Origin: an uncultured virus (IMG/VR IMGVR_UViG_3300036715_000434) | Lineage: Duplodnaviria; Heunggongvirae; Uroviricota; Caudoviricetes | IMG/VR virus record: IMGVR_UViG_3300036715_000434 | DNA length: 64,000 nt | Direction: 5' to 3' (one strand) | Shown: positions 1 through 64,000 of the stretch, one piece after another | How positions within the stretch are numbered: the stretch's first letter is position 1 | How the letters are laid out: each line of letters begins with the position of its first letter | The notes under the pieces: model-generated | What the model was told of the DNA's origin: nothing | The model's database searches: none | What the model saw: the letters and a program-made list of their open reading frames with translations, nothing else | Program-made: the position numbers and the translations under genes

Positions 1-328
1 GGGCGCCGCGGTGGCCACCACGCCGACGACTATCCAGTGGTCGCTGGCGTTCGGGCACAACTCGGTGACGATGAACACTACTGAGAGTGGCTCCTTCGCT
101 ACGGCCACCGCTCACGCCCCGCGTCGCGTCGCTCTGGGCTTCCAGTCGGCGGCCATTGCAGCGGCCATTGGTGCGCTATATGCCCCGGACATCTACATGT
201 CCTTTGACTCCCCGATCGTTGTGCGTCCTGGCGAGTTCATTGCCACGCTCATGAAGATCGTGGTCGGAACGGCAACCGCCTCGCAGACCATCACCTACTG
301 CGTCACCTTTGACGGCAACTTCGAGTAA
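1..328 (+). CDS. Beta-rich hypothetical structural protein, probably 5'-truncated by the window edge
   Basis: Frame is open from base 2; Thr/Ala/Gly-rich; first of a run of tightly packed + strand ORFs. Confidence 0.6.
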   Translation, partial: GAAVATTPTTIQWSLAFGHNSVTMNTTESGSFATATAHAPRRVALGFQSAAIAAAIGALYAPDIYMSFDSPIVVRPGEFIATLMKIVVGTATASQTITYCVTFDGNFE

Positions 329-331
329 TCC

Positions 332-1108
332 ATGTCGCTGCTGCTGGCCCTACTCGGGCCTGCTCCCACCATCGTCAGCTTGACAGACACCGGGGTCGGC
401 GCTGACGCGTTGGCCTCGATCTCTGTGGCGGCCGCCTTGACTGACGTGGGCGCCGGCGCTGACTCATTCGGGGGCTCCGCCTCCGTCCCCCTCACAGACA
501 CAGGTCACGGCGCCGACAGCTCGTCGATGACCATCGCGCTCACCCTCACCGATGTTGGGTCGGGGACTGAGGCCCTGACCTTCTCTGCATCTGTCCCCAT
601 CACTGACACGGGATACGGTGCAGAAGCCCTCTCCGCAGCGATTGGCACCGCGATCGCCGACTCAGGGGCAGGAACGGATACCCTGAGCATCGGCGCGCTC
701 CTGGCGCTTGCTGACACTGGCCTCGGCACGGAGGGACTCTCCCTTACCGTGACCCTGAGCCTGGCCGACTTCGGGTCAGGGGTTGACGTAGCCCTGGCCT
801 CGTTGCCATCGACGCTGATCTCCATCGTCGACGCGGCATCGGGTCTTGACTCGATCACCAGTATCTCGGTCAACCTCAACTTGTCCGACGCCGGGCTGGG
901 GAGTGACGCCGTCATGGTGGCCGCGATCCTCGCTCTGCTCGATCAAGCGGTCGGGGTCGATTCGGTCAGCGCCAGTACGTTCGACGACACTCGCATCGTC
1001 TCCCTCGTCCTTACAATGAGAAAGCGACTCGCTCTGGTCGCGTTCTCATCACGCTCCGTTCTGTTCAGCCTAGCGCCTCGCAGGACCCTGTTCACCTTCA
1101 CTACATAG
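332..1108 (+). CDS. Repeat protein with about 11 copies of an ~18-aa (L/I)xDxGxGx(D/E) unit; putative fibre or beta-solenoid virion protein
   Basis: Visible repeats LTDTGVGADAL / LTDVGAGADSF / LTDTGHGADSS / ITDTGYGAEAL etc. Confidence 0.65.
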   Translation: MSLLLALLGPAPTIVSLTDTGVGADALASISVAAALTDVGAGADSFGGSASVPLTDTGHGADSSSMTIALTLTDVGSGTEALTFSASVPITDTGYGAEALSAAIGTAIADSGAGTDTLSIGALLALADTGLGTEGLSLTVTLSLADFGSGVDVALASLPSTLISIVDAASGLDSITSISVNLNLSDAGLGSDAVMVAAILALLDQAVGVDSVSASTFDDTRIVSLVLTMRKRLALVAFSSRSVLFSLAPRRTLFTFTT

Positions 1109-1116
1109 GATTCAAC

Positions 1117-1599
1117 ATGATCCACGAGAAGCCGGTCTACAAGACTCAATGGACCTTGACCAAGTTCGCATCCGACCTGGCCTTCCAGCACGGCTTGCCC
1201 TTCGCGGTTGAGGTCATCGACGGCAACATGCTGCTCAACGAGGGCATCGGGGCTTTGCTCCTGTTGCTCACGGGCGGCGCTGAGACCGCATTCAACAACG
1301 CCAACGCGCGGCTCGGGGTCGGCGATAGCAGCACCGCGGAAGCCGCCTCGCAGACTGACCTCCAGGCCGCCGCGAACAAGACTTACAAGGCGATGCAGTC
1401 CAGCTACCCGCAGATCAGTGCCCAGACCGTTACCTTCCGTGCGGTCTTCGCCAGCGCCGACGCGAACTATGCGTGGAACGAGTTCGTCATCGACAACGGC
1501 GGCAGCGCGCTGAAGACGCTCAACCGCAAGGTGAGCTCGCAAGGCACCAAGGCTTCAGGCCAGACCTGGACCCTCGACGTGGCCGTGACTTTCTCCTGA
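1117..1599 (+). CDS. Structural protein resembling tail-collar/fibre attachment domains (DUF3751-like)
   Basis: LNEG..LL...LGVGD...QTDL...TVTFRAVF...AN..WNE pattern; AGGA RBS upstream. Confidence 0.55.
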   Translation: MIHEKPVYKTQWTLTKFASDLAFQHGLPFAVEVIDGNMLLNEGIGALLLLLTGGAETAFNNANARLGVGDSSTAEAASQTDLQAAANKTYKAMQSSYPQISAQTVTFRAVFASADANYAWNEFVIDNGGSALKTLNRKVSSQGTKASGQTWTLDVAVTFS

Positions 1600-1611
1600 T
1601 CGGAATGAGCC

Positions 1612-1932
1612 ATGCAGACAGTCAATGAAGGGTCGTCGGCATGGCTGACGATTCAGTTCAAGGACAAGTTGGGGGCTCTCGCAGCCCCTACTGCCGTTAC
1701 ATACCGCGTCGATTGCATGACCACGAAAACCAACGTCAGGGCCTCGACGCCGATGAGCCCGCCGTTTGCCGGTCAGATGGAGATCGCACTCACCTCGGGA
1801 GACACGCTGATCCGCAACATCTCGAACGCACAAGAGGTGAAGCGCGTGACGGTCATCGCTGAGTACGGGTCGAGCAATGACCAAGCCACCGCCGAGTATG
1901 ACTACGCGGTCAACAACCTGAAGTTCTACTGA
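1612..1932 (+). CDS. Small Ig/BppU-like beta-sandwich structural protein
   Basis: Alternating beta-strand pattern ending YDYAVNNL; operon context. Confidence 0.5.
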   Translation: MQTVNEGSSAWLTIQFKDKLGALAAPTAVTYRVDCMTTKTNVRASTPMSPPFAGQMEIALTSGDTLIRNISNAQEVKRVTVIAEYGSSNDQATAEYDYAVNNLKFY

Positions 1933-1945
1933 AAGGAACACGATC

Positions 1946-2362
1946 ATGACGAACTACGCCCCGCCCTTCGAGTTGCCAGCGGCACGCATGCTGGCGCTGA
2001 ACGATGCTACCGCCAACGACGAGCGCGTCTACGGCTTCCTGGCTGGCAAGCCGGCCAACTCCGGCAAGCTGCTGCGCATTCCCCTGGCCCACGCCGTCAT
2101 CTTCCCGATCAACTTCGCCGGCTCCGTGGCCAAGGCCTCTGCCAACGCAACTGCGTCGACCGCCATCGACATCCAGAAGAACGGAGTCTCGTGCGGCACG
2201 CTCACGTTCGCTCTGGGCGCCGCGGTCGGCACCTTCGTGACGGCGTCGGGCGTCGCTCAATCGTTTGCAGCTGGTGATGTGCTCGCGTTGATCGGCCCGG
2301 CTGTTGCTGATACGACTCTGGCAGACATCGGCTTCACGCTGGTGGGCCAACTGACCTTCTGA
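1946..2362 (+). CDS. Beta-sandwich structural protein
   Basis: AAGGA RBS; IDIQKNGVS.GTLTF...FAAGDVL pattern. Confidence 0.55.
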   Translation: MTNYAPPFELPAARMLALNDATANDERVYGFLAGKPANSGKLLRIPLAHAVIFPINFAGSVAKASANATASTAIDIQKNGVSCGTLTFALGAAVGTFVTASGVAQSFAAGDVLALIGPAVADTTLADIGFTLVGQLTF

Positions 2363-2367
2363 TCACC

Positions 2368-4806
2368 ATGGCGCTCTATCTCCACATTCACAAAGGCGGT
2401 CGGGTTCGCACGGTTGATATGACCCCACCCAGCTTGAAGGAGCAGTACAAGCAACTGGTGGCCCGGCTCATGGATATCATGGAGCGCCAGTCGACTCACG
2501 ATGACGCCCAGCCTGGCCACCCGTTCTACGGTAACCAGTACACCGACGTGGTTCTGGGGCCGAAGCCGACAGAGGCGAAGTCAAAGGGCGTCAAGAACAT
2601 CGTTCACGAGCTGCTCACGTCGGGCCATCCCTTTTCGTTTGAGGAGCTGAAGGCGGCGACCGGGGCCAAGCTCGACCAGCAGCTGCACAACGCAATCAAC
2701 GAGCTGAAGGCCGGCAAGCACGCAGCCGGGGCTCTCGGCATCGTCAAGATCGGGCCGGGCCAGTACCAAGTGGTGAAGCCCAACGGTGAGGTGGCCAAGG
2801 CGCTGCCCAAGGTCGACCCGGACGCCAAGCTGGTCCCGGCGCCGTTCAAGGATCCGGAAGAGAAGGCCCAGGAGGCGCCGAAAGAAGCCACCCTATCCAA
2901 TCCCCCTGCCGAGGCTCCTCCGATCGCTCCTAGCCCTGCTTCCGCCCCTCCCATGTCGCCTCTGACAGGGGTTGCGAAGGCTCCGGCGACCAAGATGACC
3001 AAGGCCGAAGCCGATAAGGCCTACAACGACCAGATGACGGCTATCCATGAGGAGGCCGCGAGCATGGTATCGAGCGGCGGCCCCCCGTCGAAGGAAGCCG
3101 CGGAGTTCTGGAAGAAGTCGAAGGCCAAGGCGATGGCCCAGTGGAAGGCCGATACGACTGGGGTCGACCAGAAGCCACTCCCTGTCGAGGTCTTCAAGGA
3201 GGATGAAGACCTCGTCTACGACCTGGCCCTCGCCTATGAGGCCAAGCCAGCACTGGTGCAGCAGAAGGTCGCGGAAGCGATGGCCAAGTGGAAGCAGAAC
3301 ACCCACGTGGCCAAGTTAGGCAAGGCGGCCACGCAGGCTGCCGCGGTTGAGGCCCCCAAGGCCGCCGTCAAGGCAAAGGAGCCAGAGGCGCCGGCCGCCA
3401 AGATCACGTCTGAGGCCCTTGCCGGGCCGTTGTCGTTTGAGGCCCCGAAGTCTTTCGTACCAGAAGGCCACAAGGGAATCACCACCGACGACTTTGTCAC
3501 TCAGCCAGGCCAATCGGAGTCTGGTTACGTGAAAGGCATCGCAGAACTTCACGAGAAGCTGCATGCGAGTGCCTCCGATCCGGTCAGCAACAAGATCGCG
3601 GTGCAGCATAGGTTGGAAAAGAGGTTGAAGGCTTCGCCTCACTTCCAGAACATGCAGCAGCAATACGTCAGCACGCACGCTTTTGGTGGTTCACTCGAAG
3701 CAGCCATCATCTCGTGTTGGGCTGGTAGCTCAGGAGACTCCGACGACCGGGCTGTCTCTGCGCAGCTGGCCTGCCGTGATGTATTCGGCATGGACCCAAG
3801 CAAGACCGAGACCAAGGCCTTTGGCTCACTGCAGTACTTCAACGGCGACGAAGATGCAGTGCACAAGAAGGCGGCCAATGAGTATGGGATCGACGTATCG
3901 ACCCCGGTCAAGTTGGAGTCGTACAAGAAGGGCATGCAGGACTTCATGCTGGCCCAGTATCACGAGACGCAGGACCACCTGGCGAAGCTGGGCGTTAAGG
4001 AGCTGCACCTCATTCGGGGCATGAAGTTCGGGGCTGGCGGCGATCCGGCCAAGATGGTCAACCTCAAGCTGCAGCCCGCCTCGTCGTTCAGCACGGAGCA
4101 TAGCACAGCCGATGGCTTCTCCGGGGGTCACTCGTTGTTCGTGGTCAAGGTGCCGGCGAGTCAGGTGCTGGGATCCTTCTGCACGGGCTACGGCTGCACG
4201 GACGAGTCTGAGGTGGTCGTGCTCAACCACGAGAACTTGAAGGCCATCCAGATTGGATCGCTCGTCGGCCCTACCGCCACGCAGATGTCGTCGCACATCA
4301 ATCAATACGCCCACAATATCAACGGCACCCCGGGACCTGTCGGCAAGGCGGAGAAGGCCATTCACGAGAGCCAGAAGGCCGCTGCCCCACCCGCCGCCCC
4401 AACTCCTTCTGCATACTCTGGCTCTGTGCCGCCGCAGCCCGTTGGCACCGGAACACTCGCAAAGAAGGCGTTCCTGTACGCCGAGGCCGGGGACCTTGCC
4501 GGGCTCAAGGCGCACTTGGCCAGCATGGCCGATAAGACCGGCGTCCCGAAGACCAAGAAGTACACCAAGGAGTTGATCGCGAAGATGGAGGCGAAGCAGC
4601 TCAAGGTCTCCAAACCCACCCCGGTGACTGCAGAGGGGGTCAAGAAGAACGCGCACTACTACAAGAAGTTGAAGGAGTCTGTATTCAACCACCCAATGCA
4701 CACCGGCGTGCTGTATGACGCGTTGAAGAAAGCCGGCTATACCAACGAGCAGGTCCTGTCGACCTACAAGAAAGCCCACGTGAACCAATACGGAGAGCCC
4801 CTATGA
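2368..4806 (+). CDS. Large putative capsid-internal protein with a wHTH-like segment and an R-S-E clade ADP-ribosyltransferase domain
   Basis: GHPFYGNQY motif; LIRG ... SSFS ... ESEVVVL triad; located upstream of portal. Confidence 0.65.
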   Translation: MALYLHIHKGGRVRTVDMTPPSLKEQYKQLVARLMDIMERQSTHDDAQPGHPFYGNQYTDVVLGPKPTEAKSKGVKNIVHELLTSGHPFSFEELKAATGAKLDQQLHNAINELKAGKHAAGALGIVKIGPGQYQVVKPNGEVAKALPKVDPDAKLVPAPFKDPEEKAQEAPKEATLSNPPAEAPPIAPSPASAPPMSPLTGVAKAPATKMTKAEADKAYNDQMTAIHEEAASMVSSGGPPSKEAAEFWKKSKAKAMAQWKADTTGVDQKPLPVEVFKEDEDLVYDLALAYEAKPALVQQKVAEAMAKWKQNTHVAKLGKAATQAAAVEAPKAAVKAKEPEAPAAKITSEALAGPLSFEAPKSFVPEGHKGITTDDFVTQPGQSESGYVKGIAELHEKLHASASDPVSNKIAVQHRLEKRLKASPHFQNMQQQYVSTHAFGGSLEAAIISCWAGSSGDSDDRAVSAQLACRDVFGMDPSKTETKAFGSLQYFNGDEDAVHKKAANEYGIDVSTPVKLESYKKGMQDFMLAQYHETQDHLAKLGVKELHLIRGMKFGAGGDPAKMVNLKLQPASSFSTEHSTADGFSGGHSLFVVKVPASQVLGSFCTGYGCTDESEVVVLNHENLKAIQIGSLVGPTATQMSSHINQYAHNINGTPGPVGKAEKAIHESQKAAAPPAAPTPSAYSGSVPPQPVGTGTLAKKAFLYAEAGDLAGLKAHLASMADKTGVPKTKKYTKELIAKMEAKQLKVSKPTPVTAEGVKKNAHYYKKLKESVFNHPMHTGVLYDALKKAGYTNEQVLSTYKKAHVNQYGEPL

Positions 4807-5066
4807 CCCGCTACAAGCACCATGGCAACCGCGTGGTCACTCGCGATTCCAACGAGCCCGAGACCGTCAGCATTGACGCCGACCTGGCTAGCGCAGACTG
4901 GACCAAACAGAGCTGGGACCTGCCTCCTTATAAGTCGCCTGAGTTCATGGCTCTATTCCCCGACCTCGCGTCGTTCAGAAAGAGCCCCGTCTACAATCAT
5001 GCTGTTGCGGCCGGCCTCATCATGGACGATGAGTGGATGGCTGACCACGTCGAACCACACAACTAG
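4803..5066 (+). CDS. Hypothetical protein translationally coupled to the ART gene
   Basis: ATGA overlap with upstream stop; GGAGAG RBS. Confidence 0.65.
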   Translation: MTRYKHHGNRVVTRDSNEPETVSIDADLASADWTKQSWDLPPYKSPEFMALFPDLASFRKSPVYNHAVAAGLIMDDEWMADHVEPHN

Positions 5067-5073
5067 GCCTGAC

Positions 5074-5820
5074 ATGACCAAACGAGTTCACATCTACATG
5101 GGCGGCCGTGGCGGCGGCAAGGCCTTCAAGGCCAAGGACGCAGGCTTTGACGAGTCGAGCGTCAAGCGCGACGAAGGCGGCAAGTTCTCGGCGCAGCAGC
5201 ATCAGGCCGCGGCAAGCCAGCACAGCGCGACCGCGGCCAAGCACCCCGATAAGCAGGTGGCCAAGGCCCACGCGGACGCTGCTCAGGCTCACACGCTGGC
5301 CGCCCAGCACATCGCCGCGCAGACCGGCTGGCAGGAGCACAACGCCCAGAAGGCACACAACGCGACCAAGGCCGCAGAGCAGGCTGAAGCCAATGCCGGA
5401 GGGGCTGCCAATGCCGAGCAACTGAAGGCCGTGGCCGCTGATCCCTCCAAGCCTCTGGCTGCTCGTGCCGACGCCGTGAAGCAACTTGAGGCGATGCAGG
5501 CCCAGGCTGACGCGGTCGCCGGATCCCCGCTCGCGGTGCCCCAACCGAAGCCCGCCACTCCTGCGCCTGGCCAACTGAACATCTCACCAGCCATGAAGGT
5601 CAAGTTGGCCGGCAAGCTCAAGCCGGCCGCCAGCCCTGGTGTGATGGCTCCGGCTTACAACGCCAAGGGGGAGAAGACCACTGTTTCAATCCCAGGCGCG
5701 CGGGGCCCACTGAAAGCCTCACCGGCCATGAAGCAGAAGCTCGCGGGTGCTTGGGGATCGGCCTACAACTCCAAGGGCCAACAGACGCAGGTCTGGATCC
5801 CCACCAAAGAGGACGAATAA
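5074..5820 (+). CDS. Ala/Lys/Gln-rich putative internal head protein with a KRDEGGKF motif
   Basis: Start refined to ATG 5074 (MTKRVHIY); FDESSVKRDEGGKFS resembles HPRDxxGxF motifs of head-associated proteins. Confidence 0.6.
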   Translation: MTKRVHIYMGGRGGGKAFKAKDAGFDESSVKRDEGGKFSAQQHQAAASQHSATAAKHPDKQVAKAHADAAQAHTLAAQHIAAQTGWQEHNAQKAHNATKAAEQAEANAGGAANAEQLKAVAADPSKPLAARADAVKQLEAMQAQADAVAGSPLAVPQPKPATPAPGQLNISPAMKVKLAGKLKPAASPGVMAPAYNAKGEKTTVSIPGARGPLKASPAMKQKLAGAWGSAYNSKGQQTQVWIPTKEDE

Positions 5821-5823
5821 CCA

Positions 5824-7356
5824 ATGGCCCGCGTATCAGTCAAAGGCGTGGCCAAGGCCGCGCTGCGTGAAGACGCCAAGACCCGAATCAAGCTTGCCAC
5901 GCCCACCAAGGACGGAGCCCCATCCCTCGGAGCGGCCACCAACGACTCGTTCGTCAACTTCTCCATGAAGCTGGGTGTTGGCGCCGACAACTCGCTCTCA
6001 AGTTCAGCCTACGGCTTCAACCCCATCACGCGGCTGAAGACCCAGCTTGAGTGGATTCACCGGGGATCGTGGCTTGGTGGCCTGGCCGTCGACGTGGTTG
6101 CAGATGACATGACCCGTGCCGGCATCGAGTACATCACCGAGCTCGATCCTGAACAGAGTGAGCGCATGGACCGCAAGGCCACAAGCTCCGGAACCTGGCA
6201 CCAGATCAACGAGACGATCAAGTGGGGCCGCTTGTATGGTGGCTGCATTGCGGTCGCGCTGATCGACGGGCAAGACATGCGCACCCCTCTGCGAATCGAC
6301 ACTGTGGGCCCTCGTCAATACAAGGGCCTGCTCGCGCTTGACCGGTGGATGGTCGAACCAACGCTTGAAGACCTCGTCACTGACTTCGGGCCGAATCTCG
6401 GCATGCCGAAGTACTACCGGGTGAATCAGGCGGCTCCTGCTCTGCGGGGCGCGGCCGTTCATCACTCACGCGTGATGGTGAGGCACGTCGGTGTGAGCCT
6501 GCCGTACCAGCAGCGGTTGATGGAGAACCTGTGGGGCCTGTCAGTCATCGAACGGCTCTACGATCGCATGATCGCGTTCGACTCGGCCTCGACGGGCGCC
6601 GCGCAGCTGGTCTACAAGTCGTACCTGCGCACGCTCTCCGTCGCTGGTCTGCGTGACATCGTCGCCGCTGGTGGGGCTCCTTTGACGGGCCTCACCTCCT
6701 ACGTCGACATGATGCGCCGCTTCCAGGGCATCGAGGGCATCACGGTCATCGACGCAGAAGACAAGTTCGAGGTGCAGACCTCGCAGGCCTTCTCCGGCCT
6801 GTCTGATGCCCTTGTTCAGTTCGGGCAGCAGCTCTCCGGCGCGTTGCAGATCCCGCTGGTGCGGCTCTTCGGCCAATCGCCCGCGGGCTTGAACTCGACC
6901 GGCGAGTCGGACCTGCGCATGTACTACGACCACATCAACCAGCTTCAGATGTCGGACCTGCACGAAGGGGTTACCACGATCTACAAGCTGATCGCTCGGT
7001 CGGAAGGATTTGAACTTCCGCAGAACTTTCAACTTGGCTTCAAGTCTCTGTGGCAGCTGAAGGACGAAGAGAAGGCCAACATTGCGAAGACCAACGCCGA
7101 CACGGTGAATGCCGTCCTTGAGGCTGGCGTGATCAGCCCGCAGACCGCGCTGAAGGAACTGCGCCAGGCGTCGAGGCAGACCGGGGTCTTCACTAACGTC
7201 ACTCGACGCATGATCGACGAGGCCGACGACCAAGTCGCTCCCCCGCCAGCAGAAGACGCCATGCCAGGCGCATCAGGAGCCCCGCCAATGGCCTCCCCGG
7301 ATGCAGGTGGGCCTACCCCCACCCCAGAAGAAAAGCCGGGCTTCCAGGCGCAATAG
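5824..7356 (+). CDS. Portal protein (DUF1073 family)
   Basis: SWL...VDVVADDMTRAG, WGRLYGG, IPLVRLFGQSPAGLNSTGESDLRMYYD motifs. Confidence 0.92.
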   Translation: MARVSVKGVAKAALREDAKTRIKLATPTKDGAPSLGAATNDSFVNFSMKLGVGADNSLSSSAYGFNPITRLKTQLEWIHRGSWLGGLAVDVVADDMTRAGIEYITELDPEQSERMDRKATSSGTWHQINETIKWGRLYGGCIAVALIDGQDMRTPLRIDTVGPRQYKGLLALDRWMVEPTLEDLVTDFGPNLGMPKYYRVNQAAPALRGAAVHHSRVMVRHVGVSLPYQQRLMENLWGLSVIERLYDRMIAFDSASTGAAQLVYKSYLRTLSVAGLRDIVAAGGAPLTGLTSYVDMMRRFQGIEGITVIDAEDKFEVQTSQAFSGLSDALVQFGQQLSGALQIPLVRLFGQSPAGLNSTGESDLRMYYDHINQLQMSDLHEGVTTIYKLIARSEGFELPQNFQLGFKSLWQLKDEEKANIAKTNADTVNAVLEAGVISPQTALKELRQASRQTGVFTNVTRRMIDEADDQVAPPPAEDAMPGASGAPPMASPDAGGPTPTPEEKPGFQAQ

Positions 7357-7366
7357 GAGAAAGTAG

Positions 7367-8113
7367 ATGGCCAAGCTGGACCGCAAGGGCAAGAGGGCCA
7401 AGTGGACCAAGGCACGCAACGGCGAGCGCGCGTACAACTCCGCACTTAGGTCAGTTGCGAAGCAGGTGGGGGCCATCGTCAAGGGCATGGCCCCCAAAGG
7501 CGTTTTGACGAACGTAAAACCTCTGCTCAAGGCTTTGACCGACTACGCGAAACTAATCGAGCCTTGGGCCGGTTCCGTGGCAGGAATGATGCTTGCTGAT
7601 GTGGCCCGGCGTGACAAGCAGATGTGGTTCAAGACTTCACAGGAGATGGGCACGGAGATGCGCCAGCTGTTGACCAGCGACGCGCCCGTGAGCCAGGCTC
7701 TTGCGGGCCTCCAGGCTGAACAGGTCGCACTCATCAAGTCTCTGCCACTAGAAGCGGCGGAGCGCGTCCACTCGCTTTCACTACAATCCCTCATTGAATC
7801 TCGTCGAGCTTCTGAAGTAGCAGCCGAGATCATGCGAACTGAATCGGTCACGGAAGGCCGAGCCAGGCTGATAGCAAGGACCGAAGTGGCCCGCGCTGCA
7901 TCGAACCTAACGCAGGCTAGGTCTCAGTACGCAGGATCTGACGGCTACATTTGGAGAACGTCGGGTGACATGAATGTGCGCGAGTCGCACGACAAGATGG
8001 AAGGCAAGTATGTACGTTGGTCGAACCCGCCTACGCTCGATGGTCTTGTGGGCCACGCAGGCACTCTGCCTAACTGCCGCTGCTTCGCCGAGCCGATCTT
8101 TCCTAACGATTGA
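7367..8113 (+). CDS. Head morphogenesis protein (MuF / SPP1 gp7 family)
   Basis: RARLIARTE, YIWRTSGD..VRESH, HAG..PNCRC motifs. Confidence 0.92.
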   Translation: MAKLDRKGKRAKWTKARNGERAYNSALRSVAKQVGAIVKGMAPKGVLTNVKPLLKALTDYAKLIEPWAGSVAGMMLADVARRDKQMWFKTSQEMGTEMRQLLTSDAPVSQALAGLQAEQVALIKSLPLEAAERVHSLSLQSLIESRRASEVAAEIMRTESVTEGRARLIARTEVARAASNLTQARSQYAGSDGYIWRTSGDMNVRESHDKMEGKYVRWSNPPTLDGLVGHAGTLPNCRCFAEPIFPND

Positions 8114-8126
8114 AGAGGGCCGATTC

Positions 8127-9674
8127 ATGGGCATCAAATGGAACCGCCGCCGTCTCACGCGGGATCGCGCTGACACGGCGACTGAGGTCTTCACGACCCA
8201 GAAGCTAGGAGCCAAGCAGTCGAAGACTCCGGAAGGCTTCCTGCTCTGCGAGGACGTGCCTATCGCCAGGATCGGCGACATGGTCTACGGGCCTCAGGAA
8301 ACGCCCATCGCGGCGGGTAAGGATGGCCGGGCTACGATCACTCGCGACGCAGAGGCTCTGTTCTCCAAGTCGGCCGTGTCGAGTTACCAAGGCAAGCCCG
8401 TGGTCAACGATCACCCCGATGTCGACGTGAACCCTTCCAACTGGAAGACGTTCGCTGTGGGCATCTGTATGAACCCACGTCGAGGAGTTGGAGACGACTC
8501 CGATGTGATGCTAGCCGACCTGTTGATTACGGACGCTGACACGATCCGTGACGTGCTGGCCGGCAAGCGAGAAGTGTCTGCTGGTTACGAGGCTGACTAC
8601 GAACAGACCGGGGAGGGTCAAGGTCGTCAGACCAATATAATCGGCAATCATGTTGCGCTGGTCGAAAGAGGTCGCTGTGGCCCGCGCTGTGCAATCGGCG
8701 ACCATCATCCAACCTCCTTGAAGGAGAACTCAATGAAGCATAAGACGCGGCGGATTGTTTCCGATGCGGTCAAAGAAGCCGTGCGGCGCTCTTTCAAGGA
8801 CGCGGAAGAAGCGGCCCTGGAACAGCTCGGCAACTCCGGCATTCCTGACGGCGACGAACCCGGCGAAGAGCCCGACGGTGATGAGACCGACGGCAACCAC
8901 ACCCACATCCACATCCATTCGGGTGAAGCTGGCGGCACCCCCGCTAGTGGTGCCCCCGCTAGTGGTGCCCCCGCTAGTGGTGCCCCCGCTAGTGGTGCCC
9001 CCGCTAGTGGTAGGACCCCCGAGGAGCGCTTGACGGTCCTGGAAGGTCAGATGGCCCAGATCCTCGCCATCCTTCAAGGCGGTGACGAAGGTGGCGAACA
9101 GCTTCCGGCGGAAGGCGAACGGTCTCCCGCAGCGCCTGAAGACGTGACGCAAGACGAGATGGGCAACACCGGCACCGTCAAGCTGCCCGACTCCGGTGAC
9201 TCCGGCGAAGCGGGCGACATGTCGAACGTCAAGACCGGTGATCGCAAGGCCACCAACGACTCGGCCGGCCTGGAGACTTCGTTCCGTCAGCTCTTGAGCG
9301 ACGCCGAGATCCTGCTGCCTGGCTTCCGCATGCCGACCTTCGACGCGAAGACCACGCGCCAGAAGACCGTCGACAACATGTGCGCTCTGCGCAAGCAAGT
9401 GCTGAGCTCGGTCTACATCACCGCTGACGGCAAGGCGCTGGTCGACTCCGTGGCCGGGGTCGCTGACGTGAACCTCAGCAAGCAGGATTGCGCCCAGACT
9501 GCAGTGCTCTTCCGCGCCGCGGCCGGGGCCAAGAAACTCCTCAACAACCGGACCTCTGTGGGCGACACCGCTCACCGCGTTCCGACCCCCTCTGGTGCAC
9601 CGTCGCAGGCAACCTCGTTGTCTTCGCTGAATGCCCAGAACAAAGCGTTCTGGGCCTCCCAGGGCAAGAAGTGA
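8127..9674 (+). CDS. Prohead protease/scaffold (DUF2213 family)
   Basis: TPEGFL...VPIARIG, GKPVVNDHP, EVSAGY, NHVALVERGRCG; start refined to ATG 8127. Confidence 0.88.
   Translation: MGIKWNRRRLTRDRADTATEVFTTQKLGAKQSKTPEGFLLCEDVPIARIGDMVYGPQETPIAAGKDGRATITRDAEALFSKSAVSSYQGKPVVNDHPDVDVNPSNWKTFAVGICMNPRRGVGDDSDVMLADLLITDADTIRDVLAGKREVSAGYEADYEQTGEGQGRQTNIIGNHVALVERGRCGPRCAIGDHHPTSLKENSMKHKTRRIVSDAVKEAVRRSFKDAEEAALEQLGNSGIPDGDEPGEEPDGDETDGNHTHIHIHSGEAGGTPASGAPASGAPASGAPASGAPASGRTPEERLTVLEGQMAQILAILQGGDEGGEQLPAEGERSPAAPEDVTQDEMGNTGTVKLPDSGDSGEAGDMSNVKTGDRKATNDSAGLETSFRQLLSDAEILLPGFRMPTFDAKTTRQKTVDNMCALRKQVLSSVYITADGKALVDSVAGVADVNLSKQDCAQTAVLFRAAAGAKKLLNNRTSVGDTAHRVPTPSGAPSQATSLSSLNAQNKAFWASQGKK
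8938..9011 (+). repeat. 15-bp tandem repeat x5 (CCCCCGCTAGTGGTG) encoding PASGA
   Basis: Directly visible; last copy lacks its final base. Confidence 0.95.
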
Positions 9675-9706
9675 TCCGCCCCCACCTTTCCAAAGGAATC
9701 ATCAAC

Positions 9707-10315
9707 ATGAACCGCATCAAGTCTCTGGTGGCCTCGATCGCTGCCTTCGTTCTGGCCATCCTGTTTGGCCCGCCGTCGTTTCGCCTCCGTACCTGTGACG
9801 TGGCCTTCACGTACCGCATGGGCGCTGGCTTCCCCGGCGACATCAACCGCACCCACCCGTTCAGCATCATGCCTGGCCTGGCCAACGTCACCACGCCCCC
9901 GCGCAACTACGGCGACCCGGTGCTGGTCGATACCGCGACCAACTCCTACAGGGGCGTGGTCTCTGGTGACCAGTCGGCAACCCCGCTGGCTTTCCAAGGC
10001 GTGATCGTGAGACCCTACCCGATGCAGCAATCCTCGGGTGGTATGTCGTCGGCTATCGGCACGGCAGCGGCTCCGACCACGGGTGTCATCGACATCTGTG
10101 AAGATGGCTACATCATGGTCAAGATCCCGCCCGGCGTGACCGTGACCAAGAACGGCACCGTCTACGTCTGGTGCGCTGCCAACTCCGGCAACCACGTCCA
10201 AGGAGCCTGTGAAGGCGCCGCCTCGGCTGGCAACACCGTCCCGGTCATCAACGCGAAGTTCAACGGCCCCGCCGACTCTAGTGGCAACGTTGAAATCCGC
10301 GTGATGGCTCTGTAA
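9707..10315 (+). CDS. Capsid decoration/cement protein
   Basis: Between protease and capsid; YRMGAGFPGDINR, GVIVRPYP, GYIMV motifs; AAGGA RBS before ATG 9707. Confidence 0.75.
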   Translation: MNRIKSLVASIAAFVLAILFGPPSFRLRTCDVAFTYRMGAGFPGDINRTHPFSIMPGLANVTTPPRNYGDPVLVDTATNSYRGVVSGDQSATPLAFQGVIVRPYPMQQSSGGMSSAIGTAAAPTTGVIDICEDGYIMVKIPPGVTVTKNGTVYVWCAANSGNHVQGACEGAASAGNTVPVINAKFNGPADSSGNVEIRVMAL

Positions 10316-10350
10316 TCCCTTCGGCCAACTTACCAAGGAAACCAAGCATC

Positions 10351-11481
10351 ATGAACAAAATCTTTGTGCCGAAGCGGACCATCGTTCGCGCCCGCACCGT
10401 CGACCACGCGATGACGTTCGACAACGCCCCCGCGGGCACCATCGACCTGCGTGGCAATCAGCGCGGCGTGGTTCTGGATCACACCTACCGCACCCACGAC
10501 GGTCGCACCGTTGACTCGACGGGCGCATTCCTGGTGGGCGAGCTGGAACGTCTGGACCAGACCCTGCACATGCCGCTGGTGGCCGTGAGCTGGTCGCGCG
10601 ACGTGGACCTCCGCGAGGATGTCTCGATCGCCGACGAGAACTCGTCGTTCACCCTGTCGACGTTCGCCTCCGCTGGCTCGCTGGGCGCTGGCAACAGCAT
10701 CCGCAACGGCAAGGCCTGGATCGGCAAGGCCACGGACCAGATCGGCGGCGTGTCGGTCGACATCGGCAAGTACCCCCAACCCCTGACCCCGTGGGGCCTG
10801 GAGGTCAAGTTCTCCATCCTCGAACTTGAGTCGGCGGCCAAGGCCGGCCGTCCCATCGACGAGCAGAAGCTGGCCGGCCTGAAGCTGAAGCACCAGATGG
10901 ACATCGACGAGATGGTCTACGCCGGTGACTCTTCGCTGGTCGCTGGGGGTCTGGTCAATCACACGCTGGTGACCAACGTCAGCAATGTGCCGAACGGCGC
11001 CAGCGCCAGCCCGCTGTGGTCGAGCAAGACGCCGGATGAAATCCTGGCCGACGTGAACGCGGTGATCACCTCGGTCTGGGCCGCGTCGGGCTGGAAGGTC
11101 ATGCCCTCCAAGATCCTGCTGCCGCCCACCCAGTTCGGCTACATCTCGACTGCCAAGGTCTCGTCGGCCGGTAACGTCTCCATCCTGAAGTACGTGTTGG
11201 AGAACAACGTCCTGAAGGCCTCGGGCCAAGGCGAGCTGGAGATCCAGCCGGCCAAGTGGTTGATCGGCGCCGGGGCGGGGGGCACCCTGGGCACCGCGGG
11301 CACCGTCGACCGCATGGTCTGCTACACGCAGCAGAAGGACTACCTGCGCTATCCGATGACCATGCTGCAAAAGACGCCGATCCAGTACGACTCGATCTAC
11401 CACAAGACGACGTACTACTGCCGTCTAGGCGTCCTCGAAGTGGTCTACCCCGAGACCATTGGCTATCGCGACGGCCTGTAA
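10351..11481 (+). CDS. Major capsid protein (DUF2184 family, HK97 fold)
   Basis: GAFLVGELERLD, ELESA.K.GRPID..K, W..KTPDEIL.D, VVYPET..YRDG motifs. Confidence 0.9.
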   Translation: MNKIFVPKRTIVRARTVDHAMTFDNAPAGTIDLRGNQRGVVLDHTYRTHDGRTVDSTGAFLVGELERLDQTLHMPLVAVSWSRDVDLREDVSIADENSSFTLSTFASAGSLGAGNSIRNGKAWIGKATDQIGGVSVDIGKYPQPLTPWGLEVKFSILELESAAKAGRPIDEQKLAGLKLKHQMDIDEMVYAGDSSLVAGGLVNHTLVTNVSNVPNGASASPLWSSKTPDEILADVNAVITSVWAASGWKVMPSKILLPPTQFGYISTAKVSSAGNVSILKYVLENNVLKASGQGELEIQPAKWLIGAGAGGTLGTAGTVDRMVCYTQQKDYLRYPMTMLQKTPIQYDSIYHKTTYYCRLGVLEVVYPETIGYRDGL

Positions 11482-11567
11482 GCCATCGCGCTCGTCCAAC
11501 CCCCTGAGTGACTGAGCCGGGCCCTTCACTGAGCCCGGCTCTCTTGCCATCAAACACAGGAGCCTAC

Positions 11568-11879
11568 ATGGCCACGAAGCAGCAACAAGCCAAGAAGTCC
11601 CGCCGCGCCGTGCTGGTGCCAGATTCCAGCAAGACTTCGATCTCCGACCCCGCCGAGGTGGTGGAGAAGACCACCGGCGAAAAGATCACACTCGGTGAAC
11701 GCGACACCTCTGCCGACGGCGAGAAGGTCACGGTCATCGTTCCCAAGGCCTTCACCCTGACGCTCGACGACGGGACCCCGATGCCGTTTCACGCTGGCAC
11801 GCAAGAGATGTCGGTGGAGCACGCAGCCCACTGGTTCTCGCGCGCTCAAGGCGTCAAGGTCTACTCCCCAGGAAAGTAA
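11568..11879 (+). CDS. Small head-associated hypothetical protein
   Basis: CAGGAG RBS before ATG 11568; V.VPKAFTL...F.AG......A.HWF pattern after the capsid gene. Confidence 0.6.
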   Translation: MATKQQQAKKSRRAVLVPDSSKTSISDPAEVVEKTTGEKITLGERDTSADGEKVTVIVPKAFTLTLDDGTPMPFHAGTQEMSVEHAAHWFSRAQGVKVYSPGK

Positions 11880-11882
11880 GCC

Positions 11883-12338
11883 ATGACCGTCACCGCAGCA
11901 TCTTTCCGTGTAGCCTTCCCTGCCTTCGCCAACCCTGTGAAGTTCCCGGCAGGCATGGTGGATCTGTGGTTGTCGACGGCGGTCAAGCTCATCAACGCGG
12001 CCAAGTGGGGCGACCTCGCCGACCTTGGCGCGCAACTGATGGCCGCCCACTACCTAGCGCTTGAAGCCCAGGCCGTGAACTCAGCCACCGGTGCCCGCAT
12101 GCCGGGGGCCTCGGTCGGCGTCCTGAGTTCCAAGTCGGCTCAAGGGGTGAGCGCAAGCTACGATGTTTCAACGGCTACCGAGAAAGACGCTGGCCACTGG
12201 AACATGACCACCTACGGCACCCGATACATTCGCTTGGCCCGGATGATGGGCGCCGGCCCGGTGCAGGTGGGGGTTCCAGGCACGGAAGATTCTGAGAACT
12301 CGATCGCCTGGCCTGGCGTCACGCTTCCGCCGTGGTGA
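11883..12338 (+). CDS. Head-tail adaptor (DUF4054 family)
   Basis: FR..FPAF, L.AAHYL, SKS..GVSASYD, W..T.YG..Y motifs. Confidence 0.85.
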   Translation: MTVTAASFRVAFPAFANPVKFPAGMVDLWLSTAVKLINAAKWGDLADLGAQLMAAHYLALEAQAVNSATGARMPGASVGVLSSKSAQGVSASYDVSTATEKDAGHWNMTTYGTRYIRLARMMGAGPVQVGVPGTEDSENSIAWPGVTLPPW

Positions 12339-12344
12339 TCCTCG

Positions 12345-12923
12345 ATGGCCACAAGTGGCAAGAATCCGTTCTTGAAGATCAAGACAGACGACCTTGAGTC
12401 GATGCAGTCCACCTTCAAGGCGCTGACGGAGATGACCGTGCTGGTGGGCTTCCCTGAAGACACCACCCAACGCACGGACGAGTCGGTTGGGAATCGGGAG
12501 ATCACCAACGCGGCTCTTGGCTACATTCATGACACCGGGATGCCCGAGCAGAACATCCCTGCTCGCCCGTTCATGATCCCAGGCATGAATGAGGTCGAGG
12601 ACAAGGTGGCTGACCAACTGACCTCGCTGGCAAAGAAGGCTCTTACCAAGCGAATTGCCTCCGAGGTCATCAAGGGCTGGGAGCGCGTCGGCGTCATCGC
12701 AATGACCGGGCTCAAGCGGAAGATCAACGAAGGCATCCCGCCCCCTCTGGCTGAGTCTACGCTGCGCAAGCGTGGGGCCAAGGGAGATGCGGGTAGCCTC
12801 TGGGAACTCGCCTGGCGCGAGGCAGGCGCCGAGCCAGGCACAGACACAGCGAAGCCCCTGATAGTCACCGGGCAGCTTCGCAACGCCATCAACTACGTCA
12901 TCCGCAAACGCAAGGGGAAGTGA
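12345..12923 (+). CDS. Neck / tail-completion protein
   Basis: ITNAALGYIH..G....NIPARPF, PPLAESTL, KPLIVTGQLRNAI motifs. Confidence 0.8.
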   Translation: MATSGKNPFLKIKTDDLESMQSTFKALTEMTVLVGFPEDTTQRTDESVGNREITNAALGYIHDTGMPEQNIPARPFMIPGMNEVEDKVADQLTSLAKKALTKRIASEVIKGWERVGVIAMTGLKRKINEGIPPPLAESTLRKRGAKGDAGSLWELAWREAGAEPGTDTAKPLIVTGQLRNAINYVIRKRKGK

Positions 12924-13307
12924 ATGCCACTGCTCGACTTCACCGACATCATTGAGGATCCGGACCTCGCCGACAGCTTCGATGTCGTGCGCCGCATCGA
13001 AACGATTGACGAGGCCACCGGTCGTCCATCCATCTCCGAGTCGACCTACCGCAATCAGGTGGGCTCCGTGGTGCCAGGCGACCCCCACAACGTCGTCAGA
13101 ACCCCAGAAGGGCAGATGACCGGCCGGACCATCTCCGTGATCTCACGCTTCCGCTTCCGTGGGGCTGGGGATGGGCATCAGCCAGATCACGTCGTCCATC
13201 AAGGCGTTCGCTTCACCGTCAACGCACTTGTGCCATGGACTCACTTCGGGGCTGGCTTTGTGCTGGCTGTGGCTCAGTCTCAATCCGCCGCTGACCCGGC
13301 GCCCTGA
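12924..13307 (+). CDS. Head-closure protein
   Basis: MPLLDFTD...DPDLAD and ..GAGFV.A motifs; synteny. Confidence 0.7.
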   Translation: MPLLDFTDIIEDPDLADSFDVVRRIETIDEATGRPSISESTYRNQVGSVVPGDPHNVVRTPEGQMTGRTISVISRFRFRGAGDGHQPDHVVHQGVRFTVNALVPWTHFGAGFVLAVAQSQSAADPAP

Positions 13308-13309
13308 CC

Positions 13310-13885
13310 ATGCCTTCTGCAAATTCCTCAGTCGCTGGCTACCTGTCACCGTCCGCCGAGCCCCTCGACGACGATGATCTGGAAGACATCATGCACGACG
13401 CCATCGTGGGGCTCACGGGCATCACGGGCGACTTGGTCAGGCCTCGCTGGCAGCCCGAGCCCGCGCAGCAGCCGGCCTTCTCGGCCAACTGGGTGGCATT
13501 CGGCATCACGCGCTGGACCCCCGACACGTATTCCTACCAACGCCAGGATGACGACTTCAATCATGTGGTTGAGCGCGACATACTTTTGTACGTCCTGCAT
13601 TCGTTCTACGGTCCCAAGAGCATGGGGCTTTGCAATCGCTTCCGTGACAGCTTCGACATAGCCCAGAACCGTGACCAGCTCGTCGCGGCTGGCATCGAAC
13701 TCGTTGAAGTACAGGAGGCCTTGAACATCCCAGCACTCTTGAAGGCAGTTTGGGTTAAGAGGGTCGATGTGGTGGTGGTCTACCGGCGCCGCACTTCGAG
13801 AACATTCCCGGTCCTTACAATTAGCACTGGTCAACTTGGCCTCGACAACGAAGCCTACGTGACCCCCATCATCGTCAACCCGTGA
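13310..13885 (+). CDS. Tail terminator / neck protein
   Basis: LVRPRWQPEP, W.AFGI, SFYGP motifs; precedes sheath. Confidence 0.72.
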   Translation: MPSANSSVAGYLSPSAEPLDDDDLEDIMHDAIVGLTGITGDLVRPRWQPEPAQQPAFSANWVAFGITRWTPDTYSYQRQDDDFNHVVERDILLYVLHSFYGPKSMGLCNRFRDSFDIAQNRDQLVAAGIELVEVQEALNIPALLKAVWVKRVDVVVVYRRRTSRTFPVLTISTGQLGLDNEAYVTPIIVNP

Positions 13886-13895
13886 AGGAATCACC

Positions 13896-15380
13896 ATGAC
13901 GCAACAACTTCCGGTTTCCCGTCTGATCAATGTCGGCGTCACGCTGACTCCCGCCGGGGCCATCGCACAGAACCTTTCCACCCTGCTCATCTTGGGCACC
14001 ACGGCCGTGATCGACACGACCGAACGCTACCGTGACTACGACACGCTGGCTGAGGTGGCAGCTGACTTCGGGAACACCACGCCCGAATACAAGGCCGCCA
14101 ACCTCTGGTTCCAGCAGGCTCCCCAGCCCCGCTCTGTGAAGATCGGCCGCTGGGCCAATGTGGCCTCGACGGGCGGCCTGCGAGGAGCCTTCCGTTCCGT
14201 GGCGCAGCAGTCGATCACGGCCTGGAACCTGATCACCTCGGGCGGCTTCGTCTACTCAAAGAACGGCTCGGCCCAGGTTTCGGTCTCTGGCCTGAACTTC
14301 AGTGGCGCCACCAACCTGAACAACGTGGCCTCCATCATCACGGCTGCATTGAGTGGCATGACGGTGGTCTGGAATGCGGTGATGTCTCGTTTCGAGGCGG
14401 TCTCCACCCTGACGGGTGTGACCTCTGTCGTGGCTTTCTTCACGGCGCCTGGCGCTGGCACCGACATCTCGACGGTGATGGGTATGACCGCGGCCGACTC
14501 GGGGGCCTATTCGTACACCGGCGCCGCCGCCGAATCGGCCCTGAGCGTGGTCACTCTGTTCGACCAGAACTTCGGGCAGGCTTGGTACGCCGTCACGGTC
14601 ATCGGTGCGGTCAATGCCGACCATGTGGCAATCGCCGGCTACATCGAGGCGGCCAACACCAAGCATCTGTACGGCGTCACCACGCAAGAGGCCGGGGTCC
14701 TGGTCGCCGGTGATACGTCGAGCATCGCATCCCAGCTTCAGGTCCTGGCCTACAAGAAGACGGTAGTGCAGTTCTCGTCGGTGAACCCCTACGCGGTGAT
14801 CTCCGCTCTGGCGCGGATCCTCACGACCGACTACACCGGCAATAACACGGTCATCACCCTGATGTACAAACAAGAGCCGGGGATCGTGGCCGAGGCCCTG
14901 TCGTCGACTCAGGCGAACGCACTCACCGCGAAGAACTGCAACGTGTTCGTTGGATACAACAACAACACCGCGATCTTCCAGACCGGCGTCTGCTCCTCAG
15001 GCGACTTTATCGACGTGATCACCTCGACGGACTGGCTGGCGATTGCACTGCAGACCGCGCTCTACAACCTGCTCTACACCAGCACGACGAAGATCCCACA
15101 GACCGACACCGGCACGAACATGATGGTGACCACGGTCGAGAGCGTCTGCTCGCAGGCGGTGATCAACGGCATGCTTGCGCCTGGCTCGTGGAACTCTGGC
15201 GGCTTCGGTTCGCTGAAGATGGGCGACTATCTTCCCAAGGGCTTCTACGTCTACGCACCCAAGGTCTCCGCGCAGGACCCCGCTCTGCGCGCCGCGCGTC
15301 ACTCGGTCCCGATCCAGGTGGCGGTCAAGCTCGCCGGTGCAGTTCACGACATCAACGTCTCCGTCACGGTCAACCAATAA
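13896..15380 (+). CDS. Contractile tail sheath protein (DUF3383 family)
   Basis: EYKAA..WF.Q.PQP, ITLMYKQEPG, KIPQTD.G, KGFYVY, KLAGAVH motifs. Confidence 0.9.
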   Translation: MTQQLPVSRLINVGVTLTPAGAIAQNLSTLLILGTTAVIDTTERYRDYDTLAEVAADFGNTTPEYKAANLWFQQAPQPRSVKIGRWANVASTGGLRGAFRSVAQQSITAWNLITSGGFVYSKNGSAQVSVSGLNFSGATNLNNVASIITAALSGMTVVWNAVMSRFEAVSTLTGVTSVVAFFTAPGAGTDISTVMGMTAADSGAYSYTGAAAESALSVVTLFDQNFGQAWYAVTVIGAVNADHVAIAGYIEAANTKHLYGVTTQEAGVLVAGDTSSIASQLQVLAYKKTVVQFSSVNPYAVISALARILTTDYTGNNTVITLMYKQEPGIVAEALSSTQANALTAKNCNVFVGYNNNTAIFQTGVCSSGDFIDVITSTDWLAIALQTALYNLLYTSTTKIPQTDTGTNMMVTTVESVCSQAVINGMLAPGSWNSGGFGSLKMGDYLPKGFYVYAPKVSAQDPALRAARHSVPIQVAVKLAGAVHDINVSVTVNQ

Positions 15381-15392
15381 GGACCATCCATC

Positions 15393-15830
15393 ATGAAGAC
15401 CTACAGCTTTCTTGAAGTCCAGGCCGCGCTCGTGGGGCCTGGTGGCGTCATCCCGCTCGGCAATGGCGCCGGCGTCAGTGACGAGGGCATCAGCGTCGAT
15501 CCGACCGCAGAGGTCGACACGATGGTGATCGGGGCCGATGGTGAAGGCATGCACTCTCTGCACGCCGACAAGTCCGGCAAGATCACGGTGCGCCTGTTGA
15601 AGACCTCGCCGACCAACGGTCTGCTCTCTGCGATGCTGGCCTTTCAGCGATCGTCGGCGGCCACGCACGGTCAGAACACGATCACGATCGTTGACATGGC
15701 CCGTGGTGAAACGACCACCTGCCAACAGGTCGCGTTCACGAAGCAGCCCGCGGTCACCTATGGCAAGGAGGCCCAGCTCGTTGAGTGGGACTTCAACGCC
15801 ATCAAGATCGACGTGGCCCTCGGTATCTGA
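15393..15830 (+). CDS. Tail tube protein (DUF3277 family)
   Basis: TYSFL, IGADGEGMHSLHA.KSG.ITVRLLKTSP.N motifs. Confidence 0.88.
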   Translation: MKTYSFLEVQAALVGPGGVIPLGNGAGVSDEGISVDPTAEVDTMVIGADGEGMHSLHADKSGKITVRLLKTSPTNGLLSAMLAFQRSSAATHGQNTITIVDMARGETTTCQQVAFTKQPAVTYGKEAQLVEWDFNAIKIDVALGI

Positions 15831-15860
15831 GACCCTTCCAGCTAACCCCTAGGACAACAA

Positions 15861-16274
15861 ATGGCTCAGTTTGAACTCAATGGCGCGGCATACACCTCCG
15901 GGCGTTTGGACGCGATGAAGCAGTTTCACGTCACCCGGCGTCTTCTCCCGATCCTCGCGGAGATGGGCATGTCTGCTTCCATGCTCGCGCAGTTGCGTGA
16001 AGAGGAAGCGACGGGCGGCATCGTGGGCGTCATGGGACCTGTGATGGACATCATCTCCAAGATGCCCGACGAAGATGTCGAGTACATCGTGCGCACCTGC
16101 CTGGCGGTGGTGAAGCGTCAGCAGGGTGAAGCGTGGGCCCCGGTTCAAGCGGCCAACGGGCACTTGATGTTCGCTGACATCGACATGACTGTGATGATCC
16201 GGCTGACCATTGAAGTCTTGAAGGGCAATCTGGAGGGTTTTTTCGGAACTCCGCCAAGCGCCGCGAAGCTCTGA
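15861..16274 (+). CDS. Tail assembly chaperone (short form)
   Basis: LDAMKQFHV.RRL.P motif; lies between tube and tape measure. Confidence 0.8.
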   Translation: MAQFELNGAAYTSGRLDAMKQFHVTRRLLPILAEMGMSASMLAQLREEEATGGIVGVMGPVMDIISKMPDEDVEYIVRTCLAVVKRQQGEAWAPVQAANGHLMFADIDMTVMIRLTIEVLKGNLEGFFGTPPSAAKL

Positions 16275-16495
16275 AGAGTTTCCGTAGTTTGGCGGTGGCT
16301 TACGAAGGGGCCGGTCCTGATTTTGTGGCTATGGTTGATCACGAGGACTGGGTGCTGCGCCCGGTCCTTCGTGGTTTATGCAAGTACGAGAGTCTGCTCG
16401 ACGGCACCTTGACCCTTGAAGACGTTGACCTGCTTAATGAAGCCCTCGATGTTGAGGCTGAGAACCACTTCCGCAGTAAACCGAAAAAGGGCTGA
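16235..16495 (+). CDS. -1 frameshift extension of the tail assembly chaperone (G-T type)
   Basis: Slippery G GGT TTT at 16235-16241; -1 frame open through WVLRPV..GLCKYESL.DG.L.L.DV. Confidence 0.75.
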   Translation, partial: GFFRNSAKRREALKSFRSLAVAYEGAGPDFVAMVDHEDWVLRPVLRGLCKYESLLDGTLTLEDVDLLNEALDVEAENHFRSKPKKG

Positions 16496-16501
16496 CGCAC
16501 C

Positions 16502-17941
16502 ATGGCTGCTGACATCAAGATCCTCCGCGAGTACCTACTGCTGCTCGGCTTCAAGATCGACGAGGCCGGGCACAACAAGTTTGACCTGACCGTAGGCAAG
16601 TCGACCGGGAAGGTCGGCGGTCTGGCCGCACAGGCCTGGATCGCGGCAAAGGCCGTCAACAACATGGTGACGCAGTTCGCCAGGTCGATGGAGCGGATGT
16701 ACTACGCTTCGATCAAGGCGGATAGCACGGCGAGCAGCCTGGCGGCCATCACCTACGGCGCCAAGCAGATCGGGATCAGTAGCGAAGCGATGCAGGGGGC
16801 TATCGAAAAGGTGGCCATGTCGCTCCGGATGAATCCCGGCATGATTGCTTTTGCCGAGAGCTTCGGGGTGACTGTCAAGGGACGGGATGTCTCTGATGTG
16901 GCGCGCGACCTCGTCAAATCATGGTCGAAGCTGCCGTTCTACCAAGGGGCGCAGATTGCTCAGATGTTCGGCATCGGCCCCGACGAGTTCCTGCTCTGGT
17001 CAAAGGGCCAGGAGAAGCTCGACGCCCTGGCGGCATCACAGAAGGACATGGCCAAAGAAGCTGGCCTCGATCTTGAGCAGGCCAAGAACGAAGGACTAGA
17101 GTACGCCAACATGCTCGACAGGCTCTCTGAACGCTTCAGCATCCTGAAGCAGATCACGATGCGAGAGCTGCTGCCTACCTTCAAGGACCTGGCTGGCATC
17201 ACTGAACGGGTTCTCGTAGGGGTCTCCAAGCTGGCCGATCTTTGGGGCAAGGCGGCCGTCGTGAAAGAGCACGCCGGGCAGACTTGGTGGGACCACCTCA
17301 AGTTCTTGATGAGTGGCCAGGCGGCAAGAGATGCCATGGATCTTGTCAACGGCGGGAGCGGGGCTGGGAGGCGCGCGACGGGCACGGTGGGCAGTGAGCC
17401 CTTGCCTGGCGCCGGATCGTCGCAGCAAGGGGGCGTTCCGGCCATCCTAGGCAACCTGGAGAGGCAGTACGGGTTGCCTGATGGCTTCCTCGACCGCATG
17501 TGGGCGGCTGAATCGGGCCGGGGCAAGAACAAGCTAGGTCGGATGACGAAGTACGGCCAGGCCAAGGGTGACTTCCAATTCATCGACTCCACAGCTAAGC
17601 AATACGGGGTCGATGTCAACAGTTTTGAGAGCTCTGCCACTGGCGCGGCTCGCTACATGTCTGACCTTATGAAGATGTTCGGAGGCGACATCGTCAAGGC
17701 CACCGCGGCCTACAACTGGGGCCCAGGCGACAAGCACCTGCCTTATCTCAGGGCCGGTCAGGTACCAGCAGAGACCATGGACTACGTCAACAAGATACTG
17801 CCTGGCCAGGGCATCAACCTGACCACGATCGTGAATGTCAGCGGCGCGGGTGATCCCAAGGCCACCGGGGCCATCGTCGCCAAGGCCGTGAACGATACGA
17901 ACTCAGCCATCCTCCGCAACCTCGCAAGCAAGGACCGTTGA
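16502..17941 (+). CDS. Tape measure protein with a C-terminal lytic transglycosylase (SLT) domain
   Basis: LREYLLLLGFKIDE N-terminus; AES, AKG.FQF, AARY, AAYNWGPG motifs. Confidence 0.88.
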   Translation: MAADIKILREYLLLLGFKIDEAGHNKFDLTVGKSTGKVGGLAAQAWIAAKAVNNMVTQFARSMERMYYASIKADSTASSLAAITYGAKQIGISSEAMQGAIEKVAMSLRMNPGMIAFAESFGVTVKGRDVSDVARDLVKSWSKLPFYQGAQIAQMFGIGPDEFLLWSKGQEKLDALAASQKDMAKEAGLDLEQAKNEGLEYANMLDRLSERFSILKQITMRELLPTFKDLAGITERVLVGVSKLADLWGKAAVVKEHAGQTWWDHLKFLMSGQAARDAMDLVNGGSGAGRRATGTVGSEPLPGAGSSQQGGVPAILGNLERQYGLPDGFLDRMWAAESGRGKNKLGRMTKYGQAKGDFQFIDSTAKQYGVDVNSFESSATGAARYMSDLMKMFGGDIVKATAAYNWGPGDKHLPYLRAGQVPAETMDYVNKILPGQGINLTTIVNVSGAGDPKATGAIVAKAVNDTNSAILRNLASKDR

Positions 17942-17942
17942 T

Positions 17943-18614
17943 ATGAGCGGCGCTCTCGGTTTCGCACTCGCAGCGGGCCAGCTTGGCCTGTCTGCCATTC
18001 AAGTTCGGCCCCAACGGTCAATGGGCCCCTTCACGGCCTACGTCACGATTGAAGAGGTCCACCAAGACACGTTGGAGATCAGCCAGCATCCGGTTGATGT
18101 GGGGGCTGAGGTCGCCGACCACTCGTATCGACGCGGCGCGCAACTGACACTCAAAGGCGGCTACAGTGATAGCCCAACTCCCAAGGGCTTGTTGGAAGGC
18201 CTGGCCTCTGCCGTCACCGGGACCATCAAAGGCGTGCAGTCTTTGGTCTCAGGCAACAACGCCAGCCAGGTCAAAGCCACTTACGAGAAGATGCTTGCCC
18301 TACAGAACCTGCGGGTCCCCTTCGCGGTCTTGACAGGCAAGCGTGAGTACCACAACATGATCATGCGCTCGCTGCGCGTGACGACCGATGTCAGCAGCTC
18401 GAACGTCTTGCTGTTCACGGCAGAGCTGCAGGAGATCATCTTGGTCAAGCCGCGCCGGATCGACTTGAACACCGCTCCGGCCGATGCTCAGACCAACCCA
18501 TCCGACACGCAGCCGGTTGTTGGCCGCGGGCGCGCGGGCTTGGTCGAGGCGGAGAACTTCAATGCGGCGGCCGCCCCGCCGATGACTCCCCACCCCTACG
18601 TCGCTAAGGGCTGA
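17943..18614 (+). CDS. Baseplate / tube-initiator (Dit-like) protein
   Basis: EE.H.D.LEI..HPV..GA...DH, TGKR.Y.NM motifs. Confidence 0.78.
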   Translation: MSGALGFALAAGQLGLSAIQVRPQRSMGPFTAYVTIEEVHQDTLEISQHPVDVGAEVADHSYRRGAQLTLKGGYSDSPTPKGLLEGLASAVTGTIKGVQSLVSGNNASQVKATYEKMLALQNLRVPFAVLTGKREYHNMIMRSLRVTTDVSSSNVLLFTAELQEIILVKPRRIDLNTAPADAQTNPSDTQPVVGRGRAGLVEAENFNAAAAPPMTPHPYVAKG

Positions 18615-18616
18615 AC

Positions 18617-18928
18617 ATGACCCCCTTTGAAGTTCCTCTGACCGCCCAGGCGCAGACGTTCAGCGTCGCAGGGTCGGTGAACACCTACAACCTCCGCGTG
18701 ACATGGTGTGGCCCGTCGGCCTGCTGGATCCTCGACATCTACGACGGCCTCAACGCGCCGCTGGTTCTGGGCATCCCCATGGTCACCGGGGTCGACCTGC
18801 TCGCGCAGTATGAGTACCTGGGGATCGGCGGAGCTCTGGTCGTGCAGACCGACTCGGATCCTGGCGCAGTGCCGACCTATCAATCGTTGGGTATCACCGG
18901 CCACCTGTATTACGTGGTGAACCCATGA
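18617..18928 (+). CDS. Small baseplate protein
   Basis: W.LDI......LV.GIP.VTG.DLLAQY.YLG motif. Confidence 0.75.
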   Translation: MTPFEVPLTAQAQTFSVAGSVNTYNLRVTWCGPSACWILDIYDGLNAPLVLGIPMVTGVDLLAQYEYLGIGGALVVQTDSDPGAVPTYQSLGITGHLYYVVNP

Positions 18929-19911
18929 CCGACGGAAACCTGTGGGGGCGCAAGGCCTCCTTGCTTCTTCTCGACGGACCCCTGTATGTCAAGAACGGCA
19001 ACAACCCGTCGGCCTACATCCCAGGCGCACAGCATGGGCTCGACCTCACCGACACCCACTTCTCCTTCCATGTCAGTCAGCAGGACGTTGAGTCTCCGAA
19101 CAACTGCACGATTCGCGTCTACAACCTTGCGGCAGACATCGTGAGGCAGATCCGAGGGGAGTTCAGCCGGATCGTCTTGTCGGCTGGCTACGAATCGTCG
19201 TTCGGGGTCATCTTTGACGGCACCATCAAGCAGTTCCGGATCGGCAAAGAGAACGCCACTGACTCGTACCTCGACATCCTCGCCGCGGACGGCGACATCG
19301 GCTACATTTGGTCGACGCTGGCCACTAATATCGCTGGCGGCTCCTCAACTGACCAACGATTTGCCGCCATCGCGGCGGGTTTCGCTCCATACGGGATCTC
19401 AGCAGAGCAGACCAAGAACATGGCCGGAGGGATCCTGCCCCGTGGCAAGGTCTTGTTCGGGATGACCCGGGCCTTCGCACGTGACCTCGCCGCAACCGCC
19501 AAGGTCTCGTGGTCGTTTCACAACGGCAAGCTGGTGACCACGCCACTCGACGGCTACTCGCCGAAGGATGTCGTTGAACTCTCGGCGGCAACTGGCTTGA
19601 TCGGTATGCCAGAGAGCACCGAGGAGGGGGTGAAGTTCCGTTGTCTCTTGAACCCTTTGCTTGAGCCAGGCTGCAGATGCAAGATCGACAATAAGTCGGT
19701 CAACCAAACGCTTCAGCAGAACCCCTCCGGACCGGCCGTCCCATTCAATCACTACAAAGGCCTCCAGTTCTTCGCTGATGTGGCCGCCGACGGCCTCTAC
19801 CGCATGTTCGTTGTCGAGCATTCTGGTGATACGCGTGGCCAGGCTTGGTACACCGACGTGGTCGGGCTGGCCCTCAACCCAACAACCGGCAAGGTGAAGC
19901 CCTATGGATAG
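18925..19911 (+). CDS. Baseplate hub protein
   Basis: I.VYNL, L.AGY, IF.G.I, TGLIG.PE, CLLNP, H.GDTRG..WY motifs. Confidence 0.8.
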   Translation: MTDGNLWGRKASLLLLDGPLYVKNGNNPSAYIPGAQHGLDLTDTHFSFHVSQQDVESPNNCTIRVYNLAADIVRQIRGEFSRIVLSAGYESSFGVIFDGTIKQFRIGKENATDSYLDILAADGDIGYIWSTLATNIAGGSSTDQRFAAIAAGFAPYGISAEQTKNMAGGILPRGKVLFGMTRAFARDLAATAKVSWSFHNGKLVTTPLDGYSPKDVVELSAATGLIGMPESTEEGVKFRCLLNPLLEPGCRCKIDNKSVNQTLQQNPSGPAVPFNHYKGLQFFADVAADGLYRMFVVEHSGDTRGQAWYTDVVGLALNPTTGKVKPYG

Positions 19912-20602
19912 GCGTGAACGCATCAACGACCTGAACGAAGCTCTGCTGGAGGCGATGAGCTCGGCGGCCTCCGAACTTTGGGTCGCTCTGCCTGGCATCG
20001 TCGAGACCTACGACGCGACCAAGATGACCTGCACGGTCAAGCCATCTATTCAAATCCTCCGACGCAAGATCGACGGCACGGAAGCTTGGGTCTCGATCCC
20101 CCTCCTGCTCGACGTGCCAGTGATGTTCCCAGGTGGCGGCGGTTTCACGATGACGTTCCCGGTCACTCAAGGGGATGAGTGCTTGGTGGTCTTCGCTGAC
20201 CGCTGCATTGACTCGTGGTGGGATCTCGGGGGCGTCCAGGTCCAGGCTGAAGTCCGAATGCACGATCTGTCGGACGGCTTCGCCTTCATTGGCGTGCGCA
20301 GCAGGCCTCGTGCTCTGGCCAGCGTGAGCACGACTAATGTCCAACTGCGCTCGGATGATGGGGCGGCCCACATCGAGATCACGCCGTCCCACGATGTCAA
20401 AGTGCTGACCTCAGGATCGGCCTACGTCGAGGCGGGTCCTAAAATCCAGCTCAAGGCAACGCTGATCGAAATCCAAGGCAACGTCACCGTCACCGGAACG
20501 ATCGTGGCTCAAGGTGATGTAACCGGCCAGACCAAGTCGCTGCACAACCACATTCACTCCGGCGTCGTCGTCGGCGGTGGCAACACGGGGGCTCCAGTAT
20601 GA
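19904..20602 (+). CDS. Baseplate spike / puncturing protein (gp138/gpV-like)
   Basis: LLDVPV.FP.GGG, GDECLVVFADRCID.W, R.HDLSDG, C-terminal HxH (HNHIH). Confidence 0.88.
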   Translation: MDRRERINDLNEALLEAMSSAASELWVALPGIVETYDATKMTCTVKPSIQILRRKIDGTEAWVSIPLLLDVPVMFPGGGGFTMTFPVTQGDECLVVFADRCIDSWWDLGGVQVQAEVRMHDLSDGFAFIGVRSRPRALASVSTTNVQLRSDDGAAHIEITPSHDVKVLTSGSAYVEAGPKIQLKATLIEIQGNVTVTGTIVAQGDVTGQTKSLHNHIHSGVVVGGGNTGAPV

Positions 20603-20946
20603 GGTACAGGCAGCAGGATGACGGTGGGGACTATGTCTTCGGCCAGGGGTCGAACTTCCTCGTTGATTCCCCGGCCGGGGTTGCCCAGGCCATCAAGACG
20701 AGGCTCCTTCTGCTCACCAACGAGTGGTTCCTCGACATGCGTGAAGGCACCGCATACAACCCAAAGATCCTTGGCCATAACACCCACGGCACCCGAGATG
20801 CCGAGATCCAATCGCGGATCCTCGGCACGCAGGGGGTCACCTCCATCGACGCTTATAGCAGCTCGGTTGATGCGACCCGCTCGATGGAGGTGACGGCCAC
20901 GGTCAGTACCCTGTATGGGCCAGTTCAACTCAACGAGATCCTCTGA
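20599..20946 (+). CDS. Baseplate wedge / sheath initiator (gpW/gp46-like)
   Basis: DYVFG, AQAI.TRL.L...EWFLD..EG motifs. Confidence 0.78.
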   Translation: MRYRQQDDGGDYVFGQGSNFLVDSPAGVAQAIKTRLLLLTNEWFLDMREGTAYNPKILGHNTHGTRDAEIQSRILGTQGVTSIDAYSSSVDATRSMEVTATVSTLYGPVQLNEIL

Positions 20947-20948
20947 CC

Positions 20949-22145
20949 ATGACGACCACTTACCCTCTGCCGACGCTGGCGGCCACCGTCAACGAGTTCG
21001 GGATCTCAACCCCGACCTACGCTGACGTGCTGGCCTCCCTCCAGGCCTCCTTCAAAAGCATCTACGGCACCGACTCCTACATCGACCCGGATAGCCAAGA
21101 CGGCCAACTGCTTGCGATCTTCGCCCAGGCGATCCACGACTGCAACCAATCGACCGTCGCGGCCTACAACTCGTTCAGCCCGGTCACGGCGCAGGGGGCT
21201 GGCCTGTCGAGCGTCGTGAAGATCAACCACATCGCTCGGGCCGTGCCGAGCAACTCCCAGGTGGTGGTCACGCTGGTCGGTCAGGCGGGTACCGTGATCA
21301 CCGACGGCTTCGTCAGTGATCTGACCAGCGCGCATCGCTGGGCCCTGCCTACTACGGTCACCATCCCGATCTCTGGCACGACGAATGTCACGGCCACCTG
21401 TGAGGATCCGGGGGCGATCGCGGCAGGGGTTGGGTCACTGACCAAGATCATGACACCGACGGCCGGCTGGCAGACGGTGACCAATGCGAGCGCGGCCAGC
21501 CAGGGTGAGCCGGTTGAGTCTGACTACGATCTGCGTATCAGGCAGCAGACATCGACGGCTCTGCGCAGCTTCACGGTTCTGGACGGCATGGTGGGCGCGC
21601 TACAGGGCCTACTTGGGGTCTCCTACGCTTCAGCCTACGAGAACGATACTGGCTCGGTCGATGCGAACGGCCTTCCGGCTCATTCGATCGCCGCGGTGGT
21701 GCAGGGCGGCGACTCCGCGCAGATCGCACAGGTCATCTTCGACAAGAAGACCCCAGGCTGCGCCACCTACGGCACCACGTCAGTCTCAGTGCTCGACTCG
21801 ATGGGAATCCCTAGAGTGATCAACTACTTCGTGCCATCCACGGTCCTCATCAAGGTGACCGTGACCATCACGGCCGGCATTGGTTACACGAGCGTGATCG
21901 GTGACCAGATCAAGCAGGCGGTGGCTGACTTCGCGAACTCCCAGGTGGTCGGGCGGGGTATCGAGATCACGCGCCTATACGTCCCGGCACTTCTCCAAGA
22001 TAGTGCGAACTCAGAAACCTACACCCTAGTTTCAGTGCTTGGGGCCTTAGTTTCGGGCGGGGCCCTCGCCGCGACTCCGATCGTGATGGCCTTCAACCAG
22101 AAGGCCGGGTTGCAGCTCTCTGACATCACCCTGACGTTGGTCTGA
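20949..22145 (+). CDS. Baseplate J-like protein
   Basis: DS.DGQ, P.TA.G..L, ESD..LR.R, YENDT...D.NGLP.HSI motifs. Confidence 0.88.
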   Translation: MTTTYPLPTLAATVNEFGISTPTYADVLASLQASFKSIYGTDSYIDPDSQDGQLLAIFAQAIHDCNQSTVAAYNSFSPVTAQGAGLSSVVKINHIARAVPSNSQVVVTLVGQAGTVITDGFVSDLTSAHRWALPTTVTIPISGTTNVTATCEDPGAIAAGVGSLTKIMTPTAGWQTVTNASAASQGEPVESDYDLRIRQQTSTALRSFTVLDGMVGALQGLLGVSYASAYENDTGSVDANGLPAHSIAAVVQGGDSAQIAQVIFDKKTPGCATYGTTSVSVLDSMGIPRVINYFVPSTVLIKVTVTITAGIGYTSVIGDQIKQAVADFANSQVVGRGIEITRLYVPALLQDSANSETYTLVSVLGALVSGGALAATPIVMAFNQKAGLQLSDITLTLV

Positions 22146-22149
22146 CGCC

Positions 22150-22782
22150 ATGCGCGACTACCAAGCACTCATCACGAGCGAGCACCGGGACAAGCCGAAG
22201 TTTGCGGCCGTCGTCGATCTTCTGACGAAGCCCCTGGCTGACATGGCCGCGGTCTGCGCCCAGATGCCCAACGACTTCGACCTCGATCAAGCGGTCGGCC
22301 CGCAACTCGATGCTGTTGGCCTCTGGGCTGGCATCACGCGAAACATCACGGTACCCATCACCGGGGCCTACTTCTCCTGGAACCTGGTCAACCTCGGTTG
22401 GAATGAAGGCTACTGGAAGGGGATCGACTCTCCTGGGGTCGGCATCAACACGCTTGATGACGAGACCTTCCGCGTAGCCATCCGGGCTCGCATAGCCCGC
22501 AACTACTGGACGGGGACCTTTGCCGAGCAGGTCGCCATCCTCGCCACTGACCTGAACACCTTCGGCCTGACTCTCATTCCGGTCGACGGCTACGACATGT
22601 CTATCACGCTGCACGTTCTCGGAGCCCCCACCACGGTCATGATGGAATTGATTCAACGGGGCTTCATCGTGCCGAAGCCAATGGGGGTCCGGATCAACGT
22701 GGTTCTTGGACCCGATTCCGGTGGCGCGATCTTCGCGCTTGATGACCCGACGGCCGGCCTCGACGCTGGCGCTTTCCTCTAA
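22150..22782 (+). CDS. Baseplate wedge protein (DUF2612 family)
   Basis: Y..LITSEH..KPKF, FDLD.AVG.QLD..G.W.G, PKP.GV motifs. Confidence 0.85.
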   Translation: MRDYQALITSEHRDKPKFAAVVDLLTKPLADMAAVCAQMPNDFDLDQAVGPQLDAVGLWAGITRNITVPITGAYFSWNLVNLGWNEGYWKGIDSPGVGINTLDDETFRVAIRARIARNYWTGTFAEQVAILATDLNTFGLTLIPVDGYDMSITLHVLGAPTTVMMELIQRGFIVPKPMGVRINVVLGPDSGGAIFALDDPTAGLDAGAFL

Positions 22783-22791
22783 GGACCCACG

Positions 22792-23544
22792 ATGTCAACA
22801 ACGCAATACCTGGCTTTCGGAACGGCTGCAGGGGCGAACGCAATCTCGGCCGCCGAGTACGCTTCCCTGGCCTCAACTCTGGTGGCCTTTGGCTTCCAAC
22901 CTGGCCTGGCTCGCTCCGAGCATATCAACGCAGTGCTCAGGCAGGCCACAGTCGGGGTCGCTGGCCTCGCGCGCTTCTGTGTCGACAATGGTTCGGCAGA
23001 TCAACTCGATGACGGCTCCGTTGCGAACTTCGCGGCCAACATCCGCTTGGCAGTTCAGGCCCTGGCTACCTCTGGAGGATCGCCGTCAGGCGCGATCATT
23101 GCGTTTGGGGCTGCTACACCCCCGGCCGGGTGGTTGGAATGCAATGGCGGGGCCATCCTGCGCGCCAGCTATCCCACCCTGTTCGCTGCAATCGGCACGA
23201 CGTGGGGCGCCGGTGATGGTTCGACCACATTCAACCTTCCGGATCTGCGAGGCGAGTTCCTGCGGGGCTGGGATCATGGGCGTGGTGTTGACTCCGGCCG
23301 GGCGATGGCTTCGACCCAGGCTCAAGACACCCTGTCGCACAACCACTTGAACGGCGTGGCAGAAGACATCGGCCACGACTTCGTGTTCGTCTACGGCAGC
23401 ACGAACTCAGGGATGCCGGGATCGGCCAGCGGGAACGTCAACGATATCTCCGGTTCGGCGGACGTTCAGGGCTACACATCGTATACGGGCGGCGCTGAGA
23501 CCCGACCGGTCAACATGGCCGTCATGTATTGCATCAAGACCTAA
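22792..23544 (+). CDS. Short tail fibre with a tail-collar domain
   Basis: GWL.CNG....R..YP.LF.AIG..WG.GDG.TTFNLPDLRGEF.RG; ETRP.N. Confidence 0.88.
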   Translation: MSTTQYLAFGTAAGANAISAAEYASLASTLVAFGFQPGLARSEHINAVLRQATVGVAGLARFCVDNGSADQLDDGSVANFAANIRLAVQALATSGGSPSGAIIAFGAATPPAGWLECNGGAILRASYPTLFAAIGTTWGAGDGSTTFNLPDLRGEFLRGWDHGRGVDSGRAMASTQAQDTLSHNHLNGVAEDIGHDFVFVYGSTNSGMPGSASGNVNDISGSADVQGYTSYTGGAETRPVNMAVMYCIKT

Positions 23545-23553
23545 GGAACCAAC

Positions 23554-26091
23554 ATGTCCATCAACAACTTCAAGCCCTTTGCAATCGCGGTCGGCTCCCG
23601 CGTCATGGACCAGACTACGTGGGAGTCCCAGGATGGCCTGGTCTACGGCTTTCCTGCTGGCATTCTGACCAAGGAGCTGTTGAACAAGGCCATTCGTCAG
23701 CCTAGCGTGATCGCTGCCGCCATCGCGCAGTATGTGGTCAATCGGACCGGCTCTGATGTGCTCGACAATGGCGACATCAGTACGCTGATCACTCAAATGA
23801 CCACGGCCTTTGGGTCTGGTGGGGGTGGGCCCGGCGCCGCTGCGCAGTTGCTGAGTCTACGAGCCACTGGGTTCGCATTCGTGTTCTTGGATGCAGCCGC
23901 CACAACCACGGCGAGCCCGACCATCACGTTCACGGCGGATCTTCAGAACGTCACTGGCACGGTCACCTTCTCGGCTCAAGCCTACGATGCGGCTGGCACG
24001 GCACTCGGGTCGGTCACGCTAGGCGGCACTTCTCCCAATGCTACGATGACGGCCACGCAGTTCGTGGCCCACGCCGGCACCCGCAAGGTCATCGTCACTG
24101 CGACGATCCCAGGCGCGGGCGGCAGCACACTCACGGATCTGTTCTCGGTCTACCGGGCGGACGGCGGCTCTGATGCCATTCAGGCTCGATTGACCAACGA
24201 GGCTCATACGGTGGCCTCTCTCGCTGACGGAACGGTGACGAGCTACTCCGGCGCGAGCGGGGTGAATGAGGTCTACAAGGGGCTGGCTCTTCTCTCCAGC
24301 GTCACGACCCCGTCAGTATCCTTCTCGCTGGTTGGCTACACTGGCTTCAACACGACCTACCCGGCCGCGCAGGCTGGTATCACCATCAACTCGACGACTG
24401 GGGCCTACAGCGTTACCGGCGGGATGAATGCGGTCAACGCCACAGTGACCATTCGGGGCACCTTGAGCACCGGTCAAACTATTGACTCGATCTTCAGCCT
24501 GGCCAAGTCAATTGCTGGATTGGCTGGCCCGGCTGGCACCGCCCCGTTCTGTGCGGTGTCGGCCTCACCCAGTCAAGCGTTCATTACCCCCTCGGACTCC
24601 ACGATTCCCGCGCCCACCTCGATCACGATTACTGCAACCACGGCCAACATCCCGAGCCCGACATTCGTGTGGCAAGTGGATGGAGTCACGCAGGTCGGGG
24701 TCACCACCGGGGTCTTCAATCTGGCCTCCTTCCCGTCTGGCACCACGAAGATCGTTAAGTGCACGGCCACCGGGTCTGACGCAAGCACGTCCTTTGACAT
24801 CGTCAGCATCTACAGCTTGAAGAGCGGGGACAACGCCTTCAACTTGATGATGTCCAACGAAAACCAGTCGGTCTCGTGCGACTCGTCTGGAACTCCCAAG
24901 GCTGGCGCGGCTAACCTGACAACGCAGTGCTTCCTCATCAAGGGTTCGGTTACGCTCACCACCGGCGTGACGTGGTCCATTGCAGCGAACTCCGGCTTCA
25001 CCGGACAGTCTGTGAGCGGAACAGGTGTGCTCACCACCACTGGTATCACCACGCTCTTTGCCTCCTGCACCGTGCAGGCCACGTACAACGGGCAAATCTA
25101 CCAAAAGGTTTTCACTGCGAACAAGGTGCTTGATGGGGCTAGCGGAACGGGGATCCAGGGCTTGCGCGGATCGCTCCAGGGCTACTCGGCAAGCGTGTCT
25201 CCTGCTCAGTACATGGCGGGCACTGCCTGGAATGCTTTAAGTGACGACTTTTCCGCATCCACCGTCATTTGGTTAATGCTTGGGAACTCAGGCACCCCGG
25301 TCAGCAACGCCCACTTGCGCATCGGCGACACGGTCACGCTGAAGAACGCGGCAGGCACGGCAGCTGATACACGCTTTTGGTCTGGCAGCTCCTGGCTCCC
25401 TCCTGGCACCTTCGTGAGTGGTAACGTAGTTGTGGGTGGGACGATCTCCGGGCAGACCAACCTTAACATCACCGGATTTGCTCAGATTGAAGGCTATCAA
25501 GCGATCGGTCTTACTGACTTTATCAACGGAAGTACGTGGATAGTTAACGCGGCCGTGACTGGAAACATTCAACAAGGGGCTATCAATGGGAACACGGTGA
25601 TTGGAGTCTGTGGGCGCACTGGTAACACCAACGGGGCCGGCGTCTATGGGTACAGCACGCTCACCACTGGTGGCTATGGGGTGGTTGGGCGCGCTGGTAT
25701 CGCTGGGGTACTAGGCATGGCTGGACCAATGAACGGCTCGGCTGGGGTCGCTGGGCAAGCTCTGCTCAGCACTCCATTTGGTCAAACGACATACGGTGGG
25801 TCCTTCTCCGGCAACGGAGCCAACACGATAGCCTTGACAGCGGATTCTTCGGGAGGAGATTTGGCCGCCATATTTCACGGGCCAGTGACAATGAGCACGG
25901 GGACGTTCAGCGCGGTAAACTCGCTTATGCAGGTGGCCAACCTCGATATCCGGCAAGGATCTGCCAGTGGTTCAGCGGCGTGGAACCTACCCGGCGCAGG
26001 CACCAAGCCAGGAAGCTCCACCGCTGGGGTCTTCGTGCCCATGTACATGAACGGGGTGCTCGGTGATGTGCTGTGGTGGCCCCGCAACTAA
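23554..26091 (+). CDS. Long tail fibre / receptor-binding protein
   Basis: NNFKPFA...NKA.RQ baseplate-binding N-terminus; repeated L.NE Ig-like modules; Gly-rich C-terminus. Confidence 0.82.
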   Translation: MSINNFKPFAIAVGSRVMDQTTWESQDGLVYGFPAGILTKELLNKAIRQPSVIAAAIAQYVVNRTGSDVLDNGDISTLITQMTTAFGSGGGGPGAAAQLLSLRATGFAFVFLDAAATTTASPTITFTADLQNVTGTVTFSAQAYDAAGTALGSVTLGGTSPNATMTATQFVAHAGTRKVIVTATIPGAGGSTLTDLFSVYRADGGSDAIQARLTNEAHTVASLADGTVTSYSGASGVNEVYKGLALLSSVTTPSVSFSLVGYTGFNTTYPAAQAGITINSTTGAYSVTGGMNAVNATVTIRGTLSTGQTIDSIFSLAKSIAGLAGPAGTAPFCAVSASPSQAFITPSDSTIPAPTSITITATTANIPSPTFVWQVDGVTQVGVTTGVFNLASFPSGTTKIVKCTATGSDASTSFDIVSIYSLKSGDNAFNLMMSNENQSVSCDSSGTPKAGAANLTTQCFLIKGSVTLTTGVTWSIAANSGFTGQSVSGTGVLTTTGITTLFASCTVQATYNGQIYQKVFTANKVLDGASGTGIQGLRGSLQGYSASVSPAQYMAGTAWNALSDDFSASTVIWLMLGNSGTPVSNAHLRIGDTVTLKNAAGTAADTRFWSGSSWLPPGTFVSGNVVVGGTISGQTNLNITGFAQIEGYQAIGLTDFINGSTWIVNAAVTGNIQQGAINGNTVIGVCGRTGNTNGAGVYGYSTLTTGGYGVVGRAGIAGVLGMAGPMNGSAGVAGQALLSTPFGQTTYGGSFSGNGANTIALTADSSGGDLAAIFHGPVTMSTGTFSAVNSLMQVANLDIRQGSASGSAAWNLPGAGTKPGSSTAGVFVPMYMNGVLGDVLWWPRN

Positions 26092-26126
26092 ACCTCTTTC
26101 CTCAACCCTCACGACAGGAGATCCTC

Positions 26127-26300
26127 GTGAAACGCAACGACAAGAACATCGTCCTCCAAGCTCTGGCCCAGGTGCTGCAAGACAACCAAGGGCAGCGCAT
26201 TACGCTGGCCATGATGAACGGCATCCTGGCCACCGTTGACGCCAGCGTGCCGGTAGACCTGGAAGTGCCCGAGCCGCCCCACGCAGGTCAGGAGGGCTGA
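26127..26300 (+). CDS. Small hypothetical protein after the tail fibre
   Basis: ACAGGAG RBS before GTG 26127. Confidence 0.55.
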   Translation: MKRNDKNIVLQALAQVLQDNQGQRITLAMMNGILATVDASVPVDLEVPEPPHAGQEG

Positions 26301-26303
26301 CCT

Positions 26304-26591
26304 ATGCCGGACACTCGTGATCGCGCGCACCCAGGCCCGGACATGAGCAATCGAGACTTCGATGCCCTCGTTGCCGCGGTGCACGAGGCGATGGAGCGCG
26401 GTTTTCGCGGCCGCCTCCTTTCTGACAAGCAAGTGGCCTGGGTAGAACTCGCCATCGAACGTGAAGCGCAGAGCATTGCGTTTCGTCGGGCGGTGATAGA
26501 GAAAACATTGACGGGCCTACTCTGGGCTGGCATCGCTGGCGGTGGCGCGCTGGTCATGGCTTACCTCAGAGCCCACGGCTGGAAAGACTGA
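26304..26591 (+). CDS. Holin-like single-TM membrane protein
   Basis: C-terminal hydrophobic helix; directly precedes endolysin; GGAG RBS. Confidence 0.55.
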   Translation: MPDTRDRAHPGPDMSNRDFDALVAAVHEAMERGFRGRLLSDKQVAWVELAIEREAQSIAFRRAVIEKTLTGLLWAGIAGGGALVMAYLRAHGWKD

Positions 26592-26594
26592 CCA

Positions 26595-27857
26595 ATGGCC
26601 ATCTCGCAATATGCCCGCGCGCTGCTCAAGGTACTCGAAGGGCGGCGGCTCAAGGCCTACCCAGACCCAGCCACCGGGGGAGAGCCCTGGACCAACGGCT
26701 ACGGGCATACGGGCGGGGTCAAGGCCGGTGAAACCATCGACGACGCCCAGGCAGAAGCCTGGCTCGACGAAGACATCGCAGCGGCTGAGGCCATCGTCGA
26801 CCGGTGGGTGACCGTCAAGCTCACTACGGGCATGCGAGATGCGCTGATCTTGTTCATCTTCAACATTGGCCCAGGCGTCCAAGGCCAGAAGGACGGGTTC
26901 GTGTGGTTGAAGAACGGTGACCACTCGACTCTTTTGACCAAGCTGAACGCCGGCGACTACGTGGGGGCCTCGGCAGAGTTCCCCAAGTGGGATAAGGCCG
27001 CGGGCAAGCAGATGGACGGGCTTCATCAGCGCCGATTGAAGGAACAAGCCCTGTTCTGCTCTGGTGGCTTCCAAGGCCAGGCCGCAGACCCACCCCAGGC
27101 GCCCGCAGGATGGCCTCAGGATGCGACGATCGTCCCTGAACCCACCCTACCCCCCACCCCAACGCCGAAAATCGCTCCTAGCGGCTTCCCGGCCGGTGAA
27201 GGTGAACCACAAACCGAAGCCCCTGAAGGAGCCGACCCCATGACTACCGTCTCTGATGTCGTTGACAGCCCTATCACCAAGTTCCTGTTGGCCGCAGTGA
27301 ACCCGATCCTCGGCATCGTGCCTGAGATCGCGCACATCTTCATTGACAAGCAGGGCACCACGGTCCCCGAACGCAATGTGGCCGCTGCGACCAAGCTGGT
27401 CCAGGTCGCGCAATCAGCCCTCAAGGCGGCTGGCCTAGACGGATCCAACGCCCAGGCCGTCGTGCAGTCGATCTCCACCAGCCCAGAAGCGGCGAAGGTC
27501 GTGCGTGAAGCCGTGATCTCCTCGTACTTCGAGCTGACGCAGATGGGCGGTGGCCTTGAAGCGGCTCGGTCTGCCGATCTTCAGTTCGTCACGGCCCTGG
27601 CCAAGGAGCCATGGTACTTAGTCTTCAAGTCGCCCAGCCTGATCATGGGCTGCTTGTTGCTGCCACTGGTCTACTTGATCGTGTTGAACCTGATCGGGGT
27701 CCTGGGGACTGCGACTTGGTCGCCTGACGCGCGGGCCGCACTCGCTGGTGCGATCTCCGGGTCGATCGTGGGTGGCCTGGTGGGCTACTACTACGGCCAG
27801 ACCACCACACGCAACCGGTCGGTGGCCCCCGCCGAGACCACAGCCTCCGCGAGCTAG
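26595..27857 (+). CDS. GH24 lysozyme endolysin fused through a Pro-rich linker to a membrane (holin-like) domain
   Basis: EG..LKAYPDP.....WT.GYGHT, F.FNIG, STLL.KLN.GD, GL..RR..E; two C-terminal hydrophobic segments. Confidence 0.85.
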   Translation: MAISQYARALLKVLEGRRLKAYPDPATGGEPWTNGYGHTGGVKAGETIDDAQAEAWLDEDIAAAEAIVDRWVTVKLTTGMRDALILFIFNIGPGVQGQKDGFVWLKNGDHSTLLTKLNAGDYVGASAEFPKWDKAAGKQMDGLHQRRLKEQALFCSGGFQGQAADPPQAPAGWPQDATIVPEPTLPPTPTPKIAPSGFPAGEGEPQTEAPEGADPMTTVSDVVDSPITKFLLAAVNPILGIVPEIAHIFIDKQGTTVPERNVAAATKLVQVAQSALKAAGLDGSNAQAVVQSISTSPEAAKVVREAVISSYFELTQMGGGLEAARSADLQFVTALAKEPWYLVFKSPSLIMGCLLLPLVYLIVLNLIGVLGTATWSPDARAALAGAISGSIVGGLVGYYYGQTTTRNRSVAPAETTASAS

Positions 27858-28486
27858 ACGTAGATGCCGCGCTTCTTCGCGTCGTCGCGGCGCTCGCGTC
27901 TATCAGCCACCGCCTGCTTCTGCCAATCGAGCAGAGCCCACGGGAAGAGGGCCCAGGCGCGCGTGAAGCCCTCGATCCACATGTCCTGCGGCGGCGACAG
28001 AGGCCCGAGCTTGGTGCGATACGTGTAAACATTGACGAAGCCGGGGTCGACTTCAAGCTCCAACCCGAAGCGTTCCGCGAACCCCTTGCGGACTGCATCC
28101 GTGAACTGGGTGCCGTTGCGAATACGCAACAGGGCTTGGTCGATGATGGTCATGGTGCCCATTGGTGATAGTCCTTGGTCGAAGTCAATGGAATACTTCA
28201 TGGGCTTGATTCCTCGGGCTGATTCACCAAAGCCTGTTTGCTTAATAAGGCCGGCCTCGCGCGCCACGCAGACAATGCGCTGACAGGAGTCGTACTTCGC
28301 TCCGCTGGCCGCCGAGAGCTCGACCGTGGTCAACTGGTCACGCACCAGATACCGGAGCACGTGGCAGGCCAGACTGAAGGCCCTGAAGTTGTTGACTCGG
28401 CCTTTGCCGCGCTGAACGGTGCGGGTCGTCAGCGGCGGCGTTTTCGCTTGGGCCGACTTGAGGCTTTCGATGGTTTCTATTTGCAT
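27854..28486 (-). CDS. Putative winged-HTH DNA-binding protein
   Basis: LTTVELSAASGAKYDSCQRIV...GLIKQTG pattern. Confidence 0.5.
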   Translation of the reverse strand: MQIETIESLKSAQAKTPPLTTRTVQRGKGRVNNFRAFSLACHVLRYLVRDQLTTVELSAASGAKYDSCQRIVCVAREAGLIKQTGFGESARGIKPMKYSIDFDQGLSPMGTMTIIDQALLRIRNGTQFTDAVRKGFAERFGLELEVDPGFVNVYTYRTKLGPLSPPQDMWIEGFTRAWALFPWALLDWQKQAVADRRERRDDAKKRGIYV

Positions 28487-28488
28487 GG

Positions 28489-28710
28489 CTAAACGCGGAT
28501 CACAAGGTGAGCCTTCTGCACCTCATTGTCGTGAGGCGGGTTGTAGAAGGTAGGGACCGCTCCTCGCTCGAACCGACGAGCGTGAGCCAGGGCCGGGGCA
28601 GGAGCCGTATGGCGCCCCTTCGCGGGCATCCACTTCTCGACTTCAATATCACCACGGCCGGTCGTCTTGCGGAGCAACTGAAGGTAAGCGATGTAGTCGT
28701 CGAGGGTCAT
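28489..28710 (-). CDS. Hypothetical protein
   Basis: ATG 28710 overlaps the upstream stop; GGGGA RBS-like site. Confidence 0.55.
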   Translation of the reverse strand: MTLDDYIAYLQLLRKTTGRGDIEVEKWMPAKGRHTAPAPALAHARRFERGAVPTFYNPPHDNEVQKAHLVIRV

Positions 28711-29075
28711 GGCTTCCCCTTCTTGCCCAGGCTTCCCAAGAACTTGCCGTGCAGGGCCCGCCACAAACGGGCGGAGGCCACTAGCGGGTAGTCGTAGCCG
28801 TCGGGGTGGGGTTTATTGAGGCCACACCATTCAATCTGCGGCTGGATCTCAAGGCCAGCCGGGATCGTCTTCAGGCGGTCAGCCTCCTCGAACATGTCGG
28901 GCCATACTGGCTTGCTCCAATGATGGCCGTTCCACCAGCGCCGGCAGGAGACCCTTTCGACATCTTCACGCCTGGTCTCCCACCAACCCAAGAACGGTGG
29001 TGGCTGCTCGGTGGTCTTGGACCAGCCCGTCAGACCAATGAAGGCCTCTACGTTGAGGATGAGTTGTTTGTTCAC
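28707..29075 (-). CDS. Trp-rich hypothetical protein
   Basis: AAGGA RBS; PP..GWWET, RRWWNG..WS motifs. Confidence 0.6.
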   Translation of the reverse strand: MNKQLILNVEAFIGLTGWSKTTEQPPPFLGWWETRREDVERVSCRRWWNGHHWSKPVWPDMFEEADRLKTIPAGLEIQPQIEWCGLNKPHPDGYDYPLVASARLWRALHGKFLGSLGKKGKP

Positions 29076-30826
29076 GCACTTTCCTTTCTTTGGGTTCTGG
29101 TGGGGCTGGCTCGTCGCCGTACGTCATGAAGTGACGAGCTACTCGCTGTATCTGCTCTGTTCCGTTCTTGTGCATCTGGCTCCTTAGTTGCTGAGATATA
29201 CAGGCCCGATTGATCGAACTTGCTCCAGCCCTCCTTGGTCTTGATGACGCCGGAGTGGCCGTCGAAGTTCCCGTAGCCCAGGCTCCGGTGGTCGATGATC
29301 CAAATCTGCCGACCCTCGGCCTTAGCCCGCTGTGCCAGGCTATCAAGTAGATCAGTCACCCCCTGGCCACCCATCCACTGCGTTGGCTCGTCCCAGAACT
29401 CGACGTTGAAGGTGGTGCCGGTGCGGGCCCGGATGAGGTTTCCGAGGCCCTGCTGCGTAGCGACGCGCAATCGCTGGCTCTCTCCCCCTGACCATGCCTC
29501 CCAAGGCACTAGGCGGCTGTTGTGGGGGCTCTGTACGAAGACGTTGAAGCCTCGCTGGATCGACCCGGACTTGGTCTCGCGGTCAACCTCGAACTTCAGC
29601 TCCCAGTCAACCAGACCGAGTGAGGCAACGCAGCTGTTCACCTCGATCTCAAGTTGCTGCAGGGTCTCACTGATGAGTCCGAGTCGGATCTCCTTGAAGC
29701 CCCTGACCCAGTAGCTGTTGATCCTGAGTTGCGTGTCAGCGTCATCAAGCTGGCGTTCAAGTCGTGACAGATCCCGCTTGACCTGGGTGCGAGCTTGATC
29801 GACTCTAGCCAGCATGTCGGTGAACGGGCTCTTACGTCGCTCGGTCTTCTCTGCGTCCTCTTCGATGCGATCCAGGGTCTGCTCAATCTGCGCAAGCTCC
29901 CGAGTGAAGCGCCTGACCTCGGCGTCTGCATCGTCGACCGCTCGCAATCGGGTCTTCAGGTCTTCAGCGTGGCTGCACCCAACGGCCTGGCCGCATTCTG
30001 GGCAGACCTTCTTGGAGTTCTCGGCCTTCTCCAGGTAGATGCCATACATGTTTCTGGCCGCCCCGGCGCGGGTTTCTGCTTCCTTGATGGCTTCGGCCTT
30101 GGCTTTGCTGACCCTGATCATCCTGGCGTGCTCGTCAGCCAACGAGTCAAGCTCTCGCTGCTGACTGGCCTTCCACTTGGCCTCTTGTGCGTCTAGGTCA
30201 TCCGTTGTCAGGGCCTCCAGCTGGCCTTTGAGCCCGGCCGCCTCACGCTCGATGCGTCGGCAGACCACATCCCACTCGTTTGCTTTCTTGCTGGCCTTGG
30301 CCGCGTAGTCGAGCCACCGGTCCAGGCCCATCACCTCGGAGAACAACGCGGCCTTGGCTTCGGCCTTGAGGTCCAGGAACATCGGCTGCGCCTGAGCCAT
30401 CATCACGCAGTTGAGAAACGGGGTGAAGTCCAGTCGAAGATCCGCCAGCAGAGGGTTCGAGTCCTTGGCCAGGTCGTGCACCGTGCCGTCATGTAGCTCT
30501 GTCAAGGTCCAGCTGTTTGGGCTCCATGTCCGGATTATGCGAAAAGGGAATAGGCCATCGCTGACGTAGTCGAAGGCAACCGCCGCCCCCTTACCAACGT
30601 CCCAGTTCGCCGCGTCGGCGGCCTTGAGCCCTCGCGTGGTCTTGCCGAAGATGACCCAGCAGAGCGCGTCGAGTAGCTTGGTCTTGCCAGCCCCATTCGC
30701 TCCCAGGCGTGGCTGCTCTTGGTTGTCGCCCCACAAGAAGTAGAACCCAGGTCCTTCAGGAAAGTGAAAGGTCTGGGTCTCCTTGAACGGACCGAAATTG
30801 GTCAGGCTGATCGACACCGGGGTCAT
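29072..30826 (-). CDS. SbcC/Rad50-like (gp46-like) recombination ATPase
   Basis: NGAGKT Walker A, CPECG zinc hook, WSGGE signature, FWDEP Walker B, IDH. Confidence 0.9.
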   Translation of the reverse strand: MTPVSISLTNFGPFKETQTFHFPEGPGFYFLWGDNQEQPRLGANGAGKTKLLDALCWVIFGKTTRGLKAADAANWDVGKGAAVAFDYVSDGLFPFRIIRTWSPNSWTLTELHDGTVHDLAKDSNPLLADLRLDFTPFLNCVMMAQAQPMFLDLKAEAKAALFSEVMGLDRWLDYAAKASKKANEWDVVCRRIEREAAGLKGQLEALTTDDLDAQEAKWKASQQRELDSLADEHARMIRVSKAKAEAIKEAETRAGAARNMYGIYLEKAENSKKVCPECGQAVGCSHAEDLKTRLRAVDDADAEVRRFTRELAQIEQTLDRIEEDAEKTERRKSPFTDMLARVDQARTQVKRDLSRLERQLDDADTQLRINSYWVRGFKEIRLGLISETLQQLEIEVNSCVASLGLVDWELKFEVDRETKSGSIQRGFNVFVQSPHNSRLVPWEAWSGGESQRLRVATQQGLGNLIRARTGTTFNVEFWDEPTQWMGGQGVTDLLDSLAQRAKAEGRQIWIIDHRSLGYGNFDGHSGVIKTKEGWSKFDQSGLYISATKEPDAQERNRADTASSSSLHDVRRRASPTRTQRKESA

Positions 30827-31833
30827 TTGATTAGCTCCAGGCCCACGTCATAGGCTTCACCGCCCAACCCTTCACGCTCAACATAGGCCAAGATCGCGTC
30901 AGGATCGCTCTGGCGCGACGAGGAGGCATTCCCCCCGCCTACCCTATGCCGCTGCCGTTCCGATCGGTCTATGACGAGCTGAACATCCTCCAGCTCGACC
31001 TTGAATCGCCCGAGTTGCTTCACAGCGTCGGCCTTGATGCGCCTCCAGTCGGCCTTCTCCGCCTCGGCCAGCGTGACCACCAACTTGACCTGATCACCTG
31101 GCTTGAGCCAATCGACCCCGTGAAGCTCTTTCAACGACCGGATGCGCAGGGTGACCCGGCTGATGCCTTCGTAGAAGAGGTCGACGGCTCGGTTGCGGGA
31201 GTCGAGCAGGATGCAGCGGGGCCTGAAGTTGTCGCCGAAGTGCACGTGGTATGGGCTGCCCACGTATTCGACCGATCCGATGACCTGGGGAACGTGAATG
31301 TCGCCCGAGTAGACCTTGCCTGCGTTCAGGGGCGGCAGTTCCTCACCATCCATCTCCTGACCGTTGCTGGCAATCGACCCCTTGACCGTCTGGTGCATGA
31401 AAAGGTAGTCGTAGTGGCTGAAGTCCATTGAGGCCCACTCCGTCGCTGGGGTCTTCGAGTGAGGGAGCAGGTAGACTGACGGCCCTTTGCCATCGTCAGG
31501 CAGCTCGGTCGGCGCCGTGACGAACTTGATGTTGGGGATGTTGTTCAGGAAGTTGAAGTAGCTGTGCCCGGCCCGCAGGTAGTCGTGGTTGCCCTGAAGG
31601 ATCACGATCTCGACGCCCAGCCAGGTGATGACTGACAGAGCCTCGACGATGCCATTGGTCAGCTCGGCCGGGTGGTAGTCCTTGGCGTCAGTCAGATCGC
31701 CCAGGATGAACAGGGTCTTAACCTGCTCGGAGACGCACTCGTTTGCGAGCCACCTCATGAACTGCCACCTGTATGCGTCGCGCGGGTTCGAGGTGAGGTG
31801 AAGGTCGCTGCATATCAATGCTGGGAGTTTCAT
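30823..31833 (-). CDS. SbcD/Mre11-like (gp47-like) nuclease
   Basis: SDLH, GDL.D, GNHD, MHQ, SGDIH, YVGSP metallophosphoesterase motifs. Confidence 0.9.
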   Translation of the reverse strand: MKLPALICSDLHLTSNPRDAYRWQFMRWLANECVSEQVKTLFILGDLTDAKDYHPAELTNGIVEALSVITWLGVEIVILQGNHDYLRAGHSYFNFLNNIPNIKFVTAPTELPDDGKGPSVYLLPHSKTPATEWASMDFSHYDYLFMHQTVKGSIASNGQEMDGEELPPLNAGKVYSGDIHVPQVIGSVEYVGSPYHVHFGDNFRPRCILLDSRNRAVDLFYEGISRVTLRIRSLKELHGVDWLKPGDQVKLVVTLAEAEKADWRRIKADAVKQLGRFKVELEDVQLVIDRSERQRHRVGGGNASSSRQSDPDAILAYVEREGLGGEAYDVGLELIK

Positions 31834-32305
31834 TGTTGTTCATCCGATGGAGCATAAGGTCGTGGATGGCCAGGGCGTCAGCTTCGTTGTCGTCGGCTGG
31901 CTTGAAGCCGCGCTCGCGGGCGATCTTCAGCATCACATCCTTGCCGGCGTTGCCCTTACCGGTCCAGTGCTTCTTGATAGTGCCAGCCGGGATCGGCTCA
32001 TAGTTGACGTTGTTGGCCTCGCACCAGGAGGTGAGGGTAGCGAGGAAGCCGCCGTAGACATGACCCGCTGCAACTGAGGCGGGGTGCTGCTTCACTTCCT
32101 CGAAGGCCAGCCACTCGATGCCGTTGGAGAGCTTCTGCATCTCGTCGAGCCAGCGCGAGAACTTGAGGTAGCGCATGCCGGCCCCTTCGTTGCTGCGTGG
32201 CTTGAACGACTGGGATCCGCTCTGCTGCTGGCGCTTCCCATGGGGGTTGATACTCGACATGCACCAACCGGTGGTGGTGCCCAGGTCAAGAGCCAACAAC
32301 TTCAC
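31718..32305 (-). CDS. RuvC-like Holliday junction resolvase
   Basis: LALDLGTTTGW, FEEV, IKK..TGKGNA.K, DDNEADALA; start refined to GTG 32305. Confidence 0.8.
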   Translation of the reverse strand: MKLLALDLGTTTGWCMSSINPHGKRQQQSGSQSFKPRSNEGAGMRYLKFSRWLDEMQKLSNGIEWLAFEEVKQHPASVAAGHVYGGFLATLTSWCEANNVNYEPIPAGTIKKHWTGKGNAGKDVMLKIARERGFKPADDNEADALAIHDLMLHRMNNNETPSIDMQRPSPHLEPARRIQVAVHEVARKRVRLRAG

Positions 32306-32513
32306 GGCGGATCCTTTGGGGTTGGGTGTCGCGGAGCCTTCTGCCCACGATCGCGGGTTCAGGTGGCAGCCTGGGTCTGGGGTCGAAGTACTCAGCGATA
32401 GCGTCAGCCGCCTCACTACTCCCACAAACCACGGTGACGTACTCGCCCAGGCACGAGAAGGTCTGAGCAAACCCCTCGTGCCAGGGGCCGTCTGAGTCAT
32501 GGACGACCTTCAT
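32286..32513 (-). CDS. Hypothetical protein
   Basis: Fills the gap between recA and the RuvC-like gene (MKVVHDSDGPW...). Confidence 0.4.
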   Translation of the reverse strand: MKVVHDSDGPWHEGFAQTFSCLGEYVTVVCGSSEAADAIAEYFDPRPRLPPEPAIVGRRLRDTQPQRIRREVVGS

Positions 32514-32515
32514 GC

Positions 32516-33586
32516 TTAGTACTTCTTCGATTGGGGCAGGAACGTGGTTTCGATGGCCGCCCACTCCCGGTGAATCAAGGTGGTCAGGGCCTGGCGCATC
32601 GACGCCACCTCGACGCCGCCCTTGTTGCGAAGGTTGGCCATCTTCACCTTGTAGCCGGTCTTGCTCAAGCCCAGCTCCCCTAGCAGATGCTCACGCTTGT
32701 TGTCGACCAGCCAGGTGACGCCAGCCGTCAGGTCATCGACGCCATAGCCGAAGAGAACCGGGTAGCGCGCTCGCCGGAATGGCAGGCCTACCTTGTTCTT
32801 TTTCACATAGGCCTCGACGTTCACCCCGACGATGCGGTCGATCCCATCCACCGTCTTCTTTTCCTTGCTGAGTTCAGCCAGCCACATGATCTGCGACGCG
32901 TAGAAGTCAAGCGCGCGGCCGCCGCTGCGGGTCTTGGTCTCTCCGAACGTGACGTTCAGCTTGTCACGGATTTGACTGACCACGACGAAGAGAACGCCTT
33001 GCTCCTCCATCCGGCCAACCAGCATTCGGAAGAGCTTACCGATGGCCTTGGGCTTCGCCCCGCCGTAGGAGCCCTCGTTGAAGTCCCTGCCCATCTCGGC
33101 TTCATCCGACAGGGCGTCGAGTGAGTCAATGATGTAGAGGCCCGGCTTGCCTTTGAACTTGTCGAGATGCAGCACCAGATCGTCGTACAGCTCTTCGACG
33201 GTCTCCAGGGGCTTGTCGTCGGCGTTGAACAGGATTTTGTCGATGGGGATGCCAAGAGCCCCGGCATAGGGCTTGTCGAACGCCGCCTCGGCCTCGGCAT
33301 AGCGGCACCAGCCGTCGGAGTAGTCGCGCAAGAAGTTTGCGCACAGTTCCATGGCCAAGAGCGTCTTGCCGGCCGACTTGTCGCCAACGATGTTGAGTAC
33401 ACGGCCAAGAACGGCGCCGCCTCCCAGGGCCTCGTCAACCACCATGCAACCGGTGCTGACGAAGCGGAGCCCGTCCTTGTCTGATCCGGAGGCGAAATAA
33501 GAGGCGACTTGCGTCGCCTCTTCAACTGCCACCCGGACCCGCGACTTTGTAGGCGTTTCAGCCTTCAATGCTTTGCGGGTCGCCAT
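32516..33586 (-). CDS. recA: RecA/UvsX-like recombinase
   Basis: STG...D.ALGGG, GDKSAGKT Walker A, IIDSL, SQIRD, GG.AL.FYAS, KNKVG.PFR. Confidence 0.9.
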   Translation of the reverse strand: MATRKALKAETPTKSRVRVAVEEATQVASYFASGSDKDGLRFVSTGCMVVDEALGGGAVLGRVLNIVGDKSAGKTLLAMELCANFLRDYSDGWCRYAEAEAAFDKPYAGALGIPIDKILFNADDKPLETVEELYDDLVLHLDKFKGKPGLYIIDSLDALSDEAEMGRDFNEGSYGGAKPKAIGKLFRMLVGRMEEQGVLFVVVSQIRDKLNVTFGETKTRSGGRALDFYASQIMWLAELSKEKKTVDGIDRIVGVNVEAYVKKNKVGLPFRRARYPVLFGYGVDDLTAGVTWLVDNKREHLLGELGLSKTGYKVKMANLRNKGGVEVASMRQALTTLIHREWAAIETTFLPQSKKY

Positions 33587-33589
33587 GGA

Positions 33590-34810
33590 TCAACCCTCGC
33601 GACGCCGGCGCATCTCGGCCAGCTTGCCACGGCCTTCGTCTTCGTCCTTGGATTCACGGCCACCGCGGCGCGAGCCACGATCGTCATCATCGTCCTTCAC
33701 AGAGGCGCGACCGCGGTTGGGCTTCTCGATGTCGAGTTCCTTGCAGATCGCATCGGCGAGCTCTTCGTCAGAATCGAACTTGTTGGGGTTCACCTTCAAG
33801 TCGTGCTCGTCGACCAGAGCTTCCAGCTCGGAGCCGGTCATGTCGTGAACATCGGCCCAGGAGAAGTCCGGGTCAGCCGGCTTGTCATACTTCTCGGTCT
33901 CACGGCGCCGCGAATCACGATCGTCATCATCGTGGCCACGGCGGGTCTTGTAGTCACGATCATCATCGCGCCCTCGGGCTGGCTTGCGATCATCGTCACG
34001 ATCATCGTCGCGGCTCCGTTCCTTGTGTGAGCCGCCACCACCGAAGGCCTTGGCGATGTGATCGTAATCGTAGTAGACCAGCGTCTCGGGCAGAGGGGTT
34101 TCCACGGCCTCTTCAAGCCACCGGTCGTTGCCAAGGCTCGATTCACGTCGGGCCACGGCGATGCCCAGGTACTCGGTGCGATCCTTCGCGCCTTTCTTCT
34201 CGAACTCGACATCGTAGCCTTCGTCCGGGTTGTCGATAGGAAGCACTTCGCCGCTCTTCTTGTCGACGCTAATCTTGCAGATGTCGCGGTCAACCGTCCA
34301 GGGCATCGCCCAGGCTTGCAGGCCTTCCTTCTCGTTGTCGCGGTCAATGACGTAGACCAGAACCCGGCGCTTCGGCTCAAGTTCCTTGGCGAGCTTCTCG
34401 TCGCCGTCGTTCTGGGCCATCTTGCGCTCTTCGCAGATGGGGCACTTCTCGTCCTTCATCTTGTGCAGGCACAGGTAGGTCTGGCGATCCGGGCCGACGC
34501 CATAGTGCACGTAGATGTCGAGGCCGTAGTGCTTGGGCTTGGCCCAGGTCGGCGGCAGGATGCGGATCGTGTTGTCCTTGTCGTTGGGCTTGAACATCTT
34601 GACCGACTCGACGAGGTACTTGTCGAACTCGTTGGCGCCCTGACTTGAACGCTTGTCGATATCGGCCTTGCTGCGGCCTTCGTAGCGGTAGCTCGACCTG
34701 CCAGAAGACCGGCCGCCACGATCATCGTCACGGCTGCTGGAACGGCGCGAGCCACGATCGTCATCATCACGGCTTGAACGGCGCGAGCCACGGTCATCAT
34801 CTCTTGACAT
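33590..34810 (-). CDS. T4 gp32-like single-stranded DNA-binding protein with Arg/Asp low-complexity termini
   Basis: IRILPP, H.......C......CPICE, ID.PDEGYD core; RDDDDRGSRR repeats. Confidence 0.75.
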   Translation of the reverse strand: MSRDDDRGSRRSSRDDDDRGSRRSSSRDDDRGGRSSGRSSYRYEGRSKADIDKRSSQGANEFDKYLVESVKMFKPNDKDNTIRILPPTWAKPKHYGLDIYVHYGVGPDRQTYLCLHKMKDEKCPICEERKMAQNDGDEKLAKELEPKRRVLVYVIDRDNEKEGLQAWAMPWTVDRDICKISVDKKSGEVLPIDNPDEGYDVEFEKKGAKDRTEYLGIAVARRESSLGNDRWLEEAVETPLPETLVYYDYDHIAKAFGGGGSHKERSRDDDRDDDRKPARGRDDDRDYKTRRGHDDDDRDSRRRETEKYDKPADPDFSWADVHDMTGSELEALVDEHDLKVNPNKFDSDEELADAICKELDIEKPNRGRASVKDDDDDRGSRRGGRESKDEDEGRGKLAEMRRRREG

Positions 34811-34928
34811 GGTTGTTTCTCTCGTAGTGGTGTTTCGATTGAAAGAAAGCAGCGGTCACCAATCTCGCTGCCAGGTAAATACCCAGGATGGCTATCAGGA
34901 CATAGCCCAGGATCTCAAGTATTGACAA
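34797..34928 (-). CDS. Small single-TM membrane peptide
   Basis: GAGGAG RBS before TTG 34928; ILGYVLIAILGIYLAA hydrophobic run. Confidence 0.5.
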   Translation of the reverse strand: MSILEILGYVLIAILGIYLAARLVTAAFFQSKHHYERNNHVKR

Positions 34929-35433
34929 GGGTTCTCCTCTTGGTCCCGTCGACCTCCTTTGTGGCGCGCCTAATGGCTTGCCGGATTGAATCGCGTGCGG
35001 TATCCGGCCCCGACGCGGTGTTGATGGCGAAGTACTGATGGCCGAATAGGTCGGCCATGGAGCGGAGGTCGAAGCTTCGTTGCTTCCAGGCGGTCTGGGC
35101 GGCCTCCCACTCACCCTCCTCACACTGCGCGAGGTGCATCTCTTGCCAAAGGTGCTGCCAGGCCGGGTCACGCTTGGCCCCCTTCTCGGCCACGGGGTTG
35201 CTCATCTTTGGGTCATCCTCCTTCAGCTCGGCAATGAGCTTGGCTTCAAGCGTATCAAGCCGCCGCTTGAGGTCTCTGACGGCGCCAGCTCGGTGAGCCA
35301 CCTCGCGCCCGATCTCCTCCATCACGGCAGAGTTGGTCGTCAAGTGATCGTCGAGCCTATGCCGGTTGATTGGCAACAGGGCCCGTACTTCTGAGAGTTC
35401 CATAACACCTTCAGTCGAAGAGTAGGTTTCCAA
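34915..35433 (-). CDS. UvsY-like recombination mediator (helical); true start possibly 35403
   Basis: L.I....LD....N, coiled coil, AWKQRSF.L pattern; near SSB and RecA. Confidence 0.55.
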   Translation of the reverse strand: METYSSTEGVMELSEVRALLPINRHRLDDHLTTNSAVMEEIGREVAHRAGAVRDLKRRLDTLEAKLIAELKEDDPKMSNPVAEKGAKRDPAWQHLWQEMHLAQCEEGEWEAAQTAWKQRSFDLRSMADLFGHQYFAINTASGPDTARDSIRQAIRRATKEVDGTKRRTLVNT

Positions 35434-36391
35434 AGGCCAGCAGCAGCGGGGCGAGTTTGTCCGAGGTCATGAACGGCTTAGAGAAACACGACATGATGTC
35501 GAGTATCCGTATCGCCTCCTTCTCTGACTTCGCCCCCATAGCGCAGGCCGCCAGGTAGTTCACGATAACTATACGGGTCGATTCAGGATTGATGTCGGGT
35601 ATCGCTTTCAGAATCTCCACCAGCCGGCGCCATTCCAAACCCCCTTTGATGAGCAATCGGCAGAGGTCGATAACCTCCTTGTTCTCCAGGGGTGTTTCGA
35701 GCAATCGGCCGGCTTCGTCGAGGTCTCGGCAGTCCTGGAGCATCGACAGCATGACCAGAGCCTGCCTAGGAGAGCCGGAACAGGCCCTTCCTGCCAGTTC
35801 TACGATGTTCGTGGGGGTTGATAGCCCCTCGGCCTCGCAAACGCTCTCAAGCAGGTCCATCACATCGTCGAATTTGACGGTCTTCAGCATGTAGCTGTGG
35901 CAGCGCGTGACGATCGTCTCGGGCACCTTGCCTGATTCTGTGGTGCACAGAAAGAAGAAAATATGCGGGGGTGGCTCCTCGATGGGTTTCAGCATCGCCT
36001 GCCAAGCGGCCTTACTCAGAGAATGGCACTCGTCGATGATGATGGCCTTGTTCGGGCTCGTGCCAAACCCCTGGTACCTCAAGGTCGACATAACCTCCTT
36101 CATCGCGTCGATTCCGCTATTACCTGCGGCGTCGACTTCGAGTATGTTGGCCGGCTGGCAATTCAACTCCGCCGCCATGATCCGGGACAGGGTCGTCTTG
36201 CCACAACCACTAGGGCCGGTGAACAGGAACGCGTGGGGCCTCGTAGCTTGCTTGGCCAGGGCCTTCAGCGACTTGGTGACGGCGTCCTGGCCGATGACCT
36301 TGTCGAGGCTCAGAGGGCGGTACTTGATGTGGAAGGGTTCGTCGTGGGATTCGACGGTCTTGGGCTCTTCAATTTTGCGGCGGGTGGTCAT
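35411..36391 (-). CDS. Clamp loader AAA+ ATPase (DnaX/RFC-like)
   Basis: KYRP..L....GQ, FTGPSGCGKTT, IIDECH, LK.IEEPP, TRC, GSPRQAL. Confidence 0.92.
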   Translation of the reverse strand: MTTRRKIEEPKTVESHDEPFHIKYRPLSLDKVIGQDAVTKSLKALAKQATRPHAFLFTGPSGCGKTTLSRIMAAELNCQPANILEVDAAGNSGIDAMKEVMSTLRYQGFGTSPNKAIIIDECHSLSKAAWQAMLKPIEEPPPHIFFFLCTTESGKVPETIVTRCHSYMLKTVKFDDVMDLLESVCEAEGLSTPTNIVELAGRACSGSPRQALVMLSMLQDCRDLDEAGRLLETPLENKEVIDLCRLLIKGGLEWRRLVEILKAIPDINPESTRIVIVNYLAACAMGAKSEKEAIRILDIMSCFSKPFMTSDKLAPLLLAFGNLLFD

Positions 36392-36394
36392 GGT

Positions 36395-39025
36395 TCAGAT
36401 ATACGGGTTAGGGTGGCCAAACAGAACGTCGCTCCGATACTTCGCTATCTCCTTAAGATCGCTCCAGCGGGTGCCGACAGAGACCTCGACGACTAGAGGA
36501 ACGTTGATCCAATCAAAGCGTGGCAGGCACATCTCGCGCACGATGATGTCGATCTTTCTTTCAATCGTCGCGTCGCACAGGATCGTCGACAGATCATCGT
36601 GAACGTTCAGGCTGGGTTGCAGCTCAATGTCGTCCTCAAGGTCAGCCCGCTCCGACAGGGCGTTCATGCCTTCAAGCACGATGTCAGCCGCGGTCCCCTG
36701 GATCGGCATGTTGATGATCTCGTTAGGCGTCATGGGACCCCGGCGCCGCCGGCCTGACATGGTCTCCACGTACAGGTTCTTCTCGTAGCTCTTCAGCAGC
36801 TTGGCCTGCCACTTCTTCACGCCGGGGAACTGATCCCAGAACTCAGCGCCAAGAGCTTCAGCCACCGAGTCAGGCAGGTGCAACTGCTCTGCACACGAGC
36901 GCAGGCTCGATCCGAAGAGTTGAGGGAAGACCCAGTTGTTCTTCGACTCCTGACGAAGCGTCTTGAGCCCCTTCTCGGCCCAATCTACCTCGAACTCCTC
37001 GACGATCCAATCCTTGATCGCCGGGTACTCCTCGACCATGCGTTGCGCCCAGAAGCCGTGAACGTCGTAGTCCGTCCAGCAGTACTTCACGAGGTTCGAG
37101 TCCTCGCTGGCCATGCCCACCACCCGGAACTCGATCTGCCCGTAGTCGGCCGCCACGATCCAGCCGCTGCCTGAGTGAACGATGCCCCGTATATCCTTGT
37201 GCTTTCGCTTGGGCCAGTTCTGGATGTTTGGGTCGAAGGAGGCCAGCCGGCCGGTGACCGCGACCATGGACGAGTACTTCGAGTGGATCAAGCCATCAGC
37301 AGAGATGACCTGACCACTCAAGACAGGGGCCAGGTAGGTGCTCCTCAGCTTCTCGATGCCGCGATGCTCCAGGATCATGTGAGCAGAGGGCACCAAGTTG
37401 CGAGGGATCTGGGAGAGCACCGACTCGTCAGATGAGTGCGTGATCTTGCCGTCACGATCTGCCTTGCGAGTCTCGTCACGATCGCAGACATCACGCATCA
37501 GTCGAAGGACGTGGTCTGAGTTGGTGGGACTGAAGCTGCCGAAGCGCGCGGTGTACTTCTTCACCTCAGGTGTGGCCCGAAGCCGGCCCTCGATCTCCTT
37601 GACTTGCTTGTGGAGCTTCGATTCCAGATCAACAGCGAAGTCGATGTCTGTTGGCAGGCCTTTGCTCTCCGTCATCACAAGGGTGGGGCACAGCCTGACC
37701 TTCCGCTCGTACTCGGCCCACTGTGAATCGGCCTGGCTCTTGAGCTTGGGTTCAAGATCACGAGCAAGCAGGTCGGTCCATTTGGTGTCTAGAGCGTTGT
37801 AGCGCAGGATCTCCTTGATGGGGTACTCAAGCCACCACTTCGGGCGCTTCACGTCGACCCGGCTCTGATCCTTCAGGTTGAAGCCGAAGCGAATCCGGGT
37901 CTGTATGTCGAGGCTCTTGGTCCCCTCGCGCTCGTCTAGGGTGTGGCACATGGCCATGGTGTCGCCCCACTCCGTTCGGCGCAGAAGTTGCCGGCCGTAG
38001 AAGAACGCCAGCCATTCCTGCTCAAAGCTGAGGTTGTGCGCGATCTTCCGGCCGGAGAGCAGCAGGTACTCGCCGAAGAGGTCGCGCACCTTGGCAATAC
38101 GTGAAGCAGTCCCCCAGCCGTCAGGGTGGTCGATGCTGAAGCCTACCGTCCGCTCGAACGACCCGACCGCGGCCGTCAGCATAAGTGGCGCCTCCATGTA
38201 GGGGCGGAGGCCACTGGTCTCGATGTCGACGCTTGACTGCTTGATGCCAGCCAGGTCTGCTAGGGCTCGTTCAAGCCTCTGGAAGTCCCCAGGCTCTTGC
38301 CCGGTGATGTATTCGATCCCGCGGTCGTATGGGGCCTCGTAGATCGTCGGGGCCTCAAGCTCTTGCCGATGCAGCAGGTCCTCAATGAAGGCCGTGTCGT
38401 GCTCCATGGCGAGCTCGTACTCCGACTTGCCGTACTTCTTTTTCTTGAACACGTAGTTCGGCCAGAGTATCGGGTAGTACCAGCACTTGTGCTCGCCGAT
38501 CTTGGTAGCGATGAGCTGGCCCCGGAAGCGCATCGCGCCACCACTGATGCCAGTTGCCCAGAGCAGCGCCTGATCACCAACCCCGATCACCACCAGAGGC
38601 TTGGTGCGTTCGATGTCTGATGTGATGCGGGGCCGACAGCACTCGATCTCGATCACATCGACCTTTAGATTCCGTTCGCCCTCGTCGTTGAGCAGTGGCA
38701 TGCACTGGGTCATGTGGCCGAAGCGCAGATCGTTGCGCATGAACCCCTTGGAGAACTTGGAGAGGATTGCCGAGCCGGCCTCCCCCACCCAGTGCTTGTT
38801 GGCCCGGTCCTCGTCAGCATTGGGTCCGGATCCCATCAAGTAGGCCATCGGATGTTCAGCGCCCTCCGGCTCAAGCTGAGGGGAAGCCAATCTCGGCCAA
38901 TCCTTTCGGCGGGGGCAAACGTCGCACCCCATCTTGTTCAGTGAGTTGATGGGGATGATCCCCTTGCCTGAGTGCGCAGGCTTCGCCTTTGCGGCCTTCT
39001 TGGCCTCTGCGTAGAAGAACGACAT
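36395..39025 (-). CDS. Family A DNA polymerase with an N-terminal family-4 UDG-like domain and a 3'-5' exonuclease (SPO1-type architecture)
   Basis: C..C, G.GP..DED, CCRP UDG-like N-terminus; DIETSG, HN..F, YNALD exonuclease; TGRLAS.DPNIQN, ADYGQIE.R, N.PIQGTAADI, VHDD. Confidence 0.92.
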   Translation of the reverse strand: MSFFYAEAKKAAKAKPAHSGKGIIPINSLNKMGCDVCPRRKDWPRLASPQLEPEGAEHPMAYLMGSGPNADEDRANKHWVGEAGSAILSKFSKGFMRNDLRFGHMTQCMPLLNDEGERNLKVDVIEIECCRPRITSDIERTKPLVVIGVGDQALLWATGISGGAMRFRGQLIATKIGEHKCWYYPILWPNYVFKKKKYGKSEYELAMEHDTAFIEDLLHRQELEAPTIYEAPYDRGIEYITGQEPGDFQRLERALADLAGIKQSSVDIETSGLRPYMEAPLMLTAAVGSFERTVGFSIDHPDGWGTASRIAKVRDLFGEYLLLSGRKIAHNLSFEQEWLAFFYGRQLLRRTEWGDTMAMCHTLDEREGTKSLDIQTRIRFGFNLKDQSRVDVKRPKWWLEYPIKEILRYNALDTKWTDLLARDLEPKLKSQADSQWAEYERKVRLCPTLVMTESKGLPTDIDFAVDLESKLHKQVKEIEGRLRATPEVKKYTARFGSFSPTNSDHVLRLMRDVCDRDETRKADRDGKITHSSDESVLSQIPRNLVPSAHMILEHRGIEKLRSTYLAPVLSGQVISADGLIHSKYSSMVAVTGRLASFDPNIQNWPKRKHKDIRGIVHSGSGWIVAADYGQIEFRVVGMASEDSNLVKYCWTDYDVHGFWAQRMVEEYPAIKDWIVEEFEVDWAEKGLKTLRQESKNNWVFPQLFGSSLRSCAEQLHLPDSVAEALGAEFWDQFPGVKKWQAKLLKSYEKNLYVETMSGRRRRGPMTPNEIINMPIQGTAADIVLEGMNALSERADLEDDIELQPSLNVHDDLSTILCDATIERKIDIIVREMCLPRFDWINVPLVVEVSVGTRWSDLKEIAKYRSDVLFGHPNPYI

Positions 39026-39037
39026 CGCTCCCCCGAC

Positions 39038-40153
39038 TCAGACTGAGCAGTGGGCGATCAAGTGCAGGAAGCTGGCGTCTTTGTTGCCCATCACCAGGAC
39101 GCGATTAAAGAAGCCCAGATGCGTGCAAACCTTGCAAGCCCGGGTGACCAGCGTCGGGTCGATGTGGAACGGCTCTGATGGGCTATCCCCAGCGTCGAAC
39201 GTGATGCTATCACTCGCTTCACCGACCGAGCTGGTCGACAGGAGCTTGATGGCCTCGGAAGTGCAGGTGATCTTGGTGGCCTTGTCGACCTCGTTGCTTA
39301 GGATGAGCAGAGCCCGGGTGAAGGCGGCGTCGAAGGCATCGGGGATTGGGTCGATCAAGTCGGACACCTTCTTTGACTTGATGTGCTTCGACATGATCGC
39401 CGGGAAGTCGAGTGGCTCAAGGTCAACCAAGGTCTTCTGGAATAGCACGGCGACCTCAGCATCCCCCTCGTCGAAGAAGTAGGCCACCAGCGCGCCAGCG
39501 TGAAGTTCGACCTCCACCTCGACTTTGGGAAAGGCCTTCGACAGAGAAACCAACTGCTCGCAGAAGAACGCCGGGAGGATCACAGGCGCATCGCCTGGCA
39601 GTTCTACCTTGCTCTTGGTTGCGTAGCGGCTGATCGTGGTGTTGTCGGTTGAGAAGAGCACAGCCTTGCCGGCTTCAGCATCGAGAGTGACGCCCATCGT
39701 CGCCGGGTGGGTCGGGTCATTGCCCACGGAGAGCAGGCAGCGTTGGATGCCGGCCAGGATGTCCTCAGTGATGTTCAGCACCGGCACCTTCTGCTTCGCT
39801 TCCGGAATGGCCAACGGGAAGTCTTTGGCCGGCAGGATGGGGATCTTGATCTTCGACCGGCCGGAGACGATCACAAGGCTTGCGTCAGCGCCAGCCTGCA
39901 ACATCACCTTCTCCGCATTGAAGCTGTTCAGGCTCTTCGATAGCGTCTCACCTGGCAAGCAGAGATCCAGGTCTAGGTCCTTGGTCGGCAGAGCGATCTG
40001 GATCGCGGCGATGTCGTTGTAGGAGGACGCGAACCCGCCGCCGAACTTGATGTGCTTTAACGCCGGAATGTAGTCCTGAGTCGCAACGGCCGGCTTTAGC
40101 AGGTTGACCAGCTTGAGCAGAGTTTCGCGGTTGATCGAGTCGGTGGAGTTCAT
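39038..40153 (-). CDS. Sliding clamp (DNA Pol III beta-like)
   Basis: 371 aa; PALKHI, DFP, GVTL......FSTD...ISR motifs; adjacent to polymerase and clamp loader. Confidence 0.78.
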   Translation of the reverse strand: MNSTDSINRETLLKLVNLLKPAVATQDYIPALKHIKFGGGFASSYNDIAAIQIALPTKDLDLDLCLPGETLSKSLNSFNAEKVMLQAGADASLVIVSGRSKIKIPILPAKDFPLAIPEAKQKVPVLNITEDILAGIQRCLLSVGNDPTHPATMGVTLDAEAGKAVLFSTDNTTISRYATKSKVELPGDAPVILPAFFCEQLVSLSKAFPKVEVEVELHAGALVAYFFDEGDAEVAVLFQKTLVDLEPLDFPAIMSKHIKSKKVSDLIDPIPDAFDAAFTRALLILSNEVDKATKITCTSEAIKLLSTSSVGEASDSITFDAGDSPSEPFHIDPTLVTRACKVCTHLGFFNRVLVMGNKDASFLHLIAHCSV

Positions 40154-40310
40154 GGTGTTTTGCTTTCAGTTGCTGGGTGAGGAGTTCGAGGGAGGTGTAG
40201 GGGCTTGGGTAGTCGAAGAAGGAGATCAGGACATCGGCCTGGCCGACCTCGACGACAGATGCTCGGTCCGCCGCTGCCGGGGCAGACCCGAGGACGGCGA
40301 AGACTTTCAC
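39948..40310 (-). CDS. Small protein with KVFAV...VLISFFDY motif (TGT/DpdA N-terminal-strand-like)
   Basis: GTGA overlap with upstream stop; motif parallels the 40307-40516 ORF; 3' part overlaps the clamp gene. Confidence 0.45.
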   Translation of the reverse strand: MKVFAVLGSAPAAADRASVVEVGQADVLISFFDYPSPYTSLELLTQQLKAKHHELHRLDQPRNSAQAGQPAKAGRCDSGLHSGVKAHQVRRRVRVLLQRHRRDPDRSADQGPRPGSLLAR

Positions 40311-40516
40311 CGCTTCTTGGCGTTGAGGGTCGGGGCGCGCTTGGGGACCTTGCGGCCAGCCAGCGGAGACTTCGGCTTCAGGATGTTGTGGTGCTTGTCG
40401 GTGTAGTCTAGGAACGACACCAAGAGCTTTGGGTGGCCGGCCTCAAGCAGGCCGCAGGAGTAGCCATTGGCCCCGTGGAGGTCGGTGGCCGATTGAACAA
40501 GGTAGATCGTGGTCAC
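40307..40516 (-). CDS. Small protein with TIYLV...LLVSFLDY motif (TGT/DpdA N-terminal-strand-like)
   Basis: GTG 40516 overlaps the dpdA-like stop (GTGA); GAGGAG RBS. Confidence 0.55.
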   Translation of the reverse strand: MTTIYLVQSATDLHGANGYSCGLLEAGHPKLLVSFLDYTDKHHNILKPKSPLAGRKVPKRAPTLNAKKR

Positions 40517-41337
40517 AGCAGGGCTCCTCGACGAAGGGTGTTCTTCTCGAACGGGCGGGTAGCCTTCGCCTCGCTCACCATCTTGAAGAACATGACATTG
40601 CAGGTGGCTCGGTGGTAGTAGCTCTCCGTGACCTCCTCGTAGGTCTTGCCGCAGAAGGTCAGCCAACGCAGCAGGATCGCTCTCATTGCGCCCGACATCG
40701 AGTTGGAGTGCTTACCCCCTGCGCTCTGCTTCGGGTTGCGGTCTGAGACCGATATGGTCGACGGCACCTCGTCGAACACGAACTCACCGTTGCGCATGGC
40801 TGGTAGGTAGACCGATCCACTCGCGGTGATCTTGATCCACGTGGTCGAGTCGATGCTATACCACGGGTAGCGGAAGATGAGCGGCACGGCGGTCATCCCG
40901 AAGCCGTGGGTCTTCACGACGGGCAGGCCGGCGTCATCAGTGATGCGGGCGAACACTCGATCAAGCCAGGTGCGCCGTGGGCCCCCAGGGATGCCCACGA
41001 GGCCACCAATGCCGATGTAGTCGCAGCCATAGTCCAGCATGCGTTCGAGGAAGCGTGGCTCCTCGCCGTAGTGGTAGACGGGCAGGGGGTCGAGCCCCTC
41101 ATTGCGCATGTAGAGGAAATTCACCCAGGACTGCTCGGCGGCCTCGTTGCGTTCACGCGGGGTGGCCGATCGCCCAGGCGCGCCGGGGATCACATCGAGG
41201 CTGGCGTAGACCTCGATCAATTCGATGTTGGCTCGGATGAACTCGCAATACTCGTCGAGGTCAATGACGGTGCCTCTTGACCACGCCGAGTAAGCCCCGG
41301 AGTCAAGAAAGAAGCGGAACTTATCAGGGGTGATCAT
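40513..41337 (-). CDS. DpdA/TGT-like 7-deazaguanine DNA transglycosylase
   Basis: FLDSGAYSA, LDVI, PVYH.GE, YIGIGG, HGFG, PWYSIDSTTW; adjacent to folE and queC; start refined to ATG 41337. Confidence 0.82.
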   Translation of the reverse strand: MITPDKFRFFLDSGAYSAWSRGTVIDLDEYCEFIRANIELIEVYASLDVIPGAPGRSATPRERNEAAEQSWVNFLYMRNEGLDPLPVYHYGEEPRFLERMLDYGCDYIGIGGLVGIPGGPRRTWLDRVFARITDDAGLPVVKTHGFGMTAVPLIFRYPWYSIDSTTWIKITASGSVYLPAMRNGEFVFDEVPSTISVSDRNPKQSAGGKHSNSMSGAMRAILLRWLTFCGKTYEEVTESYYHRATCNVMFFKMVSEAKATRPFEKNTLRRGALL

Positions 41338-41456
41338 GAGTTGTAGTCGTGAGGTTTCAACGAAGCTGCCTAAGTGGATGGGGAAGCCACATTCACTCAA
41401 GCACCGGCGTCGCCAGGGGTGAAGCGCGGTGCAGAGCCAGGTCAGCATAAGTGGGT

Positions 41457-41535
41457 GGGGCCACCGGGCTGCGATGCCCGGCTATTGGCTTGAGAGGAGA
41501 CTGTCTGGCCTCATTGGCGCAACACCAATGGCCCC
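41457..41535 (-). ncRNA. tRNA-like cloverleaf element (non-canonical) between folE and the dpdA-like gene
   Basis: GGGGCCA/TGGCCCC 7-bp closing stem followed by ACC; TTGG/CCAA, GAGG/CCTC and CCGGGC/GCCCGG arms. Confidence 0.35.
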
Positions 41536-41542
41536 GGTGAGA

Positions 41543-42112
41543 TTATCGGCCCAACGCAATCAGGTTCAAGAACTCGGCGCGAGTCTCGGGCTTCGCCTTG
41601 AATACCCCCCGCAGCGCGGAAGTGGTCGTGTCTACATTGGGCATCTTGACGCCGCGCGTGGCCATGCAGAAGTGCTTTGCCGTGATGACCACGCCGACCC
41701 CAACAGGGTCCAGGACATCATTGATGGCGTCCGCGATCTGGTTGGTAAGCCGCTCCTGGACCTGCAAACGACGCGAATAGGCATCGACCACCCGTGCCAG
41801 CTTGCTGATCCCCACGATGCGCCCGTTAGGGATGTAGGCGACATGCGCCAGGCCGATGATGGGAGTGATGTGGTGCTCACAGTGAGACTGAACGGGGATG
41901 TTGGTCAGGAGGACCATCTCGTCGGCCTTCTCGGCGCCGTCAGAGAAGTCCTTGCGGAGAAGTTCCAGCGGGTCGATGGCGTAGCCAGCGAACCACTCTC
42001 CCCAGGCGCGCACGACCCGGTCAGGGGTGTCGAGGAGGCCTTCGCGTTGGGGATCGTCACCGATGTGGGCCATCATGCCTTTGATTGCATCTCGTGCATT
42101 GAAGAGGGTCAC
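41543..42112 (-). CDS. folE: GTP cyclohydrolase I
   Basis: [38 protein letters not shown]; start GTG 42112. Confidence 0.95.
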
Positions 42113-42957
42113 GCCGAAGCTCCCAGGTTGTAGTTCATCTTGGCGCGGAGGATGTCGTCGGAGAGCAGCAGGCACGATTCCTTGTTGCTGTAGTTCTCCG
42201 TGCGGGGCACCTCCATGAAGCCTTCACGGCAGGCCCTGATCACCAAAGGATCCGGAACGCCAGCCATCTCGAACCCGTGAGCCCGCAGCACGGAAGCGTG
42301 ATCCTTGCCCACCGGTGGATAGGCGCCGTCGTAGGCCGTGTGCGAGAAGGCCAGGGCCACGTAGGCGCCTTCCATCTCCATCGCCAGGTGAATCGAGTCC
42401 CTCTTGCTGAGGTTCATCAGTGGGGCGTAGATGCAGAACTCGCCGGTGCCTAGAGCTTCGTTGATCGTTGCTTCCTGAGTAGCGATAAAACTCTCACGGC
42501 AGTCTGGGTAGTTGGCGTTGTCGGCCTCGCACACGCCGGTGACAAGCGCGTTAATGCCCAGGCAGACGGCTCGGTTGGCGGCCAGGGTCAGGAACAGCGC
42601 GTTGCGCATCGGAACAAACGTCTTCTCGACCCGATCACCGATGATCGCCGCCATCGAGTCGTGGTCATCGTAGAGCTCAAGCACCTCGAACGCATTGGTC
42701 AGTGGGCTAGCGCCCTTCAGGATGGGGCCCAGCTCGACGATCTCATGGCTGGCCACGCCAGCGAGCTTTGCGACATCGCGTGCGGCCTGGATCTCGCGGC
42801 GATGACGCTGGTTGTAGTCGAACGTGACCGCGTGCACTTCGGCGAAGTACTTCTTCGCCCAGAATAGGCAGGTGGTTGAATCTTGGCCGCCTGACAGAAC
42901 CACGAGGGCCTTATGTCGAGGGTGGCTGTTGACGGATCCGGGTTGAGTGTTGGGCAC
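42109..42957 (-). CDS. queC: 7-cyano-7-deazaguanine synthase
   Basis: [39 protein letters not shown] before GTG 42957. Confidence 0.92.
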
Positions 42958-42990
42958 AATGGCTCCTGAGGTTAGGGGAAAGGTGGGGGC

Positions 42991-43027
42991 AAGAAAAAGG
43001 CCCCGCATGGATATATACGGGGCCTTT
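42991..43027 (-). terminator. Intrinsic terminator after the 43052-44044 gene
   Basis: Minus strand AAAGGCCCCG-loop-CGGGGCCTTTTTCTT. Confidence 0.7.
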
Positions 43028-43051
43028 GGGGCAAGCCAGCCGGCCTGCGCT

Positions 43052-44044
43052 TTACTTCATCATCTTGCGTTCGCGCAGCAGCTTGAACATCTTGTGGCAG
43101 TCGGCGTGGATCATGCCGACTGTGGTTTCCTTGAACTCAAGGGCTTCCTTCTTCATCATCTTGACGATGTCATCCTTGGAAGCGTCGGGATTGTCGCAGA
43201 TCAGTTCACGAGCGCGCAGAGTGACCGAGACTCCGCCGTTGTCTTCTTTGGTGGTGCGCTTCTCTTTCGAGTCGTCATCGCCGTCCGAAGCCTTGCCACG
43301 GCTCTTGGTCTTGGGCTCGTCGTCGGCCTTCTTACCCTTGCCCTTGCCGGCGTTCTTCACCTTGACCACGATCGACTCGATGCGGTCCTTGTCGAACTCT
43401 TCCTCGTCGCCGGCTGCGGTCTTGATCACCACGACCTTGTCGTCGATCTCGATCACGTTGCCCATCATGACCTTGCCACGCTTGGTCTTGATCTCGACGG
43501 TGTCGCTGACCTCGGGATCGGCCGGGCCTTCGTCGTCTTCCGCCTCGGCGGCCTTGCGGCGGCTCTTGGACTCGTCAGCCGGCATGGGCACGATCGTGTC
43601 GATGCGTTCGAGGTCCAGGCCCAGCTCTTCGCCGTCGACTTCCAGCACCAGCTCGCCCTTGTCATCGGGGTCGATGATCTTGCCCACGTATTCCTTGCCG
43701 CGCTTGGTGACCACGGTGACCTTGTCGCCCTTGGTCGGCTCGTACTTGGCGGCCTTGGCCGGCTTTTCTTCCTCTTCCACCTCGGCGGCCTTGCGACGGC
43801 TGCGCGGCTTCACTTCTTCCTCCTCGGCGTCGGGGTAGATCGGCGGGGCCTTGTTGGCGTTGACCTTGTCGGCCGCTTCGTTGAACCAATCTTGCGCCGG
43901 CTCGGACAGCTGGCCCCAGGCCTTGTCGGACAATCGGCCCACGCCGACGATCAGCCGCTTGATGTAGGCCTCGTCGGTGATCTTCTCGCCGCGCTTGGGT
44001 TCGACTTCCGAGGCCTTGGCCAGTTCTGCTTGGATCTTGCTCAT
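43052..44044 (-). CDS. Highly charged protein with two tandem Sm/SH3-like beta-barrel repeats
   Basis: [18 protein letters not shown]...LERIDTI and [18 protein letters not shown]...KDRIESI; AGGAG RBS before ATG 44044. Confidence 0.7.
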
Positions 44045-44123
44045 TTGGAAAAATCTCCTAGGAGGTTTGGGGTTTGTGCACACCGGGCGTCCCGGCTAGT
44101 TGAATTATACAGAGGCGTGTTGG

Positions 44124-44666
44124 CTAGTTTGTGAAGTAGTCGTTTACCTTTCCCAGCGTGTCAGCTTCATCCGGAAGGCCCAGCATCTTGTTGATGATCA
44201 AGTTGCCGTTCGCGTTGCGTCGACCTTTCTTCGTCCAGGCCTTCGTCGCCAGGTCGAGCAGTTCTTGTGGGGCATTCAAGAACAGGTTCAGTACCATCAA
44301 GACTTCACGCGGGGCCTGCTGAACCATCAGCGTCAAGGCGCCAGCGTTGTCAGTCTCACCAATGGCCTCCCGATTCCATTCCGAGCCGTCTTCGGGATCC
44401 AAATGGGTTTCAGAGACCATCACACGCGCCTTGGTCGCCTTCACAGACAGGTCATTCAGGTGGTGAGCCCACGCGGTCTTAAACAGGGCCATGAAGTGCT
44501 GCGGCGTGTCGATGATCGAATACTTAGCAGCGCATCGCAGAAAGACAAGGACCCCCTCTTGCATCAAGTCTTGTCGATCATGGGTGTTGGCCACCCGCCA
44601 CAAGTCTTTGGTGATCTGGTTCATCAAGTAGCCTTCAATGGGGCCGTGGAACTCAGGCGTGTACAT
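44124..44666 (-). CDS. Sigma-factor-like protein (sigma70 region-2-like)
   Basis: D.QDLMQEG.L.FL....KY......F...FKTA.....D pattern. Confidence 0.6.
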   Translation of the reverse strand: MYTPEFHGPIEGYLMNQITKDLWRVANTHDRQDLMQEGVLVFLRCAAKYSIIDTPQHFMALFKTAWAHHLNDLSVKATKARVMVSETHLDPEDGSEWNREAIGETDNAGALTLMVQQAPREVLMVLNLFLNAPQELLDLATKAWTKKGRRNANGNLIINKMLGLPDEADTLGKVNDYFTN

Positions 44667-45039
44667 TCACTCTCCTCCGGGGTTTCGCCTCTTTGGCGGT
44701 GGTCACTATGGGTTCAATAAATTCAACGCACCTACGGGCCTTTCCTTGGGCCGGAGGGGCATCCTCGGCCACGCCGACCAACACCCGCGTTCGCTGGCGC
44801 TGCTGAGCTGGCATCTTGCCACTGCGAATGTCTTCCAGAATGCGCTTCACGCTCACGCTGAACGGGTCACCTGAGACCGGGGCGATCCACGCGTCGGTGC
44901 CATCGCTCACCCCGACGATCTCGAACTCGCCAGGCAGCATGCGAAGCTCGACCTGTCGGTTGCGGTGAGGGTCGAACGCGTTGGCCAGCAGAAGGCAGCC
45001 AGCGAAATGACTCTGGAAATAGTGGTTGTACTTGCTCAT
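44653..45039 (-). CDS. Hypothetical protein
   Basis: ATGA coupling to primase; CAGGA RBS-like site. Confidence 0.6.
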   Translation of the reverse strand: MSKYNHYFQSHFAGCLLLANAFDPHRNRQVELRMLPGEFEIVGVSDGTDAWIAPVSGDPFSVSVKRILEDIRSGKMPAQQRQRTRVLVGVAEDAPPAQGKARRCVEFIEPIVTTAKEAKPRRRVNVHA

Positions 45040-46064
45040 GGGGGATCCTGCGGGTTGTCAGCGATGGCATCAGTCCATCGGATTGCTTGCTTGGGGCTCA
45101 TCTCGCCTGCATCTTTGAGGCCATAGGGCACTCGGGTGATCCTCAGATCACGAATGAATGCCAGCTCTTGACGCATCCTCATGCTATCAACAAGCCCTAG
45201 GCCAGAAGCCATGTCCATCATGACGAACTTGTAGTCGAACTGGTCCTCTGCCTCCTCTAGCATGTAGGCTTGCTCATCGCTGACCGAGTTGGTCGACAGG
45301 GCTACGGCGCGCACGCCTACCTCGGCCCCGTAGTGGTCTATCTTGAGTGCATCTAGTGGGCCCTCGACGATGATCAAGACCCGCCCGCCGAGGGCGATGC
45401 AGTCGTAGTTGAACAGGGTCTCTTTGGGAGGCACTAGGCACTCATCACGTGAAAGATCGCGGTAGCGGATCGTCGACCGGGCGATGGCCCGACCAGTCCA
45501 GGCCACGAGGTCTCGGTCTATCTCGTAGGGCAGAATCACACGATCACGCCAATCACCGGTAGAAGCGAAGCGGAGTCCGTGGGTTTCGGCAAGGTCTTCA
45601 GGGAAGGCAAAGCCCCGCCCATCCAGGTAGTCGAGGTGGCGCCTCGCTCGACGGCCCAGGAGGGGCTCAAATTCGCGCGGAAAGGCCAGGAAACGGCTGA
45701 CCTGATGGGTTTGCCCCTCTTCGGTCTTTTGACGGCCCAGAACGCGAGCAGCCAGGGCCGTGAAGCCGTCAGGGTCGACGAAGTCTTCACCCAGGCCGGC
45801 TATCTCTCGCGCCTTCCAATAGGGCACGTGAAGCAAGGCCATGAGCAGACGCAGAGGGCTCTTGCCCGAGTGGGCACGGCGGTTGCGCCAGCAGGAATAC
45901 CAGCCGGTGTCGAGGTTCAGGCCCATGTGTTGTGAAGGGTCGGCCGATCCGCAGAACGGGCAGCGGATGTTGACCTCCCCTCGCTTGACATTGGCCCCTC
46001 GCTCAATGAAGGGGATGCGGTGCTCGTCTAGCAAGCCCCGCCAGTCAAGGGGCCGCATGATCAA
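45036..46064 (-). CDS. DNA primase (Zn finger + TOPRIM)
   Basis: CPFC....S.H, CW, RVILP, W.GR, LFNYD, IVEGPLDA, KDAGE. Confidence 0.85.
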   Translation of the reverse strand: MIMRPLDWRGLLDEHRIPFIERGANVKRGEVNIRCPFCGSADPSQHMGLNLDTGWYSCWRNRRAHSGKSPLRLLMALLHVPYWKAREIAGLGEDFVDPDGFTALAARVLGRQKTEEGQTHQVSRFLAFPREFEPLLGRRARRHLDYLDGRGFAFPEDLAETHGLRFASTGDWRDRVILPYEIDRDLVAWTGRAIARSTIRYRDLSRDECLVPPKETLFNYDCIALGGRVLIIVEGPLDALKIDHYGAEVGVRAVALSTNSVSDEQAYMLEEAEDQFDYKFVMMDMASGLGLVDSMRMRQELAFIRDLRITRVPYGLKDAGEMSPKQAIRWTDAIADNPQDPP

Positions 46065-46375
46065 CGCATCCTTGGGGCGCGCTTTGCGGGGGCTCGACGG
46101 CCCTTCTCCGTTCGGGTCAGCCCGTTGGGACTCTTTTTCCTGATGATCTTGCGATCATCCGAAGCCGGCGTGGCCCAGAACCACAGCTCGTTGCCGTTGA
46201 CGATCATGCAGTCAATGCAGCTGTGGTTCTTCAGGTGGGCCAGGGCAGGCCGGATGCGGTTCATTGGGATGGCCGTTGCCGCGTGAATCATCATGCGGTT
46301 TGCAAAGTCATCCAACGCAGTTAGGTAGGCCAGCACCACCGATACATCAGTGGGCCGTGTGGTTTCGTAGGGCAT
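46061..46375 (-). CDS. Small wHTH-like hypothetical protein
   Basis: Own TATAAT site upstream; I.AAT.IP....PAL.HL pattern. Confidence 0.5.
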   Translation of the reverse strand: MPYETTRPTDVSVVLAYLTALDDFANRMMIHAATAIPMNRIRPALAHLKNHSCIDCMIVNGNELWFWATPASDDRKIIRKKSPNGLTRTEKGRRAPAKRAPRMR

Positions 46376-46444
46376 CTTGATCTCTTTCTAGGGTTTCGAG
46401 GCCCATTATACAAGGCCTCTGGCTAGATTGTATACTAATTACAC

Positions 46445-48010
46445 TCAGCTACCCAAAAACCAATTTTTGCGGTCCTTTGAGCTGGCCCCAACCACCGATG
46501 AGTAGAGGTCCTTACCTTCCGCCAATAGGGTGAGGATGCCGCCGTCAACCGACCTTTTCAAAGCCAGGTCGTATATAAAGACCCGGTTGGTTTGGCCAGG
46601 GCGGTGGATGCGCTTCTCTGTCTGCTTCCTGGTGATAACCGGGGTGGGACTCTCGTAGAAGACCATGTAGCGGGCCACCTTCTGCAAGCCGTCGTTGCCG
46701 GTGCCGCCAGCCTCGGAGTTCATGACGAAGACCCGGCAGCCTGGGTCAGACATGAAGCGAAGGCGCGAGGCCGGCTTGTCCTTGGTGCCGCCGTAAAACC
46801 ACTCGTGATCAATCTTCAGATGGGTCAACCGGTCGCAGATCAGCCGGCCCGTATCGGTGTAGTCATAGCACACCACGATCTTGGAGTCACCCATCTCGTC
46901 GATGAGCCGCTCCAGGGCGTCGAGCTTGGGGTTCTGTTTGAACATCAGCGAGTGATCCCCGTAGTCATCCTTCCACTTGAGGTAGCCGGAGGTGATCTGC
47001 CGCATGCGAAGCCATGGAGCTTCCAGGGCCCTAGAGTCGCCGCCTGAGTTGATCACTCCTTCCACCGCCCGCAGGTAGTGCTCCTTCTGCTCGGCGCCCA
47101 TGTCGAGGTTGATGCGGCGGTAGACGCGGGCTGGCAGGTCGTTGACCTCGCTCTCGTCGTATCGCAGCGACCGGTTCTGAAGCATCTTGTTGAGCAGGCG
47201 AGTCATGCGGACGTTGTACGAGTAGACCTGGCCCTTCCATGGGCTCATCTTGGCGGTGAAGAACGTGCGCCGGAACAGACCCAGGTTCTCGCCGAACGTC
47301 TCGCCCTGATCGACTAGGTAGAACTGAGCCCAGATGTCTTCGACATCTCTACCAAACAGGGTTCCCGTGGCGGCGTAGACACGATCGGCGCTCTTGGTCA
47401 GCTGGTGCACGATCCCGAACCACAGGTTCTGGTGGTTCTTCAGCTTGTGGCTCTCGTCGATGGCAACGAAGTTGTAGAGCTTCTGCGCCATCTTCACCAG
47501 CTTGTCATTGCGAACCATGCTGACGCCCTTCTTGCCTTTCTTCTTGTCGCAGAGGGCCCAGTGGAGACCTTGGTAGTCTATCAACGAGACATCGCCACGA
47601 GGTGATAGCAGGGCCTCGCGCTTGGCTTCTATGTCTGACATCGAGATGGCCCATGGTTCAAGGTCTGAGTGCCTGTCCATGTCTTCGGTCCACGAGTCGA
47701 TGTTGATCAGCCTAGGAACGGTCACGAGGGCCCTACGCAGGGTCTTCTCACGCTGGGTTTGGGTGATGAGGTCAAGCAGGATCTTCGACTTGCCTAGCCC
47801 CATGTCTAGCATGAACAAGAAGCGCGGTTCACAGAGCCCGATGTACGTGCACACCAACTGATGCAACCATGGCTCAGTCTTGAACTTCGGCGGCACCTTG
47901 AACGACTTCAACTCTTCGATCAGGGTGGCGCGTGACAGCTCCTTCATCCATAGATAAGAGTTGAATTCACGATCGGCGTAATCCGCCAGGGCTTTTCTAC
48001 TCAGCAGCAT
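46445..48010 (-). CDS. SNF2-family (SF2) helicase
   Basis: DMGLGKS, IDESH.LKN, TGT, Q...RIHRPGQ. Confidence 0.9.
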   Translation of the reverse strand: MLLSRKALADYADREFNSYLWMKELSRATLIEELKSFKVPPKFKTEPWLHQLVCTYIGLCEPRFLFMLDMGLGKSKILLDLITQTQREKTLRRALVTVPRLINIDSWTEDMDRHSDLEPWAISMSDIEAKREALLSPRGDVSLIDYQGLHWALCDKKKGKKGVSMVRNDKLVKMAQKLYNFVAIDESHKLKNHQNLWFGIVHQLTKSADRVYAATGTLFGRDVEDIWAQFYLVDQGETFGENLGLFRRTFFTAKMSPWKGQVYSYNVRMTRLLNKMLQNRSLRYDESEVNDLPARVYRRINLDMGAEQKEHYLRAVEGVINSGGDSRALEAPWLRMRQITSGYLKWKDDYGDHSLMFKQNPKLDALERLIDEMGDSKIVVCYDYTDTGRLICDRLTHLKIDHEWFYGGTKDKPASRLRFMSDPGCRVFVMNSEAGGTGNDGLQKVARYMVFYESPTPVITRKQTEKRIHRPGQTNRVFIYDLALKRSVDGGILTLLAEGKDLYSSVVGASSKDRKNWFLGS

Positions 48011-49424
48011 GCCGGGTACGCCGGGGGGCGCCTTGTTGTTCCAGCACGCCCCAGTAGTCGCTGTGCAGCACGGTCGAGTCGAGGCAGAACTGCCCGAAGC
48101 CGTAGCCCTGCGTGATCAGAACCGAAGCGCCATCCTTGTGGTTGCGATCCTTGCCAGCCAGCAGGCGAGCTAGCCCTAGCTTCTTCTCTGCTGGCGTCTG
48201 GCTGTAGGTGTAGACGGTATCGGCGGTGGCCATCTTGGAAAGATCCTCGGCCACATCGCTGGTCTGCACGGTGGTTGCCTTCTCCCCGGCCGCATTCGAT
48301 TGGGTGGGGGCCACCACGGCGCAGTTGCGTTCAACAGCGACGCCTCGCAGCTGCTCAACCAGCAGGCCCAGCTCGACCCGCTTGTTGTTTGAGTCGTGCT
48401 TCATCAAGTCAGGGTAGTCGACGATGAGCAGGTCAGGTGTTATGTGCTCATGACGCTCCAGGGCGTCTAGGTAGGCCCGTAGGCCAGCCATGTCGAGGCC
48501 CTGCGTCGGGAACTCCTTGATCACCAACGGCGGCCGCTTGCGAAACTCTCGCTTGACCCGGCTGGTGATAGTGGTGCGGATGTGCTGGTCATGCAGGGTC
48601 ATCCGCTCGATCTGTTCCTGGATGATGTCTTGCAGAGATCCGTCCCGACCATGAACCAGCCGGGCCACGCGGGTCATCGACTCACGTTCGGAGATCGAGA
48701 AGAACGACTGCAGGAGGCGCGCGCCATAGCGGTTCTGTGACATCTCAAGCGTCACGATCACAACGGTCCAACGCTGAACCAAGGCCATCTTGGCAGCATG
48801 AACGCAGAACCAGCTCTTGCCTCGGCCACGGGGAGCCAGGAACATCGTCAACTGCTTGCGCCTGGGGATGATGCCCAACTGGTCGAAGTGCGTGATCCCG
48901 AGATCAAAGCCAGGCTCGTCGAGGTTGTCGAAAAGCTGGGCCACTTGGTTCGGGTCACTCATGTTGAGGCCAGCGGAGAAGGCAGAGACCTGGGTCTTCA
49001 TGGCCTTCTGCATTTCAACTTCAGCTTCGTCGATACGACCGTCCTCGACGGCCTCAACGGCCTTCACCAGACCCGATTTGAAGGTCTGGAGCCGCACGAA
49101 CTTGTGCAGCTGCGAAACGACGTAGTCTGGGTTGATGCTGTCGCGGTTCGAGAAGAGGTTGTCCAGCAGGCGCTTGTAGGTGGTGGCCTTGCGCTGGTCG
49201 TCGCCGTTCAGGATGCCTTCAAGGTGGTCAGGTAGGTGGTCCTTGATGGCCTCACCGTACTGGTCAATGAAGTCAATGGCGTGGCCAGCCACCTCGCGGA
49301 ACACCGACGACTCGAACAACTGCGGGGTGACCGCGGCGCGAGCGATCTTGCAAGCGGCATCATTGAAGCACAGCAGCGTGAGGATGTTTTCTTGTAGGGC
49401 GCCACTTAGGCGTTCATCATTCAC
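47997..49424 (-). CDS. DnaB-like replicative helicase
   Basis: APRGRGKS Walker A, TLEMS, IVDYPDL, PTQSN, AED..K...AD, KDR. Confidence 0.87.
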   Translation of the reverse strand: MNDERLSGALQENILTLLCFNDAACKIARAAVTPQLFESSVFREVAGHAIDFIDQYGEAIKDHLPDHLEGILNGDDQRKATTYKRLLDNLFSNRDSINPDYVVSQLHKFVRLQTFKSGLVKAVEAVEDGRIDEAEVEMQKAMKTQVSAFSAGLNMSDPNQVAQLFDNLDEPGFDLGITHFDQLGIIPRRKQLTMFLAPRGRGKSWFCVHAAKMALVQRWTVVIVTLEMSQNRYGARLLQSFFSISERESMTRVARLVHGRDGSLQDIIQEQIERMTLHDQHIRTTITSRVKREFRKRPPLVIKEFPTQGLDMAGLRAYLDALERHEHITPDLLIVDYPDLMKHDSNNKRVELGLLVEQLRGVAVERNCAVVAPTQSNAAGEKATTVQTSDVAEDLSKMATADTVYTYSQTPAEKKLGLARLLAGKDRNHKDGASVLITQGYGFGQFCLDSTVLHSDYWGVLEQQGAPRRTRHAAE

Positions 49425-49657
49425 GATGGCTGGCTTTCATTGGTTGATAGTGGGTTGATGCCTTGCTGGATGGCGCAGAGCTGGTAGGTGTGCATCCAGA
49501 GCCAATCGGAGTAGGCCTCGTCAGCCGTGGCCCTGGTGTAGCACAACGAGGCTCCGGTGCATTGCCAAAACCAATAGGGGCCGAACAGGGGGACCTTCCT
49601 CAACCGCGGCTTCGCTTCGACCAAGAAAGACTGCTCAAGGTACTTGATGATGAACAT
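49421..49657 (-). CDS. Hypothetical protein
   Basis: MFIIKY... frame ends overlapping the helicase start. Confidence 0.4.
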   Translation of the reverse strand: MFIIKYLEQSFLVEAKPRLRKVPLFGPYWFWQCTGASLCYTRATADEAYSDWLWMHTYQLCAIQQGINPLSTNESQPS

Positions 49658-49839
49658 TGTGGTGTCCGGTAGAAGGTGAGAATCTTGTGCGTGACGAACC
49701 CACGGTCGAAGGCGGTAGCCCAGACCTCGCGCCGTTCGAGGCTTCGCAGCCAGGTGAGGCGCAGGCGCCCATTCACCACCACGTAAACCGGGCGCCAGGC
49801 GAACCACCGGTTCCAAGCAGTCACTGGGTAAGCATTCAT
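49600..49839 (-). CDS. Hypothetical protein (W..WFAWRPV motif)
   Basis: ATGA overlap with exonuclease stop; WNRWFAWRPV....G...WL..LERR. Confidence 0.6.
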   Translation of the reverse strand: MNAYPVTAWNRWFAWRPVYVVVNGRLRLTWLRSLERREVWATAFDRGFVTHKILTFYRTPQCSSSSTLSSLSWSKRSRG

Positions 49840-50669
49840 TGGGAAACCTGTTCAAACGAGGTCAGCATGGATTGGGTCACGTCGATGTCGAGACGCCCGC
49901 ACCATCTATACAGGGCTCGATGATCAAAGCGCAGAGCCTGCGTCGGGATCCTCGCGTTCGGAAACTCAGGGTGAGGCAGCTTAATGAGCTTCATGTTGCG
50001 ATCAATAAGGTCACCGTGCTTCTCTCTGTAGGCCCGCATCAGGTTTGGCATCCTGATCGCGTCTAACGCTTTCTTGGGCCCGACCCCGACGATGCCTGCG
50101 ATGTCGTTGTGCGTGCCCTGAAGCGCGGAGGCCAGCATGAACTGCTCCGGCGTCATGTTGAACTGCTTCATCAGCCTGGTGCCATCCATCACGTCGTTGA
50201 TGTCCTTCTGAAGCACACGAAACCGATCACACCAAAACAGCTGGTAGAGATCGGAGTCGTTCGAGGCGGCGTAGATCAAGTCGTAGCGATGCCGATGACG
50301 ATGAACCAGCCAGCCGATGCAGTCATCCGACTCGAAGCCATCCTCGGCCATGATCGGGAAGCCCAGCACGTCCTGCATCAGGTCGAGGATCAAGCTCTGC
50401 GATTGGTTGAAGGCCTTCAACAGCTCGTCGTCGGCGTTCTTCTTTCGCAGTTGCTTGTACTCCGGGTAGATCAAGCTGCGGCGATACGGCTTCATGTCGC
50501 GGCAGAGGATCACGTCGGTGGCCTTTGTCTCTCGTATCTGCTTCGCCAGGGTCGTCAGGAAGCCGTAGACGCCCCCGGTGAAGGTCTGCCCACAGGTCAG
50601 CATCGGGTGGGCCGCCGCAGCCCTGTAGGCTTGATACGACAGATCGACGGCCAGGAGGATGCGGCTCAT
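49836..50669 (-). CDS. 5'-3' exonuclease / flap endonuclease
   Basis: VD.SY..YR, R..IYPEYK..R, ESDD.IG, SNDSDLYQL, G...DI.G..GVGPK.A. Confidence 0.9.
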   Translation of the reverse strand: MSRILLAVDLSYQAYRAAAAHPMLTCGQTFTGGVYGFLTTLAKQIRETKATDVILCRDMKPYRRSLIYPEYKQLRKKNADDELLKAFNQSQSLILDLMQDVLGFPIMAEDGFESDDCIGWLVHRHRHRYDLIYAASNDSDLYQLFWCDRFRVLQKDINDVMDGTRLMKQFNMTPEQFMLASALQGTHNDIAGIVGVGPKKALDAIRMPNLMRAYREKHGDLIDRNMKLIKLPHPEFPNARIPTQALRFDHRALYRWCGRLDIDVTQSMLTSFEQVSQ

Positions 50670-51043
50670 GGGCCTACTTCGTCGTCGAGGTGCTTCAGTT
50701 CTTCCTGGCTGTGGTCCATCTCTTCCATGGCCCGCTTGAGGTAAACCGCTTGGTCGAGGCACTCCTCGTAGGCGTGCTGGAGCCATTGGCGCAAGGTCAA
50801 CGGATTGTCTCTGACAGTGGTGCCGTACTTGGAGATACCAAACAACTGGCGTCGCGTGATGTCGGCGCAGACCTCGGACTCGGTTCCAGTAGGCCCAGAC
50901 TTACGAGTGTCGAGCGCGGCCTGCTGCGCAGCGAGTGCAGCTCGGAGTGCCATCATTTCAACGTCTCTGACGAGAGCCTGCTCGTCGTTGATCCACTTTG
51001 CGCGGTCGTTTACCGCCTGTGCAGCACGGGCGAGGTCGGTCAT
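50666..51043 (-). CDS. Small all-alpha (MazG-like) nucleotide pyrophosphatase candidate
   Basis: G..KYG.......WL.HA.EE.LD..VY pattern. Confidence 0.5.
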   Translation of the reverse strand: MTDLARAAQAVNDRAKWINDEQALVRDVEMMALRAALAAQQAALDTRKSGPTGTESEVCADITRRQLFGISKYGTTVRDNPLTLRQWLQHAYEECLDQAVYLKRAMEEMDHSQEELKHLDDEVGP

Positions 51044-51768
51044 GGCATCCCCAGGATCTTGTGAACTTGCAGCGACAGGCGGTAGCCGTGCTTCATGCAG
51101 ATGTCCACAGCCGCCTTGATGTTGTTGGCGTTCTTGAACGGCTCGTGTTCGTCCATGGGCGAGATCCAGATGGTGTCGGTAGCCTCACGAGAGACCAGCT
51201 GCCAGGGGGCCCCGCCGCCGTTGGCCTGGGTCGGTTCGTTGGGCAGCCCGTTTTCATCAACACCGCCAGCCCGGACGACGTACTTCCAATGACGGCAGTA
51301 GTGCGCAATCATCGGGTGCACGTGCTTCGTCTTGGGGCTACAAACTAGAGTCAGCTCGTTCCGGGTCACGGACTTGTCGATGGAAGGATCCCAGAGGTTG
51401 CCCGCCGTCTCCATCTGCGAGTGCTTGACCCCGATGTTCGTCAGGGCCTCGATCAGTGGGCCTGTGGTCTGACGCATCGGCTCTCCGCCGGTCAACACGA
51501 TGATCACTTCGTCAATCATGCTCGGCGCAGGCAACGAGTTGAGAGCTTGATTGACGATCTGCTCAACCGAAAACCGGTTGTTGATGCCGCTCTCAAACTC
51601 GGTATCACAGAACGTGCAGGCTAGGTGGCAGCCAGCCAGCCGGATGAACACCGCGGGCATGCCGGTGAATGGGCCCTCGCCTTGAATCGTGTAGAAGACT
51701 TCCTGGACGGCCAGCATGCCGTCGTCGGGCTTCTGGTCCAGTTTGCGGATAGGGTTTCGGCCAAACAT
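51040..51768 (-). CDS. queE: 7-carboxy-7-deazaguanine synthase (radical SAM)
   Basis: E.FYTIQGEG..TG.PAVFIRLAGC.L.C.FCDT, LTGGEP, ET.G, SPK, RLSLQ.HK. Confidence 0.95.
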   Translation of the reverse strand: MFGRNPIRKLDQKPDDGMLAVQEVFYTIQGEGPFTGMPAVFIRLAGCHLACTFCDTEFESGINNRFSVEQIVNQALNSLPAPSMIDEVIIVLTGGEPMRQTTGPLIEALTNIGVKHSQMETAGNLWDPSIDKSVTRNELTLVCSPKTKHVHPMIAHYCRHWKYVVRAGGVDENGLPNEPTQANGGGAPWQLVSREATDTIWISPMDEHEPFKNANNIKAAVDICMKHGYRLSLQVHKILGMP

Positions 51769-51880
51769 CTTTGCTCTCCTTGGGGTGGTTGACTATGCGA
51801 TCAAATTATACAGAGCGTTAGGGCTTAGACCGGTCTAGGTATAATTTGCTCGCCAGTCCCTAAACCAACCCCTGAAAGGA
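51769..51880. promoter_or_regulatory. Divergent promoter region between leftward and rightward transcription units
   Basis: Back-to-back TATAAT: minus strand near 51805-51810, plus strand 51840-51845; RBS on both sides. Confidence 0.65.
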
Positions 51881-52282
51881 ATGACCATGGCAAAGACCCA
51901 AGCACTCACGACGAAGGATCTGCAAGCCGGATTCGGAGTCGGCCACATGACGATCTTCAACTGGCGCAAAGGCTCCGTGACCAAGGCCGCGCTGCCCGCA
52001 ATCACCGACGAAGCAGGCCGCGTGACCTTCAGCCTGGCCGCGGTGAAGTCGTGGGCGAAGCAGCACAAGCTCGCATTTACCGCCCCCACGGAGACCGCGG
52101 CAGAAGGCAAGCCGGGCCCGAAGGCCAAGGTTGTTGTGGCCAAGAAAGCCGCCAAGACGAAGGCCACAAAGCCCCGCAAGACCGACCCGGCCACGATCGA
52201 CGCGATTCAAGACGTGGCCATCAAGGCTACTGGCGGCCGCCTGAAGCGTTCGACGGCCAACGCCGAAGCCACAGCGCAGTAG
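51881..52282 (+). CDS. HTH (MerR/Xis-like) DNA-binding protein with a Lys/Ala histone-like tail
   Basis: LTTKDL...FGV..MTIFNWRK; AKKAAKTKATKPRK. Confidence 0.65.
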   Translation: MTMAKTQALTTKDLQAGFGVGHMTIFNWRKGSVTKAALPAITDEAGRVTFSLAAVKSWAKQHKLAFTAPTETAAEGKPGPKAKVVVAKKAAKTKATKPRKTDPATIDAIQDVAIKATGGRLKRSTANAEATAQ

Positions 52283-52298
52283 GTCTAGGAAAAGCCAA

Positions 52299-52967
52299 GT
52301 GAGCAACAAACGAGTCACGTTGACGAGGCCCGAGTACACGAGGGCCCCGGTGACTCGTGCCCACTTGGCCACCAAAACCAAGTCTGGGATGGGGGGAGGT
52401 ATAGCCCCCTTTAAGGGGGGGCTCTCCCCCCATCTTTCCCAGAGGCCATCAAGTAGCAACAAGAAAGTTAGCGTTGATGAGGTGTTGAACCTCGTCGAAC
52501 AACTTAGTCAGGTGGATCGACAAGAGCTTCTCGACAGGCTAGCCCTCGCTCAAAGCAACGAAGCGGGGGATCCTCGTGAAGTCGAGATGTGGTGCGTAGC
52601 GATACAAGAGTCTCTACAAGACGCTCTCGGCCCCTCGGCTGGGGCGATGGGGGGCCCCATGCTGGTTAAGCGCCTTGTTGGCTCTCCGTCGCATTGGAAG
52701 CCCGTGGCCCTGTTCATGTCCTCGAGTGGGCTGGCGGAGCTACAAGTGCGTGAGCGGCAACTAGCCTACCACCTCCTCGCTGATCTCCTCGTGAAGCATG
52801 TCTGCCAGGTGGCCAGCCACGTAGGCCTACCTGTCGGCCTGAAGTTCCTAGGCAACAACGTGGCCTCTATCACCGGCGTGTTCGAGCAGGCTTTCCCCGG
52901 CTACCTGGCGGCGGGCCTGGCCCACGTGATTGTCAAGGGCATCAGTGGCCACCCCAAAATCGAATAA
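52299..52967 (+). CDS. Hypothetical protein
   Basis: 222-aa ORF; AGGA RBS. Confidence 0.6.
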   Translation: MSNKRVTLTRPEYTRAPVTRAHLATKTKSGMGGGIAPFKGGLSPHLSQRPSSSNKKVSVDEVLNLVEQLSQVDRQELLDRLALAQSNEAGDPREVEMWCVAIQESLQDALGPSAGAMGGPMLVKRLVGSPSHWKPVALFMSSSGLAELQVRERQLAYHLLADLLVKHVCQVASHVGLPVGLKFLGNNVASITGVFEQAFPGYLAAGLAHVIVKGISGHPKIE

Positions 52968-53022
52968 TCGAAAATCGAATAAGTTGTTGTCATGGCCCTG
53001 GGTCTGTATATGGAATCAGGGC

Positions 53023-53271
53023 ATGGACCACCAACAAGACTTCGACTTCGCAAGGCAGAGCAACGAGTTCACCTCGGCAGCCCATCTCCTTCGCTACGTG
53101 GCCGCCCTCAACATCGAAGCTACCAAGACCGAGTTCGTTGCCGCCGCTGTGAAGGCCGGCTACCCGGCTCACGCTGCCGGCGCCCGCTTCGGCGAATCAC
53201 GTCGCGTCACCCTGATCGACGAACCCCACCTTATTCGGCTGGCTGACGGTTCCCTGGCTTATCTGGAGTGA
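53023..53271 (+). CDS. Small early protein, possibly leaderless
   Basis: ATG begins 7 nt after a TGGAAT -10-like box, no RBS. Confidence 0.55.
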   Translation: MDHQQDFDFARQSNEFTSAAHLLRYVAALNIEATKTEFVAAAVKAGYPAHAAGARFGESRRVTLIDEPHLIRLADGSLAYLE

Positions 53272-53297
53272 CCAGAAGGGTCTTTGCAAGAAAGCTG

Positions 53298-53367
53298 TTG
53301 CGACCTTCAAATCTGTATATAGAATAGAGCCATCGAATCAGAAACCACCCCGGAGAACGAAGATGAC
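53298..53367 (+). promoter_or_regulatory. Sigma70-like early promoter plus leader (repeat copy 1)
   Basis: TTGCGA-N16-TAGAAT; 53310-53367 identical to 55567-55624. Confidence 0.75.
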
Positions 53368-53632
53368 CAGACAAGAGAAGATTACCAAGGCGCAAGAGAT
53401 CCTCACCCTGATCCGCAGGGCGGGCCTCAAGTTCGAGGAAGTCTGCGCGGTCGAGTTTGCCAGCCAGATGCAAGAGATCGCAGATGGCTACAACGAAGAG
53501 AACCCAAGTGATGAACCCGAGGACAAGGCCACGATCTACAGCGAGGCGCGGAGCTTCGTTGAGTGTGACTGCTGTGACCTCTCGTCCGAGGCCTGGGCCG
53601 CGTTCGAGGAACTCTACGGCCCGCAAGACTGA
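53363..53632 (+). CDS. Small acidic early protein
   Basis: GGAGA RBS; about 21 D/E versus 8 K/R in 89 aa. Confidence 0.7.
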   Translation: MTRQEKITKAQEILTLIRRAGLKFEEVCAVEFASQMQEIADGYNEENPSDEPEDKATIYSEARSFVECDCCDLSSEAWAAFEELYGPQD

Positions 53633-53643
53633 AGACGAACCCA

Positions 53644-53670
53644 CCGGCAAGGGCAACTAGCCTTTGCCGG
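53644..53670 (+). repeat. Conserved intergenic hairpin, copy 1 (loop AACTA)
   Basis: CCGGCAAGGGC-AACTA-GCCTTTGCCGG. Confidence 0.75.
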
Positions 53671-53721
53671 CGAGATTCCGACAGAAAATCCGCCATCCCC
53701 AAACCCCTACGGAGAGAAAAC

Positions 53722-54696
53722 ATGCCCGCAACCCAGACCCAAGCAGCCCCGGCCACCCCCTACACCGGCATCATCAAGGCCCGCCCGAGCGCCTACAACC
53801 TGCTCGATCCCAAGGCCATCAAACGCCGCGTCGGCTTCAACCCGCGCTTCGACTTCGGCGAGATCGAAGAGCTTGCCAAGAGCATCCGTGTTCAGGCCAC
53901 GGAGCACGCGGTCCCTGGCGGTCTGCTGCAACCCCTGCGGGTCAAGCGGTCCGGCGATGGCTTCGAGTTGATCGACGGCGATCGTCGCATGACGGCCATC
54001 GAACTCCTGATGGCCCTGGCCGCGAAGGGCTCGCCCGACGGCTACTCGTTCCACGAGGGCGTCCCGGCCTTCACGGTCGATAAGGGGCAAGATGACATCA
54101 CTTCGCTGATCCAGATGTTCGAGTCGAACACGGGCAAGTCGTTCCTGCCCCTTGAGGAGGCCGCCGCCTACAAGCGCATGCAGGAAGCCGGCATGACCAT
54201 CGAGCAGATCGGCAAGAACGTTCAGCGGGCCCACGTTCACATCGTGGCCACCCTGGCTCTGCTCGATGCTGACGACTCGCTGAAAGAGGCGGTCAAGTCC
54301 AAGAAGATCGGCGGCACGATGGCAAAGAAGATCGCTGTCGGTGCCCGCGGCGACAAGGCCAAGCAGGCCGAACTGACGAAGGAGGCCGTCGAGGCTGGCT
54401 CGGACAAGAAGAAAAAGCGCGTGGTTCTGGGTAAGGTCGAGCAGGTTCGCGCCGCGAAGGCCGCCGCCAAGGGCAAGACCATCAAGATGCGCGCGCTCAA
54501 TGACGATCAGCTCTCCGAGATGGGCGAGAAGCTCTCCAAGCACCTCATCGCGGTGATGAAGGAAGCCAAGATGTCCGGCGAACAAGACCTGGCCGCCTGG
54601 GTCGGTGGTGAGGATTCACTCGTGGTCGCCTTCACGTTCGGCGCCCTTCAGGCCCTGAAGGCCGCGGCTGGCATCAAGATCAACTTGGAGCTCTGA
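53722..54696 (+). CDS. ParB/Srx-like domain protein with HTH
   Basis: FNPR.....IEELA.SI....GLLQPL.V, LIDG.RR..A, N....L...EEA, G....QI. Confidence 0.85.
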   Translation: MPATQTQAAPATPYTGIIKARPSAYNLLDPKAIKRRVGFNPRFDFGEIEELAKSIRVQATEHAVPGGLLQPLRVKRSGDGFELIDGDRRMTAIELLMALAAKGSPDGYSFHEGVPAFTVDKGQDDITSLIQMFESNTGKSFLPLEEAAAYKRMQEAGMTIEQIGKNVQRAHVHIVATLALLDADDSLKEAVKSKKIGGTMAKKIAVGARGDKAKQAELTKEAVEAGSDKKKKRVVLGKVEQVRAAKAAAKGKTIKMRALNDDQLSEMGEKLSKHLIAVMKEAKMSGEQDLAAWVGGEDSLVVAFTFGALQALKAAAGIKINLEL

Positions 54697-54699
54697 ACC

Positions 54700-55245
54700 A
54701 TGGCCACCACCCCCTATCAGGGGATGGCAGACCGAGCCCGAGCAATCGGGGTCGCTCACTTTGCCATGGACCCTGCCTCTGAGGTTCACGGGGTCCCCCA
54801 CTGGGACCGCGTGGCCGCGAATGCCCGGCTCCTGGTCTCGCGCATAGAGACCGGGGCCGACTTGGCCGTGACGGTCTGGTTCGCCTACTTGCACGACTGC
54901 TGCCGACACAACGATGCTGAGGATCCGGAGCACGGCCACCGCGCCGCCGCCCTGGCTCGCTCACTTTGGTTCGACGGCAAGCTGCACCTGTACGCACATG
55001 AGTTCCAGGAGCTGTTCGAGGCCATCCGAGACCACTCAACTGGCCGCATGCAGGGGCCTCTATTGGCCAGGATTTGTTGGGACGCTGACCGCCTCGACTT
55101 GCCCAGAGTTGGCACGATGCCAGACCCAGGCCACATGTGCACCACGATCGGCCAGAAGTTGGCCGGTCAGATGAAGCCGAAGACCAAGCTACGTGTCGGC
55201 CACGGCCACGGCCTGCTGATCCCCCGCTATCGGAGGTCAGGATGA
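54700..55245 (+). CDS. HD-domain phosphohydrolase
   Basis: HG..HW.RV, LHD..R, EHG, DH, DADRLDL.R. Confidence 0.85.
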   Translation: MATTPYQGMADRARAIGVAHFAMDPASEVHGVPHWDRVAANARLLVSRIETGADLAVTVWFAYLHDCCRHNDAEDPEHGHRAAALARSLWFDGKLHLYAHEFQELFEAIRDHSTGRMQGPLLARICWDADRLDLPRVGTMPDPGHMCTTIGQKLAGQMKPKTKLRVGHGHGLLIPRYRRSG

Positions 55246-55436
55246 CCGCCCGCGCCGCTAGCCATACGCTCGTAGTTGAACAGGTCCGTGGGGGCCTCAT
55301 CTTCACTGAGACTCACAGCTACAACGATGCCAAGTGGGGCTTGGTGACGGTGACCAGCACCTTGCGCATCAGGGCGCCACGCCGGGCCATCACCCAGGCG
55401 CTGCGCTCTATCGGCTACGTGAAGGCCAGCCGCTGA
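55242..55436 (+). CDS. Small hypothetical protein
   Basis: GGAGG RBS; ATGA overlap with the HD gene. Confidence 0.55.
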   Translation: MTARAASHTLVVEQVRGGLIFTETHSYNDAKWGLVTVTSTLRIRAPRRAITQALRSIGYVKASR

Positions 55437-55488
55437 ACTCTCCGTACTTTCTCCTCCGGGGGGGGGGGGGCCCTTGTAGGGTCTCTTG

Positions 55489-55517
55489 GCCAGGGCTTCA
55501 AACCCCTGGCTTTTTTT
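55489..55517 (+). terminator. Intrinsic terminator
   Basis: GCCAGGG-loop-CCCTGGC followed by T7. Confidence 0.85.
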
Positions 55518-55554
55518 ATGCCCTAGTGATGTACAAGGTCTTTGCCAAAAGATG

Positions 55555-55624
55555 TTGCCATCGTTTAATCTGTATATAGAATAGAGCCATCGAATCAGAA
55601 ACCACCCCGGAGAACGAAGATGAC
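55555..55624 (+). promoter_or_regulatory. Sigma70-like early promoter plus leader (repeat copy 2)
   Basis: TTGCCA-N16-TAGAAT; 58-bp identity with 53310-53367. Confidence 0.75.
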
Positions 55625-55823
55625 GAGCCCCACAGAAACCATCAAGATCGCGAACGAAGTCACCCTTGAACTGAAGGCGATGAAGGAAATCGGCATGCGC
55701 ATCCCGGCCAAGGCGTTCAAGTATGTCGAGGCAAACAAAGAAGAGATGGCAGAGTTCCGCAACAGCGGCATGAAGATTGCTGAAATCGCTGACTACGTGA
55801 TTGGAGCCTCGCGCATCCTCTGA
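55620..55823 (+). CDS. Small early protein
   Basis: GGAGA RBS directly behind the promoter. Confidence 0.7.
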   Translation: MTSPTETIKIANEVTLELKAMKEIGMRIPAKAFKYVEANKEEMAEFRNSGMKIAEIADYVIGASRIL

Positions 55824-55829
55824 CGAACT

Positions 55830-55860
55830 CACCTGCTAGGGCAACCAGCTCTAGCAGGTG
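55830..55860 (+). repeat. Conserved intergenic hairpin, copy 2 (loop AACCA)
   Basis: CACCTGCTAGGGC-AACCA-GCTCTAGCAGGTG. Confidence 0.75.
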
Positions 55861-55906
55861 CGCTCTGAGAAAGCCGCCGCTACCACAACCCCTTAGGAGA
55901 TCAACC

Positions 55907-56185
55907 ATGTACTTCCGTATCCTCATCAACAAGAACGGCGAACAGTTCTTCCGCACCTCACGCCTACACTCGTCCTCCGCCGCGATCGCCGCCCGCCTGT
56001 TGGTTTGGAAGGGCGCCGAGGGCATCACCAAAGAAGATGACGCCGACGCCATATTTGAGGTCACCATCCTTCAAGTGAACGACGAAGGCATCGGCCACAT
56101 CATGACGGTCGAAGAGTACGAAAACCTCGTCACCCAGGCGATGAACTATGCTGAAGACGCCAGCGAAAACGCACAACCCCTCTGA
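55907..56185 (+). CDS. Small early protein with an acidic C-terminal half
   Basis: TAGGAG RBS. Confidence 0.7.
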   Translation: MYFRILINKNGEQFFRTSRLHSSSAAIAARLLVWKGAEGITKEDDADAIFEVTILQVNDEGIGHIMTVEEYENLVTQAMNYAEDASENAQPL

Positions 56186-56201
56186 ACTCCTAGGCAATAA
56201 C

Positions 56202-56630
56202 ATGACCACCATTACCCGACCCCTCCTGCGCACCCTTCGCGACGAGATCAATGCTGCCCTGGCCGAAGTGGGCGCCCGCCACGGCGTCACCCTCGTGGCT
56301 GACAACGTGAAGTTCACCGACATGTCGGCCCGCTTCGTTCTCTCGGTCAACCTGGCCAACGAGACGGTCCAGGCTCAGATCGCCTCCGGCGTTGACCCCA
56401 AGATCGCCAAGGCCGAAGCCGACTACAAAGAGTTCTGCCAGGTCTGCGGCGCTGACCCCGCCTGGCTGGGCCAGCGTGTTCGCGTCGGCTCCGGCGAGTT
56501 CAAGGTCGTCGGCCTGCTGCCCAACAAGCACAAGAACTGCATCCTGATCCAGCGCATCTCGACGGGCAAGAACTTCATCGTCGACCCGGCTACTGTTCGC
56601 TCTGGCATGTCCATCAACAAGATGATGTAA
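56202..56630 (+). CDS. Hypothetical early protein
   Basis: Start refined to ATG 56202; LR.EIN.AL..V...HG pattern. Confidence 0.65.
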   Translation: MTTITRPLLRTLRDEINAALAEVGARHGVTLVADNVKFTDMSARFVLSVNLANETVQAQIASGVDPKIAKAEADYKEFCQVCGADPAWLGQRVRVGSGEFKVVGLLPNKHKNCILIQRISTGKNFIVDPATVRSGMSINKMM

Positions 56631-56652
56631 ACCACTCGCTGATCGAGTTCAG

Positions 56653-56677
56653 CGGCAAGGGCAACCAGCCTTTGCCG
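56653..56677 (+). repeat. Conserved intergenic hairpin, copy 3 (loop AACCA)
   Basis: CGGCAAGGGC-AACCA-GCCTTTGCCG. Confidence 0.75.
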
Positions 56678-56713
56678 GCGTACTCACGACGCCTCAACCC
56701 AAGGAGAACAAAA

Positions 56714-57778
56714 TTGGCTCACGAACTCACCAAGAACAAGATCACCAGCAAGATCGAGATGGCCTATGCTGGCGAAACTCCGTGGCATGGCCTCGGTCAG
56801 CGCCTGATGCCCGGCGCCAGCGTAGAAGAGTGGCTGGAGGCCGCTGGCATGACCTGGACCATCCGCCGCACCAAGCTGATGTACTACGCCGACCGCGCCC
56901 AGAAGGACCTGCGCATCGACGACGAGAACGTCGCCCTGATCCGCTCCGACACCGGCGAGCGCCTGGGGATCGTCAGCGCCGACTACCAAGTGGTGCAGCC
57001 CTACGAGGTCCTAGAGTTCTTCCGCAACCTCGTCGAGACGGCCGGGTTCGAGATCCACACCGCGGGCACCCTGTTCGGCGGCAAACGGTACTGGGCCCTG
57101 GCTAAGCTGAAGGAAAGCAAGATCAACGGGTGGGATACCGTCGGGGGCTACTACCTCCTGTCGACCACCGCCGATGGCACTCGCTCGACCGATGGCCGCG
57201 AGACCACGATCTGCGTCGTCTGCAACAACACGCTCTCCGCCGCCCTCTGGGGTGACGATCGCAAACACGGCTTCAAGATGAGCCACCGCCAGCGCTTCGA
57301 TGCCGAGCGGATCCAGAAACAGCTGGGCCTCACCTCTGAAAACTTCGACGCCTTCCTGGAGACGGCCAACGATCTGTCGCACATCAAGGTGAGCGAGGCG
57401 GCAGCCGACGACTTCATCATGAAGCTGCTGCGCCCGAGCGCCGCGGTCAACGCGATGGTGGCCGCTGAGTCGCCTGACGACTCCTTTGCCGCTCTGCTGG
57501 CTCGGCCTGCGAAGCTGAGCATCGAGGCCGACGAGGACAACGTTCGCCGTCCTCGCGGCGCCGACATGATCCTCGACCTGTTCCTGGGCTCTGGGATGGG
57601 CGCCAACCAGAAGGGCCGGGCTGGCACGGCCTGGGGCCTAGTCAACGCGGTGACGGAATACGTCGATCACCACGCCACGGCCAAGACCGACTCACACCGC
57701 CTGGATCGCGCATTCTGGGGCACTGGTGACGAGCTGAAGACCGAAGCTCTGCAGCTGGCGCAACAGCAGTTTGCCTGA
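56714..57778 (+). CDS. DUF932 family protein
   Basis: ETPWHGLG, LGIVS..Y.VVQP, TAG.L.GG, VVCNNTL, GTAWGL.NAVTEY.DH; AAGGAG RBS before TTG 56714. Confidence 0.9.
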   Translation: MAHELTKNKITSKIEMAYAGETPWHGLGQRLMPGASVEEWLEAAGMTWTIRRTKLMYYADRAQKDLRIDDENVALIRSDTGERLGIVSADYQVVQPYEVLEFFRNLVETAGFEIHTAGTLFGGKRYWALAKLKESKINGWDTVGGYYLLSTTADGTRSTDGRETTICVVCNNTLSAALWGDDRKHGFKMSHRQRFDAERIQKQLGLTSENFDAFLETANDLSHIKVSEAAADDFIMKLLRPSAAVNAMVAAESPDDSFAALLARPAKLSIEADEDNVRRPRGADMILDLFLGSGMGANQKGRAGTAWGLVNAVTEYVDHHATAKTDSHRLDRAFWGTGDELKTEALQLAQQQFA

Positions 57779-57915
57779 AGCCTGACAGGGCTGACCAGGA
57801 GGGCGCAGGACGCGCTTTCTTGGCCTCAGCCACCCTTCCTCCTATCCTCTCCCCTCTTTTAACGCCGCCTAGCCCGTATATATCGGCTGGCATCCCTCAC
57901 CCCTGGAGAAACAAG

Positions 57916-58428
57916 ATGATCGAATACGTAGTTCTGCCATTCAAGAAAGACGAGCCGACAGATGACCTGCCGAAGAACCACAAGCCCCTGATCTCAACCA
58001 AGACCTACGGGCACGAACAGGGCTTCTCCTCGACGTTTCGGCAGTGGCGCGCGCACTCTCACTGCAACAAGCTGCACGGCTACTCCCTCGGCTTCAAGTT
58101 CACGTTCGCCGCCCAGGATGTCGACGCCTGCGGCTGGGTGGTCGACTTCGGTGGCCTGAAGACCCTGAAGCAGATCATGGAAGACACGTTCGACCACAAG
58201 TTGCTGGTGGCCCAGGATGACCCCCTACTCGATCTCGTGAAGCAGATGCAGAGCGCCGGCCTGGCCGATGTCATCATCGTTCCGGCGACTGGTTGCGAGG
58301 CCTTCGCCCGCATGATGTTCGACGTGACTGAGCAGTGGCTCAAGGACGCCGGCTTCGCCCCTCGTGTCTGGTTGATCTCTGTAGAGGTCAGCGAGCACGG
58401 GGCCAACTCCGCCATCTGCCAGGGGTGA
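57916..58428 (+). CDS. queD: 6-carboxytetrahydropterin synthase
   Basis: HC..LHGY, WVVDFG.LK, FDHK, CE.FA, V.VSE...NSA; GGAG RBS before ATG 57916. Confidence 0.88.
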   Translation: MIEYVVLPFKKDEPTDDLPKNHKPLISTKTYGHEQGFSSTFRQWRAHSHCNKLHGYSLGFKFTFAAQDVDACGWVVDFGGLKTLKQIMEDTFDHKLLVAQDDPLLDLVKQMQSAGLADVIIVPATGCEAFARMMFDVTEQWLKDAGFAPRVWLISVEVSEHGANSAICQG

Positions 58429-58431
58429 GCC

Positions 58432-59142
58432 ATGTTCTACAAGCTATCCCCCCTCCTCGTTTCGTGGGCCATCGCTGCGATCATCTGCGTCGCTGGCGCT
58501 TCCTATGACATGGCGCCGGCGCACTTCTTCGTCGGCTTGTTCATTGCCCTGTCCGGGGGCATCGCCGCTGGCTTCATCACTGGCGCCGGCTTCAGTCGAC
58601 GGGTCGATCCCTGGCTCTTGCAGAAGCGGCTGATGGACATCTCGAACCAGCCGGCCCCGAACAGCCCGATGCTGACCAAAGGCACCCTGCTCTACTACGC
58701 TCTTCAGCTAGAAGAGATGGGCGAGCAGGCCCGGACCCTCCTGGCCATCATGATGCACCACCTGCCTCCGAAGGGCGTCGTGGTCGGCTACGAGGACTAC
58801 CGCGATGCGCTTCATATGGGTGAGCCCATGCTGCGCCAGCTCTCAGCCAGCCTGCGCCGTCACTGTGCCCAGTGCCCGGACGATTGGGGGCTGTCGCTGA
58901 ACCGACCCGAAGCGAAGGCACTGCTGGACGACCACGTCGACGTGATGGTGGTGGCCTCCGGCTTCGGCCTGGCCACTGGGCTTCCTGGCCCGGCTGGCTA
59001 CCTAGCTGTTCAGGCATCGAACCTGAGCAAAGCCAACCCCGAGACCGGGATGATCGACACCGATCCTTCAGGCAAGTGGATCAAGGGGGTAGGCTACTTC
59101 CCACCAGCCCTCGAAAAGGTGCTGGAAGATCACATGACCTAA
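58432..59142 (+). CDS. MazG-like (PRA-PH-like) nucleotide pyrophosphohydrolase with two N-terminal hydrophobic segments
   Basis: EE..E, LD..VD..VV..G, V.ASNLSK, D..GK.IK...YFPP.L. Confidence 0.7.
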   Translation: MFYKLSPLLVSWAIAAIICVAGASYDMAPAHFFVGLFIALSGGIAAGFITGAGFSRRVDPWLLQKRLMDISNQPAPNSPMLTKGTLLYYALQLEEMGEQARTLLAIMMHHLPPKGVVVGYEDYRDALHMGEPMLRQLSASLRRHCAQCPDDWGLSLNRPEAKALLDDHVDVMVVASGFGLATGLPGPAGYLAVQASNLSKANPETGMIDTDPSGKWIKGVGYFPPALEKVLEDHMT

Positions 59143-59168
59143 CCCTTTGAACCTCTGGGAGCCCTCAC

Positions 59169-59366
59169 ATGAAGCTGATCACCGGATTCATTCTCGGCGT
59201 ATTCCTCGCCATCGCAGTCGGCTTCGCCATGGTGCGATGCGTGGCGCAGGAGGACAACGCAACCCCACCTCATGCACTGACCCAGCAAGACATTGACGAG
59301 CTCACGATGAAGTGGTCGAAAGAGCCGTTGCCTGATCTGCTGGCTGGCAAGAAGGGGAAGCCATGA
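59169..59366 (+). CDS. Small membrane or secreted protein
   Basis: GGAG RBS; hydrophobic N-terminus. Confidence 0.55.
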   Translation: MKLITGFILGVFLAIAVGFAMVRCVAQEDNATPPHALTQQDIDELTMKWSKEPLPDLLAGKKGKP

Positions 59367-59542
59367 GCAATAAGAGCCCAGCCGTAATGGCCAACGTTCA
59401 GGCGAACGTCAAGGAGCTTATTCAATCCTCGTTCATGGATTTACTTTCGGACGAGCTATGGGACGGGCTTGTGGCCCAGCTCTTCGGCGTGGGGACGGCG
59501 TATGTCGTCAACTACAGGCGCAACAACACTCCGAGGTTCTAG
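59363..59542 (+). CDS. Small hypothetical protein (MSNKSPAV..., 59 aa; below the ORF-track cutoff)
   Basis: ATGA overlap; fills the gap. Confidence 0.45.
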   Translation: MSNKSPAVMANVQANVKELIQSSFMDLLSDELWDGLVAQLFGVGTAYVVNYRRNNTPRF

Positions 59543-59547
59543 ACGAC

Positions 59548-59835
59548 ATGTCACTCATCCTCCGCGATCAACTGCTGCGCGAGTGCTGGGTGCCCACCAG
59601 CCTACGCAAGCCAGCCCCAAACCCAGCCGGCCCCCACTACTCGGTGCCAGTCTGGGGGGTGATAGACGACTCCAACTTCACCATCGCCGGAGAGACGATG
59701 TTCGCTGATGTGGTCGCCTATTGGCCGGCCCTAGACAAGTTCACCGTCACCCACCAATGCCGAGCCGACGAGGACGCCGATGATCACGTCGTCAAGGTGA
59801 TCTGGTGGCAGCCTCTTCCGCCATTGCCATACTGA
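59548..59835 (+). CDS. Hypothetical protein (DUF551-like)
   Basis: W.P.....P N-terminus and V.WWQPLP.LP C-terminus. Confidence 0.55.
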   Translation: MSLILRDQLLRECWVPTSLRKPAPNPAGPHYSVPVWGVIDDSNFTIAGETMFADVVAYWPALDKFTVTHQCRADEDADDHVVKVIWWQPLPPLPY

Positions 59836-59850
59836 TCCGACGATCCCACC

Positions 59851-59878
59851 AAAAGCCAGCCTCCGCGCTGGCTTTTTT
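59851..59878. terminator. Intrinsic terminator, possibly bidirectional
   Basis: AAAAGCCAGC-loop-GCTGGCTTTTTT. Confidence 0.85.
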
Positions 59879-60155
59879 CATGCTTGGGCCACCCCTTATA
59901 CTTTAACCACCCAGAGCTCCTTGATTACGCACAGAGCAGATCCAGGCTCTGTGCGCTCGTGATGGGGCAAGTGGCAGGGTAGGCGCTTCAGGGCATTTTG
60001 CGTCGATCCTGGGAGGTCCTAGGGGGCTTCCTGGCGCTCTTCTGGGGTTGAGCTGCTTCCATCTCGTGACGAGATTTGCTGGATCCCCCGGTGCTGAAGT
60101 TCAGGCTTGTTCGGCATTGGGGTTCTTTTTCACCCAGGCCAAAGGAACTAATACC

Positions 60156-60905
60156 ATGACCAACAAGCGACGCAAGTTCATTCATGGCTGGCGGCCGGAT
60201 CAACACGACGGCCGCGACCATCTTTACATGATGATCGGCAAGCCAGCCCAGCTGCCGCCCTCTATTGATCTCCGCGGCGCCATGCCAGCGGTCTACGATC
60301 AAGGCCAGCTCGGATCCTGCACCGGCAACGCCATCGCAGGAGCCATCGACTACGCCAATGGCCCCGGTGGTCTGATGCCGAGTCGCTTATTCATCTACTA
60401 TAACGAACGCGTCAAAGAAGGCACGGTCCGTCAAGATGCCGGGGCCATGATTCGCGACGGCATCAAGTCAGTCAACCAGCTTGGCGTCTGCCCTGAACTC
60501 GACTGGCCCTACGACATCAGCAAATTCAAGCAGAAGCCACCCAAGGCAGCCTTTGCCGACGCGCTGAACAAGAAGGTTAGCTCGTATGCCCGCATCACCT
60601 CGCTTCAATCAATGAGGACGTGCCTGGCCTACGACAACAAGCCATTCGTGTTCGGCTTCGCAGTCTACGAGAGCTTCGAGTCTCAAGCCGTGGCCGACTC
60701 AGGTCGGCTAGAGATGCCCACGCCAGGCGAACGCCTACTAGGCGGCCACGCAGTGCTCTGTGTCGGCTATGACGATGACTCACGTCGCATGATCGTCCGC
60801 AACTCGTGGGGATCAAGTTGGGGCATCAACGGCTACTTCACGATGCCATACGACTACATCACCAACCCCAAACTGGCCGACGACATGTGGGCCATCACCC
60901 TCTGA
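60156..60905 (+). CDS. Papain-like cysteine protease (C1A)
   Basis: LP..IDLR, DQGQLGSCT, GGHAVLCVGYDD, RNSWG..WG.NGYF; AAGGA RBS. Confidence 0.92.
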   Translation: MTNKRRKFIHGWRPDQHDGRDHLYMMIGKPAQLPPSIDLRGAMPAVYDQGQLGSCTGNAIAGAIDYANGPGGLMPSRLFIYYNERVKEGTVRQDAGAMIRDGIKSVNQLGVCPELDWPYDISKFKQKPPKAAFADALNKKVSSYARITSLQSMRTCLAYDNKPFVFGFAVYESFESQAVADSGRLEMPTPGERLLGGHAVLCVGYDDDSRRMIVRNSWGSSWGINGYFTMPYDYITNPKLADDMWAITL

Positions 60906-60916
60906 AGTAAACCAAG

Positions 60917-61210
60917 ATGAGCTACACGTTCCAACTCCGCGCTACCAACAAGATCGAAGCGCACAACAAGGTCAAAGAGCAACTCGACATCGTCGCCCGC
61001 AATCAGGTTTGCCACAACCGTGACAAGGCAATCCACCTCGCCGCTCTCGGCGCTCAACTCACGTTGCTCGACGAACCCACGATCGACCAAGACATCAATG
61101 TGGCGATGAGCGGCTCGCTCACCGGCCAGTGGGTCGGATCCGACGTGACCCAGTGCTACGGGGCCAACCTCAGCATCGGCGTTGCTCTGGTCAACAAGCT
61201 GCCCATCTGA
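60917..61210 (+). CDS. Hypothetical protein
   Basis: 97-aa ORF in operon orientation. Confidence 0.6.
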   Translation: MSYTFQLRATNKIEAHNKVKEQLDIVARNQVCHNRDKAIHLAALGAQLTLLDEPTIDQDINVAMSGSLTGQWVGSDVTQCYGANLSIGVALVNKLPI

Positions 61211-61288
61211 ACGAAGCATGGGAGACCACTAGAAGTCTCCCAGCTAGTAACCCCATCCCACAACATATTAGCACCTACGTAGAAAACC

Positions 61289-61735
61289 ATGCAAACCGAC
61301 GAAGACCCCAAACCACGTAACAAGGGCGGACGGCCACTAGGTTCAATGAGCAAGCTCGCACGTGATGCCAGGCTCAAGGCCGAACGTACTGGCCTCCTAC
61401 CCCACGAGATCCTACTTGACATCGCTCGCGGCAATCCTCAGAAGGAGAGCTGGACCGACCAGGAGACGGGGGAGATCATCGTTAAGCATCTGCCCCCTGC
61501 TCCGATGGAGATGCGCGTAGATGCAGCGAAGGCAGCGGCTCCGTACTTCGCACCGAAGATCAGTACCGTGGAAGTGATTCAAGGAGTTGGTGATGAGGAT
61601 CTCGACAGCATCATTGCGCGCGCTGCCGCCGAGGCAGGTGTTAGCATTGGCTTTGATGGAGAAAGCGAGGAGGATGAAGCAGAAGGAGGAGCGTCAACAC
61701 GCCCTCGCACTCGCGTACGAATCATCGGGGACTGA
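61289..61735 (+). CDS. Terminase small subunit
   Basis: [22 protein letters not shown]; precedes the large subunit. Confidence 0.75.
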
Positions 61736-63020
61736 CGATAGGTCGCCGCCTCCGTTCACCCAGAACTACGCGAGCCTCGTCCTAGATCCGAACCACAAGC
61801 TCTACTGCTTACTTCACCAGACCGCCCCCTACAAGATTTTTTGGGGCGGTCGTGGCGCCGCGAAGTCGTGGGGCATAGCCGAGGCGCTCATACGCAAAGC
61901 CAGCGCAGCGTCTGTGCGTGTGCTCTGCACGCGTGAGATCCAGAACACGATCAAGGACTCAGCCCACAAGCTACTGAAGGACATGATCGACCGACTAGGC
62001 ATGACTAGTTGGTTCACCGTCACTGCTGACTCGATCAAGTCACGTAGCGGTGCAGAGTTCATCTTCAAGGGCCTGCGCAACAACGAGAACGGCATTCGTT
62101 CTACGGAGGGCATCGACATCTGCTGGGTCGAAGAGGCGCAAGCAGTCTCGGAGTCAAGCTGGCGTTCGCTGATTCCTACTCTACGTAAGGACGGCGTCGA
62201 ACTATGGGTGAGCTTCAACCTAGTCGACGAAGCTGACGCAACCTACCAGCGTTTCGTCGAGCATCCGCCCACCGGCGCGATCGTTCACAAGATCCTCTAC
62301 TACGACAATCCGTACCTGTCGGCCAAAAGCCGGCAAGATATGGAAGACGACAAAGCTCGTGACTTCCATATGTACGAGCATATCTGGTTGGGCCTGCCGC
62401 TCAAGATCAGTGATGCAGTCATCCTCAACAAGAAGTACACGGTACGGGCCTTTGACGACGACCTCTGGCAGTCAGCCCCTAGACTTCACTTCGGGGCCGA
62501 CTTCGGATTCGCTAACGATCCCTCAACCCTCAATCGCTATTTCACGATCGAGAGCGAGGCCACCAAGAAGCGCAAGCTCTACATCGAGTACGAGGCCTAC
62601 GGCACTCACGTCGAACTAGACGAGATGCCGGAGTTCTACGACTCAGTGCCTGGCTCACGTGATTGGCCGATCAAAGCTGACTGCGCTCGCCCTGAGACCA
62701 TCTCCCACCTCCGACGCAAAGGCTTCAACATCTCTGCTGCTGAGAAGTGGGATGGCTCAGTTAAGGACGGCATTGCGCATCTGCGTGGCTTCGACCAGAT
62801 CATCATTCATCCTCGCTGCATAGAGACCGCCAGGGAGGCCCGGCTCTGGCGCTACAAGGTCGATCCCAAGATCGTCGACCCCAACGGCAACCCCCAAGTC
62901 TTGCCGATCGTTGTCGACAAGCACAACCACACCTGGGACGGCATTCGCTACGGGCTCGATGGGTACATCCAGCGATCCGGAGCAGTGGGCGTCTGGGAAC
63001 GCCTGGGTCAAATGGCCTAG
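61587..63020 (+). CDS. Terminase large subunit (PBSX-type)
   Basis: GGRG.AKS, C.RE.Q.TI.DS, WVEEA, PTLR, G.DFGF..DP, D.ARPETI, NH..D..RY; start within 61587-61593. Confidence 0.93.
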
Positions 63021-63092
63021 CTTTCTATAATCAACTCGCTTCCCCAGTGATTCGACTTTTCGATCACACCAACCACCTGAAGGACTTTCACC

Positions 63093-63461
63093 ATGCCCGC
63101 TGCATACTCCGCCGCCGAGATCAACGCCGCACTCCAGCAACGCAACACGCGCTTGGCCTCTGGCTGGCTCGACCTCCTCGGCGCTTCGAGTGAGCTCATT
63201 GCTTCCGTCCAGTTCAACTCCACGGCCGGCGCTGTGGTCGGCACCACCCTGACCTTCTCCGGCTTCCCCAAGACCGCCACCCCTGGCATCACCGGCACGG
63301 CCATCGCTTCGGCCCGTCTGCGCAACGCAGCTCTCGCTGACGTGGCCACCGGCTTCACCGTCGGCCTGGCTGGCTCTGGTGCTCAGGTCATCGTGAACAA
63401 GATGACGCCCGCCTCGGGCGACACCGTGGCCGTTCAGTCCTGCACCCTGACCGACTCCTGA
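63093..63461 (+). CDS. Small beta-rich structural protein
   Basis: AAGGA RBS; GTA..ARL.......VG..GSG pattern. Confidence 0.6.
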   Translation: MPAAYSAAEINAALQQRNTRLASGWLDLLGASSELIASVQFNSTAGAVVGTTLTFSGFPKTATPGITGTAIASARLRNAALADVATGFTVGLAGSGAQVIVNKMTPASGDTVAVQSCTLTDS

Positions 63462-63463
63462 TC

Positions 63464-63784
63464 ATGCCGTTCGCTCAACAGCCAGACGTAGTCGCACTCG
63501 CTAGCGGCGTGCGTAGTGGTAGCGGGGGCATTGGCTCTCCTATCGCTGCGCCGACCTGGCTGGGGGCGTTCAATGGGGCCCAGACCGTCAACCACACGTT
63601 CGGGGTAGCGAACTCTATCACCGGCACAGCGTCGACCGCCTGCACCTTCTCCGTCACGCCGGGCTACTCGCTCCCGGCTGGCGCAACCCTAGTCACCGTC
63701 TCGCCGACTCAGTGCCGCATCGACTTCGACGCGAGCCTGGCCACCGGCACCTACACGTTCAAGATCCGGGCCACAGCACCATGA
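63464..63784 (+). CDS. Ig-like (He_PIG-like) domain protein
   Basis: SLPAG.TL ... GTYTF.IRAT. Confidence 0.6.
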   Translation: MPFAQQPDVVALASGVRSGSGGIGSPIAAPTWLGAFNGAQTVNHTFGVANSITGTASTACTFSVTPGYSLPAGATLVTVSPTQCRIDFDASLATGTYTFKIRATAP

Positions 63785-64000
63785 GCACCTTCGTTGACTC
63801 CGGGCTGATCAACGTCGTCTCGTCTATCGTGGTGCCTGCGCCGGCCCCGACGGGCAAGTACTACACAGACCAGCCCTACCTGTGGCAACCCATCGCTACT
63901 AACACGATTGTGCAGCGCATCCCCGGCCCGGCCGGCTCGGCTCCGTTCAACCTCAACCGCGAGATGGTCGGCCCGACTCGGGATCACGTCTGCGCCTTCA
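63781..64000 (+). CDS. Hypothetical protein, 3'-truncated by the window edge
   Basis: ATGA overlap; open to the window end (MSTFVDSGLINVV...). Confidence 0.5.
   Translation, partial: MSTFVDSGLINVVSSIVVPAPAPTGKYYTDQPYLWQPIATNTIVQRIPGPAGSAPFNLNREMVGPTRDHVCAF

Follow-up and report, generated by a model that had tools for sequence, protein, structure and literature searches.

The closest described counterparts of the locus reported here are the DpdA1 proteins of Queuovirinae phages (9g/slur01, CAjan, PaMx25, and iggy) and the DpdA of Salmonella Montevideo (7UI4; PMC10164549). In phage DpdA1, barrel strands 1 and 2 are part of a single chain, with 62 residues before the DSG motif. The bacterial protein is a monomer made of one chain; it contains a Zn site and requires DpdB/ATP. 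As described for it in the text of PMC10164549, two DpdA-specific insertions follow strands 1 and 2, in the part equivalent to the modules considered below; the first of them enlarges the DNA surface, and the second lies beside the active site and, in the authors' suggestion for this distant protein, may aid sequence recognition. Target motifs vary among phage DpdA proteins, and very few phages have a known one (CAjan and iggy, according to the text of PMC10484667). Restriction and anti-deazaguanine glycosylases are both described as selecting on 7-deazaguanine modification (10.1101/2025.10.29.685425), and a phage exposed to glycosylases directed at 7-deazaguanine DNA has reason to vary its modification. 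For variation of this kind, the nearest precedent is the T2 agt contingency locus (PMC12633550), where repeats in a DNA-modification gene allow switching between two opposing host defences. There, mono-A tracts turn a whole gene off, whereas the repeats described here lie in exchangeable sub-domains and only in relatives of our phage; in a term search of the sections of PMC12633550 covered, DpdA and dinucleotide repeats were never mentioned. Our literature searches, together with term look-ups in passages of PMC6884629, PMC10484667, 10.1101/2023.04.13.536721, and 10.64898/2026.04.15.718813, gave neither a split phage DpdA nor a repeat-switched module.

The stretch analysed as a whole (64,000 nucleotides, hereafter the window) represents the genome of a tailed phage, whose replication operon lies on the minus strand and is made up of queC, folE, dpdA, two small ORFs, a beta clamp, and DNA polymerase A (Table 1). 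It shares with the phage DpdA1 loci the surrounding genes (que genes, folE, the clamp, and the polymerase), together with approximately 35% identity over the core of the enzyme and the catalytic motifs. Where those phages have strands 1 and 2 in a single chain, the window has one fused version and two free paralogs, along with an internal start. The preQ0 pathway set (folE, queD, queE, and queC) is present in the window by Pfam, PHROGs, and NCBIfam profiles. Among cultured phages, the closest relative is Edwardsiella phage vB_EpM_ZHS (OM621816), which is named in two papers and has 66.7% identity over the core; the next is Queuovirinae DpdA1, at the level given above. The Edwardsiella phage also has an in-frame cis module and two free modules, ZHS_63 and ZHS_62, both labelled ‘hypothetical’, but its free modules are of other classes than those of the window. 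Its cis module is unannotated, lies ahead of the annotated dpdA start (positions 3887-4000 of locus L001), and contains an (AG)6 repeat. Across 39000-43200 of the window, contigs of four public runs are without any listed insertion, deletion, or substitution, the best of these runs possibly being the source sample. The only joint listed in that interval falls in folE/queC; DNA rearrangement between modules was rejected, as these four low-depth contig sets have no joint in the module region.

Table 1. Features of the dpdA locus and the preQ0 pathway in the window, and apparent circular permutants among distant relatives.
Feature	Location	Strand	Remarks
Cis module (beta1-alpha1-beta2, W-type)	41338..41448	-	37 codons, in frame with core; ATG 41448 gives 311-aa DpdA
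DpdA catalytic core (barrel strands 3-8, 274 aa)	40513..41337	-	PHROG 887, E 2e-49, from profile position 57
Free module A (69 aa, basic tail)	40307..40516	-	Profile match E 1.6e-18
Free module B ORF (120 aa)	39948..40310	-	Module ~40152-40310; profile match E 4.4e-8
Beta sliding clamp	39038..40153	-	PF00712, E 1e-9; PHROG 947; gene start overlaps module B end
folE (GTP cyclohydrolase I)	41543..42175	-	PF01227, E 9e-71
queC (preQ0 synthase)	42109..43008	-	PF06508, E 1e-52; TIGR00364 above cutoff
queE-like radical SAM enzyme	51040..51768	-	PHROG 2076, E 2.5e-42; NCBIfam QueE models below their cutoffs
queD-like (PTPS family)	57820..58428	+	PF01242, E 1.8e-16
Apparent circular permutants (distant DpdA-like proteins)	L020, L021, L058, L061, L066, L071, L075, L087, L096		By eye

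The 274-aa protein had been proposed in the initial annotation to be an incomplete barrel, and structure prediction agrees with this. Six barrel strands are present in its model (pLDDT 84.8). The enzyme shares the TIM-barrel fold of bacterial DpdA (Z 13.0-14.0), and the match of the core covers only chain residues 83-411 of 7UI4 (Z 13.0, rmsd 3.5, 224 residues). The part equal to 7UI4 residues 1-82, which holds barrel strands 1 and 2, is absent from the predicted structure, and we call such a core headless. A fold search of 48,161 chains placed aTGT, DpdA, QTRT2, and bTGT in the top four positions (Z 12.3-13.2), with the next chain at 8.9. Six residues (D12, D48, H89, G111, G112, and D163) are invariant in 70 of 70, H89 being the DpdA1 histidine; judging by motif order, D12, D48, D163, and H89 would be the equivalents of D95, D130, D256, and H181 of 7UI4. 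Against two relatives, the core has a pN/pS of 0.30-0.32.

The core is not the only form that the frame can encode. The dpdA ORF had been taken to start about 9 residues before LDSGAYSA; ATG 41337 stands as the start of the core, but the frame is open upstream as far as ATG 41448. The 37 additional residues are a third module, matched at E 6e-15 by a profile built from the fused modules of 37 other proteins; the second match of that profile among 1,687 six-frame segments is ORF A (E 0.009). This cis module has a pN/pS of 0.40-0.41 against two relatives. By predicted starts, the best 120 homologs comprise 69 core-only proteins, 41 with an extension of at least 34 residues, and 10 intermediate ones. 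Four of the 41 extensions could accommodate two or three units in tandem. Of the 37 single fused forms, 35 retain a methionine or valine where the core begins. (Near-duplicate loci L035, L038, L047, and L049 are left out of the repeat, repeat-peptide, pN/pS, class-A, and folE-gap counts.) By profile, all barrel segments are present in the 311-aa frame. In its AF2 model (pTM 0.73), where only 38 of 107 alignment rows cover the extension, the cis module folds locally (pLDDT 72-80) and residues 1-37 have no clear seat in the barrel. Superposition on TGT barrels begins at residues 36-40, or at residue 23 for 7UI4 (rmsd 6.1). This genome would thus carry one cis and two free modules, and a choice among the three would depend on use of the internal start at 41337. 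Neither dpdA start (41448 or 41337) has a clear Shine-Dalgarno sequence. The 94 nt that separate folE from the cis ATG (41449-41542) hold a small hairpin; in the two closest relatives, the interval is similarly long but its sequence diverges. The fold of the leader was not significant (z -1.2), and a promoter scan gave 2 sites against 1.0 +/- 0.9 expected.

Downstream of the core, the two small ORFs are as the initial annotation had them. The GTGA overlaps are present at 40516-40513 and 40310-40307, and the shared motifs read TIYLV-x23-LLVSFLDY in A and KVFAV-x20-VLISFFDY in B, whose mutual resemblance is supported by hhalign (97.2%, E 4.5e-11). When a profile of 39 free modules from relatives, with the window excluded, was run against the same 1,687 segments, A and B had the E values listed in Table 1 and the next segment had 0.46. 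Only the first ~52 codons of ORF B correspond to the module; the last ~68 overlap the clamp gene (start 40153) in another frame, and the length of this off-frame tail differs in a relative. The pN/pS was 0.25-0.65 for module A against five relatives and 0.29-0.55 for module B in five comparisons, and it was below 1 in 12 of 12 module comparisons, these being uncorrected values from 36-52 codons. By these sequence comparisons, A and B are real, conserved genes under purifying selection. No family for either was found in Pfam, PHROGs, or NCBIfam, PDB sequence searches returned no true relative, and the ESM Atlas gave no usable match for A. Searches of cultured phages with A and B by tblastn gave weak matches only (E 1-5); a Vibrio match was rejected as a module relative since it sits within a long unrelated gene. 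A viral-contig scan with A alone matched only this phage. Fusion of A to the core by frameshift was also rejected: inspection by eye showed no obvious slippery heptamer, and many relatives have A at a distance of hundreds of bases. A fusion joining B to the clamp was rejected as well, since a stop lies five codons upstream in the clamp frame.

Do the free modules correspond to the missing part of the barrel? The small ORFs had been expected to align with DpdA N-termini, and at the profile level they do: free modules against 46 single-chain N-termini scored 93.6%, compared with at most 7.3% in 40 column shuffles, although the free modules were first chosen by motif pattern. The cis modules scored 93.7% against the single-chain N-termini and 96.8% against the free modules. 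The single-chain N-terminal profile alone barely found A (E 4.1) and missed B. Docking was predicted for B. The complex of the core with the first 53 residues of B scored 0.87, the best of three controls scored 0.01, and the mark applied to this score was reached by 116 of 157 solved pairs versus 2 of 215 mismatched ones. Runs shared at least 87% of contacts, with a partner pLDDT of at least 69. In the predicted complex, residues 3-4 of B contact core residues 161-163 and residues 27-31 contact core residues 9-14, which places the two strands of B between core strands 8 and 3. Barrel closure by B is a prediction of the model, and the pass may stem from the likeness of the split barrel to solved intact barrels. 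We consider completion in trans probable. The earlier idea of a split barrel completed by either of two peptides holds insofar as the core lacks strands 1 and 2 and B is predicted to close it; it did not anticipate the third module, fused in frame.

We propose that the phage would make preQ0 via FolE, QueD, QueE, and QueC, and that DpdA would insert this base into phage DNA. The first two barrel strands of DpdA would form a detachable module. From the operon would come a 311-aa enzyme with a fused module (ATG 41448) and a headless 274-aa core (ATG 41337), the latter completed in trans by A or B, with module strand 1 alongside core strand 8 and module strand 2 alongside core strand 3. The core would hold the pocket for the base as well as the catalytic aspartates, and the module would supply the loops after strands 1 and 2. 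Because it carries these loops, each module would most likely bring its own flanking-sequence preference, and the phage would modify the union of the module motifs. In relatives, slippage at CT/GA repeats inside modules would switch optional ones on or off; in the window, all three are in frame. Type I restriction-modification systems with HsdS offer a comparison, in that a constant catalytic part works with specificity parts that vary, in some cases by phase variation. HsdS has a fold of its own, whereas the variable part here would be a quarter of the catalytic barrel itself. Judged on sequence and structural models, the arrangement is real and conserved, completion in trans is likely, and specificity switching is the best reading of function. 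As a whole, the explanation in which exchangeable modules alter the DNA target motif has, in our estimate, a probability of about 55%, and different target motifs for different modules are on balance to be expected. The steps that we infer are that the internal start is used, which base is modified, how specificity is affected, and that switching can be reversed.

The same structural and repeat evidence would also fit modules that close the barrel in trans but govern how much modification is made, when, where, and how stably, instead of the target motif, for example through the basic tail of A or the helix of B, with the repeats tuning modification density. The tails differ strongly by class, and Dag1 escape is described as occurring via modification loss, so that level matters (10.1101/2025.10.29.685425). 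However, tuning of level needs no set of up to five divergent classes in which the loop after strand 1 is class-conserved, and we regard this explanation as rather unlikely.

The distribution of modules in relatives bears on a further alternative. Among 38 close loci, 115 module matches were on the dpdA strand and 1 was on the opposite strand. Relatives carry up to five free modules per locus in recurring classes, and class identities and translational coupling are kept across phages with cores 54-80% identical. With loci that had less than 200 nt upstream or less than 600 nt downstream left out, the pattern placed class A in 26 of 28 loci, inspection by eye added L011 to make 27, and the class is kept even in loci that have a cis module. 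In 6 of the 28, folE ends at most 46 nt from the core start, which leaves no room for a cis module, and all 6 have free modules; if the enzyme works in these loci, trans completion is needed. The alternative is that the working enzyme is the 311-aa chain and that free modules are regulators or decoys, displacing the cis module or binding another protein of the TGT fold, such as a host enzyme. The cis module is indeed conserved and in frame, and the internal methionine could persist as a structural residue. Yet free modules must complete the barrel in the six loci without a cis module, and the 311-aa model does not clearly seat the cis module, while B is predicted to seat well. We consider regulators or decoys improbable. 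Among more distant loci, a separate module match was found in 14 of 30 headless versus 3 of 36 single-chain cases. Nine long headless proteins have, by eye, a module-like segment at the C-terminus and are apparent circular permutants (Table 1). Two or three tandem cis modules precede the core in L019 (~2650-3000), P0020, P0038, P0073, and P0114. In L007 (~2580-3000), a nuclease-like ORF, which we take from its motif to be of the GIY-YIG type, lies between folE and a headless core.

Switching of modules is suggested by the repeats of these relatives. In close loci, CT/GA repeats of at least 4 units number 18 in 14.7 kb of modules versus 2 in 138 kb outside, and fixed zones defined independently of the profile gave 19 in 44.5 kb of module zones versus 1 in 108 kb. 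Such a repeat occurs in the module zones of 14 of 34 loci. In three loci (L006, L015, and L040), cis module and core lie in different frames, and a shift at the repeat joins the one to the other; in four others (L010, L037, L050, and L056), a class-B module is severed from its helical tail at the repeat, and a frame shift restores the tail. At the protein level, SLSL, LSLS, or RERE occurs in 7 of 41 fused extensions versus 6 times in 33,004 core residues. The first tandem cis module of L019 holds (CT)12. In L042 (~1540), a module is intact across a G7 tract, and its counterpart in L048 (~3510-3560) is split over two frames; homopolymers may also switch modules. The window itself has no CT/GA repeat of at least 4 units anywhere, and none of at least 3 units in 39900-41600; with no such repeat there, nothing would switch in this phage. 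Eight pairs of genomes were compared; among the gaps listed for the few near-identical pairs, there was no repeat-unit insertion or deletion, and no repeat-length difference appeared in the four runs of the window phage. While the module repeats in relatives suggest phase variation, frameshifts in metagenome contigs could be assembly errors. A further alternative takes the extra modules for duplication relics or decaying copies, and the repeats for mutational decay or assembly error. Copy number does vary, some copies are out of frame, and the cis module of L050 is out of frame without a repeat. Against this alternative are the pN/pS values, below 1 in every module comparison, the conservation of classes and translational coupling, the confinement of repeats to module zones, and a sequence reproduced in public runs. 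We therefore regard relics as quite improbable.

The least probable alternative is that modules alter which 7-deazaguanine base goes in (preQ0 versus ADG or CDG), which would suit a module bordering the active site and a pathway with several intermediates, but, with residues mapped by motif order, the base-binding and catalytic residues of bacterial DpdA described in PMC10164549 (D95, D130, H181, G206-207, and D256) lie in the core-matched part, 83-411. Variation of the target motif is favoured over variation of the base because the base and catalytic residues would be in the core and the DpdA-specific insertions in the module part. From the gene set, the predicted product is dPreQ0. No further modifying gene was seen among the ORFs scanned, which are a subset of all ORFs in a genome that may extend past the window, and no fused glutamine amidotransferase domain was detected in queC with Pfam and NCBIfam profiles.

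If exchangeable modules do alter the target motif, the phage may vary where its DNA is camouflaged. Tentatively, and at somewhat less than even odds, we envisage a combinatorial camouflage in which one core and several quarter-barrel modules, each with its own motif, would give a phage population, through repeat slippage, mixed patterns as a hedge between restriction enzymes on one side and nucleases that seek modifications on the other. With repeat switching, phage contingency loci would not only act as on/off switches but also select among patterns. An enzyme whose TIM barrel is closed in trans by any of several paralogous peptides would be unusual in its design, and it might open a way to exchange DNA bases at selected sites. 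The question of what determines the target motif of a phage DpdA becomes directly testable with this natural series of one core and swappable strand 1-2 modules, and a cultured phage with the layout exists. Annotations present headless DpdAs as complete enzymes, and their modules are labelled hypothetical or missed altogether; consequently, tests of headless dpdA genes alone could fail, with the modules going unrecognised. In the window, avoided six-base palindromes include CTCGAG, ATCGAT, AGATCT, and GACGTC, and many of the avoided ones contain GA; GGCGCC and GCGCGC are not avoided. No target motif was identified from palindrome avoidance (both strands were counted, which inflates z), and there is a weak hint that GA is not the main target of this enzyme.

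Several other features of the genome were recorded. A short basic-then-hydrophobic motif at the DpdA C-terminus (40513-40530, minus strand) is kept in relatives. It resembles what we take to be the consensus of a sliding-clamp binding motif, and the phage's own clamp gene adjoins; DpdA may ride the clamp. DNA polymerase A (36395-39025, minus strand) has an N-terminal uracil-DNA glycosylase-like domain. On the plus strand, a papain-family cysteine protease gene lies near the terminase (60048-60905), and an 812-aa protein without a Pfam family (2368-4806) is encoded ahead of a portal-like gene.

Follow-up and report, generated by a model that had tools for sequence, protein, structure and literature searches.

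What occupies the interval between folE and the TGT-family gene dpdA in this phage, and does it act on the expression of dpdA? The window (the whole stretch of 64,000 nucleotides that was analysed) is a piece of a tailed-phage genome with a G+C content of ~61%. The closest annotated relative is Edwardsiella phage vB_EpM_ZHS, in which the gene order is likewise queC, folE, TGT-family gene, clamp and polymerase. QueC and FolE were assigned by Pfam and the TGT-family gene was assigned to phrog_887 by PHROGs (E value of 1.5e-49). The predicted fold of the 311-residue DpdA (pLDDT 82.8) resembles TGT and the DpdA structure 7UI4; a sequence search of the PDB gave no match. The closest known protein system is phage DpdA1 (phrog_887; 9g, CAjan and NP1 group), which has the TGT fold, is ~35% identical to the window protein and likewise has folE and queC adjoining. 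The window clade differs from it in an N-terminal module that is variable, duplicated, fused or free and in an internal Met at the start of the core. A QueE-like ORF at 51768–51040 was assigned from sequence only. The coding features around the junction are as follows.

41543..42175, minus strand: folE, GTP cyclohydrolase I (Pfam; the coordinates are ORF limits and not a determined start)
41338..41448, minus strand: N-terminal module of DpdA, 37 residues, strand–helix–strand, in frame with the core (relatives, profile, model)
40513..41337, minus strand: DpdA core (phrog_887, TGT fold), which has a Met of its own at 41337
40307..40516, minus strand: spare module A, a free-standing ORF resembling the N-terminal module (sequence likeness)
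39948..40310, minus strand: spare module B, a second module-like ORF that runs over the start of the clamp gene (likeness by eye and relatives)

The first-pass annotation had described the interval as an ~200-nt gap. Only 94 nt (41542–41449) are in fact non-coding; 41448–41338 encodes a conserved peptide in frame with DpdA, and the DpdA extension from ATG 41448 that had been named as a counter-reading is thus real for half of the interval. An N-terminal extension is present in 47 of the 118 homologous proteins that have the core motif (of 120 listed), and the five closest homologues repeat the window peptide from ATG 41448. Against a module profile built without these five, the window peptide scores 38.4 compared with ~11 for shuffled spacers, and the model of the module is a strand–helix–strand arrangement with a pLDDT of 67–77. 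In 43 of the 47 fused proteins a Met is found at the core start or one residue away from it, the Met content of the extensions being 2%; this conservation suggests that both fused and core-only forms of DpdA may be made. The GCACCG/CGGTGC hairpin at 41401–41432, which had been counted as a further structure of a leader, does fold in this genome (z of −2.5), but it lies within the module coding sequence and its arms are unpaired in the related loci L032 and L033. Neither amber read-through of the TAG at 41484 nor a longer ORF across the spacer gave a module-like score.

Free-standing module-like ORFs of several sequence classes, one to four in number, follow dpdA in most loci of the clade, the upstream module of the window being fused; tandem modules also occur (L016, L041, P0017, P0035 and P0070). 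Between L032 and L033 the DpdA cores are near-identical (98% at codon positions 1–2) and the module and spacer are far more divergent, which makes the module–core border a likely recombination breakpoint.

The non-coding half contains a compact structured element with the following parts.

41457..41535, minus strand: structured non-coding element, 79 nt, with two competing folds, a cloverleaf and a 17-bp rod (sequence, folding)
41529..41535, minus strand: 5′ strand of the outer stem, 7 bp, partner 41463–41457, in both folds (pair probability 0.64–1.0)
41514..41528, minus strand: 'D-like' hairpin, 4 bp with a 7-nt loop or 6 bp with a 3-nt loop; in the rod its 5′ strand re-pairs with the 3′ strand of the 'T-like' hairpin
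41497..41512, minus strand: 'anticodon-like' hairpin, 5 bp, with a loop of 6 nt and not 7 (folding)
41482..41496, minus strand: 15-nt linker, 6–7 nt of which are complementary to the module coding sequence, at a level not established as above chance
41464..41481, minus strand: 'T-like' hairpin, 6 bp with a 6-nt loop; stem and flanks recur at 44098–44081
41457..41463, minus strand: 3′ strand of the outer stem, which together with the T-like stem buries the only Shine–Dalgarno-like sequence, GGUGG

All helices originally read from the minus strand between 41535 and 41457 are present, namely the 7-bp outer stem, the 4-bp hairpin with its 7-nt loop, the GAGG/CCTC stem and the 6-bp hairpin with its 6-nt loop. 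The GAGG/CCTC stem is better drawn as 5 bp, including one G–U pair, around a 6-nt loop. The 15-nt linker precedes the 6-bp hairpin (pair probability of its stem 0.39), and that hairpin adjoins the outer stem without a spacer, confirming the description of a 7-bp acceptor-like stem abutting a T-arm-like helix (7 + 6 bp). ACCCA follows directly 3′ of the element, and ACC flanks both of its ends in the window.

The predicted folding energy also withstood comparison with shuffled sequences, the 79-mer having a z of −3.2 with one of 200 shuffles equally good. A loose all-Watson–Crick cloverleaf pattern, written so as to admit the element, found a single match in 128 kb (both strands of the window) and none in 51 shuffles of 64 kb; with G–U pairs allowed, cloverleaves of this kind are common, at 3–13 per shuffle. 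The helices of the element are not due to chance. Nor is the element an assembly slip, since contigs from two other runs cover it with no differences; the covering contigs contain no strain variants within it and hence offer no strain covariation. The cloverleaf, which had been taken as the principal structure, is not the minimum-energy fold. That fold is the rod (11 + 6 pairs, −38.7 kcal/mol), with the cloverleaf at −32.4 or −35.8 kcal/mol, i.e. 3–6 kcal/mol higher, and the ensemble is shared between ~61% rod and ~36–39% cloverleaf.

Its range is narrow. The element occurs as a single copy in the window, and a BLASTN search of the gap against phages and plasmids gave chance matches only. One pattern scan of viral contigs returned the contig itself and one extra, unrelated match (L030), and a second returned the contig itself alone; a further scan gave 102 matches, among which only the contig itself encodes folE or dpdA. 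The RNA structure is real and looks selected; it is not a tRNA and is not shown to be a tRNA mimic.

This last point rests on several searches and on the loops. A tRNA is marked by a 7-nt T loop with TTCRA and by a GG in the D-loop; many tRNA genes have no encoded CCA, making a missing CCA a weak argument by itself. The element resembles tRNA (RF00005) in its length of ~79 nt, its four helices in cloverleaf order and the stacking of the outer stem on the 3′ hairpin without a spacer; it differs in having no linker before the D-like arm and in the 6-nt loops of its anticodon-like and T-like arms. Its 7/6 branch also departs from the 8/4 or 9/3 branches described for tRNA-Sec and allo-tRNAs (PMC5389517). 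ARAGORN found no tRNA genes in the window and 17 loci, a tRNA covariance model gave no match up to an E value of 10 on 221 bases, and Rfam returned nothing over the element, including C4, the preQ1 riboswitch classes and self-cleaving ribozymes. A D-loop GG, a 7-nt T loop and a 7-nt anticodon loop are all absent. The earlier remark that the T-loop departs from the TTCGA consensus and that no CCA end is present holds: no TTCRA was found, and the bases that follow are ACCCA.

Descent from a tRNA gene by decay, or from a miniature mobile element with terminal inverted repeats, is accordingly extremely improbable, in spite of the tRNA-like size and of the ACC at both ends in the window. A decaying tRNA gene would be expected to lose base pairs earlier than all of its invariant loop bases, and here every stem is intact and every tRNA loop mark is gone, which largely refutes the proposal of a decayed tRNA. 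A mobile element is contradicted by the single copy in the window, by the lack of a real match among the phages, plasmids and viral contigs searched and by the lack of a target duplication common to L032 or L033, the 3-nt flank repeat being confined to the window.

Relatives place the element in a wider setting. The metagenome scan for relatives used the best 80 of 146, and 80 folE loci were looked at by the cloverleaf scan only. The nearest relatives having DNA are the loci L032 and L033 (80%); a FolE scan and a genome scan found none closer. Altogether, 28 distinct folE–dpdA junctions with a DpdA identity of >52% were compared, leaving out loci of <52% identity, those in which the match starts after residue 6 and those with no adjoining folE (L005 and L125). 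The module starts within −4 to +3 of the folE stop in 15 of these junctions, and the core follows folE directly in five. Two have a 46-nt gap with one hairpin (L006 and L037) and three contain other or extra ORFs (one GIY-YIG-like by eye). In the remaining three, the window, L032 and L033 (= L034), ~100 non-coding bases precede a fused module.

The 46-nt gaps (L006:3952–4000 and L037:2952–3000) are non-coding; 16 nt separate the end of their conserved 5-bp hairpin from the start codon, and they have neither a Shine–Dalgarno sequence nor a module. ORFs that resemble GIY-YIG homing endonucleases by eye are found in the folE–dpdA gap of L004 and after the clamp gene in L036.

The three long spacers share a layout. 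The eight bases around the folE stop do not differ between them, and in all three a long stem begins 7–9 nt after that stop. The closing duplex (first versus last 32 bases) is matched or beaten by 0, 4 and 29 of 1000 shuffles and is stronger than 99.9%, 98.8% and 99.1% of the 95-mers of the window, respectively; as a control, two of 15 independent coding gaps likewise gave strong closing duplexes (3 and 7 of 300). Two coding gaps also exceed the element in folding z-score, which alone does not separate them. The L032 and L033 spacers show homology at the sequence level (0 of 1000 shuffles), and their outer stems (13 bp and 5 + 10 bp) keep their pairing with changed letters, three changes being two-sided in a hand alignment of the pair lists. 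The window spacer could not be aligned above chance to either relative (94 and 536 of 1000), and its homology therefore rests on position.

The cloverleaf itself does not extend across the three. A relaxed Watson–Crick cloverleaf scan of 1.29 Mb, with a pattern set after L033 had been seen, matched 12 distinct sites elsewhere besides the orthologous position in L033/L034; it did not match in L032. In L033 the cloverleaf lies 5.7 kcal/mol above the rod. Single-sequence covariance models searched among the three sequences gave an E value of 3.6 for the L033 orthologue and left L032 unmatched, and the reverse search matched neither the window nor L032. MAFFT alignment followed by RNAalifold gave no outer stem common to the spacers. 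The common feature therefore appears to be the closing stem and not the cloverleaf, at a level short of family-level proof. The top R1 covariance match (E value of 0.23) runs antisense to the coding sequence for DpdA in L032 and L033, and duplex tests did not uphold it.

These comparisons bear on the proposal that the element is a tRNA mimic. The core observation, a non-random non-coding RNA structure in front of a TGT-family gene, stands, and relatives with the same layout are structured there too; the tRNA-mimic role is not supported, there being no tRNA score, no loop marks, a cloverleaf that is a minority fold and none that can be drawn in L032. That a true mimic is bound by DpdA as an autoregulatory operator, or by tRNA-cutting defence nucleases as a decoy, is in our view very unlikely. 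The perfect four-way cloverleaf, which is as large as a tRNA and has no second copy in the window, the cloverleaf drawable at the orthologous place in L033 and the TGT fold of DpdA speak for such binding, as does the appearance of the small hairpins first in prefix folds of the element. However, TGT reads a GUN anticodon within the anticodon stem-loop (PMC10164549); the anticodon-like arm of the window offers no GUN in a 7-nt loop, and GUN is not found in the hairpin loops of L032 and L033. TTCRA, a D-loop GG and a CCA are likewise missing, and the cloverleaf is energetically costly in the window and in L033. The DpdA of phage 9g acts on DNA and, in the experiments described, did not replace TGT on tRNA or complement tgt (PMC6884629). 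The operator idea is weakened further by a phage promoter that lies 3′ of the structure in L032 and L033, since the dpdA message of these loci would not carry the structure.

An origin within the module family was also weighed. The spacer could be the remains of a dead first module gene, its hairpins accidental or copied from phage leaders and without a job of their own, an account that we consider unlikely. Its length is that of one module, and tandem modules do occur. A single change would turn the bases at the folE stop into the stop/start overlap seen in coupled modules; the T-like arm is repeated at 44098–44081, and the spacers diverge faster than synonymous sites. When scored as a module the L032 spacer gives a weak signal (5 of 150), but the window and L033 spacers do no better than shuffles (128 and 141 of 150) and a module HMM matched neither. 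Moreover, long closing stems with changed letters in all three spacers and the unique perfect cloverleaf of the window are hard to obtain without selection. Descent from a dead module would be compatible with a function today.

The signals around the junction were then considered together with those of neighbouring genes.

41542..41569, minus strand: match to a sigma-70-like promoter (9 of 12) that overlaps the folE stop; the −10 box ends 6 nt before the element
42996..43027, minus strand: hairpin and T-run upstream of queC, with the top-scoring phage promoter motif in the loop
44081..44109, minus strand: leader of the upstream gene (start 44044), with a phage promoter motif and a hairpin that is a paralogue of the T-like arm

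A clade motif around GTATA is found before queC and before the gene upstream of it, where a short leader hairpin follows. The phage promoter matrix, which ranks sites in front of window genes first, was built on 28 sites chosen by their pattern and context in 17 other relatives; one or more of these sites may be spurious. A site between the stem and the module ATG ranks first in both L032 (of 3430) and L033 (of 4562); dpdA in these two loci starts without a Shine–Dalgarno sequence and looks leaderless. The window has no phage promoter between the structure and dpdA. Its sigma-70-like match puts the +1 at the first stem base, with two such sites in 4.6 kb versus 0.9 expected, and can also be read as what is left of the usual stop/start overlap; L033 has not retained the −35 box. 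The match scores poorly as a phage promoter; the GATAAT site, tried as a phage-type promoter, ranked 1013 of 127,962, a result partly built in because the training set was TATA-picked.

The terminator-like hairpin at 43027–42996 (minus strand), with the promoter motif in its loop, is conserved upstream of queC in at least nine relatives. At 44109–44044 (minus strand) and in relatives, the promoter motif is followed a few bases on by a short GC hairpin in the leader of the gene for phrog_38529, a 330-residue protein of unknown function for which an Atlas search gave no useful match.

The T-like arm and its flanks recur in that leader at 44098–44081 (two matches versus none in 100 shuffles, with a pattern drawn from both sites afterwards), and an inner hairpin of L032 corresponds to a motif with six occurrences in the window versus 0.56 expected (pattern again drawn afterwards). 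These recurrences point to a derivation of the arms from phage leader hairpins and not from tRNA. The L032-matching motif is that of three hairpin copies in the early region of the window (53636–53677, 55824–55865 and 56644–56685, plus strand), which have a common loop and stems changed on both sides; it has no Rfam match, and the repeated hairpins are a candidate early-region RNA signal.

For translation, the only Shine–Dalgarno-like sequence of the fused start is GGUGG at −17 to −13 from ATG 41448. It is buried in both folds, with an unpaired probability of ≤0.05 in the window. A ribosome stopped on folE was modelled as melting the structure; GGUGG was not freed, leaving coupling by melting unsupported. 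No U-run follows the hairpin, which is thus not an intrinsic terminator.

The sigma-70-like match raises the possibility, an improbable one on balance, of a separate small RNA gene, started at the −10 box with a 5′ end near 41535 or cut by RNase P, and acting in trans like C4 or as a protein decoy. The +1 at the first stem base, the eight identical bases around the folE stop in all three spacers and the promoter-like motifs that flank the L032 and L033 elements on both sides would fit a separate transcript. The size of 79 nt is close to the ~77 nt of the C4 antisense RNA of P1/P7 (PMC5320573), which is likewise phage-encoded, has a terminal stem starting with GG and lies in front of genes belonging to the same operon. 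An acceptor stem of 7 bp is a main RNase P determinant (PMC4201824); the YrlA bacterial Y RNAs treated there, tRNA-shaped non-coding RNAs found in some phages, resemble the element in having a 7-bp stem that RNase P could read. The window and L032 have short complements to the dpdA coding sequence at corresponding positions (3 versus 0.3 expected, 5 of 1000 shuffles, in a test that ignores kinship). On the other hand, L033 has no matched complement site, and in none of the three spacers does the strongest duplex with dpdA exceed shuffles (38, 18 and 59 of 60). The −35 box is lost in L033, the eight bases may be a remnant of the usual overlap, there is no 3′ end signal and neither C4 nor any other Rfam family matched. 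The element also lacks the three-stem fold of C4 with its a′ and b′ loops, starts with GGG where C4 starts with GGW, lies in a lytic-type DNA modification operon where C4 lies in an immunity region, and has no established conserved loop–target pairing of the kind described for C4 (PMC5320573). It differs from YrlA as described (PMC4201824) in lacking a conserved T arm and an Rfam match, and no Ro60 gene was noticed adjoining it by inspection.

The reading that we prefer, tentatively and at somewhat less than even confidence, is that of a cis-acting intercistronic RNA structure on the queC–folE–dpdA message which uncouples dpdA in one sub-lineage only. In most relatives, translation of the DpdA N-terminal module would be coupled at its start to that of folE. 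In the sub-lineage, ~100 nt would take the place of this coupling, with their two ends paired in a long, GC-rich stem 7–9 nt past the folE stop. Such a stem may mark the end of the queC–folE part of the message, as a 3′ barrier or a processing site, and so separate the expression of dpdA from that of the precursor genes. In L032 and L033, dpdA would then be served by a separate phage promoter and start leaderless. The window has no such promoter; dpdA would there depend on read-through or on the weak sigma-70-like promoter, and with the sole Shine–Dalgarno-like sequence buried the output of the module-fused DpdA should drop. The structure, the coding module, the layout in relatives and the motif positions are direct observations; from them we infer transcription, processing and any effect on the level of DpdA.

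Processing of polycistronic messages is known to uncouple operon genes (PMC3997798), and the element resembles the intercistronic stems and processing sites treated there in being a long stem between two operon genes right after a stop; it differs in that the stem closes a branched interior instead of a short loop and in being a single copy. The early RNase III stems of T7 and REP stems are comparable intercistronic stems. The sample behind the intercistronic-stem reading is three independent sequences only, and this reading does not explain the four perfect cloverleaf helices of the window.

A more elaborate scheme is also conceivable, though our expectation for it is low. The RNA would have two states, the cloverleaf first and the rod later, read by RNase P or a phage protein, and would choose between the fused DpdA and a core-only form to which the spare modules are added. 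Combined with the slippage-prone (CT)n/(GA)n tracts that lie between module and core elsewhere in the clade, this would amount to a switchable DNA modification in which the form of the enzyme, and perhaps its target sequence, varies so as to evade restriction.

These tracts, 10–25 bases long, lie in or after the module in L003, L012, L016, L039 and L001 and in P0019, P0027, P0043, P0056, P0065 and P0115; the window has none. Edwardsiella phage vB_EpM_ZHS has no spacer of this kind but does have a GA tract. Among the 15 coupled modules, a tract of at least 10 bases is present in four of the five that are out of frame with the core versus one of the ten in frame; an earlier table gave 3/4 versus 1/13 (p = 0.022), kin not being independent. 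This distribution suggests possible switching of the module–core fusion by slippage (phase variation).

The literature searched yielded no description of the folE–dpdA spacer RNA or of post-transcriptional tuning of the 7-deazaguanine pathway by phages. The searched part of the supplement text of PMC10690425 gave no match; its remaining files could list the spacer RNA. If the element sets the amount or the form of DpdA, it would be a small, testable control point for the level of phage DNA modification; if it is merely a 3′ stem of one sub-lineage, it would be a minor regulatory detail. The junction as a whole, with its coupled module, frameshifting tracts, homing endonuclease, own promoter and structured spacer, looks like a hot spot at which DpdA expression is varied.

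Other repeats were noted elsewhere in the window. An 80-nt direct repeat (53291–53370 and 55548–55627, plus strand; 91% identical) resembles an early promoter and ribosome-binding cassette. A perfect 21-nt inverted repeat (28707–28727 and 59346–59366) spans 30.6 kb, and tandem 15-nt repeats lie within a head-region gene (8928–9011, plus strand).
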